From positions 48,756 to 112,755 of the forward strand of contig CAWJMP010000007.1 of assembly GCA_963844075.1 (NCBI GenBank): a stretch of 64,000 nucleotides of DNA. Direction: 5' to 3'. Of the stretch, positions 1-64,000 are shown one piece after another. This stretch comes from an uncultured Thermoleophilia bacterium. Lineage in GTDB: Bacteria; Actinomycetota; Thermoleophilia; Gaiellales; Gaiellaceae. A program made the translations under genes and the position numbers. Numbering within the stretch: position 1 is the stretch's first letter; each line of letters opens with the position of its first letter. The notes beneath the pieces are model-generated. The model was not told the origin of the DNA and searched no databases. It saw only the letters and a program-made list of their open reading frames with translations.

Positions 1-315
1 GCCCGCCCCGCGATCAGGACGTTCGCGGACGTCGCGACGCCGTTGACGAGCGACGCTGACAGTGAACACGATCACGCCGGCGATGAACAGACGCTGCCGC
101 CCGAGCAGGTCCGAGGCGCGTCCACCGAGCAGCAGGAAGCCGCCGAACATCAGCGTGTAGCCGTTGACGATCCACTGCAGGCTGGTCGGCGTGAAATGCA
201 GCCCCCGCTGGATCGACGGCAACGCGACGTTCACGATCGTCGCGTCCAGGACGACCATGAACTGGGCGATGCAGACGAGCACGAGCACAAGCCAGCGATT
301 CGGCTCCGATCTCAC
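1..315 (-). CDS. MFS transporter, DHA2 (EmrB/QacA-like) family, N-terminal part; gene runs off the window start
   Basis: Absent from the ORF track because there is no stop in the window. Manual translation from GTG 315..313 gives VRSEPNRWLVLVLVCIAQFMVVLDATIVNVALPSIQRGLHFTPTSLQWIVNGYTLMFGGFLLLGGRASDLLGRQRLFIAGVIVF, typical TM1-TM3 of DHA2 MFS. SD-like GAAGAGAGG at 322-330. The frame seems to slip near 45-55 (FTVSVA / VNGVATSANVLIAGR). Confidence 0.75.
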   Translation of the reverse strand, partial: MRSEPNRWLVLVLVCIAQFMVVLDATIVNVALPSIQRGLHFTPTSLQWIVNGYTLMFGGFLLLGGRASDLLGRQRLFIAGVIVFTVSVARQRRRDVRERPDRGAG

Positions 316-354
316 GTGGTACCTCTCTTCCCCGGCGGCGGTTTCCGGCCCACG

Positions 355-846
355 CTACCGGTCGAGCACATACACGAAGAGCAGCCCCCACTCGCTGTCG
401 ACCCGCGCGTGCAATGCAAAGCCCAGCTTCGCCATCACGTTTTGTGACGCAAGGTTCGGCTCGGTCGTGATCGAGACGACGCGCTCGAAGCCGAGCTCGC
501 CGAAGGCCCAGCCGAGCGCCGCGCGGCCGGCCTCGGTCGCGATCCCGCGGCCCCACCAGGCGGGGTCGAGCGCCCAGCCCACCTCCGGATTGGTCGGCCA
601 CATGCGGTGGTACGACGGCCCCACCCGCCCGATCAGCTCGCCGGTCGCGCGCCACACGACACCGAGTAGTCCGAACCCGTGCTCGGCCCAGTGGCGCTCC
701 CAGCGGTCGAACGCCTCGTCGCTCTGGACGCGACTCTGCACCCCGGCGAGATGGCGAGTGAACTCCGGATCGGCGTTCCAGCGTGCGACCGTCTCTCGAT
801 CGGCCTCTCGAAAGCGACGCAACACGAGGCGCTGCGTCTCGATCAC
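355..846 (-). CDS. GNAT family N-acetyltransferase (RimJ/RimL-like)
   Basis: This is the C-terminal 163 aa of ORF 355..1299. VIETQRLVLRRFREADRETVARWNADPEFTRHL...GWALDPAWWGRGIATEAGRAALGWAF matches the GNAT acetyl-CoA motif. GTG start at 846 forms a GTGA overlap with the stop of the upstream gene (843-845). Confidence 0.85.
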   Translation of the reverse strand: MIETQRLVLRRFREADRETVARWNADPEFTRHLAGVQSRVQSDEAFDRWERHWAEHGFGLLGVVWRATGELIGRVGPSYHRMWPTNPEVGWALDPAWWGRGIATEAGRAALGWAFGELGFERVVSITTEPNLASQNVMAKLGFALHARVDSEWGLLFVYVLDR

Positions 847-1781
847 ACGGTCAGCACGGTCGTCGTCAGCGTCGAGGTCGGAACGAAGCCGATCTGGGTG
901 TTGATGTGACGGATCGCTTCGTTGCGCTCCGCATTCATCGTCGAGACCGTTTCGACCTCCGGCCGCTCGGCGCGGAGGCGCCGCAGCGACTCCACCTTGA
1001 CGGCGCGCGCGAGCCCGATGCCGCGGGCCGACGCGACCACTCCGGTGTCGTCGGTGGCGGCCGCTGAGGCCCCAGGCGTTGCGCGCAGGTCGGTGAACGC
1101 CCCGATCTCGCCGTGGTCGTCGAGCGCGACGGTGACCCGTATCTCCCGGCCGCGCGCCGCCGCCGATTGCTCGTTGCGCCGCACCTCCTCGACGGTCGTC
1201 GTCCAGCCCTCGACGCCGGCCGGCGCAGGCGCGTCGTTCATCGCGTCGCGGGCGGCTGCGAACGACTCGACGAGCTCGTCCGGGGCCGGCCCGACCCACG
1301 AGCGCAGCCGCCAGCCCGCAGGGACGACGGGTGCCGGCAAGCGCGCGGTGCGCAGATCGAGCACGGCCCGAACGTCACGTTGGTCATCACGCGCTCCGAC
1401 GTGCGCCGCGAATGCTGCTCCGGCTTCATCCCAGTGGTGTCCGAAGAACGACCTGACGCCCTGGTCCCGCGCGGCGCCACGGACTGTCTCGAGCAGCACA
1501 GAGCCTATGCCGCCTCGCCGCTTGTCAGGGTGGACGAGGATCTCGGCGTAGACGAAGGCGGGCGCGTGAACGAACAGGGCGGCCGAGCCCGCCGCCTCGC
1601 CCCCGCCTTCGGCGAGCCAGCGTCGCCGCACTTCACCGGCCGGCCAGTGGCGGTAGAAGGCGAGCGACAGCTCAGGGCTGCGAATGGGCTCACCCGGTGG
1701 GGCGCAGGCCACTTCGAGCGCGTGCAGTGCGAGCAGCTCCTCGTCGGACGCGCTCGCTGCGTCGAGCTCGCGAACCTGCAC
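843..1781 (-). CDS. Two-domain GNAT family acetyltransferase
   Basis: ORF 843..1898, trimmed to GTG 1781 with AGGAG about 10 nt upstream, just after the mreB stop. Two GNAT-like halves are present (HPDKRRGGIGSVLLE... and ...ASARGIGLARAVKVESL). Confidence 0.75.
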   Translation of the reverse strand: MQVRELDAASASDEELLALHALEVACAPPGEPIRSPELSLAFYRHWPAGEVRRRWLAEGGGEAAGSAALFVHAPAFVYAEILVHPDKRRGGIGSVLLETVRGAARDQGVRSFFGHHWDEAGAAFAAHVGARDDQRDVRAVLDLRTARLPAPVVPAGWRLRSWVGPAPDELVESFAAARDAMNDAPAPAGVEGWTTTVEEVRRNEQSAAARGREIRVTVALDDHGEIGAFTDLRATPGASAAATDDTGVVASARGIGLARAVKVESLRRLRAERPEVETVSTMNAERNEAIRHINTQIGFVPTSTLTTTVLTV

Positions 1782-1794
1782 GACGGTCTGGCTC

Positions 1795-2871
<1,077 letters not shown>

Positions 2872-3727
2872 CTAGCTTGCGAGCACTTCGGCCAACCAGT
2901 GCTCCGCCTCTCGCACCAGGATGGGGTTCGTCTCGAGCGTGTAATAGCCGAGCGCGATCAGAGCCTGGGAGACCACCCAGCCCTGCGCGCGAAGCCAGGT
3001 GGCGTCGTCCACTGCGAGGGCTGCACGAAAGCGTTCGCGCTCGGTCACGCGCGACGAGCTTCCACGCGACCATCACATCGACGGCGGGGTCGCCGACCCC
3101 GATGCCACCCCAATCGATCACGGCCGCGAGTCGCCCCTCACGAAGGAGAACGTTGCGGGCATCGAGGTCACAGTGGAGCCACACGGGTCGGCCGCCCCAC
3201 TCAGGAGCCCGCATCGCCTCCTCCCAGAGCTCGTCCGCTCCGGGGGCATCGACGCGTTGCAGCGCATCGCGCACGAACCGGTCTCGCCATGCGAGCGGCC
3301 GGCCGCGACCGCCGCTCGGCTCCGGGCCGTCCGTCGCGTCGATCTCCTGCAGCGCCGAGACGACCGCCGCGAGCTCGTCAGCATCGACCGGCCCGACGGG
3401 TGCGTCACCTTCGACCCAGGTATGGATCGACCAGAACCATGGGTAGTGCGCCGCGGGGCGTCCGCGGGCGAGCGGGAGTGGTATCTCCACGGGCAAGTGC
3501 GGTGCCAGCACAGGCAGCCAACGCAGTTCGACGTCGTCCTCGACGATCGGCCCGTCCCGCCTCGGAAGACGCACGGACATGGAGTCGCCAAGGCGAAAGA
3601 TCGCGTTGACCGTGCCGTCGCCCGCGCGTACGAGTGGGAGCGCCGCCCAGTCCGGGAACTGCTCCTGCAAGAGCGCCCGGACGAGCGACTCGTCGAGCTC
3701 GAGCTCGTCCGCGTGGATCTTCGGCAT
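2872..3727 (-). CDS. Aminoglycoside/choline-kinase-type phosphotransferase (APH family); frame interrupted near 3043-3055
   Basis: MPKIHADELELDESLVRALL...WLHCDLDARNVLL...VIDWGGIGVGDPAVDVMVAWKLV is in the frame of ORF 2294..3970. The conserved C-terminus VTERERFRAALAVDDATWLRAQGWVVSQALIALGYYTLETNPILVREAEHWLAEVLAS is in the next frame and ends at TAG 2872-2874. ATG 3727 overlaps the maf stop by 1 nt. Confidence 0.8.
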
Positions 3728-4296
3728 CAGCCGAAGCCGTAGGTGCCCGGGAAGCGGGCCGCGAGGAGCCGCACGAGCAACGCACCCGGCAGGCCGACGA
3801 CATTCAGGAAGTCGCCCTCGACCCGCTCGACGAGGCTCGCGCCGAGGCCCTGGATCGCGTAGCCGCCCGCTCGGCCCGCCCATTCGCCCGCCGCGATGTA
3901 GTGGGCGAGCTCGCGCGGCGTCAACCGGCGGAACGTGACGAGCGTCGTCTCCTCGTGCAGCTCCTCCCACGCGGCCGTGCGCAGGCAGAGGCCGGCGACG
4001 ACCGCATGGGAACGACCCGCGAGGCCTTCGAGCATCGCCTCGGCCTCGGTCTCGTTGGCCGGCTTGCCGAGCAGCTCGCCCTCGAAGACGACCTCGGTGT
4101 CGACGCCGAGGATCGGGCGCTCGTCCAGTGCGACCGAGCGGGCCTTCCCGGCCGCGCGCTCGAGCGGGCTCGTGCCGGGCAGCTCCTCGTAGTCGGGCGC
4201 CACGACGTCGAAGGGGATCCGCAGCTGCGCGAGGATCGCCCGCCGCTGCGGCGAGGTGGACGCGAGCAGAAGCGGCGTCGCGGGTGGCGAGCTCAC
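3727..4296 (-). CDS. maf: Maf-like nucleoside triphosphate pyrophosphatase (septum formation protein)
   Basis: This is the C-terminal 189 aa of ORF 3727..4854: LLLASTSPQRRAILAQLRIPFDVV...AGGYAIQGLGASLVERVEGDFLNVVGLP. GTG 4296 forms a GTGA overlap with the upstream stop. Confidence 0.9.
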   Translation of the reverse strand: MSSPPATPLLLASTSPQRRAILAQLRIPFDVVAPDYEELPGTSPLERAAGKARSVALDERPILGVDTEVVFEGELLGKPANETEAEAMLEGLAGRSHAVVAGLCLRTAAWEELHEETTLVTFRRLTPRELAHYIAAGEWAGRAGGYAIQGLGASLVERVEGDFLNVVGLPGALLVRLLAARFPGTYGFG

Positions 4297-5066
4297 GATG
4301 CGAGAGGCTTGCGCGCCACCCAGATCTCCTCGCACGGCCATTTGCGCGCCCACTCCGCGGTGACGTAGGCGTAGTACTCGTGCGTCACCGCGTCCTCCGG
4401 GGCCTGCACCTCGACGAGCCGCTCGACCACCAGCCCGTTTGCGCGCAGCAGGTCGATCCATTCGCCGTGCGGGATGTGGAACTCGACTCCGGGCTCGTCC
4501 GCCCATTCGAAGCGGTGCATGCCGAACTGGGCGTGCACGAGGTGCTCCTTCGCCGGGATCTCGTCGTCGGAGCAGAGGATGACGAGCGTCGAGTTGCAGA
4601 GGAAGACGAGGAGGCCGCCGGGGCGCAGCAGCCTGGCCGCCTCGGGGATCCAGCGGTAGGGGTCGACCCAGATCGAGGCGCCGTACTCGGACAGCACGAG
4701 GTCGGCGGACTCGTCGGGCAGGCCGGTGACCGCGGCGTCCGCCTCGATCAGGGGGAACTCGATCCCGGTCTCGGCCATCATTCGCCGCGCGGTCTCGAGC
4801 TGCGCCGGGGTGATGTCGACGCCGACCGGACGGGCGCCCCGCTTGGCGAGCCACGCCGAGAAGTAGGCGGTGCCGCAGCCGAGCTCGACGACGTCGAGCC
4901 CGTTCACGTCGGGCAGGACCTGCAGCCTCGACTCGTCGACCGCCCAGATGCCCCAGGAGATCTCGTCGAGCGCCCAGTTGTCACGCGCGGCGGCGTTCGT
5001 GTAGTCGCGGTTGTTCTGGGTCCAGGCGGCGGCGTTCCTCGCCGCGTCGTCAGCCCACGAGGCCAT
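4293..5066 (-). CDS. Class I SAM-dependent methyltransferase
   Basis: ORF 4293..5252, trimmed to ATG 5066 ([15 protein letters not shown]...). The [27 protein letters not shown] motif I is present. It overlaps the ndk 3' end by 17 nt. Confidence 0.85.
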
Positions 5067-5469
5067 CGGGGAACCAGATGCCGATCTCACGCTCGGCCGA
5101 CTCGGGGGAGTCGGAACCGTGCACCAGGTTGTTCGGCATCGCGAGCGCGAAAGAGCCGCGGAGACTGCCGGGGTCGGCGTCGGCGGGATTCGTCGCGCCG
5201 ATCGTCTTGCGGCAGGTTGCGATCGCGCCTTCGCCCTCGAGCACGAAGGCAAGCGTCGGGCCCGAGGTGATGAAGTCGACGAGCTCGCCGAAGAACGGCT
5301 TCTCGCGATGCTCGGCGTAGTGGGTCTCGCCCGTCTCGCGGCTCGCGACGACGAAGCGGGCTGCGCGGAGCTTCAGCCCGCGCCGCTCGAACCGCGCCAG
5401 GATCTCGCCGGCGAGGTTCCGCTCGACAGCGTCGGGCTTGGCGAGGATGAGAGTCCGTTCAACGGCCAT
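5050..5469 (-). CDS. ndk: Nucleoside diphosphate kinase
   Basis: The last 139 aa of ORF 5050..5949: [34 protein letters not shown]...[20 protein letters not shown], with the active-site NxxHGSD. Confidence 0.95.
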
Positions 5470-5489
5470 GCGGCCGGGGAGGTTACCGT

Positions 5490-5999
5490 TTACCGGCTCT
5501 TGCGCGACGAGCGCTTCGCCTCGACCAGGGGCGCCGCGGCGTCGTGGTCGATCGGCGTCTCGCAGTAGGGGCAGACCTGCCAGGAAGCTTCGAGCGGCCG
5601 GTTGCAGGTGACGCACGCCTGGCGGAGCTTCGTCGTACAGACCGGGCAGATGAGGAAGTCCTCGTCGACATCGGCGCGGCAAACAGGGCAGTGCAACGTG
5701 CTCCCGCCGAGGCGCTTCTCCATCGCCCTGATCTCGAGCTGCCGCTCGCGCACGTCCTCCACATACTCGGGTGGGCGAAACAACATGTAGATCAGCGCCC
5801 CGATGAAGGGGATCACCCCGAGCAGGGTGGCGAGCCAGACGAGCATCGTGTCCTCGATCCGGCGCTTCGCGTCCTTGTGCACCCAGTAGACCGTCGCAAC
5901 CCAGAAGACGAACACGAAGAAGATCGCGAGATTGCGGGTCACGTACCACGTGGACGAGTGGAAGAAGTCGTGCACGCTGCCGAAGCTCGCCCCGATCAC
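5490..5999 (-). CDS. Membrane protein with PLD-nuclease-N-like TM domain and C-terminal double zinc ribbon
   Basis: ORF 5490..5999, 169 aa. Two TM helices are followed by [48 protein letters not shown] start has GGGAGG 8 nt upstream. Confidence 0.8.
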
Positions 6000-6118
6000 A
6001 GCAGGATCCTCCCTAGCCCGTAACCGGCGGCAAACGCCAGCCCGACGAAGAGCGCCAGGAGAAAGAGGGCGAACAGGAGGACACTGATGCGTTCACCGGA
6101 GCGCGACATCGTATGCAT
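5996..6118 (-). CDS. Candidate 40-aa single-TM micro-protein, translationally coupled to the downstream zinc-ribbon membrane protein
   Basis: Too short for the ORF track. Translation is [40 protein letters not shown]. It fills the gap between the folC stop (6120) and the next start. Its TGA overlaps that GTG start (GTGA at 5996-5999). Third codon positions are G/C-rich. Confidence 0.4.
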
Positions 6119-6119
6119 T

Positions 6120-7146
6120 TCACTCGGCGGCGGTCAGATCGGCAAGCAGGTAGAGGGAGCCCGTCACCAGGATCCGGGGGGCGATCGACCGCGCCAGGTG
6201 CAGCGCGTCGCGGGGCTCGGGTGCCGTCTCCACTCTCGGGAACCAGGTTCGCGCCCGGTCGGCGACTTCCCCTGCGGGCAGGGAGCGGTGATTCGAGGAG
6301 CGCGTGGCCACGAGCACTCGGCCTGCCCGCGCGAGCCGCTCGAGAATCCCGTCGGCGTCCTTGTCGGCGAGGATCGCCGCAACGACGACGTAGTCGCGGG
6401 GCTCGGGCAGGCGGTCGAGCAGCCACTCGACCGCCTCCGGGGTATGGGCGCCGTCCCAGACCTCCTCGCCGCGCAGCTCGAGCCGTCCGGGAAGCGGCCC
6501 CTCCGCCAGCGCGTCGACCGGGCGGCCGAGCAGGGCCTCAGCCGCTTCGCGCGCGCCGCCGATGCGCACTGCTCGCCCCTCGACGAGCGGGCGAGAACTC
6601 GACGTCGGGAAGCACCACCGTCGCGTTCGGGCCGGCGACGGCGAGCTTCTCGGCGGCGATCTCCTCGCGGGTGCCGCCGAGCACGTCGGTGTGCTCGAGC
6701 GCCACGTTCGTCAAGAGGACGACCTCCGCGTCGATCACGTTCGTCGCGTCGTGGCGGCCACCGAGGCCGGCTTCGACCGCGGCGAGCTCAACCCCACGCG
6801 CTGCGAAGTCCGCAAATGCTGCCGCGGTGACCGTTTCGAACTGCGTCGCGTTGACGGCCTGCGCGTCTGCACGCACGCGGCCGACTGCCCGCTCGAACCC
6901 GGCCGGATCCGTCTGTAGGCGCTCGTGCCAGCCCGACACGTGCGGAGAGGTATAGGCGAGGCCCCCGATCGTCGCGGCGATGCGGCGCGCGGCCGTCGAC
7001 TTGCCCTTCGTCCCGACCACGTGCACCGACCGGAACGCCCGCTGCGGGTCACCGACCCGCGCGAGCAGCTCCCGCATCCGCTCGGTGCCGAAGCCGTCCT
7101 CGGGCCACGGGCTGAGCGTCTCCAGCCAGTCAGTCGCCGATTGCAT
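6120..7146 (-). CDS. folC: Folylpolyglutamate synthase / dihydrofolate synthase; frame interrupted near 6589-6591
   Basis: The N-terminal part is in ORF 6538..7308 (HVVGTKGKSTAARRIAA...EAGLGGRHDATNV...LEHTDVLGGTREEIAAEKLAV). The C-terminal part is in ORF 6120..6569 (LPGRLELRGEEVWDGAHTPEAVEWL...ILADKD). The two join if one C of a CCC run is removed. ATG 7146 overlaps the valS 3' end. Confidence 0.85.
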
Positions 7147-9541
7147 CGAGCTCGCGGCGGTAGCGGTCGAGCTTCTCGCGCTCCGCTTCGACGACGGCGG
7201 CCGGGGCGTTGGCGACGAAGCGCTCGTTCGCAAGCTGCTGCTCCGCGCGCGCGATCTCCTTGCGGAGGCGCTCGCGCTCGGCCGCTGCATCACCGCTCGC
7301 CTTCGCACGCTCGGGCTTCACGACGGCAGCGAAGATGCGCGCCTCATCGCCCACGAGCGGCGGTACGACGCCGGAGCGCCGGAACATCTGGGCGAGCTCC
7401 TGCACGCGGTCGAGCGCAGCCGCCTCGGAGACGTCACCCGCCTCGGGCCACGGTGCGACGATCAGGCGGCTCGCGCGGTCCGGGAGGTGCGACCAGATCT
7501 CTTCGGTCACGTGCGGCATCACGGGATGGAGCAGCTTCAGCAACCGCTCGAGGGCGGCGGTCGCGGTGGCGCGCGCGTCCACGTCGCCGTCGTACAGCCG
7601 CAGCTTGACGGCCTCGAGGTACCAGTCGCAGAAGTCGTCGAAGGTCAGGTGGTAGAGCTCGTCGGTGAGGTGGGCGAAATCGAACTCGCCGACCAGGCGC
7701 TCGACGGCGGCCTGAGTTTGCGAGAGCCGCGCCAGGATCCAGCGCTCCTCGAGCGACGCCGGCCTTTCCGCGGGAGCGGCTCCCTCGCAGGCCATGATGA
7801 TCAGCCGCGCCGCGTTCCAGAGCTTGTTCGAGAGCTTGCCGCCCTCCTCGAGTGCGGAATCCGAGAAACGGACGTCCTGCGTGAGCGAGTTCTTCAGCAG
7901 CCCGTACCGCGTCGCGTCCGTGCCGTGCTGCTCGATCAGCTCGAGCGGATCGATGCCCGTCTTGAGCGACTTCGACATCCGCCGGCCGTCGCGAGCGAGG
8001 ACCGTCGTGTGGATGACCACGTCGCTGAACGGGATCTCGCCCATCAGCTCGAGGCCGGAGAAGATCATCCGGTTCTCCCAGAGACGAATGATCTCGCGTG
8101 CGGTCGTCTGCAGGTTGCCGGGATAGAAGTAGTCGAGGTCCGGCGTCTGCTCGGGCCAGCCGAGGGTCGCGAACGGCCAGAGAGCCGACGAGAACCACGT
8201 GTCGAGCACGTCGGTCTCGCGCGTCAGCTCCGTCGAGCCGCATTCCGCACACGCCTCGGGCTCGGTCTCCTCGACCGTCAGGTGACCGTCGGGGCAGTAC
8301 CAGACCGGGAGCTGATGCCCCCACCAGATCTGCCGGGAGATGTTCCAGTCGGGCGCGTTCTCGAGCGAGTCGATCGCGAAGCGGTGCTGGCTCTCAGGGT
8401 GGAAGACGATCCTTCGCTCCCGCAACGCCTGGAGCGCCGGCTGCTTGAGCTCGCCCATCGCGCACCACCACTGCAACGAGATTCTCGGCTCGATGCGCGT
8501 CTTGCAGCGCTCGCAGACCGCGACGCTGTGCCGGTAGTGCTCTCGCTGCTCGAGCTGGCCGCGCTCCTTCAGCCACTCGAGGATCCGCTCCTCGGCCTCC
8601 TTCTGCGTCAGGCCCTCCAGGCCCGCCGCCGTCACGCGGCCGTCCGGGCCGATGCAGCTCGGCTCGGGCAGGTCGTGGTCGCGGCCGATCGCGAAGTCGG
8701 TCGGGTCGTGCGCCGGGGTGATCTTCAGCGCGCCCGTGCCGAATTCGCGCTCGACGCGCTCGTCGGCGATCACCGGCACCCTGCGCTCGACCCACGGCAC
8801 GATCACCTCGCGTCCGATCAGGTGCCTGTATCGGTCGTCGTCCGGGTGCACCGCGACGGCGACGTCGGCAGGAATCGTCGCAGGACGCACCGTCGCGATC
8901 GCGATGTAGCCGTCTCCGTCGGCAAGCGGATAGCGGATCGTCGAGAGCGTGTCGTCGACATCGTGATGCTCGAGCTCGAGGTCCGACAGCGCCGTCTCAT
9001 GATGCGGGCACCAGTTGATGATCCGATTTGCGCGATAGATCCAGCCGCGGCGGTAGAGATGCACGAAGAAGCGCATCACCGCACGGATGTACTCGTCGTC
9101 CATCGTGAAGCGCGTGCGCCGGTAGTCGAGCGATGCGCCCATGCGGCGAAACTGAACGAGGATCTTCCCGCCGTACTCGTGCAACCACTCCCACACCCGC
9201 TCCTCGAACGCAGCGCGCCCGAGCTCCTCGCGCGACGTTCCCTCGCTGACGAGGACGTTCTCGACGACGTTCTGCGTCGAGATCCCCGCATGGTCGTAGC
9301 CGGGCTGGAACAGCACGTTGTAGCCCTGCATCCGCTTCAGCCGGATGACGGTGTCGCCGATCGCGAGCTGCAGCGCGTGACCGGTGTGCAGCTCGCCCGT
9401 GACGTTCGGCGGCGGATGCGCATCCACGTACGGGGTGCGCGCAGGGTCGGGGTCGGCGTTGTAGAGGCCCTCGGCCTCCCACGTTTCCTGCCAGCGCTCC
9501 TCGACGCCTTTCGGCTCGTATCTGGGCGGCATCTCGCTCAC
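7130..9541 (-). CDS. valS: Valine--tRNA ligase
   Basis: Intact ORF of 803 aa. It has the HIGH-type PPNVTGELHTGHAL, the KMSKS variant RMSKSLK and a C-terminal coiled coil. GTG start. Confidence 0.97.
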   Translation of the reverse strand: MSEMPPRYEPKGVEERWQETWEAEGLYNADPDPARTPYVDAHPPPNVTGELHTGHALQLAIGDTVIRLKRMQGYNVLFQPGYDHAGISTQNVVENVLVSEGTSREELGRAAFEERVWEWLHEYGGKILVQFRRMGASLDYRRTRFTMDDEYIRAVMRFFVHLYRRGWIYRANRIINWCPHHETALSDLELEHHDVDDTLSTIRYPLADGDGYIAIATVRPATIPADVAVAVHPDDDRYRHLIGREVIVPWVERRVPVIADERVEREFGTGALKITPAHDPTDFAIGRDHDLPEPSCIGPDGRVTAAGLEGLTQKEAEERILEWLKERGQLEQREHYRHSVAVCERCKTRIEPRISLQWWCAMGELKQPALQALRERRIVFHPESQHRFAIDSLENAPDWNISRQIWWGHQLPVWYCPDGHLTVEETEPEACAECGSTELTRETDVLDTWFSSALWPFATLGWPEQTPDLDYFYPGNLQTTAREIIRLWENRMIFSGLELMGEIPFSDVVIHTTVLARDGRRMSKSLKTGIDPLELIEQHGTDATRYGLLKNSLTQDVRFSDSALEEGGKLSNKLWNAARLIIMACEGAAPAERPASLEERWILARLSQTQAAVERLVGEFDFAHLTDELYHLTFDDFCDWYLEAVKLRLYDGDVDARATATAALERLLKLLHPVMPHVTEEIWSHLPDRASRLIVAPWPEAGDVSEAAALDRVQELAQMFRRSGVVPPLVGDEARIFAAVVKPERAKASGDAAAERERLRKEIARAEQQLANERFVANAPAAVVEAEREKLDRYRRELDAIGD

Positions 9542-9654
9542 GGGCGGCTCATGCTACGCGTGCGGCGGACCGGGTCAGGCGGCGACTACGCGCTCGGCCT
9601 ATCTCGCGGCCGCGTAGCCCTGCATGCCACGCGGGTTCGCTGCGGCGACGAGCT

Positions 9655-9674
9655 GGTCGCCCTCCCGGGCGACC
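9655..9674 (-). terminator. GC-rich hairpin downstream of the ggt-like gene (possible operon terminator, no U-tract)
   Basis: GGTCGCCC-GGGA-GGGCGACC (minus-strand sense), an 8-bp stem about 25 nt after the stop at 9699. No T-run follows. Confidence 0.35.
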
Positions 9675-9698
9675 GCGCTCACCCGCCCGAGCGACCAC

Positions 9699-11256
9699 TC
9701 AGCCGGCCACGGTGACGTCATGGCCGCGACGGCGAAGGTCGGCGATCGCCTCCTCACCGAGCCGCGACTCGACGGCCAGCGAGCGCGGCGCGAAGCCGCG
9801 GGGGTAGAACGAGGAGATCAGGTGATCCGTGTGCCACTCGGGGGCATCGATCGCCTCCTGCAGCCCGAGACCTCGGTCGACGTGCCGGACGAGGACGTGC
9901 AGCGCCCACTGCTCCTGCTGGTCGCCGCCCGGTGTGCCGTAGGCGAGCCACGGCTCGCCGTCGCGCAGGACGAGCCCGGGCGAGAGGGTCGTGCGCGGGC
10001 GCGTGCGCGGTGCAAGTGACGACGGGAGCCCCTCCTCCAGCCAGAACATCTGAGCGCGCGTTCCGAGCGGCCAGCCGAGGGCCGGGATCGTCGGGGAGCT
10101 CTGGAGCCAGCCGCCGCTCGGCGTCGCCGACAACAGGTTCCCGAAGCGGTCGGCCACGTCCAGATGCACCGTGTCTCCGCGCGTCGGCTCACCCGCACCG
10201 AGTACCTGTTCGGAGGCGACGAGCCTCGGCAGCCGCCCCACCCCAGGTCGCAGCTCTGCGCTCGCCTCGTCGCCGATCAGCGCACGCCGCTCGTCGGCGT
10301 ACTCCCTCGAGAGCAGGTGATGTAGCTGTACATCTACATCACCGTAGTTCGCGTCCCTGTCCGCAAAAGCCAGCTTCGCGGCCTCGGTGAGCGACGTGAA
10401 CGAGCTCGGCTTCGCCGAGCGCCGCAACGTCGAAGCCCTCGAGCAGCCGGAGCTGCTGCAGGCCGGCAGGGCCCTGTCCCCACGCTCCGGTCTTGCACAC
10501 GGTCAGGCCGCGGTAGTCGACAGTCGCGGGCGCCTCGAGAGTGGCGCGCCAGTCGGCGAGATCGCTCCCTGCAAGCAGGCCGTCGTGCGCGCGTGAGAAG
10601 CGATCGATCTCGTCGGCGACGAAGCCCTCGTAAAAGACGCCCCGCGCGCTCTCGACCGTCCCGTCGGACTCGTCGAGCACCCGACGCCACGTCGCGGCGA
10701 GCTGCGGGTTCCTGAACGTCGAGCCCGGCTGGGGCACGGGCAGATACAGGTCCGCCGATCCCGCCCAATCGCGCAGCAGCGGCTCCGCATGCTCGACGGC
10801 CGCAGTGATCCCGGGCACGACGGGGTAGCCGTGCTCGGCATAGCCGATCGCGTACGCGAGCACGTCCTCGAGCGGCCAGGTGCCGAATCGCTCGAGCAGG
10901 AGCAGCCAGCCGCCGAACGCTCCGGGCACACATGCGGCCTCGAGCCCGACGCCCGGGATCAGGTCATGCCCTCGCGCACGGAAGGCCTCGATCGTCGCGG
11001 TTGCGGGCGAGACCCCCTGGGCGCAAAGCACGAGCGGCTTGCCTGACTCGACCGGCCAGAACACCGCCGGCAGGTCGCCGCCGGGCCCGTTCAGGTGCGG
11101 CTCGACGACCTGCAGGACAAACCCCGCGGCGCACGCCGCATCGAACGCATTCCCACCGCGCTCGAGCACCGCCATCCCGGTTTGCGTCGCGAGCCAGTGG
11201 GTCGAGGCGACCGCACCGAACGTCCCGCGCAGGTCGGGTCGCGTCGTGAAGCTCAG
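9699..11256 (-). CDS. Gamma-glutamyltranspeptidase family protein (no signal peptide); frame interrupted at 10393-10396; CTG start
   Basis: ORF 10339..11175 carries the N-terminal part and ORF 9699..10427 the C-terminal part (TVHLDVADRFGNLLSATPSGGW, GTPGGDQQ). The conserved N-terminus [27 protein letters not shown] lies upstream of the first ATG. The only start-like codons in that open stretch are CTG. Confidence 0.85.
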
Positions 11257-11963
11257 GTGCGCGCCCAGTCGGTGCCCACGTGGTCGAGGATCGTCGTCAG
11301 GAGCTGGAACGAGTGCATGACATGCTCATGGGCGAGCACGCGTGCACCGGCGACCGAGCCGGCGGCCAGCGCCTGGCGGATCGCGCGGTGCTCGGCCTGG
11401 TTTCGCTCGTAGAGACGCTCCAGCTCGTCGTCGACCGGCGCCCAGACCGTCGGACCCGAGAACGTGCGCCGCGCGCTCTTCGCCACCGACTCGATGAACG
11501 GCACAGCCGCGACGCCGTAGATCACATCGTGGAACGCATGGTTGGCGCGCATCCAGTCCGACATCAGCGAGCGGCGGCCACCGCCCGGCTCGTGCGACCG
11601 GACCTCCTTGGTCAGCCGCGCGAATCGCTTCTCGCACTCCTCGAGCTCCGCCATTGCCTCGGACGTCCATTTACGCGCGGCGATCTCTGTGACGAGCGCC
11701 TCCAGCTCCGCACGCACGAGAAACGCCTCGCGGAGATCATCGTGCGAGAGCGTGCGGACGCGGACGCCCTTGTTGGGCTCGAACGACACGAGCCCAAGCG
11801 CTGCAAGGCGGCGCAGCGCCTCGCGCACGGGCGTTCGCGAGACACCGAACCGCTCCGAGAGCTGTTCCTGGCGCAGGACCGACCCTGGAGCGAGCTCGCC
11901 GGAGACGATCGCCTCCTCGATCACGACCGCGATGTCGTCTGCCTTCGTCGATTCGAGACTCAC
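11253..11963 (-). CDS. GntR/FadR-family transcriptional regulator
   Basis: ORF 11253..12122, trimmed to GTG 11963 (GTGA overlap with the aceB stop). The wHTH is [30 protein letters not shown], followed by a FadR-type all-helical C-domain. Confidence 0.85.
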
Positions 11964-13403
11964 GTGAGGAGATCGTACGCCGAGACGGTCAGGAATTCCT
12001 TCAACGGCACCGAGAGGGCGACGTCGGCGAACACCTCCTTCGCGGTCTCGGCGGCGTCGACCGCCGCGATCTCCTCCCGGACCCGAGCCTCGTCGAACTT
12101 CCCGGCCTGCACCCACGACCACACCTGGGCGCGCGAGATCTCGGCTGTCGCGGCGTCCTCCATCAGGTTGTCGATTGCCGCCGCCCCGACGCCCTGCAAC
12201 CAGGCATCGACGTAGCGAACACCGACGCTGACGTTCACGCGGAGGCCCTCATCGGTGATCTCGCCGCCGGGGATCTCGAAGTCGACGAGCTCGTCCTCGG
12301 TCACGGTCACGTCGTCACGCTTGCGGTCGACCTGATTCGGCCGCTCGCCCAGCACCGCGTCGAACTCCGCCATCGCCACGGGCACGAGGTCGGGGTGGGC
12401 GACCCAGGTGCCGTCGAAGCCCGCGCCCGCCTCGCGGCTCTTGTCCTCGGCCACCTTGGCGAGGGCGACGGCGTTCACCTCTGCGTCCCGTCGCGAGGGG
12501 ATGAACGCGGCCATTCCTCCGATTGCGTGCGCCTCCCGGTCGTGGCACGTCTTGACGAGCAGCTCGGAATACGCGCGCATGAACGGGACCGTCATCGTCA
12601 CCTGCGCCCGGTCGGGCAGCACGGCGCCCATCTTCTTGATGCAGCTGAAGATGTAGTCCCACCGCCCGGCGTTGAGCGCGCACGAGTGGTCTCGCAACTC
12701 GTAGAGGATGGCATCCATCTCGTAGGCGGCCAGAATCGTCTCGATCAGGACCGTGCACTTGATCGAGCCGTGCGGGAGGCCGAGCTCCGACTCGGCCAGC
12801 GCGAATGCGCTCGCCCAGAGGCGAGCCTCTTCATGTGACTCGAGCTTGGGGAGATAGAAGTACGGGCCAGTCCCCCGGTCGAGCTGCTCGCGCGCGTTGT
12901 TGAACACGACGAGGCCGAAGTCGAAGAGCGACGCGGAGACGGGCTCGCCGTCCGACGAGGAAGTGACGCTCGACGAGGTGCCAGCCCCGCGGGCGGATCA
13001 CGAGCGTCGCGGTCTGGTCGTTCAGACGGTACTGCTTCTCGCCCGTGTCGAGCTCGATCGTCCGCCGCACCGCGTCGTGGACGTTGCGCTGTCCGTCCCG
13101 CACGTTGTCCCACGTCGGCGAGTTGGCGTCCTCGAAGTCGGCCATGAAGACCTTGGCCCCGGAGTTGAGGGCGTTGATCATCATCTTGCGCTCGACCGGG
13201 CCGGTGATCTCGACGCGCCGGTCTTGCAGATCGGCGGGCGCCGGGGAGACCGTGAACGCCTCCGGCGCCCGCACGAACCGCGGTCGTAGTCCTCGCCGAG
13301 CCTCACGCGCCGCGAGCAGCCGCTCGCGTTCTGGATTCAGCTCGCGGTGGAGGCGCTCGACGAATGCGAGCGCCTCCGTCGAAAGCACGTCGTGCTCAGC
13401 CAT
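11960..13403 (-). CDS. aceB: Malate synthase A; frame interrupted near 12961-12971
   Basis: The N-terminal part is in ORF 12831..13403 ([25 protein letters not shown]...RPRGWHL). The C-terminal part is in ORF 11960..12907 ([16 protein letters not shown]...[10 protein letters not shown]...[11 protein letters not shown]). The bridging peptide [24 protein letters not shown] reads in the C-terminal frame. Confidence 0.9.
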
Positions 13404-13455
13404 CCCAGACCACCAAGACCCGCATCGTCACTCCTTGTCAGACACCACCAAGCCG

Positions 13456-14746
13456 CTAGGCGAATTGGGCTTCTTCGGTCGACCCGTGAAGCGCCAGCGT
13501 GGACGAGTCCTTCGACACCGCCTGCATCACCTTGTCGAAGTATCCCGCACCCACCTCCCGCTGGTGCTTGGTGGCGGTGTACCCGGCCGACTCGAGCGAG
13601 AATTCGCGCTCCTGGAGCTCGACGTACGCGCTCATGCCACGGTCGCGGTAGCCGCGGGCGAGCTCGAACATGCCGGCGTTCAGCGAGTGGAACCCTGCCA
13701 GCGTGATGAACTGGAACCGGTAGCCCCAATCTCCGAGCTGCTGCTGGAAGCCGGCGATCTGCATCGTCGGAGAGCGCCTTGCGCCAGTTGAAGGACGGTG
13801 AGCAGTTGTAGGCGAGGAGCTTCCGTGGATGGCGCTCGTGGATTGCCTGCGGCGAACTCGCGGGCCTCACCGAGGTCAGGCGTTGACGTCTCGAACCAGA
13901 GAACGTCCGCGTACGGAGCGTAGGCAAGCGACCGCGCGATCGCTGCTTCGAGCCCGTCGGCGACGCGGAAGAAGCCCTCGCTCGTCCGCTCGCCCGTGAC
14001 GAACGCCGCATCCTGTTCGTCGATATCCGAGGTGAGGAGCGTCGCGCTCAGGGCATCAGTCCGCGCAACGAGCACCGTGGGGACGTTGAGCACGTCGGCC
14101 GCAAGGCGGGCGGCCGTCAGCGTCCGGATGAACTGTGACGTCGGCACGAGCACCTTGCCACCGAGATGGCCGCACTTCTTCTCGGCTGCCAGCTGGTCCT
14201 CGAAATGGACGCCGGCGGCTCCGGCCTCGATCATTCCGCGCATCAACTCGTAGGCGTTGAGCGCCCCGCCGAAGCCGGCCTCCGCATCGGCGACGATCGG
14301 TGCGAGCCAGTCGGTGCCGTTGTGGCCTTCGGACCAGTCGATCTGGTCCGCACGCAACAGCGCATTGTTCAGGCGACGCACGACCTGCGGCACCGAGTTG
14401 GCGGGGTACAAGCTCTGGTCGGGATACGTCGACCCGGCGAGGTTCGCATCCGCAGCGACCTGCCAACCCGACAGGTAGATCGCCTGCAACCCGGCTTTGA
14501 CCATCTGCACGGCCTGGCCCCCGGTGAGGGCACCGAGCGCGTTCACGTAGGTGCCCGACGTCAGCAGCCGCCAGAGACGCTCGGCCCCCAGCCGCCCGAG
14601 GGTGCACTCCGGCACCACGGAGCCCCGGAGCCGGACGACGTCCTCGGCGCTGTAGCTCCGGCTGATGTCCAGCCCAGCGCTCGTCTCGGGCCCACTGCTC
14701 GTTGAGGTGTGCCGTCTGTTCTTGGATCCGAATATCAAGATGTCAC
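13456..14746 (-). CDS. aceA: Isocitrate lyase; at least three frame interruptions (13762, 13846-13847, 14664-14670); start unresolved
   Basis: The core is in ORF 13680..14942 ([13 protein letters not shown]...[13 protein letters not shown]...). [28 protein letters not shown] lies in the frame of ORF 13337..14011. [25 protein letters not shown]...[13 protein letters not shown] lies in ORF 13456..13764. The N-terminal [20 protein letters not shown] is in a fourth frame. Confidence 0.9.
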
Positions 14747-14773
14747 GACTGCTCCTGGTGTTGAAGTCATTGA

Positions 14774-14787
14774 TTTGGGATCCTAAA
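14774..14787. promoter_or_regulatory. Imperfect 14-bp palindrome TTTGGGATCCTAAA in the AT-richer aceA upstream region (candidate operator)
   Basis: 6 of 7 positions are self-complementary around a GGATCC core. It lies about 30 nt upstream of the aceA start region, in the lowest-GC stretch of the window (about 14700-14880). Confidence 0.25.
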
Positions 14788-14887
14788 TTGACTATCATTC
14801 GACCGTCAAGAGGGTGATTCTGACCCAGAAGTCGCAAGCGAGTATCCAACCGTGCCACGTGATGGATCCGAAAGGAGCCGAGCCGCC

Positions 14888-15064
14888 GTGATTGAGACAC
14901 CGCTCGAGACGCCCGAGCAAGAGACCGAGGTGCGCACACCAATTCCGCAGTGGGAGGCCGAGTGCACCTGCCCCGACTACTGCGGCCGGGATCACGAGCT
15001 CGACGAGCTCTCGCCTAACGAGCGTCGCAAGGGCGGAGGAGGACACGCCGAAACGGGCGGCTAG
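14888..15064 (+). CDS. Small hypothetical protein with CxCxxxCxxDH motif
   Basis: GTG 14888 has AAAGGAG 10 nt upstream. Translation is [58 protein letters not shown]. It is divergent from aceA. Confidence 0.35.
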
Positions 15065-15138
15065 GCGAGAGTGCAGGCTCTCGAAGAGACGCGGCCGGAT
15101 GGCCACCTGCCCGGCCGGGCCTGCGGCCGGCGCCGCTC

Positions 15139-15531
15139 CTAGTCGCCCCACCAGTTGGGCACCATCTCGGCGTCGCGGGGATCGGTGCCCGCACCGAACG
15201 CGAGATACTCCACGCCGTCGGGGCCGGCTTCCACGTCCCGCATCGTGTCCGTGTCGAAGCGGATCGCGTCCCACTCCCCGAGCTCGACGACCTCGTCATC
15301 CACCTTCACCCGCGCCGAGCCTCGGACGATCACGTAGACCTCCTCCTGCCCCTCGTGCTTGTGGCCGAACGGGATCCGGAAGTTGGGCGCAAGCTTGAAG
15401 ACGCTCAGCCCGAGCGACTTTCCCTCCAGAGCCGAGCGGGCGAAACGGGCCTCCATCTCCGCAGGCATCTGGAACTTCGGCGCCTGGTCCTCGACGTCGT
15501 GCTTCAGATTGGTCTTCGTATAGCTGCTCAT
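15139..15531 (-). CDS. Cupin domain protein
   Basis: ORF of 130 aa with the cupin motifs GHKHEGQEEVYVIVRGSARV and AIRFDTDTMRDVEAG. Confidence 0.85.
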   Translation of the reverse strand: MSSYTKTNLKHDVEDQAPKFQMPAEMEARFARSALEGKSLGLSVFKLAPNFRIPFGHKHEGQEEVYVIVRGSARVKVDDEVVELGEWDAIRFDTDTMRDVEAGPDGVEYLAFGAGTDPRDAEMVPNWWGD

Positions 15532-15716
15532 CCAAAAGTCCTAACCGGGACGTGGCCCGTCAAACACCCGACAACTCGTCACCCGGCCGTCCGGCGCGGC
15601 CGATCTGAATGGGTACGCCTGCTCCCGTTGGAGGATCGAGCAGAAACGACACCATGCCTCCCCACGTCCGACAGCTCGAGTGCCTTCGTCGGTGACGAGC
15701 ACCTCGCCTCCCGCTG

Positions 15717-16133
15717 TCATGCGTAGTGGCGAAAGACGACTTCCGCGACGCAAACCGGCTTGTCGCCGCCGTCCCGCTCGACCCGAGCGATCATCGTCAC
15801 CTGGTCACCGCCCTCGACTTCCTCGACGCTCACGACCTCGAAGGTGCCGCGGAGGCGTGATCCGACGGGCACCGGGGACGGAAAGCGGACACGGTTCAGC
15901 CCGTAGTTGATTCCCATGCGCCCCGGCTGCGGCACAACCTCGTAGGACATGGCGGGGATCAGCGAGAGGGTCAGATATCCGTGGCCGATCGTGGTGCCGA
16001 ACGGTCCTGCCTGGGCACGCACGGGATCGACGTGGATCCACTGCTGGTCACCCGTGGCGTTCGCAAAGGCATCGATTCTCTCCTGCGAAACGTCGATCCA
16101 ACTCGACGGCCCGAAGCTGTCACCGGCCTTCAT
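15717..16133 (-). CDS. MaoC-like (R)-hydratase, hot-dog fold
   Basis: The last 138 aa of ORF 15717..16511: IDAFANATGDQQWIHVDPVRAQAGPFGTTIGHGYLTLSL. Confidence 0.85.
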   Translation of the reverse strand: MKAGDSFGPSSWIDVSQERIDAFANATGDQQWIHVDPVRAQAGPFGTTIGHGYLTLSLIPAMSYEVVPQPGRMGINYGLNRVRFPSPVPVGSRLRGTFEVVSVEEVEGGDQVTMIARVERDGGDKPVCVAEVVFRHYA

Positions 16134-16282
16134 GCCACTGCTCCCGAACGCAGCCACAGTGCGCCGACCCGGTGCAGCCGGTTTCGGCCGACACGAACAA
16201 CTGGACGGCGTCTCGTCATCTTTGCGCTCGTCACGCAGGTGCCGAGCAGACTGAGGAGCCAACGAGTTCCAGACCGGAACGG

Positions 16283-17560
16283 CTACGCGGACTCTTCGGC
16301 GAGCTCTTCGGGCTCGGCGATGTCGCCGCCCGCGCTCGTCACGAGGGTGGGCTTCAGGCCCTTCTCGATCGTCTCCTTGGTGATCACGCACTTGGAGACA
16401 TCCTTGCGCGAGGGCAGCTCGAACATCACGTCGAGCAGCGCGTTCTCGATGATCGAGCGCAACCCGCGCGCACCCGTCTCGCGGTCGAGCGCCTTGTCGG
16501 CGATCGACCACAGCGCGTCGTCGGTGAAGACGAGGTCGATCGAGTCGTAGTTGAAGAAGCGCTGGTACTGGCGGGTGAGCGCGTTCTTCGGCTCGGTCAG
16601 GATCTGCACGAGATCCTCGCGCTTGAGCTGGTGGACCGCGCTGAGCACCGGCAGCCGGCCGATGAACTCGGGGATCAGCCCGAAGTTCAACAGGTCCTCC
16701 GGCATCACTTCTGCGAGCAGCTCTGCGCTCGCGGAATCGCGCTTCGACGAGATGTCACGCCCGAAGCCGACGGCGTTCTTGCCGACACGCTTCGCGATGA
16801 TCTTGTCGAGGCCGGCGAACGCGCCGCCGCAGATGAAGAGGATGTTCGTCGTGTCGATCGAGAGGAACTCCTGGTGCGGGTGCTTGCGGCCGCCCTGCGG
16901 CGGCACCGACGCGACCGTCCCCTCGAGAATCTTCAGGAGAGCCTGCTGCACGCCTTCGCCCGACACGTCGCGCGTGATGGACGGGTTGTCGGCCTTGCGG
17001 GCGATCTTGTCGACCTCGTCGATGTAGATGATCCCGGTCTCGGCCTTCTTGATGTCGAAGTCGGCAGCCTGGATCAGCTTGAGCAGGATGTTCTCGACGT
17101 CCTCACCCACGTAGCCCGCCTCGGTGAGGGCGGTCGCGTCGGCGATCGCGAACGGGACGTTGAGGATCCGCGCGAGCGTCTGGGCGAGATGCGTCTTGCC
17201 GCAGCCGGTCGGGCCGAGCAGCAGGATGTTCGACTTCTGAAGCTCGACCTCGCCGTCCTCGACGCCCATCTGGACGCGCTTGTAGTGGTTGTAGACGGCA
17301 ACCGAGAGCGTGCGCTTCGCCTCTTCCTGCGAGACGACGTACTCGTTCAGGGAGGAGTAGATCTCCATGGGGCGCGGGAGGTTCTCGAGGTCGAGCGAGG
17401 TCGGGGTCGTCAGCTCCTCGTCGATGATCTCGTTGCAGAGATCGATGCACTCGTCGCAGATGTAGACGCCGGGCCCGGCGATGAGCTTCTTGACCTGCCG
17501 CTGCGACTTGCCGCAGAAGCTGCAGAGAAGCTGCTCGTTTCCTTCACTCGCGCGCGCCAT
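16283..17560 (-). CDS. clpX: ATP-dependent Clp protease ATP-binding subunit ClpX
   Basis: Intact 425 aa. It has the zinc finger [26 protein letters not shown], Walker [12 protein letters not shown] and [10 protein letters not shown]. Confidence 0.97.
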
Positions 17561-17611
17561 CCCGTTGTCTCCTTTTACCCTGATTTCGCCTGTACGGCTA
17601 GAGCGGACGTA

Positions 17612-18223
17612 TTAAGCAGCGGCCTCGGTGCGGACTGTGTCGCGGTGGGTGATCACCGAGTCGATGATCCCGTATTCGACAGCTTCGGTGGGGCTCAGGA
17701 AGAAGTCTCGTTCCATATCGCGTGAAATCTCCTCCTGGGTCTTGCCGGTGTGCTCGGTGTAGATCTCCTCCAGGCGCCGCTTGAGGCCGATCACCTCGCG
17801 AGCCTGAATCTCGATGTCGGTGCCCTGCCCCTGGAAGCCCCCGGAGACCTGATGGATCAGGATTCGTGAATTCGGCAGCGACATTCGCTTCCCTTTCGCG
17901 CCGCCGGCGAGCAGCAGAGAGCCCATGCTCATCGCGATCCCCACGCAGATCGTCTGCACGTCGGGCTTGATGAACTGCATCGTGTCGTAGATCGCGAGGC
18001 CCGAGTACACGGAGCCGCCGGGCGAGTTGATGTAGAGGAAGATGTCCTTGTCGGGGTCTTCCGACTCGAGATGCAGCAGCTGGGCGATGATCAGATTGGC
18101 GATCTGGTCGTCGACCGGCGTCCCCAGGAACACGATGCGCTCGGCGAGGAGGCGCGAATAGATGTCGAAGGCGCGCTCGCCGCGCGACGTCTGCTCAACG
18201 ACCATTGGGACTAGCGGGCTCAT
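17612..18223 (-). CDS. clpP: ATP-dependent Clp protease proteolytic subunit
   Basis: ORF 17612..18253, trimmed to ATG 18223, with AAGGAG supplied by the last codons of tig. It has the catalytic [11 protein letters not shown] and ILIHQVSGG. Confidence 0.95.
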
Positions 18224-18228
18224 TAGCT

Positions 18229-19560
18229 CTACTCCTTGCTGCCGGGGGTCCACAGTTTCGGTGACTCGGCCGGTTCATCCTTCTCCGGCGTCCAAATCGC
18301 TTCGCGTGCCTCGTGGAGCTCGGGTGCGATCGGCTGAACTTCTGCAGCGATCACGTCGAGTGCCTTCTTCAGCCGGATGTCGTCGCGGACACGGTCTGCG
18401 CCGCCTTCGGCGACGAACGTCTCGATGTCCTCGTCGCTCTCGCCGGCGGTGCGGAGCTCCTCGCGGATCTCGTCGTCGGTGACCTCGATCCCCAGCTGGT
18501 CGGCGACCGCCTCGAGCACGAGCTCGCGCGAGACCGAGAGGGACGCCTCGGCACGCAGGCGCTGCTCGAGCACCTCCGGCGTCTGGCCCGTGAGCTGGAG
18601 ATAGGTATTGGCGTCGATCCCACGCTCCTGAAGGCTGCGCGCGAGGCCGTTCAGGAGCTCGCGGGTACGTGCCTCGACGAGCGGCCCGGCGGCGGTGAAG
18701 TTCGACGCGCGCACGAGCTCGTCGATCGCAGCAGCGCGGAAGAGACCTTCGATCTGCTCGTCGACCTGGTCGCGCAGGCGGCCCTCGACGTCGGTGCGCA
18801 GCTCGGCCAGCGTGTCGAACTCCGAGGCCGCCTTCGCGAGGTCGTCGTCGAGCGGCGGCAGCACGCGTTCCTTCAGCTCCTTGAGGACCACGGTCGCCTT
18901 GCGCGTCGTGCCGTCGGCCAGCTCGTAGGCGATCTCGCGGCTCTCGCCGGCGGAGAGGCCGCGAATGCCGTTCTCGACTTCCTCGACGAGCCGCTCCGAG
19001 CCGAGCTCGACGACGTAGTCGCGCTGTGCCGTGCCGTCCTCGGCGAGCAGATCGATCACGACGGTGTCGCCCTCCGCCGCAGGGCGGCCGTCGACCGGGA
19101 CGATCTCGGCGGCGATCCGCTGGAGCGTCTCGAGCTCCGCCTGCACCGCCTCCTCCGGAACCTCGGCTTCGACCTTGGGCACCTCCAGCGTCTTCCAGTC
19201 GGCCGGGCGTGGCTTCGGCTGCACCTCGACGGTGGCCGAGAAGCTCCAGTCCTCGCGGTCCGAGGTCGGAAGGTCGTAGTCGTACTCGGGCTGCGCGATC
19301 GGGTTGACGCGCGCCCGCGCTGCGGCATTCCAGAACCAGCCGCCGATGTGACTGTCGACCGCCTCGGCGTAGAGGCGCTCCTTGCCCACCCGCTGGACGA
19401 GGAGCGGCATCGGCACCTTGCCCTTGCGGAAGCCCGGGATGCGGGCGGTGGCGGCGAGGTCGTTCGCAGCGTGCTCGACCGCGTGGTGGACATCGTGCGC
19501 GGGCACGTCGACGGTCAGCTTGACCTTGTTCTCGGGGAGCTCCTCGACCTGTGCCGTCAT
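18229..19560 (-). CDS. tig: Trigger factor
   Basis: ORF 18229..19593. [20 protein letters not shown]... and [10 protein letters not shown] are signature sequences. Start assigned to ATG 19560. Confidence 0.93.
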
Positions 19561-19598
19561 TCGAAGGCCATTGAACCAGACCTGTACCTTCACACGCG

Positions 19599-20109
19599 GT
19601 GGACGCCGAAGCAGCGATCAAGGCCCGCAGGACGCACAAACAGTACGGATCGGTGCCGGTCGACGGCGAGACACTGCGCGAGCTCGTCGACCTCGCCCGC
19701 CATGCCCCGAACCACAAGCTCACCCAGCCGTGGCGGTTCCGTGTGCTCGGCCCGGAGATCCGCGGCCGGATCGAGGAGCTGGCCGGCGAGCAAGGAGGCG
19801 GTGAAGCTGCGGCGGGCGCCCACCCTCGTGCTCGCGACCGCCCTGCTCTCAGGCGACCCTCGCACCGATGAGGAGGACCTGCACGCGAGCGCCTGCGCGG
19901 TCTACGCGATCCTGCTCGGAGCAACGAACCGTGGCCTGGCCTCGTACTGGCGCACGCCCTCCTGCTTCGCGGAGGCCCCGATCCGCGAGGCGCTCGGGCT
20001 CGCGGCCCACGAGCGGATCGTCGCGCTGGTCCACCTCGGGCCGGCCGTGAGTGAGCCGCCCCCGAAGGAGCGGCTCACAGTCGACGACGTGCTCTCGTTC
20101 CTGCCGTAG
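19599..20109 (+). CDS. Nitroreductase family protein; frame interrupted at about 19791
   Basis: The N-terminal part from GTG 19599 reads AIKARRTHKQYGSVPVDGETLRELVDLARHAPNHKLTQPWRFRVL. The C-terminal part is in the frame of ORF 18313..20109 (KEAVKLRRAPTLVLATAL...LGATNRGLASYW...VALVHLG). Confidence 0.8.
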
Positions 20110-20116
20110 CGCGGAT

Positions 20117-20643
20117 CTACGGCGTGGCAGACGTCGCCGAGGCCGGCGGGGTCTGGACGAGCGGCGCAGGCTGGCCGGCATTCTGGAAGCTCTGCCGCAG
20201 CGCGATCACGGCAGCACGCGCCTTCAGGACCCCGGCGCGCATCTCGAGGTTCGAGGCCCGGATCTGCAGATTCGCCTCGCGAACGACCGGCCGGATCTCG
20301 CCGCCTTTGAGGCCGGCCGCCCGGGCGGCCTCGATGTCGGCCCGCAATTTCACGCGATCGGACAGGCACACGGCGAGCAGGGAGTGCCAGTCGCTCGTGA
20401 GCTTCTGGCGTCGGCCTTGATCTTCGCCTTCGCCGTCGCCTTGTCGGAGCCGACGAGGGTCTGCGCGTCGTTCTGCAGGATCTGCGCGTCGGCGAGCACG
20501 GCGTCGTGCTTCGCCTTCACATCGGTCTGCAGCTGCGTGATGTCGGCCTTGATCGCCGCAAGCGGGTCGTCGGCCAGGGCCGTGACGGGCGCGATCACCG
20601 TGATCGCGAGCGCCAGGGCGAACAGATAGAGGAACTTGTTCAT
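20117..20643 (-). CDS. Secreted alpha-helical hypothetical protein; deletion-type frame interruption near 20401-20412
   Basis: Signal peptide MNKFLYLFALALAITVIAPVTALA is in ORF 20350..20643. It continues as KLTSDWHSLLAVCLSDRVKLRADIEAARAAGLKGG... in the frame of ORF 20117..20809. Confidence 0.6.
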
Positions 20644-20768
20644 CGGGGGAGTCTCCTTCGTGGATCACAGGGGGTTGGACGCGCGCATCGTGGGTCCGAT
20701 TCGTCATTCGCGCGTCTCGGTTGCGTAAGGCGCTCGTAAAGCACTCGCAGCGGAGGCAGAGGAGAAGG

Positions 20769-20852
20769 TGCGGGCGAGAGGAGTCGAACCTCCAAGAGCC
20801 GAAGCCCACCGGGACCTAAACCCGGCGCGTCTGCCAGTTCCGCCACGCCCGC
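20769..20852 (-). tRNA. tRNA-Leu (anticodon TAG)
   Basis: Manual cloverleaf: acceptor GCGGGCG/CGCCCGC, anticodon arm CCGGG-TTTAGGT-CCCGG, long variable arm, T-arm GGAGG-TTCGACT-CCTCT. CCA is not encoded. Confidence 0.9.
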
Positions 20853-20880
20853 GCGGTCAGTGACAAGCGTAGTTGCTCGC

Positions 20881-22359
20881 TCAGGCGCGCACGGCGACCG
20901 TGCGCGAGACCCCGATCGGCCGCCGCCTGCGGTCGAGCGCCGTCACCGACACGTGCCGCGGCCGGCCGGGAACGCGAATCGCCGTCTCGAAGCCGCGCGC
21001 GGGGGCCGTCGCTACCGGCGCCAGCGCGCCCGGCGTGGCTCCTGCGGCGACCCGCCACGCGGTCGTCTCGGTGCTGCCGTTCCAGCTCGCGTAGACGTTG
21101 ACGACACCGCCGCGTCTGGTCGCCGCGACCGCGGGTTTCGTCGTCGGCTTGCCGACCCACGTGTTGCGGAAGGACCGGTAGTTCCATGCGCCCCCGTCGA
21201 ACTTCGCATCGAACCGGACGTCGCCCGCAGGGCCGAACTCGGTCACGTACGGCTGCGTGCCCCAGCCGACGAGCATCGCGTCTCCACTCAGGACCTGCGC
21301 GTTGCCCATCGCGACCGACATGAGGGGGTCCGGGTGGCGGTAGTCCTGAAGCAGGTCGGCACGCATGCCACCGAGATCGAGCCCGAGCCGGATCGCGCGG
21401 GATTGCTGTGACGACGGGCCGGGGCCGTCGTCGAACAGGGTGATCGTCCCGTCCGGATGGGCACGCGCGTCGTGCTGGTACATGAACGTGGCGCCGGGCC
21501 CGAGTGCGAAGTCGCTGCTCCTGCCCGCGAGCCGCCACAGCACTGCGCCGCTCGACCGGTCGATCTTGTAGACCGCGGAAGTGTTGCGGGCGGAGATCAG
21601 GAGATTGCCGTCGAGATCCACGTCGATCGAGTTGACGTGGAAGTAGTCGAACGGGTCGAGGACAGGCGCGTAGGTGTCGGTGAGCGGCACATGGTCGAGG
21701 CTGTGCCACTCGAAGAGCACACGGCCCGTCGCCACGTCGATCTCCTGGACGATCGAGTCGAGCACGGTGCCCGCGGCAGGCCCACCGACCGAGGTGAGAT
21801 CTGCCTGCACAGGGTTGTAGACCGTGATCAGTGCCGTGCCCTTCGCGGTCAACAGGAACTCGTGGACGTCGGCCTTGTAGCCGTTGCCCGCCTGGACGCG
21901 CGCAACCGTCCGATAGGCCTGGTCGAGGATCACGCACTCGCCTTCACCGGTGCCGATCTTCGAGATCGCTCCTTCCCACCAGGTCAGCACCGGCTTGCCT
22001 CGGAAGATCTGCCGGCGGACGTTGATCGCAACCGTGTCGAGCGGCTTGAAGAACACGATATTGCCGGCGTTGTCGACGATCATCGGCCCGCGCTGGCCCG
22101 GCCCGGTCAGCGTCGAGACGAACAGGTAGCCGGGGGCCGGATGGTTGAGGGTCGACACGGTGAGCGTCGGGGGGCGCAGCGCCGGCTCGCTCACGTAGGC
22201 GGCTGTTCCCGGAGGCGCGCTCGCGGCGCGGAGCCCGGCTCGCGCCCAGTGCGGCACCGCCAGCGCCGCGAGGGCGGCGCCCGAGGCGGCCACGAAGTCC
22301 CTCCGCGAGAGCTTGCTGCCCACGATGCGATCCAACACCATTCGCCGGACGATCACCAC
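20881..22359 (-). CDS. Arylsulfotransferase (ASST) family protein with Tat-type signal
   Basis: Intact 492 aa. It has the SRRDFVAASGAALAALAV twin-arginine leader and ASST-like beta-propeller sequence (HEFLLT, DYFHVNSIDVD, YKIDRSSGAVLWRLAG). Confidence 0.85.
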   Translation of the reverse strand: MVIVRRMVLDRIVGSKLSRRDFVAASGAALAALAVPHWARAGLRAASAPPGTAAYVSEPALRPPTLTVSTLNHPAPGYLFVSTLTGPGQRGPMIVDNAGNIVFFKPLDTVAINVRRQIFRGKPVLTWWEGAISKIGTGEGECVILDQAYRTVARVQAGNGYKADVHEFLLTAKGTALITVYNPVQADLTSVGGPAAGTVLDSIVQEIDVATGRVLFEWHSLDHVPLTDTYAPVLDPFDYFHVNSIDVDLDGNLLISARNTSAVYKIDRSSGAVLWRLAGRSSDFALGPGATFMYQHDARAHPDGTITLFDDGPGPSSQQSRAIRLGLDLGGMRADLLQDYRHPDPLMSVAMGNAQVLSGDAMLVGWGTQPYVTEFGPAGDVRFDAKFDGGAWNYRSFRNTWVGKPTTKPAVAATRRGGVVNVYASWNGSTETTAWRVAAGATPGALAPVATAPARGFETAIRVPGRPRHVSVTALDRRRRPIGVSRTVAVRA

Positions 22360-22391
22360 GGGTGCGGCACGGCCATGTCGAACGAAGGAAG

Positions 22392-22463
22392 TGGCCCCGG
22401 GTGGAATCGAACCACCGCACGGAGCTTCGAAGGCTCCCGCTCTGTCCGCTGAGCTACGGGGCC
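22392..22463 (-). tRNA. tRNA-Arg (anticodon TCG)
   Basis: Acceptor GGCCCCG/CGGGGCC, anticodon arm GGAGC-CTTCGAA-GCTCC, T-arm GGTGG-TTCGATT-CCACC. Confidence 0.9.
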
Positions 22464-22484
22464 GAGCGCCGTAAGCCTAGCGAG

Positions 22485-22558
22485 GGTGGCGAACGGGACT
22501 CGAACCCGCGACCACCGGGACCACAACCCGGGGCTCTACCAACTGAGCTACCGCCACC
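22485..22558 (-). tRNA. tRNA-His (anticodon GTG) with encoded G-1
   Basis: An extra 5' G precedes acceptor GTGGCGG. Anticodon arm is CCGGG-TTGTGGT-CCCGG, T-arm GCGGG-TTCGAGT-CCCGT, discriminator C. Confidence 0.9.
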
Positions 22559-22567
22559 GTGCGCCGC

Positions 22568-23218
22568 TCATCGTAGCGGGGTCTCGTCGAGAGACTCACG
22601 GAGCGCGACGAGCGAGTCGAAGACTGCGACTGCACCGTGGTCACGCAGTTCCTGCTCCGACCAGCCGCCGGTGATGACGCACACGGTCTGCAGACCCGCG
22701 TTGGCGGCTGCCTCGATGTCCCATCGCGAGTCGCCGACCATGACGGCATCACTCGTGCCTGCCTTGGCGAGCGCCGCATGGACGACGTCCGGGTGTGGCT
22801 TTGTCCGCTCGACGTCGTCGGAGGTCGTCCAGCCGTCGACCAGCTCGCGCACCTGCAACTCGTCGAGGAAATGCTCGAGATCATCGGTGCTCGCCGACGA
22901 AGCGAGCACGACAACGAGGCCGCGTCGTTTCAGCTCCTCGACGAGGGCGTGGGCGCCCTCGAGCGGCTCGCATTCGTCACGCAGAAGCGCGAACTCCTCG
23001 CCGGAGGCCGAGCGCAGCTCGTCGCCGAGCCTCTGCTCGACCTCATCGCCTGCGACGGCACCGACGAGCTGGTCGCCGCCCATGCCGATGTGGCGATGTA
23101 TCCGCCACATCGGCACGACGATCCCGGAACGGCGAAACGCGCGGTACCACGCGAGCGCGTGCTGGTAGTTGGCATCGACCAGCGTCCCGTCGAGGTCGAG
23201 CAGAGCGGCGGCGCTCAG
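22568..23218 (-). CDS. HAD-superfamily hydrolase (beta-phosphoglucomutase-like subfamily); CTG start
   Basis: This is the C-terminal 216 aa of ORF 22568..24496. LSAAALLDLDGTLVD carries the DxDxT nucleophile motif, followed by VLASSAS and MVGDSRWDIEAA. No ATG, GTG or TTG occurs in frame for about 70 codons upstream of the motif. Confidence 0.8.
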   Translation of the reverse strand: MSAAALLDLDGTLVDANYQHALAWYRAFRRSGIVVPMWRIHRHIGMGGDQLVGAVAGDEVEQRLGDELRSASGEEFALLRDECEPLEGAHALVEELKRRGLVVVLASSASTDDLEHFLDELQVRELVDGWTTSDDVERTKPHPDVVHAALAKAGTSDAVMVGDSRWDIEAAANAGLQTVCVITGGWSEQELRDHGAVAVFDSLVALRESLDETPLR

Positions 23219-23800
23219 GTCGCCGCCTTGCTCTTCTGCCGCTGCTCCGCGTGCTTGCCTTCGGCGAACTCCTCGATCATCTTCGCGTTGAAGGCGGGGA
23301 TGTCGTCGGGCTTGCGGCTCGTGACGAGGCCGCTGTCGACGACGACCTCCTCGTCGACCCAGTTGCCTCCGGCATTGCGAATGTCGGTCTGCAGCGTAGG
23401 CCACGACGTGACCTTGCGATCGCGGACGACCCCGGCCTCGACGAGCACCCACGGCGCGTGACAGATCGCCGCTACCGGCTTGCCGTCGTCGAAGAAGGAC
23501 TGGACGAACGCAACGGCGTTCTCGTCGCCACGCAGCTGATCCGGGTTGCCGACCCCGCCGGGGAGCATCAGCGCGTCGTAGTCGGCCGGGTCGGCCTCTT
23601 CCACCGTCCTGTCGACCTTGATGTCCTCGGCGGGATCGAAGTGGTCGAACGCCTTGATCGTCCCAGGATGAATCGAGATCAGCTCGGTACGCGCGCCGGC
23701 GCTCTCGAGCGCGCGGCGCGGCTCGACGAGCTCGACCCGCTCGACCATGTCGGCCGCGAGAATCGCGACAGTTCTTTCCCTGCAGGCTCTGTTCAGCCAT
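23215..23800 (-). CDS. DJ-1/PfpI family protein; frame interrupted at 23772-23777
   Basis: ATG 23800 has GAGGAGGG upstream and reads MAEQSLQGK. The next frame continues TVAILAADMVERVELVEP...PVAAICHAPWVL (nucleophile-elbow Cys). The two join if one A is removed from GGGAAAGAAC. Confidence 0.85.
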
Positions 23801-23871
23801 CAAGACCCTCCTCGTTGGTTCGGTTTCCAGCCAGGAGGTTCCCGGACCGTGTCCCGGCAAACCGGCGTGGG

Positions 23872-24732
23872 TTACCGCGCGAGCACGGCGACCGTGGCGT
23901 GTGCGGTGCGCGCCTTCGAGCTGACGAAGACCGTCGCCTCGATCCGCTGCGACCCGGCCGAGACGCGCCAGATGCACGTCACAGCACCCCTGGAGAACCG
24001 GCGGAGCAGCACGTGCAACCTGCCGTGGCCGCCCGAGGCCGCGCAGCCGGTGCTTCCCCGGGCGAGCGGCTGGAGGGACGGAGTGAGCACCGCTCGCGCG
24101 TGCACGGCGAGAAGCCCGGACTGCTGCGTGACACGAACCTTCTGGAGCGTGATCCCGGCGTGGGCGGACGGCGGGGACTTCCCGGAAGGTGGGCTCGACG
24201 CGGAGTCGTCCGCGAGGCCGAAATCCTGCGCCCAGACGGGCTCGCCGCCGGCCGACTTGGCCGCCCCGGCGCCGGTGACGACGTAGGCGGGATTCTCGAT
24301 GTTCGCCCGGTGACCGGGCGACTGCAGCCAGGCGGCGAGCACCGCGGCGGGCGTCAGGAAACCCGCGGCGATGTTCTCGCCCCAGCCGCCGTGGTAGCCG
24401 CACGCGACGATGCGGTCGCCTGCGGCGCGCGCCACCGGCGGCGCTGGGTCGTCGTGCGCCATGTAGCCGTAGGTCGCCATGTGACGGGCCTTCCACACGG
24501 CGGAGGCGGTGAGGGCGGGTGACACCTTGAGGGCGCGCAGCCCCAGCGCCGCCCGGTGCTGGTTGACGAGCCGGATCACCTCGTCGGCGAACGCCGCGTT
24601 GGCCGGCCGAAAGTTGGCACCCGGGGTGCAGTCACCGGCGACGGTGGCAGGCAGACCGAGCGGGGCGAGCACCAGGGCCGCGACGCAGGCCGCGAGCAAT
24701 GCTGGGAGAGGCCGAACCACGAGCGGGCCCAC
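23872..24732 (-). CDS. Secreted CAP/SCP (YkwD-like) domain protein with C-terminal extension
   Basis: Intact 286 aa. A signal peptide is followed by LVNQHRAALGLRALKV...MAHDDP...GWGENIA...WLQSPGHRANI. Confidence 0.75.
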   Translation of the reverse strand: MGPLVVRPLPALLAACVAALVLAPLGLPATVAGDCTPGANFRPANAAFADEVIRLVNQHRAALGLRALKVSPALTASAVWKARHMATYGYMAHDDPAPPVARAAGDRIVACGYHGGWGENIAAGFLTPAAVLAAWLQSPGHRANIENPAYVVTGAGAAKSAGGEPVWAQDFGLADDSASSPPSGKSPPSAHAGITLQKVRVTQQSGLLAVHARAVLTPSLQPLARGSTGCAASGGHGRLHVLLRRFSRGAVTCIWRVSAGSQRIEATVFVSSKARTAHATVAVLAR

Positions 24733-24822
24733 CGTACCAGGCCCCTCCGACGGGGCTGCCGGTGCTCTCGCAGGCGCCTGGGCCAGGCGAAATCGGCCGA
24801 AAACGGGAGAGGCGAGCCGAGC

Positions 24823-25266
24823 TCAGGCGTGAACCCGCACCCACGGCATCCAGGCCGCGGGCGGCGGGACCATGAAGCCGAGGTGGGTTCCGTTCGGCAC
24901 GACGAGCCGCCAGCGGCCGACGCGCGGAAGCCGGACGGTCGCCCGCCAGGTGTATCTGCCTGTACGGACGAGCTTGATCTCGAAGCCGTCGCTTGGGATG
25001 CGTGCGTGCGCCAGTGACGAGTCACCGGTGACCGTCCCGACGACGTCGTACCAGCTCTTCCCCGGCGCCACTGCGATCAGCCGAAGCCAGTCGGTCGCCG
25101 GGACGACGTAACCGGTGCGCACATAGACGGCGAACGGCCGGCCGACACGCGGCGTGGCATCGCCCACCTTGACCGAGATGTGTCCTTTCGCGATCGCGGC
25201 CGGGGCCGCGACGGCGCAGAGGCCGAGCACGAGGACGAGGCCGAGCACGAGGACGAGCGCTCTCAT
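24823..25266 (-). CDS. Secreted hypothetical protein
   Basis: The last 147 aa of ORF 24823..25737. It has the signal peptide MRALVLVLGLVLVLGLCAVAAPAAIA and G/C-rich third codon positions. Confidence 0.6.
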   Translation of the reverse strand: MRALVLVLGLVLVLGLCAVAAPAAIAKGHISVKVGDATPRVGRPFAVYVRTGYVVPATDWLRLIAVAPGKSWYDVVGTVTGDSSLAHARIPSDGFEIKLVRTGRYTWRATVRLPRVGRWRLVVPNGTHLGFMVPPPAAWMPWVRVHA

Positions 25267-25319
25267 GGTGTTTCTACGTCTCGGGCGCGCCGGAGGTCCC
25301 AGCCGGCGCGTCCTCGGCG

Positions 25320-25649
25320 CTACGGCAACGGGATGTCCGACCGGGTCCGCGCTTCCGCCCGCTCGGCCTCCGTCAGCTCTGCGGGCCGAACCGGGGTGAC
25401 GAGCGACCAATGTCCGCCGACAGGGCAGCGCTGGTACCGCCACCAGCCCAGTCGAAGCGCCTTGAACGACACGCCCGGGATCCAGAACGTCGTGAACAGG
25501 TGACCCTCGCGGCAGCGGACGATCAGCTTCCCGCCCATCGGGTAGCCACGCAGCTTCATCGCGATCGGCTCGGCGACCACGGACGCGGCTCCGATCAGCC
25601 AGAGCCGCCTCTGTTTCCCGCGTGATCTGCGGCTCTTGTGCCGGCTCAC
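25320..25649 (-). CDS. Hypothetical protein with basic N-terminus, one TM helix and a Cys/His motif
   Basis: GTG 25649 gives VSRHKSRRSRGKQRRLWLIGAASVVAEP...RCREGHLFTTFWIPGVSFKALRLGWWRYQRCPVGGHW. The upstream part of ORF 25320..25925 is only a tRNA read as protein. Confidence 0.5.
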   Translation of the reverse strand: MSRHKSRRSRGKQRRLWLIGAASVVAEPIAMKLRGYPMGGKLIVRCREGHLFTTFWIPGVSFKALRLGWWRYQRCPVGGHWSLVTPVRPAELTEAERAEARTRSDIPLP

Positions 25650-25867
25650 CCGGGTCAGTGTGCCTGCAGCTCGTTCGCGGCGGATGAGGAACCCGTCGGC
25701 ACGATCGTGGCTTCGGCTCAGGCGGTGCGCTCCGCAAGGTGTCGATGCCGCTCTGGCACGGGCAGTCCCGCCTCCGTGAGCGCCCGGTTGCGCTCCGCCG
25801 ACGGCGCTGCGGGCCCGGGGGCTCTCAGGACGGGAGCGGGCGAGGAACCGGCGGACGCCGGTGGAGG

Positions 25868-25939
25868 TGCGCCCGGGAGGATTCGAACCTCCGACCAACG
25901 GCTTAGAAGGCCGCCGCTCTTCCACTGAGCTACGGGCGC
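25868..25939 (-). tRNA. tRNA-Arg (anticodon TCT)
   Basis: Acceptor GCGCCCG/CGGGCGC, anticodon arm GCGGC-CTTCTAA-GCCGT, T-arm GGAGG-TTCGAAT-CCTCC. Confidence 0.9.
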
Positions 25940-25986
25940 GTGCCGTGAGCGTAGCGCCGGTTCTGGCGATAGCCGCGGTGCCGCGA

Positions 25987-27068
25987 CTAGCCCGGCGCGG
26001 GTGGGATCGGTTCCGGCGACGCGACTGGCCCGCGGCGGAGCGCGAGCTGGTCTCGCACGATCACCTGGATCGCCCCGGCGACCGGGAATCGCCGCGAGCG
26101 CGCCGAGAATGCCTGCAAGCTCGGCCCCGACGAGCACCGAGACGAGCACGACGAGCGGCGAGAGCTGGACCGTGCGGCCGTAGATCACCGGCTGGAGGAA
26201 GTGGTTCTCGATCTGCTGGTAGACGATCACGAAGACGACGACGACGATGCCCGCCGGCACCGAGTGCAGGAAGGCGACGATCGTCACGACGATCCCGGCC
26301 ACGGTCGCGCCCGCGAGCGGGATCAGATCGAGGAACGCGACGAGCAGACCGAGCGCGACCGCGTACGGCACGCCCATCACGAGCAGCACGATCGTCATCG
26401 ACGCTCCGGCGATCAGGCTGATCAGGATGTTGCCGGTGACGTAGCCGCCGACCGTCTTGTAGATGTCGTCGCCCACCTTGCCGCCAGCGCTCCTGCGAAT
26501 GCGCGGGAAAGAGCGAGTAGACGCGCTCGACCCATGCTCGACCTTCGAGCAGCATGAAGAAAGTGAGAAAGACGATCGTCACCGTCGCCGCAATGATCGT
26601 GATGATGCTCTTCGTGATCGATACCGCGACGCCGGAAAGCCCGAGCACCTTCTTCGCGCCGCCGGCGTCGACCTGTGCGCGCACCTTCTCGACCACGTGG
26701 TACTTGCGCTCGAGGAACCCGAGCCTGCCTCGGCCGTGCGTCAGGTCGTGCACGTAGTTCGGTAACGCTTGCACGAAGCCGTTGACCTCGTCGATCAGCT
26801 TCGGCACGAACGTCGCGCCGACGGCGGCGACGATGATGAGCACGATCAGATAGGCGATGGCGATCGCGGCGCCGCGCCCGACCCGCCCGCGGCGCTGGAT
26901 CCAGCCGACCAGCGGATCGAGCGCAAGAGCGAGGAACAGCGCGATCACCACCCACGCGAGCACATGCCGCGCGACCCACACCACCTCGAGCGTGACCGCG
27001 ACCGCGAGCACGATCAGCAGCACACGCAAGATCGTGCGAGGACGTAGATCGACCACGCGCTCCGTCAT
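25987..27068 (-). CDS. AI-2E family transporter (PerM/UPF0118); two frame interruptions (about 26480 and 26082-26083)
   Basis: MTERVVDLRPRTILRVLLIVLAV... is in ORF 26061..27509. KVGDDIYKTVGGYVTGNILISL...FLDLIPLAGATVAGIV...QQIENHFLQPVIYGR is in ORF 25718..26476. The tail PVAGAIQVIVRDQLALRRGPVASPEPIPPAPG is in the third frame and ends at TAG 25987-25989. Confidence 0.85.
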
Positions 27069-27116
27069 CACGGGCGTAAGGATCCTCTGCCGATCGGACG
27101 TTGGTACGGTGCCCGC

Positions 27117-27413
27117 GTGAGTCTGCGCTCGGCACCGGTGATCGAGCATGCGACGCTGCCCGGAGGCGGCACGGTCACGGTGTGGGTGGGGATCCCCGAC
27201 GATCCGTACATCAACGACAAGTCGGCGTTGAGGACGGTCGACGTGCAGCTGCACGAGGGAAACGCGGTGCTGGCCTCGCTGTCGACGGTGCTCGAGCCGG
27301 GCCAGGCGAGCGAGGCGCTCGCTCTCGCGCGCGAGGTGAAGGCGGCACTCGAAGCCGGCGAGATCGGCCTGCACGCACACGAGCTCGAGCCGTTCGCCGA
27401 CCGGCTCCGGTAG
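27117..27413 (+). CDS. Hypothetical protein
   Basis: ORF of 98 aa with strong G/C third-position bias. I recognise no family. Confidence 0.55.
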   Translation: MSLRSAPVIEHATLPGGGTVTVWVGIPDDPYINDKSALRTVDVQLHEGNAVLASLSTVLEPGQASEALALAREVKAALEAGEIGLHAHELEPFADRLR

Positions 27414-27452
27414 CGGCGCTCCCCGGAAAAGCGCCACGCTCGGCAGATGGAG

Positions 27453-27525
<73 letters not shown>

Positions 27526-27547
27526 CTGCCGACTAGGTTAGCGAGCG

Positions 27548-28303
27548 GTGCTGCTCGCTCACACGCATTCGCCGTACGCGTGGCAGGCGGACGTCGACAC
27601 CACCGTGGTCGTGCCGGTGCTCTCGCTGCTCTACCTGTTCGCCGTCGGGCGGCTCGGCGCGCCGCGCTGGCGGATCGCCTGCTACGCGGGCTCGATGGCC
27701 CTGCTGGCCGTCGCGTTCTGGACGCCGCTCCATCACCTGGGCCTGCACTACCTGCTCACGGCGCACCTGCTGCAGAACGTGATCCTCGCTGAGTGGGCGC
27801 CGCTGCTGGCCGTCCTCGGCGCGTCGCGCCCGCTGGCCGCATGGCTCGCACGGCTTCGCCTCTGGCGCCTGGCCACGCTTCCCGCCGTCGCCTTGCCGCT
27901 CTGGCTCGGGAACTACTTCATCTGGCACGTGCCTGCCGTGTACGACGCCGCACTGCGCCACCAGGCATGGCTGATCCACCTCGAGCACGGCTGCTACTTC
28001 GCGACGGGGCTCCTCTTCTGGTGGCCGCTCCTTCAGGACGTGCCCCGGCGCCTCGCCTCCGGCGCACGGGCGGCCTATGCGTTCGCGTCGTTCGTCCTCG
28101 CGGCACCGCTCGGGCTCCTGCTGGCCTTGGTCCCCAAGCCAGCGTACGACTTCTACGTGCACGCGCCGCGGCTGTGGGGGCTGTCGCCGCTCGTCGACCA
28201 GCAGATCGCCGGCGTGACGATGGCCGGCGAGCAGGCGATCGTCCTCTTCGTCGTCTTCCTCTACTGGTTCCGCAGGTTCCTCGCCGAGGAGGGCGCTATT
28301 TGA
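27548..28303 (+). CDS. Cytochrome c oxidase assembly factor CtaG-like membrane protein
   Basis: Intact 251 aa and polytopic. HLLQNVILAEWAPLLAVLG...WHVPAVYDAAL...HLEHGCYFATGLLFWWPL are typical of the Caa3-CtaG family. Confidence 0.8.
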   Translation: MLLAHTHSPYAWQADVDTTVVVPVLSLLYLFAVGRLGAPRWRIACYAGSMALLAVAFWTPLHHLGLHYLLTAHLLQNVILAEWAPLLAVLGASRPLAAWLARLRLWRLATLPAVALPLWLGNYFIWHVPAVYDAALRHQAWLIHLEHGCYFATGLLFWWPLLQDVPRRLASGARAAYAFASFVLAAPLGLLLALVPKPAYDFYVHAPRLWGLSPLVDQQIAGVTMAGEQAIVLFVVFLYWFRRFLAEEGAI

Positions 28304-28676
28304 GGCAGCCGGTCACCAGAGCGAGGTCGTTCTCGCTCGGGTGCACGTGCCAGAGCTGAACCGAGTTCTGATCCTGCTGGAGAACGTCGTTGACACCGAC
28401 ATTCTTCGCGGCGAACCTCCGGTAGGCGGCCGCGATGTTGTCGGCGTCGGAGACCGTCGCACCGAAGACGACCGTCACGAAGTTGTGGCTCGTATGAATC
28501 TTCACCGCACCCCCCGTCGCGGTCGAAGCGACAAAATCGAGCGAGCCGCCGAGCCGCACCGGTTTCGAGGCGAGGCACGCCTTGGTCTTCGCGAGGGTGT
28601 AGTTGTGCGGCGAGCTCTTGCCGCACCCGGCTGCGAGGGCCGTAAACGCGATTCCAACGAGGATCATCCGCCTCAC
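28296..28676 (-). CDS. Lipoprotein, function unknown
   Basis: ORF of 126 aa with the lipobox LAAGC in MRRMILVGIAFTALAAGCGK. Confidence 0.7.
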   Translation of the reverse strand: MRRMILVGIAFTALAAGCGKSSPHNYTLAKTKACLASKPVRLGGSLDFVASTATGGAVKIHTSHNFVTVVFGATVSDADNIAAAYRRFAAKNVGVNDVLQQDQNSVQLWHVHPSENDLALVTGCLK

Positions 28677-28731
28677 GGCGCGTCAGTGTACGGGTCGGAT
28701 CGGCCTGTCTCAGCCCGCTATTGTCCCCGCC

Positions 28732-29944
28732 GTGCCCGGAGCCGACCAACGTCTCGAAAGCTATGCGCGCCTTGCAGTCCAGGTCGGGCTGAACCTGCAA
28801 CCGGGTCAGATACTCGCGATCAACGCCTTGATCGAGCATGCGCCGCTGGCGCGCGCGATTGCGCGGGAGGCCTACGGCGCGGGCGCGAAGTACGTCGACG
28901 TCCTCTATTCGGACCAGCATGTGCGGCGCGCCCACATCGAGCTCGCGAGCGAGGATCTCCTCGGATACTCACCGCCCTGGCTGGTGACGCGGCTGCGCGA
29001 GCTCGGCGAGCTGGGCGGCGCGCTGTGTGCGATCACCGGCAACCCGGAGCCGGAGCTGCTCGCCGACCTCGACGGCACCCGCGTCGGCAAAGCGCGGATG
29101 CGAGACGTCGCCGAAGCGTCGCTCAGGCTCACCGACGGCCTTTGCAACTGGACGATCGTCGCCTACCCGAACGCAGGCTGGGCACAGACGGTGTTCGGCG
29201 AGCCCGACGTCGAGCGCCTCTGGAAGGCGGTCGGCCAGGCGGTTCGCCTCGACCAGCCCGACCCGGTGGCCGCCTGGCGGGACCACATCAGCCGGCTCGA
29301 GCAGCGCGGCCGACGACCTGAACGAGCGCCGCTTCGACCACCTGACCTACCGCGGCCCGGGCACCGACCTGATGATCGGCCTCCATCCCGACTCGAACTG
29401 GCAGGCGGCGCTCGACGAGTCGAACGGCATCAAGCACGTCGCCAACATGCCGACGGAAGAGGTTTTCACGACGCCCGACGCGCGGCGTGTCGAGGGGACG
29501 GTGCGCTCAACGTTGCCGCTGCAGATCCAGGGCAACATCGTCCGCGGCCTCGAGGTGCGGTTCGAGGGCGGGCGGGCAGTGGAGGTGCGGGCGGAATCCG
29601 GCGAGGACGTGATGCGCGCGCACATCGCAACCGACGACGGCGCAACCCGGCTCGGCGAGGTGGCGCTCGTCGACGGCCGCTCGGCCGTCGGGAACACGGG
29701 GCTCGTCTTCTACGACACGCTGTTCGACGAGAACGCCTCGTCGCATATCGCCCTGGGTGCGTCGATCCTGCAGGCGCTGCCGTGGGCACCGGCTCTCTCC
29801 CCCGAAGAGCGGCAGGAACGCGGCGTGAACCAGTCGTCGATCCACACCGACTTCATGATCGGCTCCGACGAGCTCGAAGTAGACGGCGTCACCAAAGACG
29901 GCGAAGCGGTCCCCCTCCTGAGAAACGGCGACTGGCAACTCTAA
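28732..29944 (+). CDS. M29 family aminopeptidase (AmpS/PepS-like); frame interrupted at 29308-29309
   Basis: GTG 28732 gives RLESYARLAVQVGLNLQPGQ... in ORF 28603..29958. The C-terminal part is in ORF 29027..29944 (NMPTEEVFTTP...DTLFDENASSHIALG...HTDFMIG). The two join if one G of a GG pair is removed. Confidence 0.88.
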
Positions 29945-29964
29945 GGCAAGCGCAGTAGAGCCGA

Positions 29965-29987
29965 ACGCCCGGGCTGCGCCCGGGCGT
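29965..29987 (+). terminator. GC-rich hairpin 20 nt after the aminopeptidase stop
   Basis: ACGCCCGGG-CTGCG-CCCGGGCGT, a 9-bp perfect stem with no T-tract. Confidence 0.4.
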
Positions 29988-30070
29988 GAGCCCTGAGGCA
30001 GCCGATCACACGCGCACCGCCCTGAGCGAGCCGAACAGCGAGGGCCCCGTGTGCGAGGAAGAAGGGGGCA

Positions 30071-30097
30071 CGCGGGGGAAACCCGGTTTCCCCCGCG
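30071..30097. terminator. Perfect 13-bp inverted repeat between the aminopeptidase and tRNA-Pro (possible bidirectional terminator)
   Basis: CGCGGGGGAAACC-C-GGTTTCCCCCGCG, lying 6 nt from the 3' end of tRNA-Pro. Confidence 0.5.
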
Positions 30098-30102
30098 CTT
30101 GA

Positions 30103-30177
30103 TCGGGACGGTCGGATTCGAACCGACGGCTTCCGCCTCCCAAAGGCGGCGCTCTGACCAGGCTGAGCTACGTCCCG
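30103..30177 (-). tRNA. tRNA-Pro (anticodon TGG)
   Basis: Acceptor CGGGACG/CGTCCCG, anticodon arm CCGCC-TTTGGGA-GGCGG, T-arm GTCGG-TTCGAAT-CCGAC. Confidence 0.9.
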
Positions 30178-30220
30178 TTGCCGGGCAGTGTAGGCCCGCC
30201 GTACAGCTAGCTTCGGGCGA

Positions 30221-31169
30221 ATGAGCGAGGCTCCGTTCCCCGTCAGGCCCGCGCGGCGGCGGCGGCCGCGCCTGGGCTACCTGATGGCGTCGGTTGCGGC
30301 GGTGCTCTGGGGGATCAACGGCGGTGTCTCGAAGACGATCCTTGCGACCGGGCTCTCGTCGGAGCGCCTTGCGCAGGTTCGCTCGCTCGGGGCTGCGCTG
30401 GGGCTCGTCGCGATCCTCGCCTTGACGGCCCCGCGCCGCCTGCGCCTGTCGCGCCGCGAGCTGCCGTACGTCGCCACGTTCGGGATCGGCGGGCTCGCGT
30501 TCGTGCAGTGGTTCTACTTCCTCGCCATCCATCGGCTCGCGATCGGCGTTGCACTGCTGATCGAATACCTCGCGCCGCTCCTGGTCGCGCTCTGGGCCCG
30601 GTTCGTCCAGCACGAGCAGGTGCGCCGGCGCATCTGGGTCGCACTCGCACTGGCGGTGATGGGCCTCGGGCTGATCGTGAACGTCTTCGGCGGCGGGGTG
30701 TCACTCTCGACCGCCGGCGTGATGTTCGCGCTGGGCGGCGCGTTCGCCTATGCGCTCTATGTGCTGCTTGCCGAGCATGTCGTCGGTGATCGCGATCCGG
30801 TGTCCCTGCTCGCCTGGGGCTTTCTCTTCGCCTCGGCGTTCTGGGCCGTGCTCGTGCCGTGGTGGTCGTTCCCGTGGGCGCACCTGACGCAGTCGCAAAC
30901 GCTCGGCGGGCACTTGCACGCCGAGGCCTTGCCGGTGTGGTTGCTGGCCAGCTTGGATGATCGTCCTCGGGACGATCGCGCCGTTCTTCCTGCTCGTGAG
31001 CGCGCTTCGTCATTTGAGCGCGACGACGGTGGGGATCGTGGCGATGCTCGAGCCGGTCGTCGGCGCGCTCGTCGGCTGGGCGTGGCTCGCCGAGAGCCTG
31101 GGCGGCGCTCAGCTCGTCGGCGCCGCAGTCGTGCTGGCGGCGATCGGGCTGGCGCAGACTGCGCGCTGA
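30221..31169 (+). CDS. EamA/DMT family transporter; frame interrupted at 30953-30954
   Basis: About the first 245 aa of ORF 30221..33004 are real (LWGINGGVSKTILATGLSS...). The last TM helices are in ORF 30957..31169 (MIVLGTIAPFFLLVSALRHLSATTVGIVAMLEPVV). The rest of the 927-aa ORF is antisense noise. Confidence 0.85.
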
Positions 31170-31183
31170 GGCACGGCCGACGG

Positions 31184-31625
31184 CTATTCGCGCTCGAGCA
31201 GCGAGCGCAGCTCGGCAAGCTTCTCGCGCCGCAGGTCGTCGCGCTCGCCGCGCTCGACCCGCGTGATCAGGTCGCGGACGAGCGGCGCGAGCTCGACCGG
31301 GTTGAACGGCTTCGTGACGTAGTCGACGCCCCCGAGGTCGATCCCGCGGGCGCGGTCGCGCAGCTCGGCCCGCGCGGTGAGGAACACGATCGGGATCCGC
31401 GCCGGTGCGTTCGTCGTCGAGCAGCTCCTCCGCGACTCGCCAGCCGTCGAGCCCCGGCATCATCACGTCGAGCAGGATCACGTCGGGCAGCTCGGAGCGC
31501 GCCTTCTCGAGACCGGACGGACCGTCGGCCGCCTCGAGCACCTCCATCGCCTCCGCCTCGAGGTTCACCCGGCAAAGCAGCCGGATCGGCGACTCGTCGT
31601 CGATCACCAACACCCGTGTGGCCAT
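31184..31625 (-). CDS. Response regulator, receiver domain plus short coiled-coil tail, no DNA-binding domain; frame interrupted at 31397-31398
   Basis: MATRVLVIDDESPIRLL...PDVILLDVMMPGLDGWRV is in ORF 30315..31625. IPIVFLTARAE...VDYVTKPFNPVEL is in ORF 31184..31387. Confidence 0.85.
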
Positions 31626-31654
31626 TCAGTCCGTTATCCCTCTCTCGGCGAAAC

Positions 31655-34600
31655 TCACACCGACCGCCGCTCGGAGACGGGAAGCTCGAAGGCGAACCGC
31701 GATCCCCGCCCCTCCTCCGACTCGACCCAGATCGTGCCACCCATCTCACGCACGAGGCCCTGGGCGATGAAGAGGCCCAGCCCGGGTCCCTGGCCGTGGC
31801 TTCCCTTGTAGAACTTCGCGAAGATCCGCTCTCGCTCCGCCGCCGGGATCCCGACGCCCTGGTCGGTCACCGCCACCTCCACGGCATCGTCGCGTCGGTG
31901 CGCCGTCACGCTGACCACACCGCCCCCCGGCGAGTACTTGACGGCGTTCGAGACGAGCTGCTCGAGCACCTGACGGAGCTTCTCGGGATCGGCGTGGGCG
32001 GTCAGCGGCGCGTCCCCCACGTCTGCGACGAGACGATGGCCGTTGCCGGTGACCCCGGCGGCGCTCACGACGTCGCCGACCACCGAGGAGACGTCGGTCG
32101 GCATCAGGGAGACCGTCAGGTCACCCGTGTCGAGCCGTGCCACATTCAGCAGCGCGTCGACGATCGTGGTCAAACGCTCCGACTCGCGAGAGATGAAGTC
32201 GATGAACGTGCGCCGCTCCGACTCACCGAAGATGATGTCCTCCCGCAGGAGCGTCTGCGCGAAGCCGTAGATCGTCGTCAGCGGCGCGCGCAGCTCGACC
32301 GAGACGGTCGACACGAAGTCGGACTTCATCTGCTCGACGACGTGCTCCGACGAGATGTCGCGGAACGCGAAGATCCGGCCCGCGACCGCACCGGCCGGGT
32401 CTCGCATCACCGCCTCCGACAGCGACAGCCAGACCTCTCGATCACCGTTTGTGATCTGGATCTGGCGGTTGGTGCCGCCTCCTTCGGACTCGAGGTCGCG
32501 CTGAAGCACCTGCAACGGCGTGCGTCCGACCGCCTCTGCCGCGGGCACACCCGTGATCTCCTCCGCCGCGACGGTTCCAGAGCACGACGTGCCCTTCGCG
32601 ATCGACGGCAACGATGCCGTCGGCGATGTTCGCGAGAATCGCGACGCTCTGCTCGCGCTCGACCGCAACGCGCTGGTAGAGCTCGGCGTTGGAGAGGGCG
32701 ATCGAAGCGTTCGCGGCGAGCGCCGCGAGGGCCTGGGTCTCGTCCTCCCGCCACAGCCGTGGCTCGAGCCCGTAGACGGAGAGCACGCCTTGCATCGCGC
32801 CTTCGCGCCCGACGAGCGGCACGCCGAGATAGGAACGGTGGCCGAGCGCGATCAGCGCATCCGAGTCGGCGAGCACGTCGTTCGAGCCGGTGTCCTCGTA
32901 GGCGACGGGCGCACTGGCCTGGATCACCTCGCCTGCCACCCAGCCCGTGGCCGGCGAGCGTGCTCCGAGCGCCTGCTCGGCGCCGCTCCCCGCCGCAGCG
33001 GTGATCACGAGCTCCTCGCCCTCGAACGCTGCGAGCGCCGCCGCATCGACGCCGAGGAGGCTGAGCGCCTCCGTCACGACCGCCTCGACGACCGCCACGG
33101 GGTCGAGCTCGGTCGCGAGCAGGCTGCCGGTTCGGGCGAGCTGCTGGGAGAGCGAGCGCGCGGTGCGCTCGGCCTCGAAGAGGCGACTACGGTCGAGCGC
33201 ACCGCTCGCGGCGCCGGCCACCCGGTCCGCGAGCTCGAGATCCTCCCGCGCGAAATCGCGCTCTTCCGAGAAGAAGACGACGACGAGGCCCGCCGTCTCG
33301 CCGGCCACGGGGATCGCGAGCAGGGCGGCGAACGGGCCCTCACGCCACTCCGGGTCGAACCGCTGGTCATCGGCGATCCGGCTTGCGGTGAGCAGATGCC
33401 CGTCGAGCGCTGCGGCGTCGAGCGCGCGCGGCAACGCGAGGGCGCGCATCGCCTCGGGCAGCGCATGGCCGCCGACGAGCCCCAGCCCCGCGGGTGTTCG
33501 GGCAAAGACGGCCGCGGATTCGCCGCCGAGCGCCTCGGCGGCCGCCTGCGCGGCCGCGTCGTAGGTCTCGGCGAGCGAGAGCGGCTTTCCGAGCAACGAT
33601 GCGATGCGGTAGAAGCCTCGCTGCACCCGCGCCTGGTGCGACCGCTCCGCAAAGCTCTCCGCGTTGCGCAACGCGAGCGATGCGAGCGAGGCGAACGCCT
33701 CGAGCAGCTCGACATCGGAGTCGGAGAACGACCTGGACTCGTCGCGAATCCCGACGCCGAGAACACCACGGGTCTCGCCTGCCCACACCATCGGGGCGAC
33801 GAGGGCGCGTGCGAAGCCGTCGTAGGCGGGGTTCGGGACGCGCTCGGTGATCAGCCCGTAATCGTCCGCAACGACCGGCCCGGCCTGGGCGAGCGCGGCA
33901 CCCGAGAGGCCGTGCGCGGGCGAGAACTCGAAACCAACGAGCGCGGCGTCGAAACCGTGCACGGCGGCGCAGCGCAGCACCCCGCGGTCCCGATCGACGA
34001 GGTAGCAGTCCGCCGCATCCGCGTCGAGCAGCTTGGTCACCTCTTCGACGAGCCGCTGGAGGACAGCGTCGATCTCGAGCTCACTCGTGACGACCTGTGC
34101 TGCATGCAGGAGTGCAGCCTGCTGATCGAGCCGTCGCCGGTTCTCGGCGAGCAGCCCGGCGGTGTGGAGCGCCGCGTCGACCTCGCGCTCGACGGTCTCG
34201 ACGAGAAACCGCTCTCCCGCCGAGAGCTCGCGGTCGGCGCTCACGTGCACGCCGCCGTCCGGCGAGACGGAGACCGCGGCCTGCGGAAGCGCACCGTTCA
34301 GCTCCTCACGTGGCGACCTTCAGCACGCCGTCCGGCTCGAGCTGGGAGCGAATCCGCCTGGCCACCTCGCCGACGAGCTGCTCGCGTGCCAGTGCGTCCG
34401 CAAGGGCAGCCGCCGAGCGGATCCGCTCGAGCGCCAGGCCGGCCTCGGAGGCGATCGCCTGCAGCAACGCGAGCTCGTCGGCGGGGAACGTGCGCTTCGC
34501 ATCGGTCGACGCAAAGACGAGCACGCCGATCACCCGCTCATCGGCGATCATCGGCACCCAGGCGCCGCTCTGCGCGCCCACCTTCGCCGCGAGCCGGGGA

Positions 34601-35269
34601 CTGATGCGCGGCGAGCTGGCGATGTCGTAGACCGTCACTGGTGCGGCGTCGAAGACGGCGCTCGCGATGCCGGACGGCTCGTTGCGAAGATCGACCCGCA
34701 CATCCTCCCACCAGTCGGCCGGCTCGCCGTCGAGCTCGGCGTAGACCCCGGTGGCGACGTCGCCGTCGTCCGACACCACGACGACACCCGAGAAGCCCGA
34801 CGCCGAGCAACGCCGTCGTCTGCCGGACGAGCGGGCGGGCGGCCTCGGCCGGTGTCCGCGCCCGGGCGAGCGAGTTCGAGATGTCCGCCACCGTCTCCAG
34901 CTCGCGGTCGCGAATCGAGACGCGCGCCTCGGCCTCGCGGGTGCGGCCGATCCCCCCGACGACGAGCGCACGGTCGCGCCACCGTGCGAGCAGCAGCGCG
35001 GCCGGCGCAAGCGCCACCAGCGCCGCCGCGAACGACAGCCAGATATGCCCCCCGAACGCCCGCCGCTCGTACACGACGAGCGCGCCGAACGTTCCCGCTG
35101 CGATCGCAACGCCCGGGAAGACGAACACGACCGCCCAGTCGAGGGGGTGCGCCTGGCTGCGCTGGCGCCAGAGCAACGGCAGGATCGCACCGGTCACCGC
35201 GGCATACGCAGCTGCAAGCAGCAGCAACGGCACGCCGTTGAAGAGGACTGCTTCGGTTGTCTGGCTCAC
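31655..35269 (-). CDS. Membrane-anchored sensor histidine kinase of about 1200 aa (4 TM, about 5 GAF, PAS, HisKA, HATPase_c); three frame interruptions (34796-34798, 34312-34313, 32573-32574)
   Basis: Four ORFs chain together: 34538..35269 (TM), 34306..35190, 32442..34250 (GAF repeats) and 31655..32668 (PAS, H-box SDFVSTVSVELRAPLT, N/G boxes NAVKYSPGGG, DQGVGI, GLGLFIA). Each junction is repaired by deleting one base of a GGG or CC run. Confidence 0.85.
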
Positions 35270-35450
35270 TGGTCGTTCACCATCTGGGCCGACAAATCGT
35301 ACGTCGCCGGGTCGGCGGACGCCTGCCTTGTAAAGATGGGCCTACCGGCCCATTTCTTCCCGCGCCCGGCCACGCTAGCGTTGCGGGCCTGGGCGATGCG
35401 ATCCGCGGCGGCTCGTTCCTGGCCGTGCACCGCGGTGAGCGATCACGAGA

Positions 35451-35485
35451 GGCCCGCTGCCGAACCCCCTTGCAGCGGGCCTTTT
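35451..35485 (+). terminator. Canonical intrinsic terminator with no annotated upstream plus-strand gene
   Basis: GGCCCGCTGC-CGAACCCCCTT-GCAGCGGGCC followed by TTTTCGT, a 10-bp perfect stem. It lies 40 nt upstream of the ispH start. Confidence 0.6.
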
Positions 35486-35524
35486 CGTATCCGCTGGCCG
35501 GAGGAGCACCGCTACCCTGGCCCC

Positions 35525-36481
35525 GTGGTGCGCAAAGTCCTCCTCGCCTCGCCTCGCGGCTACTGCGCCGGGGTCGAGCGTGCGGTGGAGACCGTCGAGA
35601 AGGCGATCGATCTGTACGGGCCGCCCGTGTACGTGCGCAAGCAGATCGTGCACAACCTGCACGTCGTCCGTGACCTCGAGGCGCGGGGCGCGGTCTTCGT
35701 GGACGAGGAGACGGAGGTGCCCGAAGGCGAGACGGTGGTCTTCTCCGCTCATGGCGTTGCGCCGTCCGTGCACGCCAACGCGCGCGCTCGGCGTCTGAAC
35801 ACGATCGATGCAACGTGCCCGCTCGTCACCAAGGTGCATGTGCAGGCAAAGCGGTACGCGGCGAACGGCTACACCGTCGTGCTGATCGGGCACGCCGGGC
35901 ACGAGGAGGTCGTCGGGACGATGGGCGAGGCACCCGAGGCCATGGTGCTCGTCGAGTCGGTGGAGGACGTCGAGGCACTGACGTTCCCGCCGGACACACG
36001 ACTCGCGTACGTCACGCAGACGACGCTGTCGGTCGACGAGACGGCGGAGATCATCGCTGCGCTGCGCCGCCGCTTCCCGTCGATTTACGCACCGAAGAAG
36101 GAAGACATCTGTTACGCCACGTCCAACCGCCAGTGGGCCGTGAAGGAGATGCTGAACGAGATCGAGCTACTGCTCGTGATCGGCTCGCGCAACTCGTCGA
36201 ACTCGAATCGCCTGGTCGAAACGGCCCGGGCCGCCGGCGTCGCCGCGCATCTGATCGACGACGAGACGGAGATCGAGGAGAGCTGGCTGAACGGGGTCGA
36301 GGTCGTCGGCGTCACTTCGGGCGCTTCGGCGCCGGAGAAGCTCGTCGACCGGGTGTGCGATTGGTTCCGCGCGCGAGGCGTGACGGCGATCGAGCCCTAC
36401 CGGCTCGTCGACGAAGGCGTCGAGTTTCGACTGCCGACCGAGCTGCGTCGCGAGCTCGAGCTCGCCGACGCGCAGACCTAG
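35525..36481 (+). CDS. ispH: 4-hydroxy-3-methylbut-2-enyl diphosphate reductase
   Basis: This is the C-terminal 318 aa of ORF 34751..36481, starting VVRKVLLASPRGYCAGVERAV. It also has DATCPLVTKVH, HEEV and SNSNRL. Intact. Confidence 0.95.
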   Translation: MVRKVLLASPRGYCAGVERAVETVEKAIDLYGPPVYVRKQIVHNLHVVRDLEARGAVFVDEETEVPEGETVVFSAHGVAPSVHANARARRLNTIDATCPLVTKVHVQAKRYAANGYTVVLIGHAGHEEVVGTMGEAPEAMVLVESVEDVEALTFPPDTRLAYVTQTTLSVDETAEIIAALRRRFPSIYAPKKEDICYATSNRQWAVKEMLNEIELLLVIGSRNSSNSNRLVETARAAGVAAHLIDDETEIEESWLNGVEVVGVTSGASAPEKLVDRVCDWFRARGVTAIEPYRLVDEGVEFRLPTELRRELELADAQT

Positions 36482-36492
36482 AGGCAACGTCG

Positions 36493-36972
36493 TTACGACG
36501 TGGACGGCGGCGGCGTCGAGCCCGCGTCGACCGGGCATCGGTTCGCCCTGTAGTCGCGGAACCGCCACGGCGGCAGGATCCACCGCCACTTGCCGTGCGC
36601 GGCAACCAGGTGGACGGTCTGCACAGCATGGAATCCGCCGACGAAGCCGAGCCGGACGTGCACGGCCTTGCTCGGCAGGAACGAGCCGTCGCCGAGCCCG
36701 ACCGACTCGTCGCCGACGCTCAGCACCTTCACCGAGGTCGGCGCGGCGAGCACGGGCGACCGGGTCTCACATTCGATGTACTCGCTCGACGGTGCGACCT
36801 TCTGGTCTGCCGGATGGAGATCGCTCCACGCCGCGCTGTAGCGGTTGTGGACGATCTGGTCGACGACCCTGACGGCGAAGGCACTCGGGTCGTCTTTCGG
36901 CTGGGCGCTCGTCCCCCCGCAGGCGGCGCAGCACGCCAGCGCGGCGAGCAGCACGAGCGGCTGCGACTTCAT
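36493..36972 (-). CDS. Lipoprotein, function unknown
   Basis: ORF of 159 aa with MKSQPLVLLAALACCAACGG (lipobox). Confidence 0.7.
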   Translation of the reverse strand: MKSQPLVLLAALACCAACGGTSAQPKDDPSAFAVRVVDQIVHNRYSAAWSDLHPADQKVAPSSEYIECETRSPVLAAPTSVKVLSVGDESVGLGDGSFLPSKAVHVRLGFVGGFHAVQTVHLVAAHGKWRWILPPWRFRDYRANRCPVDAGSTPPPSTS

Positions 36973-39900
36973 GCCCGCTCGATCCGCAGCTCACCGAGCT
37001 CGACGGAGACCGCGAGGGTCTCGGCCGCCAGCCGATCGCGGAAACGCTCGATCAGGTCGGCGTCGGGCAGCCAGAGCCCGATGCGGTCGGTGATCTCGAA
37101 GCCCGACTCCTTGCGCAGCACGTTGATCTCGTGCACCCGGTCGAGCAGCCTCGCCTCCAGCACGAGCTCGTCGTCGAGCGCCGTGTCGAGCGCGACGGTG
37201 ACCCCGCCTTCGCTCGCGACGGCCCAACCCTCGCGGCCGACCCGCTCCACGAGCACCTCGTCCGGCTCGAGGACCCGGCCGTCGACCTGGAAACGCCCGT
37301 CCGCGAGCTCCTCGAACTCGCCGCGCTGCAACCGCTCGCGCACGTCGCGCAATGCCGGGCCGAGCTTCGGCCCGAGCACGGGCAGATTGGGCTTGACGCG
37401 CAGCTCGGAGGCCTCGACCTCGCCGAACTCGACCTCCTTGACGCGCAGCTCTTCGGCGATCTCGTCGGCGTGGCCCTCGGCGCGCGCAGCACCGGCGACG
37501 ACGAGCCGGCGCAGCGGCTGCCGCAGCTTCAGCTGCGAGGCCGAGCGCGCCTGGCGGCCCAGCTCGACGACGCGCCGCACCTCGGCGATCTCGGCGAGGA
37601 GCGACCGGTCGGGCTCCGGCGCCTCGGGCCACGCGGCGAGGTGCACCGATGCGGGGCCGTCCTGGACGAGGTTGCGCCAGAGGTGGTCGGCGAGGAACGG
37701 CATCACGGGCGCGATCACCTGCAGCGACCGCACGAGGGCAAACCAGAGCGTGCGGAACGCCGCCTCGTCGAAGGAGTAGAAGCGGCGGCGGGAACGGCGG
37801 ATGTACCAGTTCGACACGTCGTCGACGAAGGCGTCGAAGGCCCGCGTCACGTCGATGGTCAGCGTGGCCTCGTAGCCCTCGGTCGCCTCCCTGACGAGCT
37901 GCCTCGTCCGTTCGACCAGCCACTGGTCGAGCGGGCGCAGGTCGACGTCGGGCTCGAGGCTGCGCCCACGAGGGCGCGAACCCCTCGATGTTCCCGTAGT
38001 CGACGAGGAACTTCACCGAGTGCCAGAAGGTGAGCAGCTTGCGCTTGATCTCGTGAGCCGGCCCGAACCCGAAGAGGAGATTGCGGTCCGGAGGCTGCGC
38101 GCAGTACTGCCAGCGCATCACGTCGGCGCCCATCTGGGCGAACGCGTCCTCGGCCTGGATCATGTTCCCCCAGGAGCCGTGCATCTCGCGGCCCTTCTCG
38201 TCGAGCATCTTCTCGTAGCCGAGCACGCGCTTGTACGGCGAGCGGCCGACGAGGACGACCGACATGAAGAACTGGGAGTAGAACCAGAGCCGGATCTGCT
38301 CGCGCATCTCGGTCACCCAGTCGGCGGGGAACCACTGCTCCCAGTGGGCGTGATCGGGCAGGTCGGCCTTGGTCAATCCGCGCGCCGCGCCGGTCGCGTA
38401 CCCCTCGGGGATCCATTCGTCGTTCTCCCAGCCGAGCGTCGAGAAGGGAACGATCCCTGCGTCGAGCCAGACGTCTCCGACCTCCGGGATACGGGTGACC
38501 GTCTCGCCGCAGGCCGTGCACCGGATCGGAACGCGATCGACCCACGGCCTGCGCAGCTCCTCGAGCTGGTCGAAGCCCTCGGTCGCGAGCTCGCGCAGCT
38601 CCGCCTTCGAGCCGACCACGTTCAGATGGCCGCACGAGCAAGGGTAGAACGGCAACGGGAGGCCGTAGTAGCGGCGGCGCGAGATGTTCCAGTCGCCCAT
38701 GTTGCGCAGCCAGTCGTCCATGCGCTTGCCCATGTACTCGGGCACCCATTCGCACCTTGGCGTTCTCGTCGAGCAACTGCTGGCGAATCTGATCGACGCC
38801 GATGAACCAGTCGTCGGAGAGCCGGAAGATGAGCGGGGTGTCGCACCGCCAGCAGTGCGGATAGGCGTGCGTGTACAGCCCGGCCTCGACGAGGAAGCCG
38901 GTCTCGCCGAGCCGCCCGATGATCTGGTCGGCCGCCTCGGTGGTCGAGAGCCCGTGCAGCCAGCCGTAGTCGTCGTAGAACCGCCCCGACTCGTCGACCG
39001 GCGTGAGGACCGCCAGGTCGTGCACCTTCGACAGCTCGAAGTCCTCGCCGCCGCAGCCCGGCGCGATGTGGACGATGCCGGTGCCCTGGTCCATCGTCAC
39101 GTCCTCCCAGGGGATCACGCGGTGGTCGACCGCCGCTCCCGGCGGGAGATCGTCGAACGGGCCGCGGTAGCGCCACCCGACGAGCTCGGAGCCCTGCAGC
39201 CGCTCGACGTAGGAGTCGTCGGGAAAGAGCTTGACGGCAACCCATTCGCCGTTCTCCCGCCGTCCGTACTCCTCCGCGGGATGCACGGCGGCCGCGACGT
39301 TGGCGGGCAGCGTCCACGGCGTCGTCGTCCAGACGACGATGTGCTCGCCGGGCCGGTCGACGAGCGGCAGGCGGACGTAGAGCGACGGGTCGGCGCGGTC
39401 CTGGTAGACGCCCGCCTGCGTGAGCTCGTGCTGCGAGAGCGACGTGCCGCAGCGCGGGCACCATTCGGTCGAGCGGTGCCCCATGTACAGCCAGCCGCGC
39501 TCGTTGACGATCTTCAGGAACTTCCAGATGTACTCGATGTTCGTGTCGCTGAACGTGAAGTAGTCGCGGCCCCAGTCCATCCACTGGCCGAGGCGCTTGC
39601 TGACCCGCGGGTCAGCTCCTGCGACGACCAGCACGACGACGTCGCGGCATTTCCGCGGCGAACTCCTCGAGCCCGTACTCCTCGATCTCGCGCTTCGAGT
39701 TCAGCCCGAGCTCGCGCTCGACCCCGACCTCGATCCAGAGGCCCTGGCAGTCGAACCCGTTCTGGTAGCGCTGGTCGAAGCCGCGGAGCGCCTTGTAGCG
39801 CTGGAAGACGTCCTTGAGCGTCCGGCCCCAGGCGGTGTGGACGGCGAGAGCCTTGTTCGCGGTCACGGGCCCGTCGACGAACGACCAGCGCTCGTTGCCG

Positions 39901-40007
39901 CGATTTTGCGCCCGCAGCTGCTCGAAGGTCTGCTCCCGCTCCCACAGCTCGAGAATCTCCAGCTCGAGCGCTGCATGGTCGGGTTTGTCCGGCAGGGGCG
40001 AGAACAT
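36969..40007 (-). CDS. ileS: Isoleucine--tRNA ligase (type 2); three frame interruptions (39653-39654, 38749-38750, 37958-37959)
   Basis: Four ORFs chain together: 39612..40187 (from ATG 40007, MFSPLPDKPDHAALELEIL...), 37859..39634 (WCPRCGTSLSQHE...), 36991..38745 (WVPEYMGKRMDDWLRNMGDWNISR...KMSKS-region) and 36969..37850 (anticodon-binding and C-terminal domains). Each junction is repaired by deleting one base of a GG, AA or CC pair. Confidence 0.92.
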
Positions 40008-40023
40008 GTTTCGATCGTAGCTT

Positions 40024-40043
40024 CCGGGAACAAACGTTCCCGG
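40024..40043. promoter_or_regulatory. 8-4-8 perfect inverted repeat in the 78-nt ileS/trxA divergent intergenic region
   Basis: CCGGGAAC-AAAC-GTTCCCGG, lying 17 nt from the ileS ATG and 43 nt from the trxA TTG. Confidence 0.3.
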
Positions 40044-40085
40044 CACGGCGTTGTACCCGGCGTAGGTCCACGAGAAAGGAACCGA

Positions 40086-40400
40086 TTGACTACCAACGCG
40101 ACAACCGACACGTTCGAGAGCGAGGTCCTGAAGTCCGACGGCAAGGTGATCGTCGATTTCTGGGCCGAGTGGTGCGGCCCGTGTCATGCCGTCTCACCCG
40201 TGCTCGACCGGATCGCCGACGAGCACCAGGTGAAGCTCGTCAAGGTCAACATCGACGAGCAGCAGGATCTCGCCCAGCGCTACGGCGTTGCGTCGATCCC
40301 GTTCATGGTGCTGTTCGAGAACGGCGAGCCGCAGGCTTCCGCCGTCGGCGCCATGCCGAAGGGCTCGCTCGAGAAGGCTCTGGGGCTCGCGGAGGGTTAA
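40086..40400 (+). CDS. trxA: Thioredoxin
   Basis: TTG 40086 has GAAAGGA 5 nt upstream. The sequence is FESEVLKSDGKVIVDFWAEWCGPCHAVSPVLDRIA...VASIPFMVLFENG. Confidence 0.92.
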   Translation: MTTNATTDTFESEVLKSDGKVIVDFWAEWCGPCHAVSPVLDRIADEHQVKLVKVNIDEQQDLAQRYGVASIPFMVLFENGEPQASAVGAMPKGSLEKALGLAEG

Positions 40401-40408
40401 CCCTCCGC
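40389..40408. terminator. Palindromic hairpin GCGGAGGG-TTAA-CCCTCCGC holding the stop codons of both convergent genes
   Basis: An 8-bp perfect stem. The loop TTAA is TAA for trxA (40398-40400) and TAA for the minus-strand gene (40399-40397). Confidence 0.45.
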
Positions 40409-40930
40409 CGCCTCGACCTTCTCGTCGCTCGGCACGGGCGCTGCGGCCTTGAGGGCCGGCTCGTCCACGAGCGACAGGACGCGCATCCCGTGCACGTAGG
40501 TGATCGCGCCGCCCAGCCAGCCGCCGGCGGTCAGAGCGGCGAACCCGATCAGCGTCAGGACGAAGGCGCCGGTCGTGACAGCCCCGTTCGTGTAGCCGCC
40601 GTGGCCGAAGATCGCGGCGAGCAGGAAGAAGAGCGTCCCGGCCAGCATCGCGACCATGTGCGCGGTCGCGGTCTTCCAGAGCTCGCTTCCCCACGTGATC
40701 GTCAGCCAGTCGAGAAGCCCGGTGAGCGCGGTCGCGACCGTCACCGCGAGCCCGACGACGAGCGCCAGCCACCACGCCCGGGCAAACCCATGCTCGGCGA
40801 CACCGAGCTTGCTCAACACGGCGGCGACGGTCGCGAAGGTGTACGCCCCGATCGTCGCGTCGGTCAGCGGGGGATGGAGCGGATGGCCCGGCAGGCCGCG
40901 CACCAGGTAACTCGCCTTGAAGTTCGCCAT
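40397..40930 (-). CDS. DUF2231-like polytopic membrane protein
   Basis: The last 177 aa of ORF 40397..41305: MANFKASYLVRGLPGHPLHPPLTDATIGAYTF..., with four predicted TM helices. Confidence 0.75.
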   Translation of the reverse strand: MANFKASYLVRGLPGHPLHPPLTDATIGAYTFATVAAVLSKLGVAEHGFARAWWLALVVGLAVTVATALTGLLDWLTITWGSELWKTATAHMVAMLAGTLFFLLAAIFGHGGYTNGAVTTGAFVLTLIGFAALTAGGWLGGAITYVHGMRVLSLVDEPALKAAAPVPSDEKVEAAEG

Positions 40931-40974
40931 GCGTCCGAGATATCCGGACGGCAGAACGTGAAACCGCTTCTCGC

Positions 40975-41172
40975 CTACGCGGCTTCGTCGAGGTAGGCGA
41001 GAAACGCCAGGTGCTTCGCGAGGTAGCTCTCGATCGCGCCGACTCCGTCCCGGGCCAGATCGCAGACCCAGGTCTCGGAGAGGTCGTTCTCGATCACATG
41101 CAGGGTGCCGGCTTCGTCCATTGGCAGATGATCGTCCGCCCGGCGGACGGCCGCATGAGCCGGTCGGCCCAT
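40975..41172 (-). CDS. Small hypothetical protein
   Basis: The last 65 aa of ORF 40975..41583 (MGRPAHAAVRRADDHLPMDEAGTLHVIENDLSETWVCDLARDGVGAIESYLAKHLAFLAYLDEAA). The rest of that ORF has non-coding-like composition. Confidence 0.4.
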   Translation of the reverse strand: MGRPAHAAVRRADDHLPMDEAGTLHVIENDLSETWVCDLARDGVGAIESYLAKHLAFLAYLDEAA

Positions 41173-41212
41173 CTTTCGGGGTCGCCAAGCCCAGTCCCTG
41201 TATAAGGGCCTC

Positions 41213-42013
41213 GTGCCGGGCTTCCTGATCGTCAACCCGCGCTCCGGAGACGGCGGCGCAGACGATCTGCTGGCCGCGGCGCGGACGCACGGGATCGAGA
41301 CCCACGAGTTACGGGACGGCGACGATCTGCCGTCACTCGCGCGAGAGGCACCCGACGGGCCTCTCGGCATGGCGGGCGGCGACGGCTCGCTCGCCGCGGT
41401 CGCCGCGGTCGCGATCGAACGCGACCTGCCGTTCGTCTGCGTGCCGTTCGGGACGCGGAACCACTTCGCGCGCGACATCGGCCTCGACCGCAACGATCCC
41501 GTGGCCGCGCTCGCCGCCTTCGCCGACGGCGACGAGCGGCGAATCGACGTCGGGCGCGTGGGCGACCGGCTCTTCCTGAACAACGTCTCGCTGGGTGTCT
41601 ACGCTCGGCTCGTGCATCGCCGCGAGCACCACCGGCGGCGGAGCAATGCGTTTGCCCGGTTGCGCGCGCTCGCGATCGCCGCGACGGAACGGCACCCGGC
41701 CCGGCTGACGGTCGACGCCGAGCCGCTGCACGCGCGAGTCGTCCTGATCTCGAACAACCGCTATGAGCTCACCGTGCTGTCGGTCGGCGAGCGCGAGCGG
41801 CTCGACGAAGGACGGCTGCACCTCTACGCGCCGCTCGGCTTGCTCCGCTCGTCCTGGGAGGAGCGCTCAGCCGAGCGCTTCACGGTGGCCGCGGGCGGGC
41901 GGCGCGTCCGCGCCGCGGTCGACGGTGAGCCCGTGACACTCGAGACGCCCGTCGAGTTCAGGGTGGAGCCCCGAGCCCTACGGCTCCTGCTGCCGCGCAG
42001 CCCACTCGGCTAG
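41213..42013 (+). CDS. Diacylglycerol/lipid kinase family protein (YegS/LCB5-like)
   Basis: Intact 266 aa. It has LGMAGGDGSLAAVAAVA (GGDG motif) and VPFGTRNHFARDIG. Confidence 0.85.
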   Translation: MPGFLIVNPRSGDGGADDLLAAARTHGIETHELRDGDDLPSLAREAPDGPLGMAGGDGSLAAVAAVAIERDLPFVCVPFGTRNHFARDIGLDRNDPVAALAAFADGDERRIDVGRVGDRLFLNNVSLGVYARLVHRREHHRRRSNAFARLRALAIAATERHPARLTVDAEPLHARVVLISNNRYELTVLSVGERERLDEGRLHLYAPLGLLRSSWEERSAERFTVAAGGRRVRAAVDGEPVTLETPVEFRVEPRALRLLLPRSPLG

Positions 42014-42477
42014 CACGCGGTCCTGCCCGGGAAACGCCATCTCCTCCGGCAGCTCGGCGGGCGTGAACCAGCGCAGCTCGTCGACGTCGTCTGCAGGCAT
42101 GGGCTCACCATCGCCACGGACGAGCCAGGTGACGGAGAAGACGTAGCGCTCGCCGTACGGCTCGATCGTCGATCCGCGAGCAGCTGCACCGGCTCGATCT
42201 CGAGGCCCGTCTCCTCGCGAAACTCACGGCGTAGCCCTTCTTCGGCGCCCTCAGTCTCGTGCAGGAAGCCGCCTGGAAGATCCCAGCGGCCTCGCCTCGG
42301 CTCGCGCCCACGACGGGCGAGCAGGACGCGGCCGTCGCGTTCGAGGATCCCCTGCACGCCGGGAATCGAGTTGGCCCAGTACTCGCGCCCGCAGTCCCGG
42401 CAGGCGAGATGGTCGTCGCAAGGAGCGAGGTCGCCCCCGCAAAACGCACAGAAACGCCAGTTGTCGAGCGCACCCAC
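41978..42477 (-). CDS. NUDIX hydrolase with N-terminal zinc ribbon; deletion-type frame interruption near 42173-42177
   Basis: CAFCGGDLAPCDDHLACRDCGRE plus the Nudix box GGFLHETEGAEEGLRREFREETGLE are in ORF 42010..42477. The C-terminus GSTIEPYGERYVFSVTWLVRGDGEPMPADDVDELRWFTPAELPEEMAFPGQDRVLAEWAARQQEP is in another frame and ends at TAG 41978-41980. Confidence 0.8.
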
Positions 42478-42487
42478 GCCCTACATC

Positions 42488-43182
42488 ATGGAGAATCCAC
42501 GGGTGAAGAAGATCGTTCTCCTGCACTCGGCCCTGGGTGACTCGCGCCTGTGGCGCCCCCAGGTCGCCGCGCTCGCCCCGCACTTCGACGTGGTCACACC
42601 CGATCTACCCGGCTGGGGCCGGACGCCGCTTCCCACCGAGCCGTTCTCGTTCGTCGAGACCGTCGCAGCGGAACTGCCTGCCGTCCTCGTCGGGAACTCC
42701 TTCGGCGGGACGATCGCCCTGCGAACCGCGCTCGCGCACCAGGATCGGGTCGAGAAGCTCGTGCTGATCGGCGCGGGGCTGCCCGCCTGGGACTGGACCG
42801 AGGAGATGACCGGCTACTTCGCCGCCGAGGAGCAGGCCGTCGAGGCGGGCGACCTCGATGCGGCGACCGAGATCAATCTCGCGTTCTGGGTCGCGCCCGG
42901 CCACCACGACGAGGTGCGGCCACAGCAGCGTCGCGCTCTCGAGCTCCAGACAGCCCACGAGGAGCCCGAGCTCCACTGGCCCGACCTGGCACCGCTCTCG
43001 ACCCTGCACATCCCGACGCTCGTCGTGATCGGCGAGAACGACAAGGCCGACTTCCTCGCGATCGCCCAGCACCTCGCGGAGGAGATCCCCGATGCAGACC
43101 TGGCGGTCGTCCCCGGGGCCGGCCACCTGGTGGGGGTCGAGCAGCCCGAGGAGCTGAACGCGCCTGCTCCTGGAGTTCCTAG
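42488..43182 (+). CDS. Alpha/beta hydrolase; frame interrupted near 43159-43163; 3' end uncertain
   Basis: ATG 42488 gives MENPRVKKIVLLHSALGDSRLWRPQV. The nucleophile elbow is GNSFGG and the His motif is PGAGHLVGVEQPEEL. The expected tail RLLLEF is in the next frame. Confidence 0.78.
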
Positions 43183-45184
43183 ACGGAGGATGCCCGTGTG
43201 CCCGAGTGAGTACCGGCCGGGCTGGGGCCAGACGCACAGGCCGTGGGGCCCGGCACCGACGGGGATGCGCGCGAGCAGCTTCCCGTCCCGCGTCGAGATC
43301 GCGTAGACGACGCCGCTGTAGCGCCCGGAGAGCCAGAGCACCTTGCCGTCTGCGGAGACGCCGCCCATGTCGGGGCTGCCGCCGCCGGGGATCCGCCAGG
43401 TGCGCACGACCTTGCGGGTCGCGAAGCTGACGACCGAGATCGAGCCCTCGCCGCGGTTCGACACGTAGAGAAAACGGGCGTCGCGGCTCGGATAGAGGCC
43501 GTGTGCGCCGCGGCCCGTGTGGACGAACGAGATGACGCGAAAGCTCTTCGCGCCCACGATCCAAACCCCATTCGACACCATGTCTGCGACGTAGAACACT
43601 CGGCCGTCGGGTGAGAGCTTCACGTCCTGCGGCATACCGAGCCCGCCTCCCGCTCCGAACACCTTGACGACGCGCTGCCCCGCGACGTCGAGCTCGAGCA
43701 GCTGACCCGAGAACTCACAGCTCACGAGCGCCTTCGTCCCGTCTGCGGTGAAGTCCATGTGATCGACACCGCGGCACGGCGTGGCCACCGACTTGACGAG
43801 AGCGAAGGTGTGGGCGTCGCGAAAATCGAGCCGGGCGTTGCGTTCGGCCACGACGATCGCGTAGCGCCCGTCGGGAGTGAAGTACATGTTGTACGGGTCG
43901 TCTACGGGCAACGTCTGCGTCGGCTTGCCGGTTCGAGGATCGAGCACGGTGAGCGTGTTGCCCACGTCGTTGGTGACGTACAGGTGCTTGAGGTCGTACG
44001 CAGGCACGACATGCTGCGGCAGCGCGCCGACGTCGAAGTGATCGACGACCTTGTAGGTCTGCGGGTCGATCACGTCGACCGTGTTCGATTGCGAGTTCGG
44101 GACGTAGACGCGGGGCAGCGCGGTGCGCGCCGCACCGGTGAGATTTCCCGCACGGTCGGCGGCGTAGACGTTGCTCGCGTCGACGAGCTTGGGGACTGCG
44201 GCAGTCGCCCTGCGCTCCGGCACGACCTCCGAGATCGTCGAGAGCGTGCCGGTGCCGCCTCGCCCGCCCGCGAGCAGGATCTTCCCGGGCAGGCCGACGG
44301 CGGCAAGGTCGGAGCGGGCCGAAGCGAGCATGCCGGCCGCGACCACGGTGCGCGCGATGGGGTCGACTGCCTCGATCGCGGCAGTCGGAGTGCCTACGGT
44401 GGCACCTCTGCCGCCGATCACGTAGACGCGGTTCCCGAGCGCCGCCGCCGCGGCGTGCGTCGTCGGGCTCGGCAGCCGGCCGATCCGCGTCACGCGCCCC
44501 GTCTTGGGGTCGAACGAGAGCACGGCGTCGCTGGCCGTCCCGGCCGGCGTCGAGCCGCCGGCGATCACGATGCGGCCGGCAGCCGCCGCGACCGCGGCGT
44601 AGCGCAACGCGCCTGGCAGATGACCGACCACCCGTGCCGGGCCGCCTGGGCGCCAGCGCACGATCGTGTCGAGCCACTTCGTCCCCGTGTAGCCGCCCAC
44701 GACGTACTCGGCTCCGCCGAGCACGGCACCCGCCTGGTCCGAGCTCGGAGCCGGAAGCTGAGCCGACCGTGGCCGGCGCGCCGGGAGCGACGCGGATGAT
44801 GCCGTCGAGCTGACGCACGCCGTCACCGCCCCCGAAGAGATAGACGGCACCGCCGAGAGTCGCGGCCGTCGCGTCGTGGAGCGCGACCGGCAACGGCGAG
44901 ACCGTGCCGCGGGCGCGGACGAGCACGACGGCCGCCGTCGACGTGTCGGCCGCCGTGAGCCCGCCGGCGAGAATCGCCCCGCCCCGCCACGGGGCAGAGG
45001 TCGCGTCCTGGACGGGCGCGGCCAGGTGCCCGAGCGCATGCTCGGCGACGGTCACGGGGATCACGCGCAGAACCGGGTCCTTCGCCGCAGGCGTCGTGGT
45101 GTGCGTGACCGCCTGCTTGGCATGCCCGCCGCACCCGGCGGCGATGACGGCGACCGCCAGCAGCACGAACCTACGCGTGGACAT
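43179..45184 (-). CDS. Lipoprotein with N-terminal Kelch-like repeats and C-terminal YVTN-type beta-propeller; frame interrupted near 44760-44764; stop region ambiguous
   Basis: MSTRRFVLLAVAVIAAGCGG (lipobox) is in ORF 43715..45235. The remainder is in ORF 42814..45039 (repeated GG..G motifs, then VYVPNSQSNTVDVIDP, LYVTNDVGNTLTVLD, FLYVSNRGEGSISVV). The expected end ...WPQPGRYSLGHTGILR needs a 1-nt shift to reach TAG 43179-43181. Confidence 0.8.
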
Positions 45185-46154
45185 CGAGCGTCCCGGCCGT
45201 GAACTGCTGGCCCTGTTCGGCTTCCCAGGCTGCATGCACGACTCTCTTCGTCCCGTCCGGGGCCCTGCACAAACCTGTGAACCCGAGGTTGTCGACGTGC
45301 GTGACCCGGCCGTGGCAGCGAACGCCGCTCGGCAGGAACTCGAGCTCGAACGACGTCGCGAGCAGGCCGCGCGGCTCGACGAGCAGATCCGCGCGCATCA
45401 GCACCCGCTGGTCGCCCCGCCCCTCCGCCGTCACCGAGACGAGCTCGCGCGTCGGCCCCGCGTTGCGCGAGATGATGCCGGCGAGCGAATCATGAAACGT
45501 GCGCGCGTTCCAGGGGCGCGGGTGAAACGGAAATACAACCAGGGCGAGCGCGACCACGAGAGCCGCCGCCGCAACACCGGCGCCGAGCGCGTTGCGCGGC
45601 GCCAGGCGGACGCGCTGCGCCGTCAGCGTCACGACGGTGCCCGCACTCACCGCGGTGATCGCCAGTAACCAGATGCTGCTGCGGTCGGTCCCGCTCGCAA
45701 GCCCGTGCACCGTCGCCGCCGTCCACACGGCGAAGTTCGCATAGTGGAACGCCCGCCAGCGGGCATACGGCATCCGGTCGCGCAGGCGGTTCGTGACCGC
45801 GAGCGCGAGCAGGAGCTCCGCGGCGACGATCCCGAGCGCCACCCACACCGGTCTGTACGACGAGACGAAGGGGACGACAACCGCGGAGAGTGAGAACCGC
45901 AGGTAGGAGTCGATCGCGATCGTGACGACGTGAATCACGATGAACGTGCCGACCAGGATGCCGCCGAACCGATGCACCTCCTCGAGCGCGAAGCGCGGCC
46001 AGCGCTCGAGCCGCCGTCGCGACGACATCGTCAGGCCGAGCGACACGACCGTCGTGAGAAGGACGTAGGCGACGACCCCCGCGGCACGGGCCGCGTACCA
46101 GTCGACCGGGCTGGAGGTCAGATGCAGGGGACCGTCTCCAGTGCGGCCGCCCAC
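45171..46154 (-). CDS. Ferric-reductase-like transmembrane (di-heme b type) protein with a C-terminal extracytoplasmic domain of unknown function
   Basis: ORF 45171..46379. WYAARAAGVVAYVLLTTVVSLGL...HRFGGILVGTFIVIHV...HYANFAVWTAATVHG carries paired His in TM helices. The start is either GTG 46154 or CTG 46121 (CTGA overlap with the apbE stop). Confidence 0.75.
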   Translation of the reverse strand: MGGRTGDGPLHLTSSPVDWYAARAAGVVAYVLLTTVVSLGLTMSSRRRLERWPRFALEEVHRFGGILVGTFIVIHVVTIAIDSYLRFSLSAVVVPFVSSYRPVWVALGIVAAELLLALAVTNRLRDRMPYARWRAFHYANFAVWTAATVHGLASGTDRSSIWLLAITAVSAGTVVTLTAQRVRLAPRNALGAGVAAAALVVALALVVFPFHPRPWNARTFHDSLAGIISRNAGPTRELVSVTAEGRGDQRVLMRADLLVEPRGLLATSFELEFLPSGVRCHGRVTHVDNLGFTGLCRAPDGTKRVVHAAWEAEQGQQFTAGTLDVHA

Positions 46155-46956
46155 GCAGAGGTGGTGACGGTCCCGTCGGCGCCGGCGAACCGGCCGGGGA
46201 GGCCCCGCGCCTCGAGCCACGCCGGCCCCGCCTCGCCGAGCAGGAAGGCAGCTTTGGCCGCGACGTCGGCGGCCACACAGCTCGCGCCGCACACCGTCAC
46301 CTCCGACCAGGGCGAGACCGCGGGGCGGCCGGTTCTCGGGTCGATCAGGTGATGCTGGAGCTCGCCCGCCCGCAGCCACCGGCGCCGCGTCGTGCCACTC
46401 GTCGCGAGCCCGCCTTGGACGCGCACAGCATCACCGCCGCTGAGACCGACGTCGACCGCGCCGCGCGTCGCAAGGTCGCCGCCGGCCGAGACGAAGCCGC
46501 CGTCGTCATCGAGGAGAACGGCCGCCCGGTCGACGGCGAGTGACTTGACGACACCGTTCAGATCGAGCTGCACCCCGGCTCCCAGCCGAAGGAGCGGGCC
46601 GGCCCTCCACAGCTCGGCCCAGGGCGCGCGCCCGGCGCCGGCGGCTCGCTCCGGTCGAGACCGGCCGCGAAGTCGCGGTCGTACCCTGCGCCGACCACCG
46701 CCGCGCCGACCCGGGGATCGACGAGACCGCCCGTCTCGCGGGAGGCCCAGAGGGCGATGTCGAGCACCTCGCGATAGAGCGGCGACATCGCGCCGCCGCC
46801 CGCGGCGTTCAGCCGCACGAGCTCCGACCCGGCCTTGAAGCGGCTGAACGTCTCGTCGTAGAGGTCGAACAGGGCACGCACCTTCGCAACCGTTCTCGGG
46901 CGTGCTCCGGCCACGACGACGTCGCAGCCCATCGACCGAAAGGCGGCGCGACTCAC
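46118..46956 (-). CDS. apbE: FAD:protein FMN transferase (ApbE family); frame interrupted near 46620-46640
   Basis: The N-terminal part is in ORF 46558..46956 (FRSMGCDVVV...SRFKAGSELVRLN...GLVDPRVG). The C-terminal part is in ORF 46118..46573 (VQLDLNGVVKSLAVDRA...GGDLA...HHLIDPRTGRP). Confidence 0.85.
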
Positions 46957-47204
46957 GACGGCGCCGACCCGATCCCGGGCGGCGCCTCCGCAGGCGCCAG
47001 GATCCCCGCCTCGAGCTGGTTTCGCCGCACCACGTCGACGAACGAAGCGGGCGGCGCGAGGGTCGTCACTCCGTGCTTGTGATGGCCCGGGAACTGCACG
47101 CGGGCGAGCGCCATCGTGGCCCCGAAGGCGACGATCGCTCCTCCCGCCAGAAGACCGCGCGCCAGGCGGACGCGGCGCCGGACTCCTGCGAGCCGAGACG
47201 TCAT
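46953..47204 (-). CDS. Small membrane-anchored hypothetical protein, first gene of the apbE operon
   Basis: The last 83 aa of ORF 46953..47927 (MTSRLAGVRRRVRLARGLLAGGAIVAFGATMALARV...). Its TGA overlaps the apbE GTG (GTGA at 46953-46956). Confidence 0.5.
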   Translation of the reverse strand: MTSRLAGVRRRVRLARGLLAGGAIVAFGATMALARVQFPGHHKHGVTTLAPPASFVDVVRRNQLEAGILAPAEAPPGIGSAPS

Positions 47205-47247
47205 CGCCCCGAGCTTAGGCGCATCGGGGTAAAGCAGGGATGAAGAC

Positions 47248-48064
47248 TCAGCGAACCTCCGCGAGCACCGCATCGGAAGCCGCGGCCATGCCTCCACCGC
47301 CCAGTCGCCGAACGCAAGGTCGGTGAGACAGCCGAGTGCGATCCCGGCCACGGGGTCGACCCAGACGAACGTCCCGCTGCGCCCGAAGTGGCCGAACGTC
47401 TGCGGGGCATTCCGCGACGCCGGTCCAGTGCGGCGATTTCCCGTCACGTACCTCGAGCCCGAGCCCCCAGTCGTTCGGCTGCTGGCGGCCGAAGCCGGGC
47501 AGCACTCCGTCGAGCCCGGGGAACTGCACCGCCGTCGCCTCCGCGAGCGTCTCCGGCGCGACCCGCGTCGGCGTTTGCAGCTCGCGCATGAGCGCCAGGA
47601 GATCGCCGAGCGTCCCCTCGGCGCCGGCTCCGGCCGAGCCGTGCAGCGTGGCCGTCGTTCCCTGCCAGACGTGTGCGAAGTACTCCGAGAACGGCATTTC
47701 GGCGCGTCGCTCCACGAGCTCGGCCGCCACCTCGAACCCGTAGTTCGAGTAGATCCGGCGGAGCGCCCGGGCGCGAGATCGGCGGGCCTGGGTCGAACGG
47801 CAGTCCCGAGGCGTGCGCGAGCAGGTGCCGGAAGGTCGCGTCCCGGCGGCCCTGCCGGCTCGTCGAGGTCGACCAGCCCTTCCTCCGCCGCGACGAGCAT
47901 GGCAACGGCGGTCGCGAGCTTCGTCACCGAGGCCCACGCGAAGCGGCGCTCCGTCTCGCCGCTGCGTCGCCTCGATCAGGCCGGTCACACCGACGGCAAC
48001 GTGCTCACACGGCCAACCGTCGACCTGGCGCAGGGCATCCACGAACGGCGAGACTAGCGGGCAT
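47248..48064 (-). pseudogene. Beta-lactamase-related serine hydrolase, reading frame broken about seven times
   Basis: The motifs sit in rotating frames: MP / LVSPFVDALRQVDGW... / ASVTKLATAVAMLVAAEEGLVDLDEP (SxxK) / ATFRHLLAHASGLPFDPGP / IYSNYGFEVAAEL (YxN)...HWTG / FGHFGRSGTFVWVDP (HxG)...EAWP / AASDAVLAEVR. These lie in ORFs 47248..48165, 46953..47927 and 47444..47905. Confidence 0.7.
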
Positions 48065-48449
48065 GGAACGCCAGTTGATCTCGTCAGGAGCGTCGTTCGA
48101 GGACCGGGTCGGGTACTCGCGGGCGGTGCGGGTGGGGGACCGTGTCTGGGTCTCGGGCACTGCACCGATCATGCCGGGCGACGCCGACCCGCCCGCCGGC
48201 GCGTACGACCAGGCTCGGATCTGCCTCGGGATCATCGAGCAGGCGCTGAGAGAGGCGGGTGCGACGCTGGACGATGTCGTGCGCACCCGCATCTACGTCA
48301 CCGATGCGGCCCACATCGATGCGGTCGGCCGCGCGCACGGTGAGGCCTTCGCACGAGCCCGCCCCGCCACGACCGGGATCGTCACCGCCCTCCTCGATCC
48401 ACGCTGGCTCGTTGAGATCGAGGCCGAAGCGGTGATACTGGCGGCATGA
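48063..48449 (+). CDS. ridA: RidA/YjgF family reactive-intermediate deaminase
   Basis: ATG 48063 gives MERQLISSGASFEDRVGYSRAVRVGDRVWVSGT...RIYVTD...LVEIEAEA. Confidence 0.88.
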   Translation: MERQLISSGASFEDRVGYSRAVRVGDRVWVSGTAPIMPGDADPPAGAYDQARICLGIIEQALREAGATLDDVVRTRIYVTDAAHIDAVGRAHGEAFARARPATTGIVTALLDPRWLVEIEAEAVILAA

Positions 48450-49669
48450 AGCAGATCTTCCCACCGTCGATCACGGGCAAGGGCGGCGAAGGAACAGGGT
48501 CAGACCAGCCGAGCGTGCTCGACCACGCGTTCGGAACGAGCGACCCGTACACGCTGGGAGTCGAGGAGGAGTTCATGCTGCTCGATCCCGAGACGTGGGA
48601 CCTCGTGCAGCACGTCGACTCGGTGCTGGCAGCCGTCGAGCACGGCGAGCATCACAACCGCATCCACGCCGAGCTGATGCAGTCGGTGCTCGAAGTGACC
48701 ACACCCGTGTGCAAGACGGCAGGCGACGTCCTGCATTCGCTCACTCGTCTCCGCGGCTACGTCGCCGAGATCGCGCGTACCGAGGGGTGCCGGTTCGGCT
48801 CGGCGGGAACGCATCCGTTCAGCCTCTTCGAGCGCCAGCGCATCACGGCACGCGACCGCTACCGGCAGCTCGTCGACCAGCTGCAGTACGTCGCCCGGCG
48901 CGAGTTGATCTTCGGGATGCACATGCACGTGGCGGTCGACGACCCTGAGAAGGCGATCCAGGTGATGAACGGGCTCCTCGTGCACCTGCCGCAGATGCTC
49001 GCGCTGTCGGCGTCGTCGCCGTTCTGGCGCGGCGAGCCGACCGGCCTGGCGTCGAGCCGGCAGATGGTGTTCGCCGCGTTTCCGCGCTCCGGGCCGCCGC
49101 CGCGCTTCAAGGACTACGCGGACTACGCCGAGGTCGTCGGCCAGCTCGAGCGCACGGGCTGCATCGCGGACTACACCCACATCTGGTGGGACATCCGGCC
49201 GCATCCACGGCTCGGCACGATCGAGATGCGCGTGTGCGACGCCGTCACGCGCGTCGAGGACGCAGTCGCGATCACGGCGTTCTTCCAGGCGATCGTCAAG
49301 ATGTACTGCGAGCTCTACGAGAACGGCAAGCAGATCCCGAGCTGGCATCGCCTGCTGACCACGGAGAACAAATGGCTCGCGGCACGGTACGGGCTCGAGG
49401 CGCCGATCATGGACCTGGCCACGGGCCGTCGCAACCGCGTGCCGGTCGCGCAGCTCGTCCGCAGGACGCTTCGCGACATCGAGCCCCACGCTCGCGAGCT
49501 CGGCTCCGAGCGCGAGCTCGAAGGCGTGCGCGAGATCCTTTCCCGCGGCAACGGCTCCGACCGCCAGCTCCGCGTCTGGAACGCGAACCGCGACATCGTC
49601 GAGGTCGTGCGCGAGATCTCGGCTGCGACCGAGGAGTCGGCCGCTCCTAGCGCACCGGCAGTGAACTGA
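48446..49669 (+). CDS. Carboxylate-amine ligase, glutamate-cysteine ligase family 2 (YbdK-like)
   Basis: Intact 407 aa. It has LGVEEEFMLLDPETWDL, ELMQSVLEVTT, FGMHMHVAV and WWDIRPHPRLGTIEMRVCD. It has an ATGA overlap with ridA. Confidence 0.9.
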   Translation: MKQIFPPSITGKGGEGTGSDQPSVLDHAFGTSDPYTLGVEEEFMLLDPETWDLVQHVDSVLAAVEHGEHHNRIHAELMQSVLEVTTPVCKTAGDVLHSLTRLRGYVAEIARTEGCRFGSAGTHPFSLFERQRITARDRYRQLVDQLQYVARRELIFGMHMHVAVDDPEKAIQVMNGLLVHLPQMLALSASSPFWRGEPTGLASSRQMVFAAFPRSGPPPRFKDYADYAEVVGQLERTGCIADYTHIWWDIRPHPRLGTIEMRVCDAVTRVEDAVAITAFFQAIVKMYCELYENGKQIPSWHRLLTTENKWLAARYGLEAPIMDLATGRRNRVPVAQLVRRTLRDIEPHARELGSERELEGVREILSRGNGSDRQLRVWNANRDIVEVVREISAATEESAAPSAPAVN

Positions 49670-50743
49670 CGCGGCTGCGCAGTCCGACCGCCCAGAGGTG
49701 ACGCTGGTCGGGCGACCACGCAAGGCCGAGCGCGACGTGAGTGAGCCTGCGCACGGAGAGCCTCGGCTCGAGAGCGATCACCCAGACGTGTGCGCCGTCG
49801 GTCAGCGCGAAGTGCGCACCGTCAGGCGACAGAACGGCAGTTCCGGCCGCGTTCTGGGTCCAGCGTCCGGCCTGAGAAGCTCCAGGTCCGCCGGATGCGG
49901 TGCGCGCGCACGTCGAGCGCGACGACCCGGCCGTACCCGGGCGCGAGCGCCCACAAGGTGCGCCCGTCCGGATCCGGCGCGAGCGCCCAGGTGGTCGCCG
50001 CGCTGAAGTCGCCGTTGCCGGGGAGGTCGATGCAGTGGGCGGTTCCGGCGACGAGATCCAGCTCGTGAACCATCGCGCCGCCGCCCGCACCGAGGTAGAG
50101 CGTGAAGAGGTACCTGCCGTCAGGTGAAGAGGCACGCGCGAACGGCAGGCCGGAGATCGTCGCCGACTCGCCCGGGTCCCGCAGCGCCCGCGTCACGAGC
50201 TTGTTGGTCGCCAGGTCGAAGAGTCGCACCTGGTAGCCCTCGCCGAGCGTCCTGATCAGGAACAGCTTCTTGCCGCGGAGGGCGTCGAACGACCAACGGT
50301 TGCCTCCGAGCTTCACGATCCTGCTCGCTCGGTGCGAAACGATCGCGAACGTGGTCGATCGGGTCTGCGTGCGTGCGAGCACGGCCTGCACGACCATCCT
50401 GCGACGTCCCGACGAGCGAGAACGCCCCGTGGAGCGCAAGCACTGCGTACGCGACGCGCTTCCCGTCGGCGGCGTCGAACCAGGTGACGAGAGCACCGTC
50501 CTGGTGCACGAGCCGGTCGCCGGCGACAACTCCGGCGGGCAGGTACCAGCGCGTTGCGCCGGTCTCGAGGTCGATCACGCGGAGCGGCTTGCCGATGCTC
50601 CCGCGAAAGCCGAGCAGCGCACCGTGCCCGAGCGTGAACTGGCTCGGCGCGCAGTTGAGCGGCGAGCACGCCGCCGCCGCGGCCGAGCCCGGCAGGCCGA
50701 GGACGGCGACAGCGAGCGCGAGGACGAGCAGGTACCGCATCAC
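49647..50743 (-). CDS. Secreted beta-propeller-like hypothetical protein; two frame interruptions (50394-50395, 49874-49877)
   Basis: Signal peptide MMRYLLVLALAVAVLGLPGSAAAA is in ORF 50120..50743. It continues in ORF 49822..50529 (SPDGRYLFTLYLG...) and then in ORF 49647..50135 (AVLSPDGAHFALTDG...). Confidence 0.65.
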
Positions 50744-50789
50744 GGCCAGAGTACGCCGGAGGGACCGCTGAAGGTCCGGAGCCCGTATT

Positions 50790-50815
50790 GGACCTCGTGA
50801 GCGCTTCTGGTCGTA
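50790..50815 (+). promoter_or_regulatory. Candidate ECF-type promoter GGACC-N17-CGTA immediately upstream of the ECF sigma gene
   Basis: GGACC at 50790-50794 and CGTA at 50812-50815, spaced 17 nt apart. The GTG start is only about 10 nt further on, which implies a near-leaderless transcript. Confidence 0.3.
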
Positions 50816-50825
50816 GAGTCGTGGG

Positions 50826-51323
50826 GTGTCCGAGCGCGCCTGGATCAGGGGTGCGAAGCGCGGATCGATCGCCGATCTCGAGCGGCTCTTCCGCGAGCAC
50901 TGGCCGCGCGCTCACAGGGCGGCATTCCTCGTCACCGGCGATGCTGCGGCGGCCGAGGACATCGCCCAGGAGGCGTTCCTGGCCGCCGTGCGCAACCTCG
51001 ACCGCTTCGACCGGCGCCGGCCGTTCGCGCCCTGGCTGCATCGCATCGTCGTCAACCGCGCGATCGACTGGACGCGCGCACGCAAGCTTCGGGCCGAGAT
51101 CGAGCTCGGGGACTCGCTCTCCGCTCCCCCACTCCCGGAGCGCGACAACACGACCCTCGGGCGGATCGCCGAGCTCGCACCCGAGCATCGCGCCGTGGTC
51201 GTCCTGCGCTACGTCCTCGAGTACACGCCCGGTGAGATCGCCGAGCTGCTCGACCTGCCGCGCGGCACCGTCAACTCACGACTGCGCCGCGGGCTCGACC
51301 GGCTGAAGGAGCTGCAAGCGTGA
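50826..51323 (+). CDS. ECF (group IV) RNA polymerase sigma-70 factor
   Basis: Intact 165 aa. Region 2 is EDIAQEAFLAAVRNLDRFDRRRPFAPWLHRIVVNRAIDW and region 4 is VVVLRYVLEYTPGEIAELLDLPRGTVNSRLRRGL. Confidence 0.9.
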   Translation: MSERAWIRGAKRGSIADLERLFREHWPRAHRAAFLVTGDAAAAEDIAQEAFLAAVRNLDRFDRRRPFAPWLHRIVVNRAIDWTRARKLRAEIELGDSLSAPPLPERDNTTLGRIAELAPEHRAVVVLRYVLEYTPGEIAELLDLPRGTVNSRLRRGLDRLKELQA

Positions 51324-52434
51324 GCACCGCCGAGGAGCGCACCTGGGAAACGGTCCGGCGCGCCTACGAGGAGCGGCCTCGAGGGCGTCGCCGCGACCAC
51401 CGGCGCCTCGTTGCGCTGGCAGCGCTCGTCGCGCTCGGCAGCGTCGTGACCGCCGCCGTCCTCTCCGCGCCGGGCCGCGCGGTCTTCGAACGTGTGCGGG
51501 AGGCGGTCGGCGTCGAGCACGCTGCGCCGGCCCTCTTCTCGCTGCCGGCACCGGGACGCCTCCTCGTCGTCTCGCCCGGCCAGGGCGGCGTCTGGATCGT
51601 CGAGCCCGACGGGCTCAAGCGGCGAATCGGCTTCTACCGCGATGCCCGCTGGTCGCCACACGGCCTCTACATCGTCGCCACGCGGCCCGACGAGCTCGCG
51701 GCGCTCAGCCCCGGCGGCGGCGTCCGCTGGTCGCTCGCCCGGCGCGGAGTCCGCTTCCCTGCGTGGGAGGGAACGCGAACCGACACACGCATCGCCTACG
51801 TGACCGACGGCGGCCTCCGGGTCGTCGCGGGGGACGGCACGGGCGATCGGCTGCTCGACAGGTCCGGCGGCAGTACACCGCCCGCCTGGGATCCCGCGCG
51901 GATCCACACACTCGCCTACTACGCGAAAGGTGCGATCGTGCTGCGCGCGGACGATGGCAGCCTCGTCTGGCGCAGGCCGATCACAGTGACGCCGACCAGT
52001 CTCGACTGGTCGTCCGACGGCCGCTATCTCGCCGTCTCCTCGCGGACGCGCATCATCGTCCTCGATGCGTCCGGGCACGTTCACCGTACGATCTCCGAGC
52101 TCGGGGCGAAGCGTCTCAGCGGCGCCTTCGAGCCGGGCTCCCATCGCCTCGCCGTCGACATCCGGCGCGCGAGCCGAAGCGAGGTTCAGCTCGTCGACCT
52201 CGACCGGACCGCCTCCGTACGGCTCCTCTTCGCCGGGCCCGGTGCCTTCGGCGATCTCGCCTGGTCGCCGAGCGGCCGGGTCCTCCTCGTCACCTGGCCG
52301 GCCGCGAACCAGTGGATCTTCCTGCACGGCACGCGCGCCAGCGCGGTCGGCAACATCCGCGAGCAGTTCCGGCGCGCCGGCGCGAGCCGGCGGCGCCGCT
52401 GCAAGTGGCCGGCCGCTGGTGCTGCGCCGGGTAG
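51320..52434 (+). CDS. Single-pass membrane protein with extracytoplasmic TolB-like beta-propeller (putative anti-sigma/sensor partner); C-terminus unresolved
   Basis: It has a GTGA overlap with the sigma gene. A short cytoplasmic head is followed by the TM helix LVALAALVALGSVVTAAVL and then WSPHG/WSSDGRY/WSPSGR repeats. After ...NIREQF the frame is unclear. One frame ends ...PLQVAGRWCCAG at TAG 52432-52434. Confidence 0.65.
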
Positions 52435-52443
52435 GTTTCGCCG

Positions 52444-52917
52444 ATGGTCGGCGTCGGCGAACGCGTTCCGAACGCGACGGTCTTCCTCGGGCCGAACGAG
52501 CCCGTGACGATGCTCGAGCTGGTCGAGGACGGACCGAAGCTGCTCGTCTTCTACCTGTTCGACTGGTCGTCGACCTGAACGAACGAGCTGGAGCTCCTGC
52601 GTGACAGGAGAGAGGAGTTCGACGCAATCGGCGTGCAGCCGATCGGGATCTCGCGCGACTCTCCCTGGACGCACATCGCCTGGGCGCAGGCACTGGATTT
52701 CAACTTCGGGCTCCTCTCCGACTTCAACGGCGAGGCGGTCCGCGCGTTCGGGATCGGCTGCGAGTTCCGGGGCTTCCGCGAGGTGGCGAGCCGAACGACC
52801 TTCCTCGTCGGGGAGGACGGCGTCGTGCGCGCCCTGTGGCGGTACGAGACCGGCGACGTGCCAGACCTCGACGAGTGGCTCGAGGCGGCCCGCCTGCTCA
52901 CGGCCAAGAGGAGCTAG
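52444..52917 (+). CDS. ahpE: AhpE-type 1-Cys peroxiredoxin with in-frame TGA (codon 45) at the peroxidatic-Cys position; candidate selenoprotein
   Basis: ATG 52444 reads ...KLLVFYLFDWSST, then TGA 52576-52578, then TNELELLRDRREEFDAIGVQPIGISRDSPWTH...SDF...ASRTTFLV... to TAG 52915-52917, all in one frame. The ORF track lists only 52633..52917. Confidence 0.8.
52594..52610 (+). other. SECIS-like stem-loop downstream of the in-frame UGA
   Basis: CTCCTG-CGTGA-CAGGAG is a 6-bp stem with a 5-nt loop containing GU, starting 15 nt after the UGA. An outer helix GAAC (52577-52580) / GTTC (52617-52620) is possible. Confidence 0.5.
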
Positions 52918-52918
52918 G

Positions 52919-53689
52919 TCACATCCCCATCGCGTGATAGCCGCTGTCGACGTACAGCGTCGTCCCGGTGACGTTGCGGGCGCCGTCGCCGAGCAGGTAC
53001 TCGGCCGCGGCGCCGACGTCTTCCGCGTCGACGTGCCGGTGAAGCGGCGAGCGCTCCTCGACGATCGACTCCATCGTCGGGAAGCCCGCGATCGACCGCG
53101 CTGCGAGCGTCCGCACCGGGCCTGCTGAGATCGCGTTGACCCGGATGTTCTTCTGCCCGAGGTCCCACGCGAGGTACTTGACCGAGGAGTCGAGTGTGGC
53201 CTTCGCAACGCCCATCACGTTGTAGTGCGGCACCGCGCGCTCGCCGCCGAGGTAGGTCATGGTGAGAATCGAGCCCCCACCGGCAGCCTCCATCAGCGGC
53301 TCGGCCGCCTTCGCAGCCGCGACCAGCGAGTACGCACTCACGTCGATCGCGAGCCAGAAGCGCTCACGCGGCGTGTCGGTGAAACGGCCTTCGAGATCCT
53401 CGGCCGCCGCGAACGCCACCGAATGGACGAGGATGTCGAGCTTCCCGCCGAAGGTGTCACCGACCTCCGAGAAGACGCGGGCGATCGCAGCATCGTCACG
53501 GACGTCCAGCTCGGTGACGAGCGGGCTTCCGACGGACTCCGCCAGGTCGCGAACGTTCTTCTCGATTCGCTCGCCCTGGAAGGTGAACGCGAGCTCGGCG
53601 CCGCCGGCGGCCAGACGCTGGGCGATCGCCCAGGCGATCGAGCGCTTGTTGGCCACTCCGAGGATCAGGGCTTTCTTGCCGGCGAACAT
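52919..53689 (-). CDS. fabI: Enoyl-[acyl-carrier-protein] reductase (NADH)
   Basis: ORF 52919..53710, start taken at ATG 53689. It has GKKALILGVANKRSIAWAIA, MGVAKATLDSSVKYLA (Y-x6-K) and RVNAISAGP. Confidence 0.93.
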   Translation of the reverse strand: MFAGKKALILGVANKRSIAWAIAQRLAAGGAELAFTFQGERIEKNVRDLAESVGSPLVTELDVRDDAAIARVFSEVGDTFGGKLDILVHSVAFAAAEDLEGRFTDTPRERFWLAIDVSAYSLVAAAKAAEPLMEAAGGGSILTMTYLGGERAVPHYNVMGVAKATLDSSVKYLAWDLGQKNIRVNAISAGPVRTLAARSIAGFPTMESIVEERSPLHRHVDAEDVGAAAEYLLGDGARNVTGTTLYVDSGYHAMGM

Positions 53690-53725
53690 TTGAGGGCCGA
53701 CTCTAACCACCTTCGGCTACTGTGC

Positions 53726-56700
53726 GTGACGTTGCGTCGCCTGCTCATGTTCTCGGCGGTGTTCGGGCTCGCGGCGGCGGCAACAGCCTCGGCCGCGCTC
53801 ACTCCTGTCCGTAGGCCGGTCGGCGAGGCGTCCCTGCCCCGTGTCCGCGCAGGCGTGCTCCACGTTCCCGCGACGCAGACCCGCGGGCTCGTCCGTGTGA
53901 TCGCCCGCCTGGCCGCGCCGCCGCTCGCGGCGTGGTCCTCGGACCGCTCGTTGTCGTCGGCATCCCGCTCGAACCGCCTCGACGTGCAGTCGGCTGGATC
54001 GGTCGCGTACCTCGCCAAGCTCGCCCGCCTCCAAGCCACCGCGGCGGCAGAGGTGCGCGCTGCAATTCCGAAGGCGCGGATCGAGGAGCATTACGGGATC
54101 CTGCTCGACGGCTTCGCGGTGCGATTGCCGGCCAGGTCGCTGCCGACCCTCCTCGGGCTGCAGGCGGTCACGAAGATCTATCCGAGCCTCACCTACACCG
54201 CCACCATGGACCGCGGGCCGAGCGTCATCCACGCCACCGACCTCGAAGCGGCAACAGGCCAGAAAGGCGAAGGCATCAAGATCGGCGTCGTCGACACCGG
54301 TGTCGATCCGTCGAGCCCGTTCCTCAACTCGGCCGGCTTTTCGTACCCCGCCGGGTTCCCGAAGGGCGACACGAAGCTGACGACGCCGAAGGTGATCGTG
54401 GCGAAAGTCTTCCCCGGGCCGGTCCGCGACAAGGCGAGCAACAAGGCGTTCGATCCCACCGAGCCGCACGGCACACACGTCTCCGGCATCGCGGCGGGAG
54501 ACGAGAACACGACGGCCCCCGCAGGCAGAGACCACCCCCTGGTGACGAACCTCTCGGGGGTCGCGCCGAAGGCCTGGATCGGCAACTACCGCGTCTTCAC
54601 CGTCCCGACACCGCTCGGCCACGAAGCCAACACCCCGGAGATCGTCAAGGCCTTCGAAGCGGCGGTGGCCGACGGGATGAACGTGATCAACTTCTCCGGC
54701 GGCGGGCCGCAGACCGATCCTGCGAACGACGCGATGTACGAGGCGATTCACAACACCGTGCTCGCCGGCGTCGTGCCGGTGATCGCCGCGGGGAACGACC
54801 GTGAGGACTTCGGGCTCGGAACGGCAGGCTCACCCGGGACCGCTCCGGACGCGATCTCCGTCGCTGCGACCTCGAACTCGCACGTGTTCGCACCCGCGCT
54901 CTCGGTCGTCGGCGGCCCGCCGTCGCTCGGCGCGATCCCGATCCAGGGCGCCGGCGGTGCTGCCGTGCCCGCTGCCTGGACGACGCTCGACCAGCAGCTC
55001 GTCGACGTGACCACGATCATGGGCACGGACGCCAAGCCGGTCGACTCCCACCTCTGCGGGGCTGCGACGGCCCCGAACACCGCCGTCGGCACGCTGCCGA
55101 AGAATTCCGTGAAGGGCAAGATCCTGCTCGTCTCGCGCGGCGACTGCACCTTCTTCTCGAAAGGCAGAGCGAGCGGCGCTCGGCGGAGCGATCGGGCTGA
55201 TCGTCGTCGACAACCGCTTCGGCGAGGCCAACGCCATCCCGATCCAGCTGCCGCTTCCCGCGGGCATGATCTCCGACCTCGACGGCGCAGAACCTGCGCG
55301 CCTACGCAGACGCGAACGGCGGCCAGGCGACAATCCGCGTCACGAGCGGGATCCAGGAGATCCAGACCGGCCGCAGCGGCGTGATCACGAGCTTCTCGTC
55401 GGCCGGGCCGACCGACTTCGGCCACCTGCTGAAGCCCGACATCTCCGCGCCGGGGCTCGACGTGCTCTCCTCGACGCCGCCTGCGACGACCGGCGAGACG
55501 TTCTCGGTCTTCGCCGGAACGTCGATGGCGACACCGCATGTCGCCGGGGCCGCTGCGCTGCTCCTCCAGCAGCATCCGGGCTGGTCGCCGTGGCAGGTCA
55601 AGTCGGCGCTGATGTCGACTGCCGGACCTGCCTGGGGCGACACGGCGCGCACGCAGGAGGCGCCGGTGCTGCTCGAGGGTGCAGGGCTCACCAATGTGCT
55701 GACCGCCGACGATCCGCTGGTGTTCACCGACCCTCAGTCGCTCTCGTTCCAGCGAATCGACGTCTCGAACGGGCCGCAGCGCTCGTCGCTCCTGCTCACG
55801 TTGACCGACGCGGGCAACGGGTCGGGGAACTGGACGGTCTCGCTCGCGCCGCAGGCGCAGACGAGCGGCGTCGAGATCGACGTCCCCGGCACGGTCGCCC
55901 TCGCCCAGGGCGGCGATGTTCCGGTTCCGGTCGTCGTACGTGCGGCAGCCGATGCCGGCACCGGCGAGAACTACGGCTTCGTCGTCCTTACCCGAAACGG
56001 CGTGCAGCGCCGGGTGCCGTACGGCTTCCTGATCGAGCGGCCCGCGCTCCGCAACCTGACGGCGGTGCCTTTGAAGAAACTGCAGACGGGGAACACCGCG
56101 ACCGGGACCAGCACCGTCTCGGTCTACTGCTGCCCGCTCGCTCCCTTCGGCCCGCCCGTGAACTACACGGGGCCGACGATGAACGAGGACGGTTCGGAGC
56201 ATCTCTATTACACGGACGTCAACCAGCCGATCGTCAACCTGGGCGTCTCCGTTCTCGCCTCCAGCCCCGGCGCGCTGATCGACCCGTTCGTGCTCGGGTC
56301 GAAGGACGAGAACGACGTCCAGGGGTACGCCGGCATCCCGACGGACGTCAACTCCTTGACCTACGACGCAAACCAGGACATCGGCGCCGCCGGCGTCCAA
56401 TTCCCCCGGCTCCAGCGCTTCTACGTGGTCGTCGACTCGCGCGCCGATCCGTTCACGAATCGCCCGCAGAAGGGCAAGTACCTTCTGAATGCCTGGGAGA
56501 ACGATCTGACGCCACCCTTCGTGCGCGTGCTCGACGAGGAAGGTGACTGCCGGGTCGCCCGCTGATCGTCGCTCAGGCGGTCGACTTTCAGTCGGGCGTC
56601 GATCCGGCATCGCTGGTGCTCAACTACGACCACGCGCTGGTCGGAGCCTCGGCATACGACCCTGCCTCGGGACTCGTCCTCTTCGGCCTCCCGACAGCGG

Positions 56701-57117
56701 CACCGAAGCTCAAGCCCGGCACGACCAAGTCGATCGTCGCCGCCTCCGACTACCAGGAGGCCAAGAACATCAACACGATCGGCAACAGCATCTACCCGAA
56801 CACCGCCTTCCTGTCGACGAAGCTCAAGGTCGTCAACGGGCCGACGGTGACCTGGATCGAGCCGCCCTCGAAAGCGTGCGCACTGAAGAGCGACCGCCTC
56901 GTGGTCGTCGCCGGATCGACCAGGAAGATCAAGAGCGTGACGTTCAGCGACGGCACGCGCCGGATCGGGGTCGACAAGACCGGCCCGGTCGGGCGTGTAC
57001 TCGGTGCCGTGGAGCACGAAGGGGCTCGCCAAGGGCCCACGCCACCTGAAGGCAACCGTCACCGACGTGGCAGGGCGCACGGCCACGGCGAGCCTCGACC
57101 TGAAGATCTGCAAGTAG
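53726..57117 (+). CDS. Secreted subtilisin-family (S8) serine protease of about 1130 aa with inserted PA domain and long C-terminal domains; 4-5 frame interruptions
   Basis: It has a signal peptide from GTG 53726. The catalytic residues are VGVVDTGVD, HGTHVSG and GTSMATPHVAG. The gene chains through ORFs 53225..55384, 55266.., 55381..56565, 56543.. and 56616.. and a final frame ending DLKICK at TAG 57115-57117. Breaks lie at 55160-55162 (AAA), 55288-55291, 56530-56560 and 56991-56993 (GGG). Confidence 0.85.
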
Positions 57118-57831
57118 CCGTCGTCACCGGAGCGAGCTCGGGCATCGGTGCCGAGCTGGTGCGCGCGCTGCAGGCGCGCGGCACACTCGTCGTCGGGCTC
57201 TCGCGCCGGCGATCCGAAGCGGACGAGCACGAGGAATGCGACGTCGCCGACCGCGACGCGGTCGACCGCACCGCTGCGCGCGTGCTGGCGCGCCATCCGC
57301 AGCTCGATCTCCTGGTGAACAACGCGGGGATCCCCGCGCGCGCCAACTACCTCGACGCCGGCCCCGAGAAGATCGAGCGCCTCGTGCAGGTCAACTACCT
57401 GGGCTCCGTCTGGCCGACGCTCGCGTTCCTTCCCGGACTGGGCGAGGGGTCACACGTGGTCAACATCGTCTCCGTCGCGGGATCGTTCGCCGTCGGTCCC
57501 TACTCCGCCTCCAAGCACGCGCAACTCGCGTTCTCACGCTCGATCGCGGTGGAGCTCGCGCCGCGCGGGATCACGGTGCACACCGTCAACCCCGGGTTCG
57601 TCGAGACCGAGGGCTTTCCGCAGTTCGAGCACCTGCCGCGAGCCCTGCACCGGCTGATCGCCCACCCCCCACTCGTCGCCGAACGCGTGCTCGCCGCTGA
57701 TCGACGGCGGGAGACGAGAGATCTTCGTGCCCCGCTGGTACCGCCCGGCCGCCTGGGCACAGGCACTCGCACCGGGAGCGATCGCTAGCGTGCGAGCACG
57801 TACCAGCCGACGACGGCCTCGTAGCCGCTAG
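57108..57831 (+). CDS. Short-chain dehydrogenase/reductase; probable CTG start; frame interrupted near 57693-57697
   Basis: (L)QVAVVTGASSGIGAEL..., NNAG and YSASKHAQLAF are in ORF 56616..57788. The tail LIDGGRREIFVPRWYRPAAWAQALAPGAI is in the next frame. The nearest upstream canonical start is a GTG 35 codons inside the protease gene. Confidence 0.78.
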
Positions 57832-58450
57832 GCGCCAGGCTGCGGGCACGCTCCCGCTCGGCTCCCTCGCAGCCTGCGAGGTCGAGGTACGCCTCGATGT
57901 CCCGCGGCTCCCGCACGATCTCCTGGCGGCGCAGAACGAGGTTGTTCGAGTCGAACAGGCCGCGCAGGTCGACGTCGGCGAGCAAACGCGTGGTCGAAGG
58001 GTCGCGCGCGTGCTCGAACCGCGTCAGCTCGAACGACGCGAGCGGATCGCTGGGCGCGAGCTGATCGACCACCAGAATCGTGCCGCCGGGCTTCGTCACC
58101 CGGACGAGCTCGGCGACGAGCAGCTCCGGCCGTGGCGTGTGGTGGAGCGTGCGCAGCGTCGCCGCGACGTCGAACGAGAAGTCCTCGAGCGGAAGATGCT
58201 CGCCGTCGCCGACGACGACCTCGACGTTGGCGGGGGCGTCTGCAGCAGCTCTGGCGGCGACCTCCTCGTCGAGCTCGACGGCAACGACCTCACGCACCCG
58301 GGGCGCGACGGCGAAGGCGAATGCGCCGGTGCCGGCACCGACGTCGAGGACGCGCTCGTCTCCGGCGAGCGGCAGCAGCGCGTCGAGGCGTGCCCGCAGG
58401 CCGGCGGCGCGCGACGCCTGCAGCGCTGCCCGCCGCTCGGCCTTGCTCAC
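57785..58450 (-). CDS. Class I SAM-dependent methyltransferase (Methyltransf_11-like)
   Basis: The last 221 aa of ORF 57785..58900. It has VLDVGAGTGAFAFAVAP and KPGGTILVVD. GTG 58450 forms a GTGA overlap with the alr stop. Confidence 0.8.
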   Translation of the reverse strand: MSKAERRAALQASRAAGLRARLDALLPLAGDERVLDVGAGTGAFAFAVAPRVREVVAVELDEEVAARAAADAPANVEVVVGDGEHLPLEDFSFDVAATLRTLHHTPRPELLVAELVRVTKPGGTILVVDQLAPSDPLASFELTRFEHARDPSTTRLLADVDLRGLFDSNNLVLRRQEIVREPRDIEAYLDLAGCEGAERERARSLAPSGYEAVVGWYVLAR

Positions 58451-59467
58451 CGGTCGTCCACCACCACACGGTGCGCCCGGGGCGGCGCCGTGACGATGCC
58501 GCACGCGAGCTCGTAGGTGATCGTGCCTGCAACCCGCGCATGCTCCTCGAGCGGCAGCCCGGCGCCGACGATCGTCACCGGCGTCCCCGGCGGCAGCTCG
58601 CGGTGCAGCACGACAGCGGTGGCGTCCATCGACACGGCACCGACAACTCTGCACCTTTCTCCGTCGACCCGCACATCCGTGCCGGTGAGGTCGCGGCGGA
58701 ACCCATCCGCGTAGCCGACGGGGAGGATCCCGATCCAGGTGTCCCGGTCGGCGACATACAGGCGGCCGTAACCGGTCGACTCGCCCGCGCGCAGGAGCTT
58801 GCACTGGGCGATCGCGGTCGTCCACGACAGCACCGGCACCAGCCCGTCGTCCGCAGGGTCGCCCGCGAAGGGCGAAAGCCCGTACAGCGCGATGCCGCAA
58901 CGAACGGCATCGAAGCGCGACTCCGGGATCCGGAGCGCCGCTGCGCTGTTGGCAACATGCCGCGTCAGGTGCGAGACGGGCTCCGTCGCGGCGCAGAACC
59001 GCTCGATCTGCACGCGCGCGAACTCGACGTCCGAGTCTGCGGTCGCGAGATGCGTCATCACACCGACGACGTCACGAGTCGGCGCAGGCAGCTCCGACGT
59101 GCCCCAGCGGCCCATGCCGGTGTCGAGCTTCACATGGACGGCGACTCCTTCCGGGATCTCGCCGCCCGCGACGACCAGGGCGAGCCGTGCATCGCGCGCC
59201 TGCGCGATCTCGTCCGCCGACGCCGGCCCGAGCACGAGGATCGACGCGTCCGGAAACTCGCCGCGCAACTCCAGCGCCTCACCGACACTCGCGACGCACA
59301 GCGCCTGCGCACCTGCGGCGAGCGCCGCCCCGGCACAGTCGACCGCGCCGTGCCCGTACGCGTCGCCCTTCACGACCGCCCAGACCTCCGCACCCGCGAC
59401 CGTCGCGCAGCAGCGTCTTGACGTTGTGCCGCAACGCGGCCAGGTCGATCGTGATCTCGGATCTCAC
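58447..59467 (-). CDS. alr: Alanine racemase; frame interrupted at 59399-59402
   Basis: GTG 59467 gives MRSEITIDLAALRHNVKTLLRD. The next frame reads VAGAEVWAVVKGDAYGHGAV (PLP Lys motif)...GYADGFRR...VSMD. The two join if one G of a GG pair is removed. Confidence 0.9.
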
Positions 59468-60867
59468 TGCAGCGGTGTGCGCTGCAGACCGTGACCGGCG
59501 AGCGCGCGCTGCAACGCCGGCAGCAGGTCCGAGGCGATCGCTCCGCGCTGCGGCTCGACGAGCCCGGCCGCAACCCCGTGCGCGACCGCTGCGGTCGCGG
59601 CCGCGAACCGTGCCTCCATGCCCTTCGCGAGGAACGCGGCGACGATCCCGGTGAGGACGTCACCCGAGCCGGCCGTGGCGAGAACAGGTGTGCCGTAGCC
59701 CGCCACGAGCACGCCTTCACGCGGCGCCGCGACGATCGTGTCCGCGCCCTTGAGCAGCACCACCGCCCCGAAGCGCGAGGCTGCCCGCCGCGCGGCGTCG
59801 AGTCTGTGCGCGTCGACCTCGCGGGCCTCCAGCCCGAGCAGGCGGCCGAGCTCGCCGCTGTGCGGCGTCAGGATCGTCGGCGCCGCGCGGGCGAACGGCT
59901 CGAGCCCCCAGAGCGCGTCGGCGTCGAGGACGACCGGCAGCTCGAGCTGCTCGAGCAGGATCCGCACCAGCTCGACCGTGCCGTCGCTGCGGCCCAGGCC
60001 CGGCCCGAGCGCGACCGCATCGGCCTGCTCCGCCGCGGCGAGCACCGCGTCCGCGGACCGGGGCAGCAGGCGCCCCGCCGAATCTTCGGGCAGCGGCCGC
60101 TTGACCACCTCGAGGAGAGTCGTCTCGAGCACCGGCAGCGTCGACTCCGGGGCGGCGAGCGCCACGTAGCCGGCGTCCGCGCGGAACGCAGCCAGCGCCG
60201 TGAGCATCGGCGCGCCCGTCAGTCCACGGGAGCCTCCGACGACGAGCACCGACCCGGCGGTGTACTTCGTCGAGAGCGCCTGCTTGTGCGGCACCTCGAG
60301 CAGCGCGGACGCGGGCACGAGCGCGTGCTCGTGGTCGCGCGGCCGCAGGCCGATCGGCGCAACCTGGACGGAGCCTGCGCGGAAGCGGCCGGGGGCGATC
60401 GCAAGGCCCACCTTGGCGGCGCCGAACGTGACCGTCGACGTCGCCTGGACGGAAGCGCCGGCCAGCTCGCCCGTCGAGGCGTTCACGCCCGACGGGACGT
60501 CGACGGCGACCACCGGCCGCCCGGCACCGTTGATCAGGTCGATCATCCGAGCCGCGTCCTCACGCGGCGCATCGGTGAGCCCGATCCCGAGCAGGGCATC
60601 GACGATCACGTCGGGATCGCCCAGGTCGCCCATTCCTTCGACGAGCGTCACCTCGCGCCCCGCCTCTCGCAGGACGCGCGCGCACACCTTGCCGTCGCCG
60701 CCGTTGTTCCCGGCCCCGCAGACGACCGTGACCCGCCCCGGGTAGTGACGCAGCACGTGCTCGGCGACCGCCGTCCCGGCGCGCTCCATCAGCTCCGCCA
60801 TGGATCCCTGGTGTGCCTCCTCGGCACGGCGGGTCTCGTCGGCCGTCAGCAGCGGCTGCAGCCTCAT
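59464..60867 (-). CDS. nnr: Bifunctional NAD(P)H-hydrate repair enzyme (epimerase/dehydratase)
   Basis: ORF 59464..60957, trimmed to ATG 60867 (ATGA overlap with acpS). It has VVCGAGNNGGDG, the YjeF-C part GGSRGLTGAPML and TAGSGDVLTG. Intact. Confidence 0.9.
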   Translation of the reverse strand: MRLQPLLTADETRRAEEAHQGSMAELMERAGTAVAEHVLRHYPGRVTVVCGAGNNGGDGKVCARVLREAGREVTLVEGMGDLGDPDVIVDALLGIGLTDAPREDAARMIDLINGAGRPVVAVDVPSGVNASTGELAGASVQATSTVTFGAAKVGLAIAPGRFRAGSVQVAPIGLRPRDHEHALVPASALLEVPHKQALSTKYTAGSVLVVGGSRGLTGAPMLTALAAFRADAGYVALAAPESTLPVLETTLLEVVKRPLPEDSAGRLLPRSADAVLAAAEQADAVALGPGLGRSDGTVELVRILLEQLELPVVLDADALWGLEPFARAAPTILTPHSGELGRLLGLEAREVDAHRLDAARRAASRFGAVVLLKGADTIVAAPREGVLVAGYGTPVLATAGSGDVLTGIVAAFLAKGMEARFAAATAAVAHGVAAGLVEPQRGAIASDLLPALQRALAGHGLQRTPLQ

Positions 60868-61226
60868 CCGTCGACCACCACCGCGACGGCAGCCGCGAGC
60901 TCGCGCGAGTGGGTCATCGAGAGCTCGATCGGGCCTGCGCCGATCTTCTTCGCCCATTCGGCGGTGCGGCCGGTCAGGAAGACCCCGGGCTTCGGCCTGC
61001 CCCGAACCTCGATCTCCTTCCAGGTGAAGTACACGCCCGACCCCAGGGCCTTGCCGACCGCCTCCTTCGCCGCGAAGCGGCCTGCATAGTGCTGCGGCGG
61101 GTTGGGCTTCGAGTCGCAGTAGGTGCGCTCGGCCTCGGTGAAGCAGCGCTCCTTGAAGTCCTCGCCGTGGCGCGCGAGCGCGCGCCGTATCCGGTCGATC
61201 TCGATCAGGTCGACCCCGACGCGCAT
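60864..61226 (-). CDS. acpS: Holo-[acyl-carrier-protein] synthase
   Basis: The last 120 aa of ORF 60864..62480: MRVGVDLIEIDRIRRAL...RFAAKEAVGKALG...IELSMTHSRELAAAVAVV. Confidence 0.92.
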   Translation of the reverse strand: MRVGVDLIEIDRIRRALARHGEDFKERCFTEAERTYCDSKPNPPQHYAGRFAAKEAVGKALGSGVYFTWKEIEVRGRPKPGVFLTGRTAEWAKKIGAGPIELSMTHSRELAAAVAVVVDG

Positions 61227-62002
61227 CAGAGGTTTGCTTCGAGCCAGTTCGGCAGTTGCGCGATCGAGGAGACGATGCCTTCCGGCTGCACCGTCGAGCG
61301 CTCGACCTCGTCGGGGCGAAACTTGCCGGTGCGAACGAGGATCGTCTTCATTCCGAAGCGGTGGGCACCGAGAACGTCCCCCTCGAGGTCGTCGCCGATC
61401 ATCCAGGTGATGCTCGGGTCTGCGTCGACCGCTTCGAGCGCAGCAGTGAAGTAGGCGATCGACGGCTTGCCGAGGACCGTTGCCTCGATCTCTGCCGCAT
61501 ACTCGAGCCCTGCGACGAAGACACCGGTGTCGAGCCTCGGGCCGTCCGCGGTCTGCCACCACTTGTTCTTGTGCAGGCAGTAGAGCTCTGCGCCCGCCTC
61601 GAGCTCGTGAAACGCACGGTTCAGGTTGAGGTAGGAGAAGACTCGGCCGACCTCTTCGCCCTCGTCTGCCCCGCCGACGAGCACCGCGTCGACATTCATG
61701 CCGACCAGCTGCAGGCCCTCCAGGTCGTCGAGGATCCCCGGCATCGTGAGCGCCAGCACGCGCTTCCCCTTCAGCTCGCGCGACGCGACCGAGCCCGTGG
61801 TCTGGAGCTCGTCCTCGACGATGTCGAACCCCATCAGCTGAAGCTGCTGGGCGAGCTGCTGGCGCGAGAGCGTCGTCGAGTTCGTGACGAAGCGCAGCCG
61901 GTGACCTGCCTCCCGCAGCGCCCGCACCGCGGAGGCCGCCCCTGGGATCGGAACGCCCGAGACGTGCAGGACGCCGTCCACGTCGAGGAGAATGGCGGCC
62001 AT
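61226..62002 (-). CDS. HAD-IIA family hydrolase (NagD-like)
   Basis: The last 258 aa of ORF 61226..62356: MAAILLDVDGVLHV...RFVTNSTT...GKP...MIGDDLEGDV. Confidence 0.85.
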   Translation of the reverse strand: MAAILLDVDGVLHVSGVPIPGAASAVRALREAGHRLRFVTNSTTLSRQQLAQQLQLMGFDIVEDELQTTGSVASRELKGKRVLALTMPGILDDLEGLQLVGMNVDAVLVGGADEGEEVGRVFSYLNLNRAFHELEAGAELYCLHKNKWWQTADGPRLDTGVFVAGLEYAAEIEATVLGKPSIAYFTAALEAVDADPSITWMIGDDLEGDVLGAHRFGMKTILVRTGKFRPDEVERSTVQPEGIVSSIAQLPNWLEANL

Positions 62003-62384
62003 GAGGATCGAGTCTATTCGCTCGGAGATCGCGTTCAGGTTCTCCCGGTCGAGCGGGCCGGGCGGCCAGCACGCCCAGAAGAGCTCGACACGTGTCGAGG
62101 CGCTCTTCGACGTCGAGGAGTCGCTCGGCCTCACCGCCCCGGAACGTCGGCGCGTCCTGGAGCGAATCGGGCCTGTCGTGCGGGCGATCGCCCAGGACGA
62201 GCGGTCCCAGCTCAGAAACCGTGAGCTCGCGACCGACCGCATCGTCGAGCAGCTGCGCGAAGCGGTGAAGGTGCGCCGGCCACGCCGGCCGACGAAGCCG
62301 ACGACGGCGTCGAAGGAGCGTCGGCTCGACGACAAGAAACGACGCGGGCAGACCAAGCGACTGCGCCGCGAGCTCGACGACTAA
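62001..62384 (+). CDS. arfB: Alternative ribosome-rescue factor ArfB (peptidyl-tRNA hydrolase, RF-1 GGQ domain)
   Basis: MRIESIRSEIAFRFSRSSGPGGQHAQKSSTRVEALF plus a basic C-terminal tail (KERRLDDKKRRGQTKRLRR). The start could also be ATG 61992. Confidence 0.85.
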   Translation: MRIESIRSEIAFRFSRSSGPGGQHAQKSSTRVEALFDVEESLGLTAPERRRVLERIGPVVRAIAQDERSQLRNRELATDRIVEQLREAVKVRRPRRPTKPTTASKERRLDDKKRRGQTKRLRRELDD

Positions 62385-62395
62385 CCTGGGCCGCC

Positions 62396-62977
62396 GTGGA
62401 CGAGTACACGGTGATCCTCGATCAGGCACGCGCAAGCATCGCCGCCGGGCGGACGCCCAACTGGCCGGTGCTCGAGGCACGCGTCAAGGCGGTGGCCCGC
62501 GCTCCGCGCGCGCAGCCCGATTCCGGGCAGGAGGACCGGGCGCTGCGGCAGCTCGCCCTGCTCGCCTCGGTCCAGCGGGCCAAGGCGCGGGTCGCGCCGC
62601 CGACCACTGCGGTCTCGGCTCCTGCGCGCAGGCCGCACGCGTTGCGCGAGCGGCCGACGATCACCGGCAACATGGAGGTCGAGCGCGAGACCGAGGGCTC
62701 CGCCTTCGTGCTCCGCTGGCAGGCGGCCCCCGCCGTGGCCGAATGGGCTGTGCGGTTGAGCGAGCGGCGCGACCCCCGCGGCAGCTACGTGGTCGTCGCC
62801 GAGCGGTCGCTGCCCGCAGGCTCGACGTCGGTGGAGGTGCCGCTCGGGGCGAACCCGCTCCGTGTGCACCTGCTCGGACGCGGCCGCGGCGGCAAGCTCG
62901 TGCGGCGCGCCGTCATCTCGCCGCTCACCGCGGAGTCGTGGGGCGAGCGCTTCCAGCGCCGGGCGAGCGCCGCCTAG
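62396..62977 (+). CDS. Hypothetical protein
   Basis: ORF of 193 aa with coding-like third-position bias. I recognise no family. Confidence 0.5.
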   Translation: MDEYTVILDQARASIAAGRTPNWPVLEARVKAVARAPRAQPDSGQEDRALRQLALLASVQRAKARVAPPTTAVSAPARRPHALRERPTITGNMEVERETEGSAFVLRWQAAPAVAEWAVRLSERRDPRGSYVVVAERSLPAGSTSVEVPLGANPLRVHLLGRGRGGKLVRRAVISPLTAESWGERFQRRASAA

Positions 62978-62996
62978 CTACAGGAGAGCTCCGGCG

Positions 62997-63098
62997 CTAG
63001 AGCTGGCGGCCGGGGCGGTCGAACCGCGAGTCGACGCCGTAGCGGGCGCCGAGGACGCAGACGACGAGCAGCACGATCAGGAAGGCGATTGCGGTCAT
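62997..63098 (-). CDS. Candidate 33-aa single-TM micro-protein
   Basis: Too short for the ORF track. Translation is MTAIAFLIVLLVVCVLGARYGVDSRFDRPGRQL. It is divergent from the LysR gene, with G/C-rich third positions. Confidence 0.35.
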   Translation of the reverse strand: MTAIAFLIVLLVVCVLGARYGVDSRFDRPGRQL

Positions 63099-63157
63099 GA
63101 CTCGAGTGTGCCTTGCAGGGTTTATCAGCGCAAATCGTGCTACCGTTCATATTGATT

Positions 63158-64000
63158 ATGAAACCTGATAGTTGGCTCGGCGTCGAGCTGCGGCACTTCG
63201 CCGCGCTGCAGGCCGTGGCCGCCGAGGGCTCCTTCGGCCGGGCGGCGGAACGGCTCGGGTACACGCAGTCGGCGATCAGCCAGCAGATCGCGACCCTGGA
63301 GCGCATCGTCGGCGAGCAGCTGGTCGAGCGCCCCGGCGGGCCGCGGCCCGTCTCCTTGACCGAGGCCGGCCACCTGCTCCTCCGCCACGCGGACTCCCTC
63401 GTCGCCCGCCTCCAGGCAGCCCAGGCCGACCTGCTCGCGCTGCAGGCGGGCGAGGCTGGGACGCTGCGGATCGGCACGTTCCAGTCGGCCGGCGCGCGCG
63501 TCCTGCCGGAGATCATGCGGCGTTTCGCCGCCCAGTGGCCGCGCATCGAGGTCATGCTCGAAGAGCACGACGACGAGGAGATCGCCGACGCGCTGGAACG
63601 CGGCGAGCTCGACGTCGGCTTCGTCCTCCTCCCGGTCGGCGACGCGCCGCTCGAGACGGTCGAGCTCCTGCGTGATCCCTATGTGCTCGTCGTCGCGGCC
63701 GGGTCGCCGCTTGCAGAAGGCCCGCCCTCGCTGCGCGAGATCGCACGTCAACCGCTCGTCGGCTTTCGGTCGGGCAGCTCGACCGACCCCATCGTCGCGG
63801 CGTTCCGCGCGGCACGCGTGGAGCCGCGCTGGGCGTTTCGCTCGAACGACAACCAGACGGTGCAGGGCCTGGTCGCGGCCGGGATGGGCTGTGCGATCGC
63901 ACCGCTTTTGACGGTCGACACGAGCGATCCCAGGATCGTCGCCGTCGATCTCGGCGGCGCCGTCGAGCCCCGGGTGGTCGGGATCGGCCGCCACCGCGAC
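63158..64000 (+). CDS. LysR-family transcriptional regulator (partial; continues beyond window end)
   Basis: Absent from the ORF track because there is no stop in the window. ATG 63158 gives MKPDSWLGVELRHFAALQAVAAEGSFGRAAERLGYTQSAISQQIATLERIVGEQLVERPGGPRPVSLTEAG..., then a substrate-binding domain. The frame stays open for 281 codons to the window edge. Confidence 0.88.
   Translation, partial: MKPDSWLGVELRHFAALQAVAAEGSFGRAAERLGYTQSAISQQIATLERIVGEQLVERPGGPRPVSLTEAGHLLLRHADSLVARLQAAQADLLALQAGEAGTLRIGTFQSAGARVLPEIMRRFAAQWPRIEVMLEEHDDEEIADALERGELDVGFVLLPVGDAPLETVELLRDPYVLVVAAGSPLAEGPPSLREIARQPLVGFRSGSSTDPIVAAFRAARVEPRWAFRSNDNQTVQGLVAAGMGCAIAPLLTVDTSDPRIVAVDLGGAVEPRVVGIGRHRD

Follow-up and report, generated by a model that had tools for sequence, protein, structure and literature searches.

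An uncultured Gaiellaceae bacterium carries a 157-codon gene which very probably encodes a selenocysteine (Sec)-containing 1-Cys-type peroxiredoxin, similar to AhpE and BCP, with an in-frame UGA as the codon of the peroxidatic residue. The gene lies in the window, that is, the whole stretch of 64,000 nucleotides that was analysed (contig CAWJMP010000007.1, positions 48,756 to 112,755). A Sec peroxiredoxin with a SECIS-like hairpin had been proposed in the first-pass annotation of this DNA, and this core reading is supported by Sec/Cys pairs among the orthologues, by coding selection before as well as after the TGA and by a hairpin that is found in the TGA forms only. Judged from the sequence comparisons below, the TGA is neither an error nor the mark of a pseudogene, and the gene almost certainly encodes a Sec enzyme for peroxide detoxification.

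The reading frame and its protein family

The gene and its parts are located in the window as follows:

52444..52917, + strand: full selenoprotein ORF, a predicted 157-residue AhpC/TSA peroxiredoxin (1-Cys/Sec type), from the sequence and its translation through the internal UGA
52576..52578, + strand: in-frame UGA, putative Sec codon 45 on the peroxidatic Cys column, from the orthologue counts, the alignment with Cys45 of AhpE and the helix-start position in the model
52633..52917, + strand: 94-aa C-terminal fragment (P0072) called instead of the full protein, from the ORF list; P0072 is present in a public protein collection

The frame starts with ATG at 52444, contains a single in-frame TGA at 52576-52578 (codon 45) and ends with TAG at 52915-52917. 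It translates as MVGVGERVPNATVFLGPNEPVTMLELVEDGPKLLVFYLFDWSST up to the TGA, and the same frame then resumes without any indel to the TAG; all of this had been read from the letters before and was reproduced by re-translation. The active-site peptide spanning the UGA is LLVFYLFDWSST-X-TNELELLR, in which X is the residue specified by UGA. In the ORF list of the window the gene is split into two parts, 52444-52578 (44 aa) and 52633-52917 (94 aa). The next start after the TGA is located 19 codons downstream, and the C-terminal fragment thereby lacks the active-site helix.

When Cys was placed at codon 45, residues 4-130 matched the Pfam family PF00578 (AhpC-TSA; E=3e-24, 85.8 bits with a cut-off of 26), and the match covered profile positions 1-123 of 124. 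The alignment with Mycobacterium tuberculosis AhpE (Rv2238c; the reference sequence is 100% identical to PDB 1xxu) is colinear over the full length, with 34% identity and E=2e-22. In its register codon 45 corresponds to Cys45, Arg117 to Arg116 and Ser42 to Thr42, which confirms the earlier claim that the TGA occupies the Cys45 position of AhpE and that the catalytic Arg is kept. The family alignments show no variation at S42, C45 and R117. The catalytic column is the only one that is universally Cys/Sec, and there is no conserved resolving Cys; a C-terminal Cys occurs in 43 of the 70 TGA forms and is absent from the window protein. At active-site position -7, elsewhere almost always the Pro of the PxxxT/SxxC motif, all of the TGA forms (67 of 67) have Leu and most of the Cys forms (11 of 12) have Pro. 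Leu is also found at this position in the more distant Cys homologues P0078, P0092 and P0108.

For the fold, we used the AF2 model of the Cys orthologue P0003, which is 76% identical to the window protein. The model (pLDDT 92.5) has a peroxiredoxin fold, with residue 45 predicted in the first turn of helix 43-54, and its top 50 PDB matches in Foldseek are all peroxiredoxins. The label "AhpE-type" given in the first pass holds in part: AhpE is the best characterised bacterial BLAST match, but archaeal 1-Cys BCP proteins score equally well or better. In phmmer archaeal BCPs come first (7.6e-19 versus 2.4e-15 for AhpE), and in Foldseek 3hjp (Bcp4) takes rank 1 and AhpE rank 13, at similar TM scores. 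None of the NCBIfam models scored above its own cut-off, and no curated protein model is specific to the family.

Compared with AhpE, the window protein has a similar length (157 versus 153 aa) and is colinear from end to end, and neither protein has a conserved resolving Cys. The fold of AhpE (1xxu) superposes on the P0003 model with TM scores of 0.84-0.87 and an rmsd of 2.1 A. The two differ in that AhpE uses Cys, and its active-site Pro38 is replaced by Leu in the window protein. The reductant of AhpE is mycoredoxin-1/mycothiol. The best matches with solved structures are Bcp/PrxQ of Aeropyrum pernix (2cx3; sequence E=7.6e-19) and Bcp4 of Saccharolobus (Sulfolobus) solfataricus (3hjp; sequence E=4.1e-16, fold TM 0.89/0.90, rmsd 1.7 A, 33% identity). 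Unlike the window protein, both of them are archaeal Cys enzymes. What's more, the peroxidatic Cys of A. pernix Bcp is followed five residues later by a resolving Cys (CTKELC), where the window family has Glu.

Codon 45 among relatives and the candidate SECIS hairpin

To see which codon the relatives use, we counted codon 45 in 80 species-representative orthologous loci, from the Thermoleophilia/Gaiellaceae genomes that have the orthologue. It turned out that 68 of the 80 carry TGA and 12 carry TGC or TGT, which are the Cys/Sec pairs that the first-pass annotation had named as a check; the 68 TGA genomes span several projects and sequencing platforms. Full-length Cys homologues are about 75% identical to the window protein. 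For 65 orthologues, the mean column entropy at codon positions 1, 2 and 3 is 0.375, 0.213 and 0.834 upstream of the TGA and 0.404, 0.371 and 0.928 downstream of it. Third-position variability dominates on both sides, which indicates that the two halves evolve as one coding frame. A decayed frame downstream of the TGA, named earlier as a sign against the Sec reading, is not what the relatives have: their frames are intact and purifying selection is strong. More than half of the TGA-form genes (36 of 66) also end at an ordinary TGA stop, so the recoding is local to codon 45, and about 1.4 Mb of sequence from these genomes contains no second in-frame TGA that recurs within coding context.

Downstream of the UGA, the following RNA elements are located:

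52591..52610, + strand: invariant 20-nt block GAGCTCCTGCGTGACAGGAG, candidate SECIS upper hairpin, the same in every TGA form
52594-52599, 52600-52604 and 52605-52610, + strand: 5' stem, apical loop CGUGA and 3' stem of the hairpin, from folding
52580..52621, + strand: possible lower stem, CGAAC 52580-52584 with GUUCG 52617-52621, or, in the window, CGAGCU 52584-52589 with AGUUCG 52616-52621

The hairpin CUCCUG-CGUGA-CAGGAG occupies exactly the positions given for it in the first pass (52594-52610), including a loop that bears GU. It has a 6-bp stem and a 5-nt loop, lies 21 nt after the UGA, and its core has an MFE of -8.7 kcal/mol. The published bSECIS model has a loop of 3-9 nt, a stem of 4-16 bp, a spacing of 16-37 nt and an MFE of at most -7.5, with G within the first two loop positions, often followed by U (PMC13188914). 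When the hairpin was run against this pattern, a comparison that had also been suggested earlier, all four values were within the limits, and the loop reads C-G-U-G-A.

The conservation of the block follows the TGA. Codons +5 to +10 are identical at the nucleotide level in all 67 TGA forms, and codon +11 (AGA) in 65 of 67. The block uses the rare Arg codons CGT, AGG and AGA, while synonymous sites nearby vary; the GC3 of the host genome is about 90%. All of the 12 Cys forms have CGC or CGG at the Arg codons of the hairpin and Val at +7, and in them the hairpin cannot form. In about 1.7 Mb of sequence, each TGA locus has one copy of the 17-nt hairpin motif, and no copy lies outside these loci. 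The upper stem is invariant in all TGA forms, hence the covariation analysis had zero compensatory changes to score. At codon +1 (ACG), 66 of 67 TGA forms keep the synonymous G, compared with 7 of 12 Cys forms.

The outer GAAC/GUUC pairing, which had been proposed to close the element, did not stand as a conserved feature: its register is ambiguous and there is no covariation. The lower stem is paired in 91% without compensatory changes and without excess over shuffles, and RNAalifold prefers an alternative register. An Rfam scan at gathering and permissive thresholds gave no SECIS-type match, and Rfam appears to have no family for such bacterial elements. The selD genes of Thermoleophilia provided no SECIS for comparison, these selD being Cys-type. 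Like the bSECISearch consensus, with Escherichia coli fdhF and fdnG as prototypes, the hairpin lies within the ORF just 3' of the UGA and has a small loop whose second and third nucleotides are G-U. It differs from the E. coli elements in that their upper stem bears a bulged U, which is missing from the window hairpin, and by eye there is no resemblance to them in primary sequence.

Sec-decoding machinery and other readings of the UGA

We searched for the Sec-decoding genes by tblastn with the SelA, SelB and SelD proteins of E. coli and Miltoncostaea, and for tRNA-Sec by ARAGORN, in the window and all of the peroxiredoxin loci. Neither the 64-kb window nor any 20-kb locus around the 80 orthologues gave a selA, selB, selD or tRNA-Sec. 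Miltoncostaea oceani, a cultured member of Thermoleophilia, contains selD-selA-selB-tRNA-Sec, and its SelB retrieved 7 more loci from 6 MAGs, all with selA-selB, 3 with tRNA-Sec and 3 with selD, most of them without taxonomic placement. By this gene content, the class Thermoleophilia can decode Sec; for the TGA-form genomes themselves this capacity is assumed.

Eight SelB-bearing contigs from seven MAGs were traced to their sources (ERZ25039550, 541, 502, 524 (twice), 476 and 499, and GCA_031376285.1), and none of the seven is a known carrier of the TGA form. The sample id is known for two TGA-form MAGs, ERZ25039539 and ERZ25039572, and neither is among these sources. The proteins of the SelB loci and those of the peroxiredoxin loci and the window gave no informative orthologues, and no member of the peroxiredoxin family was found in the Miltoncostaea plasmid records. 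Some of the SelBs are labelled with Miltoncostaeales or Miltoncostaeaceae only, but named entries make up about 1-2% of the rows, so a missing "Gaiellaceae" label is uninformative.

The UGA might be recoded to a residue other than Sec, for example to Cys through a Cys-charged tRNA-Sec-like tRNA delivered by SelB, or by near-cognate read-through. tRNAs of this kind, for "recoding with Cys", are known from a few bacteria. Cys is accepted at the catalytic column (the 12 Cys forms), and no Sec machinery is tied to any TGA-form genome; nevertheless we consider this reading improbable. A change from TGA to TGC would give the same protein without a costly invariant 20-nt element of rare codons in 68 lineages, while near-cognate read-through to Trp, Arg or Gly would leave the peroxidatic position without a catalytic residue. 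Besides, the hairpin fits a Sec-specific SECIS model, and the canonical selA and selD genes for making Sec exist in the class. Just as little weight is given to the possibility that the TGA-form Gaiellaceae have no canonical selA, selB and selC and that the UGA with its hairpin is read by a Cys-charged tRNA-Sec-like tRNA, by a highly divergent SelB or by read-through that the hairpin stimulates independently of SelB.

Still less probable is a genuine stop, which would yield a 44-aa peptide and possibly a separate C-terminal fragment, with the hairpin serving mRNA stability or regulated termination. This is how the gene callers, including that of NCBI, annotate the gene. A search with the C-terminal profile gives 5,823 database proteins at E<=1e-20. 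Of the best 120, 117 are fragments of about 108 aa (104-113 aa), named "redoxin domain-containing protein [Gaiellaceae bacterium]" by NCBI; a truncated protein is also what the first pass had expected from automatic annotation. An ATG stands four codons past the TGA in about half of the genes. However, the counts at codon +4 are ATG 32, CTC 27, CTG 5 and TTC 2 (n=66), that is, 29 of 66 genes have the non-start codons CTC or TTC there, and no restart codon is conserved after the TGA among the 66 TGA-form genes. According to the model, a fragment without the first 48 residues would lose three beta-strands and the catalytic residue. The TGA falls exactly on the catalytic Cys column, and in 68 lineages the two halves share one frame without indels, colinear with single-chain Cys homologues.

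A sequencing or assembly error, or a recent pseudogene in this genome, would be in line with at least one probable indel error in a neighbouring gene of the window and with the long-read assemblies from which many related MAGs derive, but it is effectively refuted by the recurrence of the same TGA in 68 independent species-level genomes, with intact frames, strong purifying selection, a co-occurring invariant RNA element and no second recurrent in-frame TGA in these loci, and its probability is negligible.

Known Sec peroxiredoxins, proposed mechanism and gene neighbourhood

Among bacterial selenoproteins the Sec peroxiredoxins, some of them BCP-like, form an established family (PMC1794560, PMC5029168, PMC13188914), and the first-pass statement that they exist agrees with the described [T/S]xxU family (PMC13188914, PMC1794560). 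The members of "Prx, [T/S]xxU" include PrxU of Eubacterium (Peptoclostridium) acidaminophilum and the BCP-like Sec peroxiredoxins of Geobacter metallireducens, Anaeromyxobacter, Syntrophus and Symbiobacterium. The window protein shares with them PF00578, the putative Sec in [T/S]-x-x-U at the peroxidatic column, the Cys homologues and a SECIS-like hairpin within the coding region directly 3' of the UGA (PMC13188914; PMC1794560 supplement 4). It differs in that it is at most 32% identical to the Sec peroxiredoxins of the 2006 set, mostly over partial length, and that it scores 37.8 bits with the NCBIfam model of PrxU (NF040737), below the cut-off of 270. The flanking motif is FYLFDWSSTU-TNE here, with Leu replacing the usual Pro. 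The host also differs: known Sec peroxiredoxins come mostly from anaerobic Deltaproteobacteria and Clostridia, whereas the sole cultured species of Gaiellaceae is an obligate aerobe (PMC6741124).

Since Sec peroxiredoxins are already known, the gene leaves the kinds of known system unchanged. We think it rather likely that the family represents an undescribed Sec subfamily of AhpE/BCP-like peroxiredoxins, and that it would be the signature selenoprotein of a family of actinobacteria abundant in soil. According to reviews, aerobic bacteria rarely keep selenoproteins (PMC13188914), and a Sec antioxidant in a family with an aerobic cultured member would, if true, run counter to this view. The Sec forms, with natural Cys forms among them, offer a clean system for what Sec gives a peroxiredoxin in oxic soil. 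If the peroxide defence of these soil bacteria needs selenium, the selenium supply of the soil may shape their fitness. For annotation, a dedicated model would fix thousands of records and flag the genomes as Sec users.

In the mechanism we propose, the ribosome would read from ATG 52444 through the UGA at 52576-52578 to TAG 52915, a read-through that is required by the coding selection acting on both halves in one frame. The invariant hairpin would act as a bacterial SECIS: with the UGA in the A site, SelB-GTP carrying Sec-tRNA(Sec) would bind the G-U apical loop, leading to Sec insertion. The Sec enzyme would reduce peroxide via a selenenic acid intermediate, and its recycling would depend on an external thiol reductant, because no resolving Cys is conserved. 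All TGA forms share one hairpin sequence, and the Sec trait therefore appears to have evolved a single time in Gaiellaceae, out of a Cys ancestor; some lineages would then have kept the Cys form or returned to it.

Two genes precede the peroxiredoxin gene in the window:

50826..51323, + strand: ECF-type sigma-70 factor, first gene of the conserved cluster (Sigma70_r2/r4 match; 83% identical to the L001 orthologue)
51320..52434, + strand: p348, a protein of about 350 aa between the sigma factor and the peroxiredoxin, from conserved synteny

Generally, the order sigma factor, p348, peroxiredoxin on one strand is conserved (70 of 81 loci). Expression within this ECF-sigma/p348/peroxiredoxin (/DUF2269) cluster would make the enzyme a stress-responsive antioxidant. 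No Pfam family matched p348 above its cut-off, and by its position p348 could be an anti-sigma or partner protein. In the window, p348 has a single match in frame 2 at 51440-52369, after which the ORF continues to 52507, and an indel close to the 3' end of the gene is probable.

The TGA-containing gene and its neighbourhood

The first-pass annotation had read one frame from ATG 52444 through a TGA to a TAG as a candidate selenocysteine (Sec) peroxiredoxin which automatic ORF calling would report only in part, and we found both the frame and its fragmentary calls in the sequence (window GC content 69.7%).

Features of the peroxiredoxin locus
50826-51323, + strand: ECF-type sigma factor, upstream of the peroxiredoxin
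51320-52507 (overrun included), + strand: p348, an uncharacterised protein of ~350 aa, between sigma factor and peroxiredoxin
ATG 52444 to TAG 52915-52917, + strand: peroxiredoxin ORF, single frame, 157-residue product
52576-52578, + strand: in-frame TGA, codon 45
52444-52578 (44 aa) and 52633-52917 (94 aa), + strand: pieces of the peroxiredoxin in the mechanical ORF list

With Cys at codon 45, the product matches the Pfam family PF00578 (AhpC-TSA) over nearly the entire domain (E=3e-24; score 85.8 bits, threshold 26 bits). In 70 of 81 loci sigma factor, p348 and peroxiredoxin keep this order on one strand, usually with a gene for a DUF2269 membrane protein after them. No Pfam family reaches its cut-off for p348, whose only matches are weak and beta-propeller-like; p348 may be a partner of the ECF sigma factor. 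Its orthologue matches the window in one frame-2 segment, to 52369, and the window ORF continues past the expected stop and ends at 52507, overlapping the start of the peroxiredoxin; a second frame at the 3' end has a stop at 52434, the same as in relatives. The overrun is probably a single indel error near 52370-52434, consistent with the earlier remark that errors in this window are mainly indels, and the peroxiredoxin ORF is untouched.

TGA forms, Cys forms and the RNA hairpin

Homology search returned two types of relatives: full-length proteins of 156-159 aa (~75% identical) with FDWSSTCTNEM, and dozens of ~108-aa proteins (~80% identical) all starting with MELLRDRR, whose start Met lies four codons past the Cys column. 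Such a common start is the signature of gene calls shortened by an upstream stop. In the DNA of two such fragments (L001 and L002), TGA stands at the same codon, both flanking frames are intact, and the nucleotides downstream of the TGA are nearly identical.

We then scanned one genome per species (GTDB representatives) and analysed the best 80 of 458 related loci. Codon 45 is TGA in 68 of these 80 and TGC/TGT in 12, so the comparison yielded the Cys/Sec pairs looked for. The MAGs are labelled Thermoleophilia, Gaiellales, Gaiellaceae or wider Actinomycetes/Actinomycetota, with one exception: a typical Gaiellaceae-type TGA locus in a MAG labelled Burkholderiales, on a 13-kb contig (JAICUZ010000037.1) that is probably mis-binned. 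One MAG (CAVRYT01, MFD06085.bin.2.155) carries the TGA form on two contigs, identical across the 78 nt compared around the TGA, as either a duplication or uncollapsed assembly copies.

Every TGA form has at least 47 open codons upstream of the TGA and 107-117 downstream. Column entropy in 65 non-redundant TGA forms averages, for codon positions 1/2/3, 0.375/0.213/0.834 over the 40 codons that precede the TGA and 0.404/0.371/0.928 beyond it; farther upstream, each of the three positions is at about 1.7. This pattern on both sides indicates that both halves are translated, in one frame. When in-frame TGAs in coding-like sequence were collected from ~1.4 Mb of these genomes, the peroxiredoxin was the sole large recurrent family (61 loci by the filter); the next-largest group has two loci with weak context, and all others are single.

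The hairpin CUCCUG-CGUGA-CAGGAG is located at 52594-52610, as first described. Counting codons after the TGA, +5 to +10 read GAG CTC CTG CGT GAC AGG in all 67 TGA forms analysed, and +11 is AGA in 65 and AGC in 2, while synonymous sites in the codons just outside this block vary freely. CGT, AGG and AGA are rare codons at the ~90% third-position GC of the genome. The corresponding block of the 12 Cys forms reads CT[C/G/T] GT[G/C] (TTG in one) CG[C/A/G] GAC CG[G/C], with Val at +7 (Leu in the TTG form) against Leu in TGA forms, and the hairpin can form in none of them. All 71 copies of the 17-nt motif in the sequence examined lie in TGA loci, one in each. In the published model of the bacterial SECIS, the RNA hairpin directing Sec insertion, the apical loop must have 3-9 nt and the upper stem 4-16 bp, loop position 1 or 2 must be a G (as a rule with G or U after it), and the UGA-to-loop distance must be 16-37 nt, with an MFE of -7.5 kcal/mol or lower (PMC13188914). 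In the window element the loop is C-G-U-G-A (5 nt), the stem is 6 bp without mismatch, the spacing is 21 nt and the MFE is -8.7 kcal/mol for the core (-15.5 to -16.6 in 48-nt context, z about -2.3 to -2.5), in agreement with all four published criteria. No Rfam family matches it, and there is no covariation, because the stem never varies.

The closing GAAC/GUUC helix proposed with the hairpin is plausible but not established: the candidate lower stem CGAAC/GUUCG is 91% paired, RNAalifold favours a different register, and neither register does better than shuffled controls. The synonymous G of codon +1 (ACG), fixed in 66 of 67 TGA forms versus 7 of 12 Cys forms, lends weak support to some lower pairing.

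Taken together, the Sec/Cys pairs, the coding entropy on both sides, the hairpin confined to TGA forms and its agreement with the SECIS model support the Sec reading, and the peroxiredoxin is very probably a genuine Sec-decoded enzyme. The alternatives, UGA recoded to a residue other than Sec, a true stop or an error, are jointly improbable.

A pseudogene is excluded by the open frames and third-position-biased entropy on either side of the TGA. Genome-wide UGA reassignment is excluded as well, with TGA the ordinary terminator of 36 of 66 TGA-form genes and recurrent in-frame TGA found only here. Sequencing error is excluded by the recurrence, intact frames and two-sided entropy.

Protein type, known Sec peroxiredoxins and evolution

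BLASTP against M. tuberculosis AhpE (sequence identical to PDB 1xxu) gave a colinear full-length alignment (34% identity, E=2e-22), which places U45 on Cys45, Ser42 on Thr42 and Arg117 on Arg116. The AhpE likeness in the first-pass annotation thus stands, but membership of the AhpE subfamily alone is unproven, as archaeal Bcp proteins rank higher: among solved relatives, phmmer puts A. pernix Bcp first (7.6e-19), ahead of S. solfataricus Bcp4 (4.1e-16) and AhpE (2.4e-15). In the AlphaFold model of P0003, the closest full-length Cys orthologue (76% identical to the window protein; pLDDT 92.5), residue 45 lies in the first turn of helix 43-54; the top PDB match of this model is S. solfataricus Bcp4 (3hjp; TM 0.89, rmsd 1.7 A), and AhpE ranks 13th (TM 0.84-0.87, rmsd 2.1 A). 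No column other than the catalytic one is Cys/Sec throughout, which makes this a 1-Cys-type enzyme, and "AhpE/BCP-like 1-Cys peroxiredoxin" is the defensible label. A C-terminal Cys (around window 52879-52890, an EA-A-R stretch that is EACR in many orthologues) occurs in 43 of 70 TGA forms versus 3 of 17 Cys forms; the window protein lacks this Cys, which may serve as an optional resolving residue.

Pro at active-site position -7 is near-universal in peroxiredoxins. Here every one of the 67 TGA forms has Leu at this position (codon 38, window 52555-52557), and 11 of the 12 Cys forms have Pro. Leu is not tied strictly to Sec, since Cys homologues at greater distance carry it as well. In a neighbour-joining tree of this short protein, which is a weak tree, Cys-only outgroups are basal and a clade of ten Cys forms is nested within the TGA forms. 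Combined with the single hairpin sequence, this placement suggests one Cys-to-Sec conversion and then at least one reversion, although the Pro/Leu pattern is compatible with change in either direction.

Prx (PF00578, TxxU) is an experimentally verified bacterial selenoprotein family, including PrxU of Eubacterium acidaminophilum (PMC13188914); one survey found the Sec form in 78 organisms (PMC5029168). Repeated Cys-to-Sec conversions have been inferred, and several known members, those of Geobacter metallireducens and Anaeromyxobacter among them, are BCP-like (PMC1794560). The window protein is at most 32% identical to this known set, scores 37.8 bits against the cut-off of 270 of the NCBIfam PrxU model and reaches no other NCBIfam cut-off, and our literature search found no paper on selenoproteins in Gaiellales; the Gaiellaceae peroxiredoxin would thus be a new, lineage-specific addition to the known Sec peroxiredoxins.

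At E<=1e-20, 5,823 database proteins matched a C-terminal profile; of the 120 best, 117 are shortened calls, which NCBI names "redoxin domain-containing protein [Gaiellaceae bacterium]". The only cultured member of Gaiellaceae is an obligate aerobe (PMC6741124), whereas according to a recent review aerobes seldom keep selenoproteins (PMC13188914). The kind of system is already known; what is unusual is this scale and aerobic setting, and the finding is useful and testable.

Sec-decoding genes in Thermoleophilia

No tRNA-Sec, selA, selB or selD was found in the 64-kb window or the 80 peroxiredoxin loci (~20 kb each). The window has six tRNA genes within 10 kb (20767-30177, all - strand: Leu, Arg-TCG, His, Arg-TCT, Gly, Pro), none of them tRNA-Sec. 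A plasmid/chromid record of the cultured Thermoleophilia member Miltoncostaea oceani carries selD-selA-selB and then tRNA-Sec(UCA). Its SelB has many homologues, of which eight were traced, to seven MAGs. In seven SelB loci (within L086-L093) selA always adjoins selB; tRNA-Sec occurs in L086, L087 and L092, and selD in L090-L092. None of these MAGs is either of the two TGA-form MAGs with a known sample id, though some share the ENA accession series of L001 and L002. One SelB group shares ~80% identity with a protein labelled "Miltoncostaeaceae bacterium", from a sister order and not from Gaiellaceae. Only 1-2% of the entries in such result lists bear a taxon name, so nothing follows from the absence of a "Gaiellaceae" label among the SelBs. 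Judged by gene content, Sec decoding is demonstrated for the class, not for the genomes with the TGA-form gene.

Thermoleophilia SelB proteins are ~500-523 aa or ~594-603 aa long (P0196, P0210, P0217, P0222 and P0224 compared with P0160, P0197 and others; L086 10001-11560). The short type aligns with residues 5-367 and 504-593 of Miltoncostaea SelB and hence lacks ~135 residues of the stretch joining the EF-Tu-like part to the last winged-helix domain. A TPR-like ORF (~105 aa) lies between selA and selB, with a 4-nt overlap with each, in the related MAG loci L088 (5681-6004) and L089 (5693-6004). The selD genes of L090 and Miltoncostaea are Cys-type, not Sec-type. In two long-read MAG loci (L090 3572-4423, L091 6159-8004), selD and selA are split or frameshifted near their ends, which looks like assembly indels, not real truncations. 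L089 and L091 come from one MAG (sample ERZ25039524), whose two sel clusters differ greatly in local GC (ThiS-MoaE-selA-TPR-selB, 66%; selD-selA(split)-selB, 76%), reflecting either a chimeric bin or two Sec systems in one genome.
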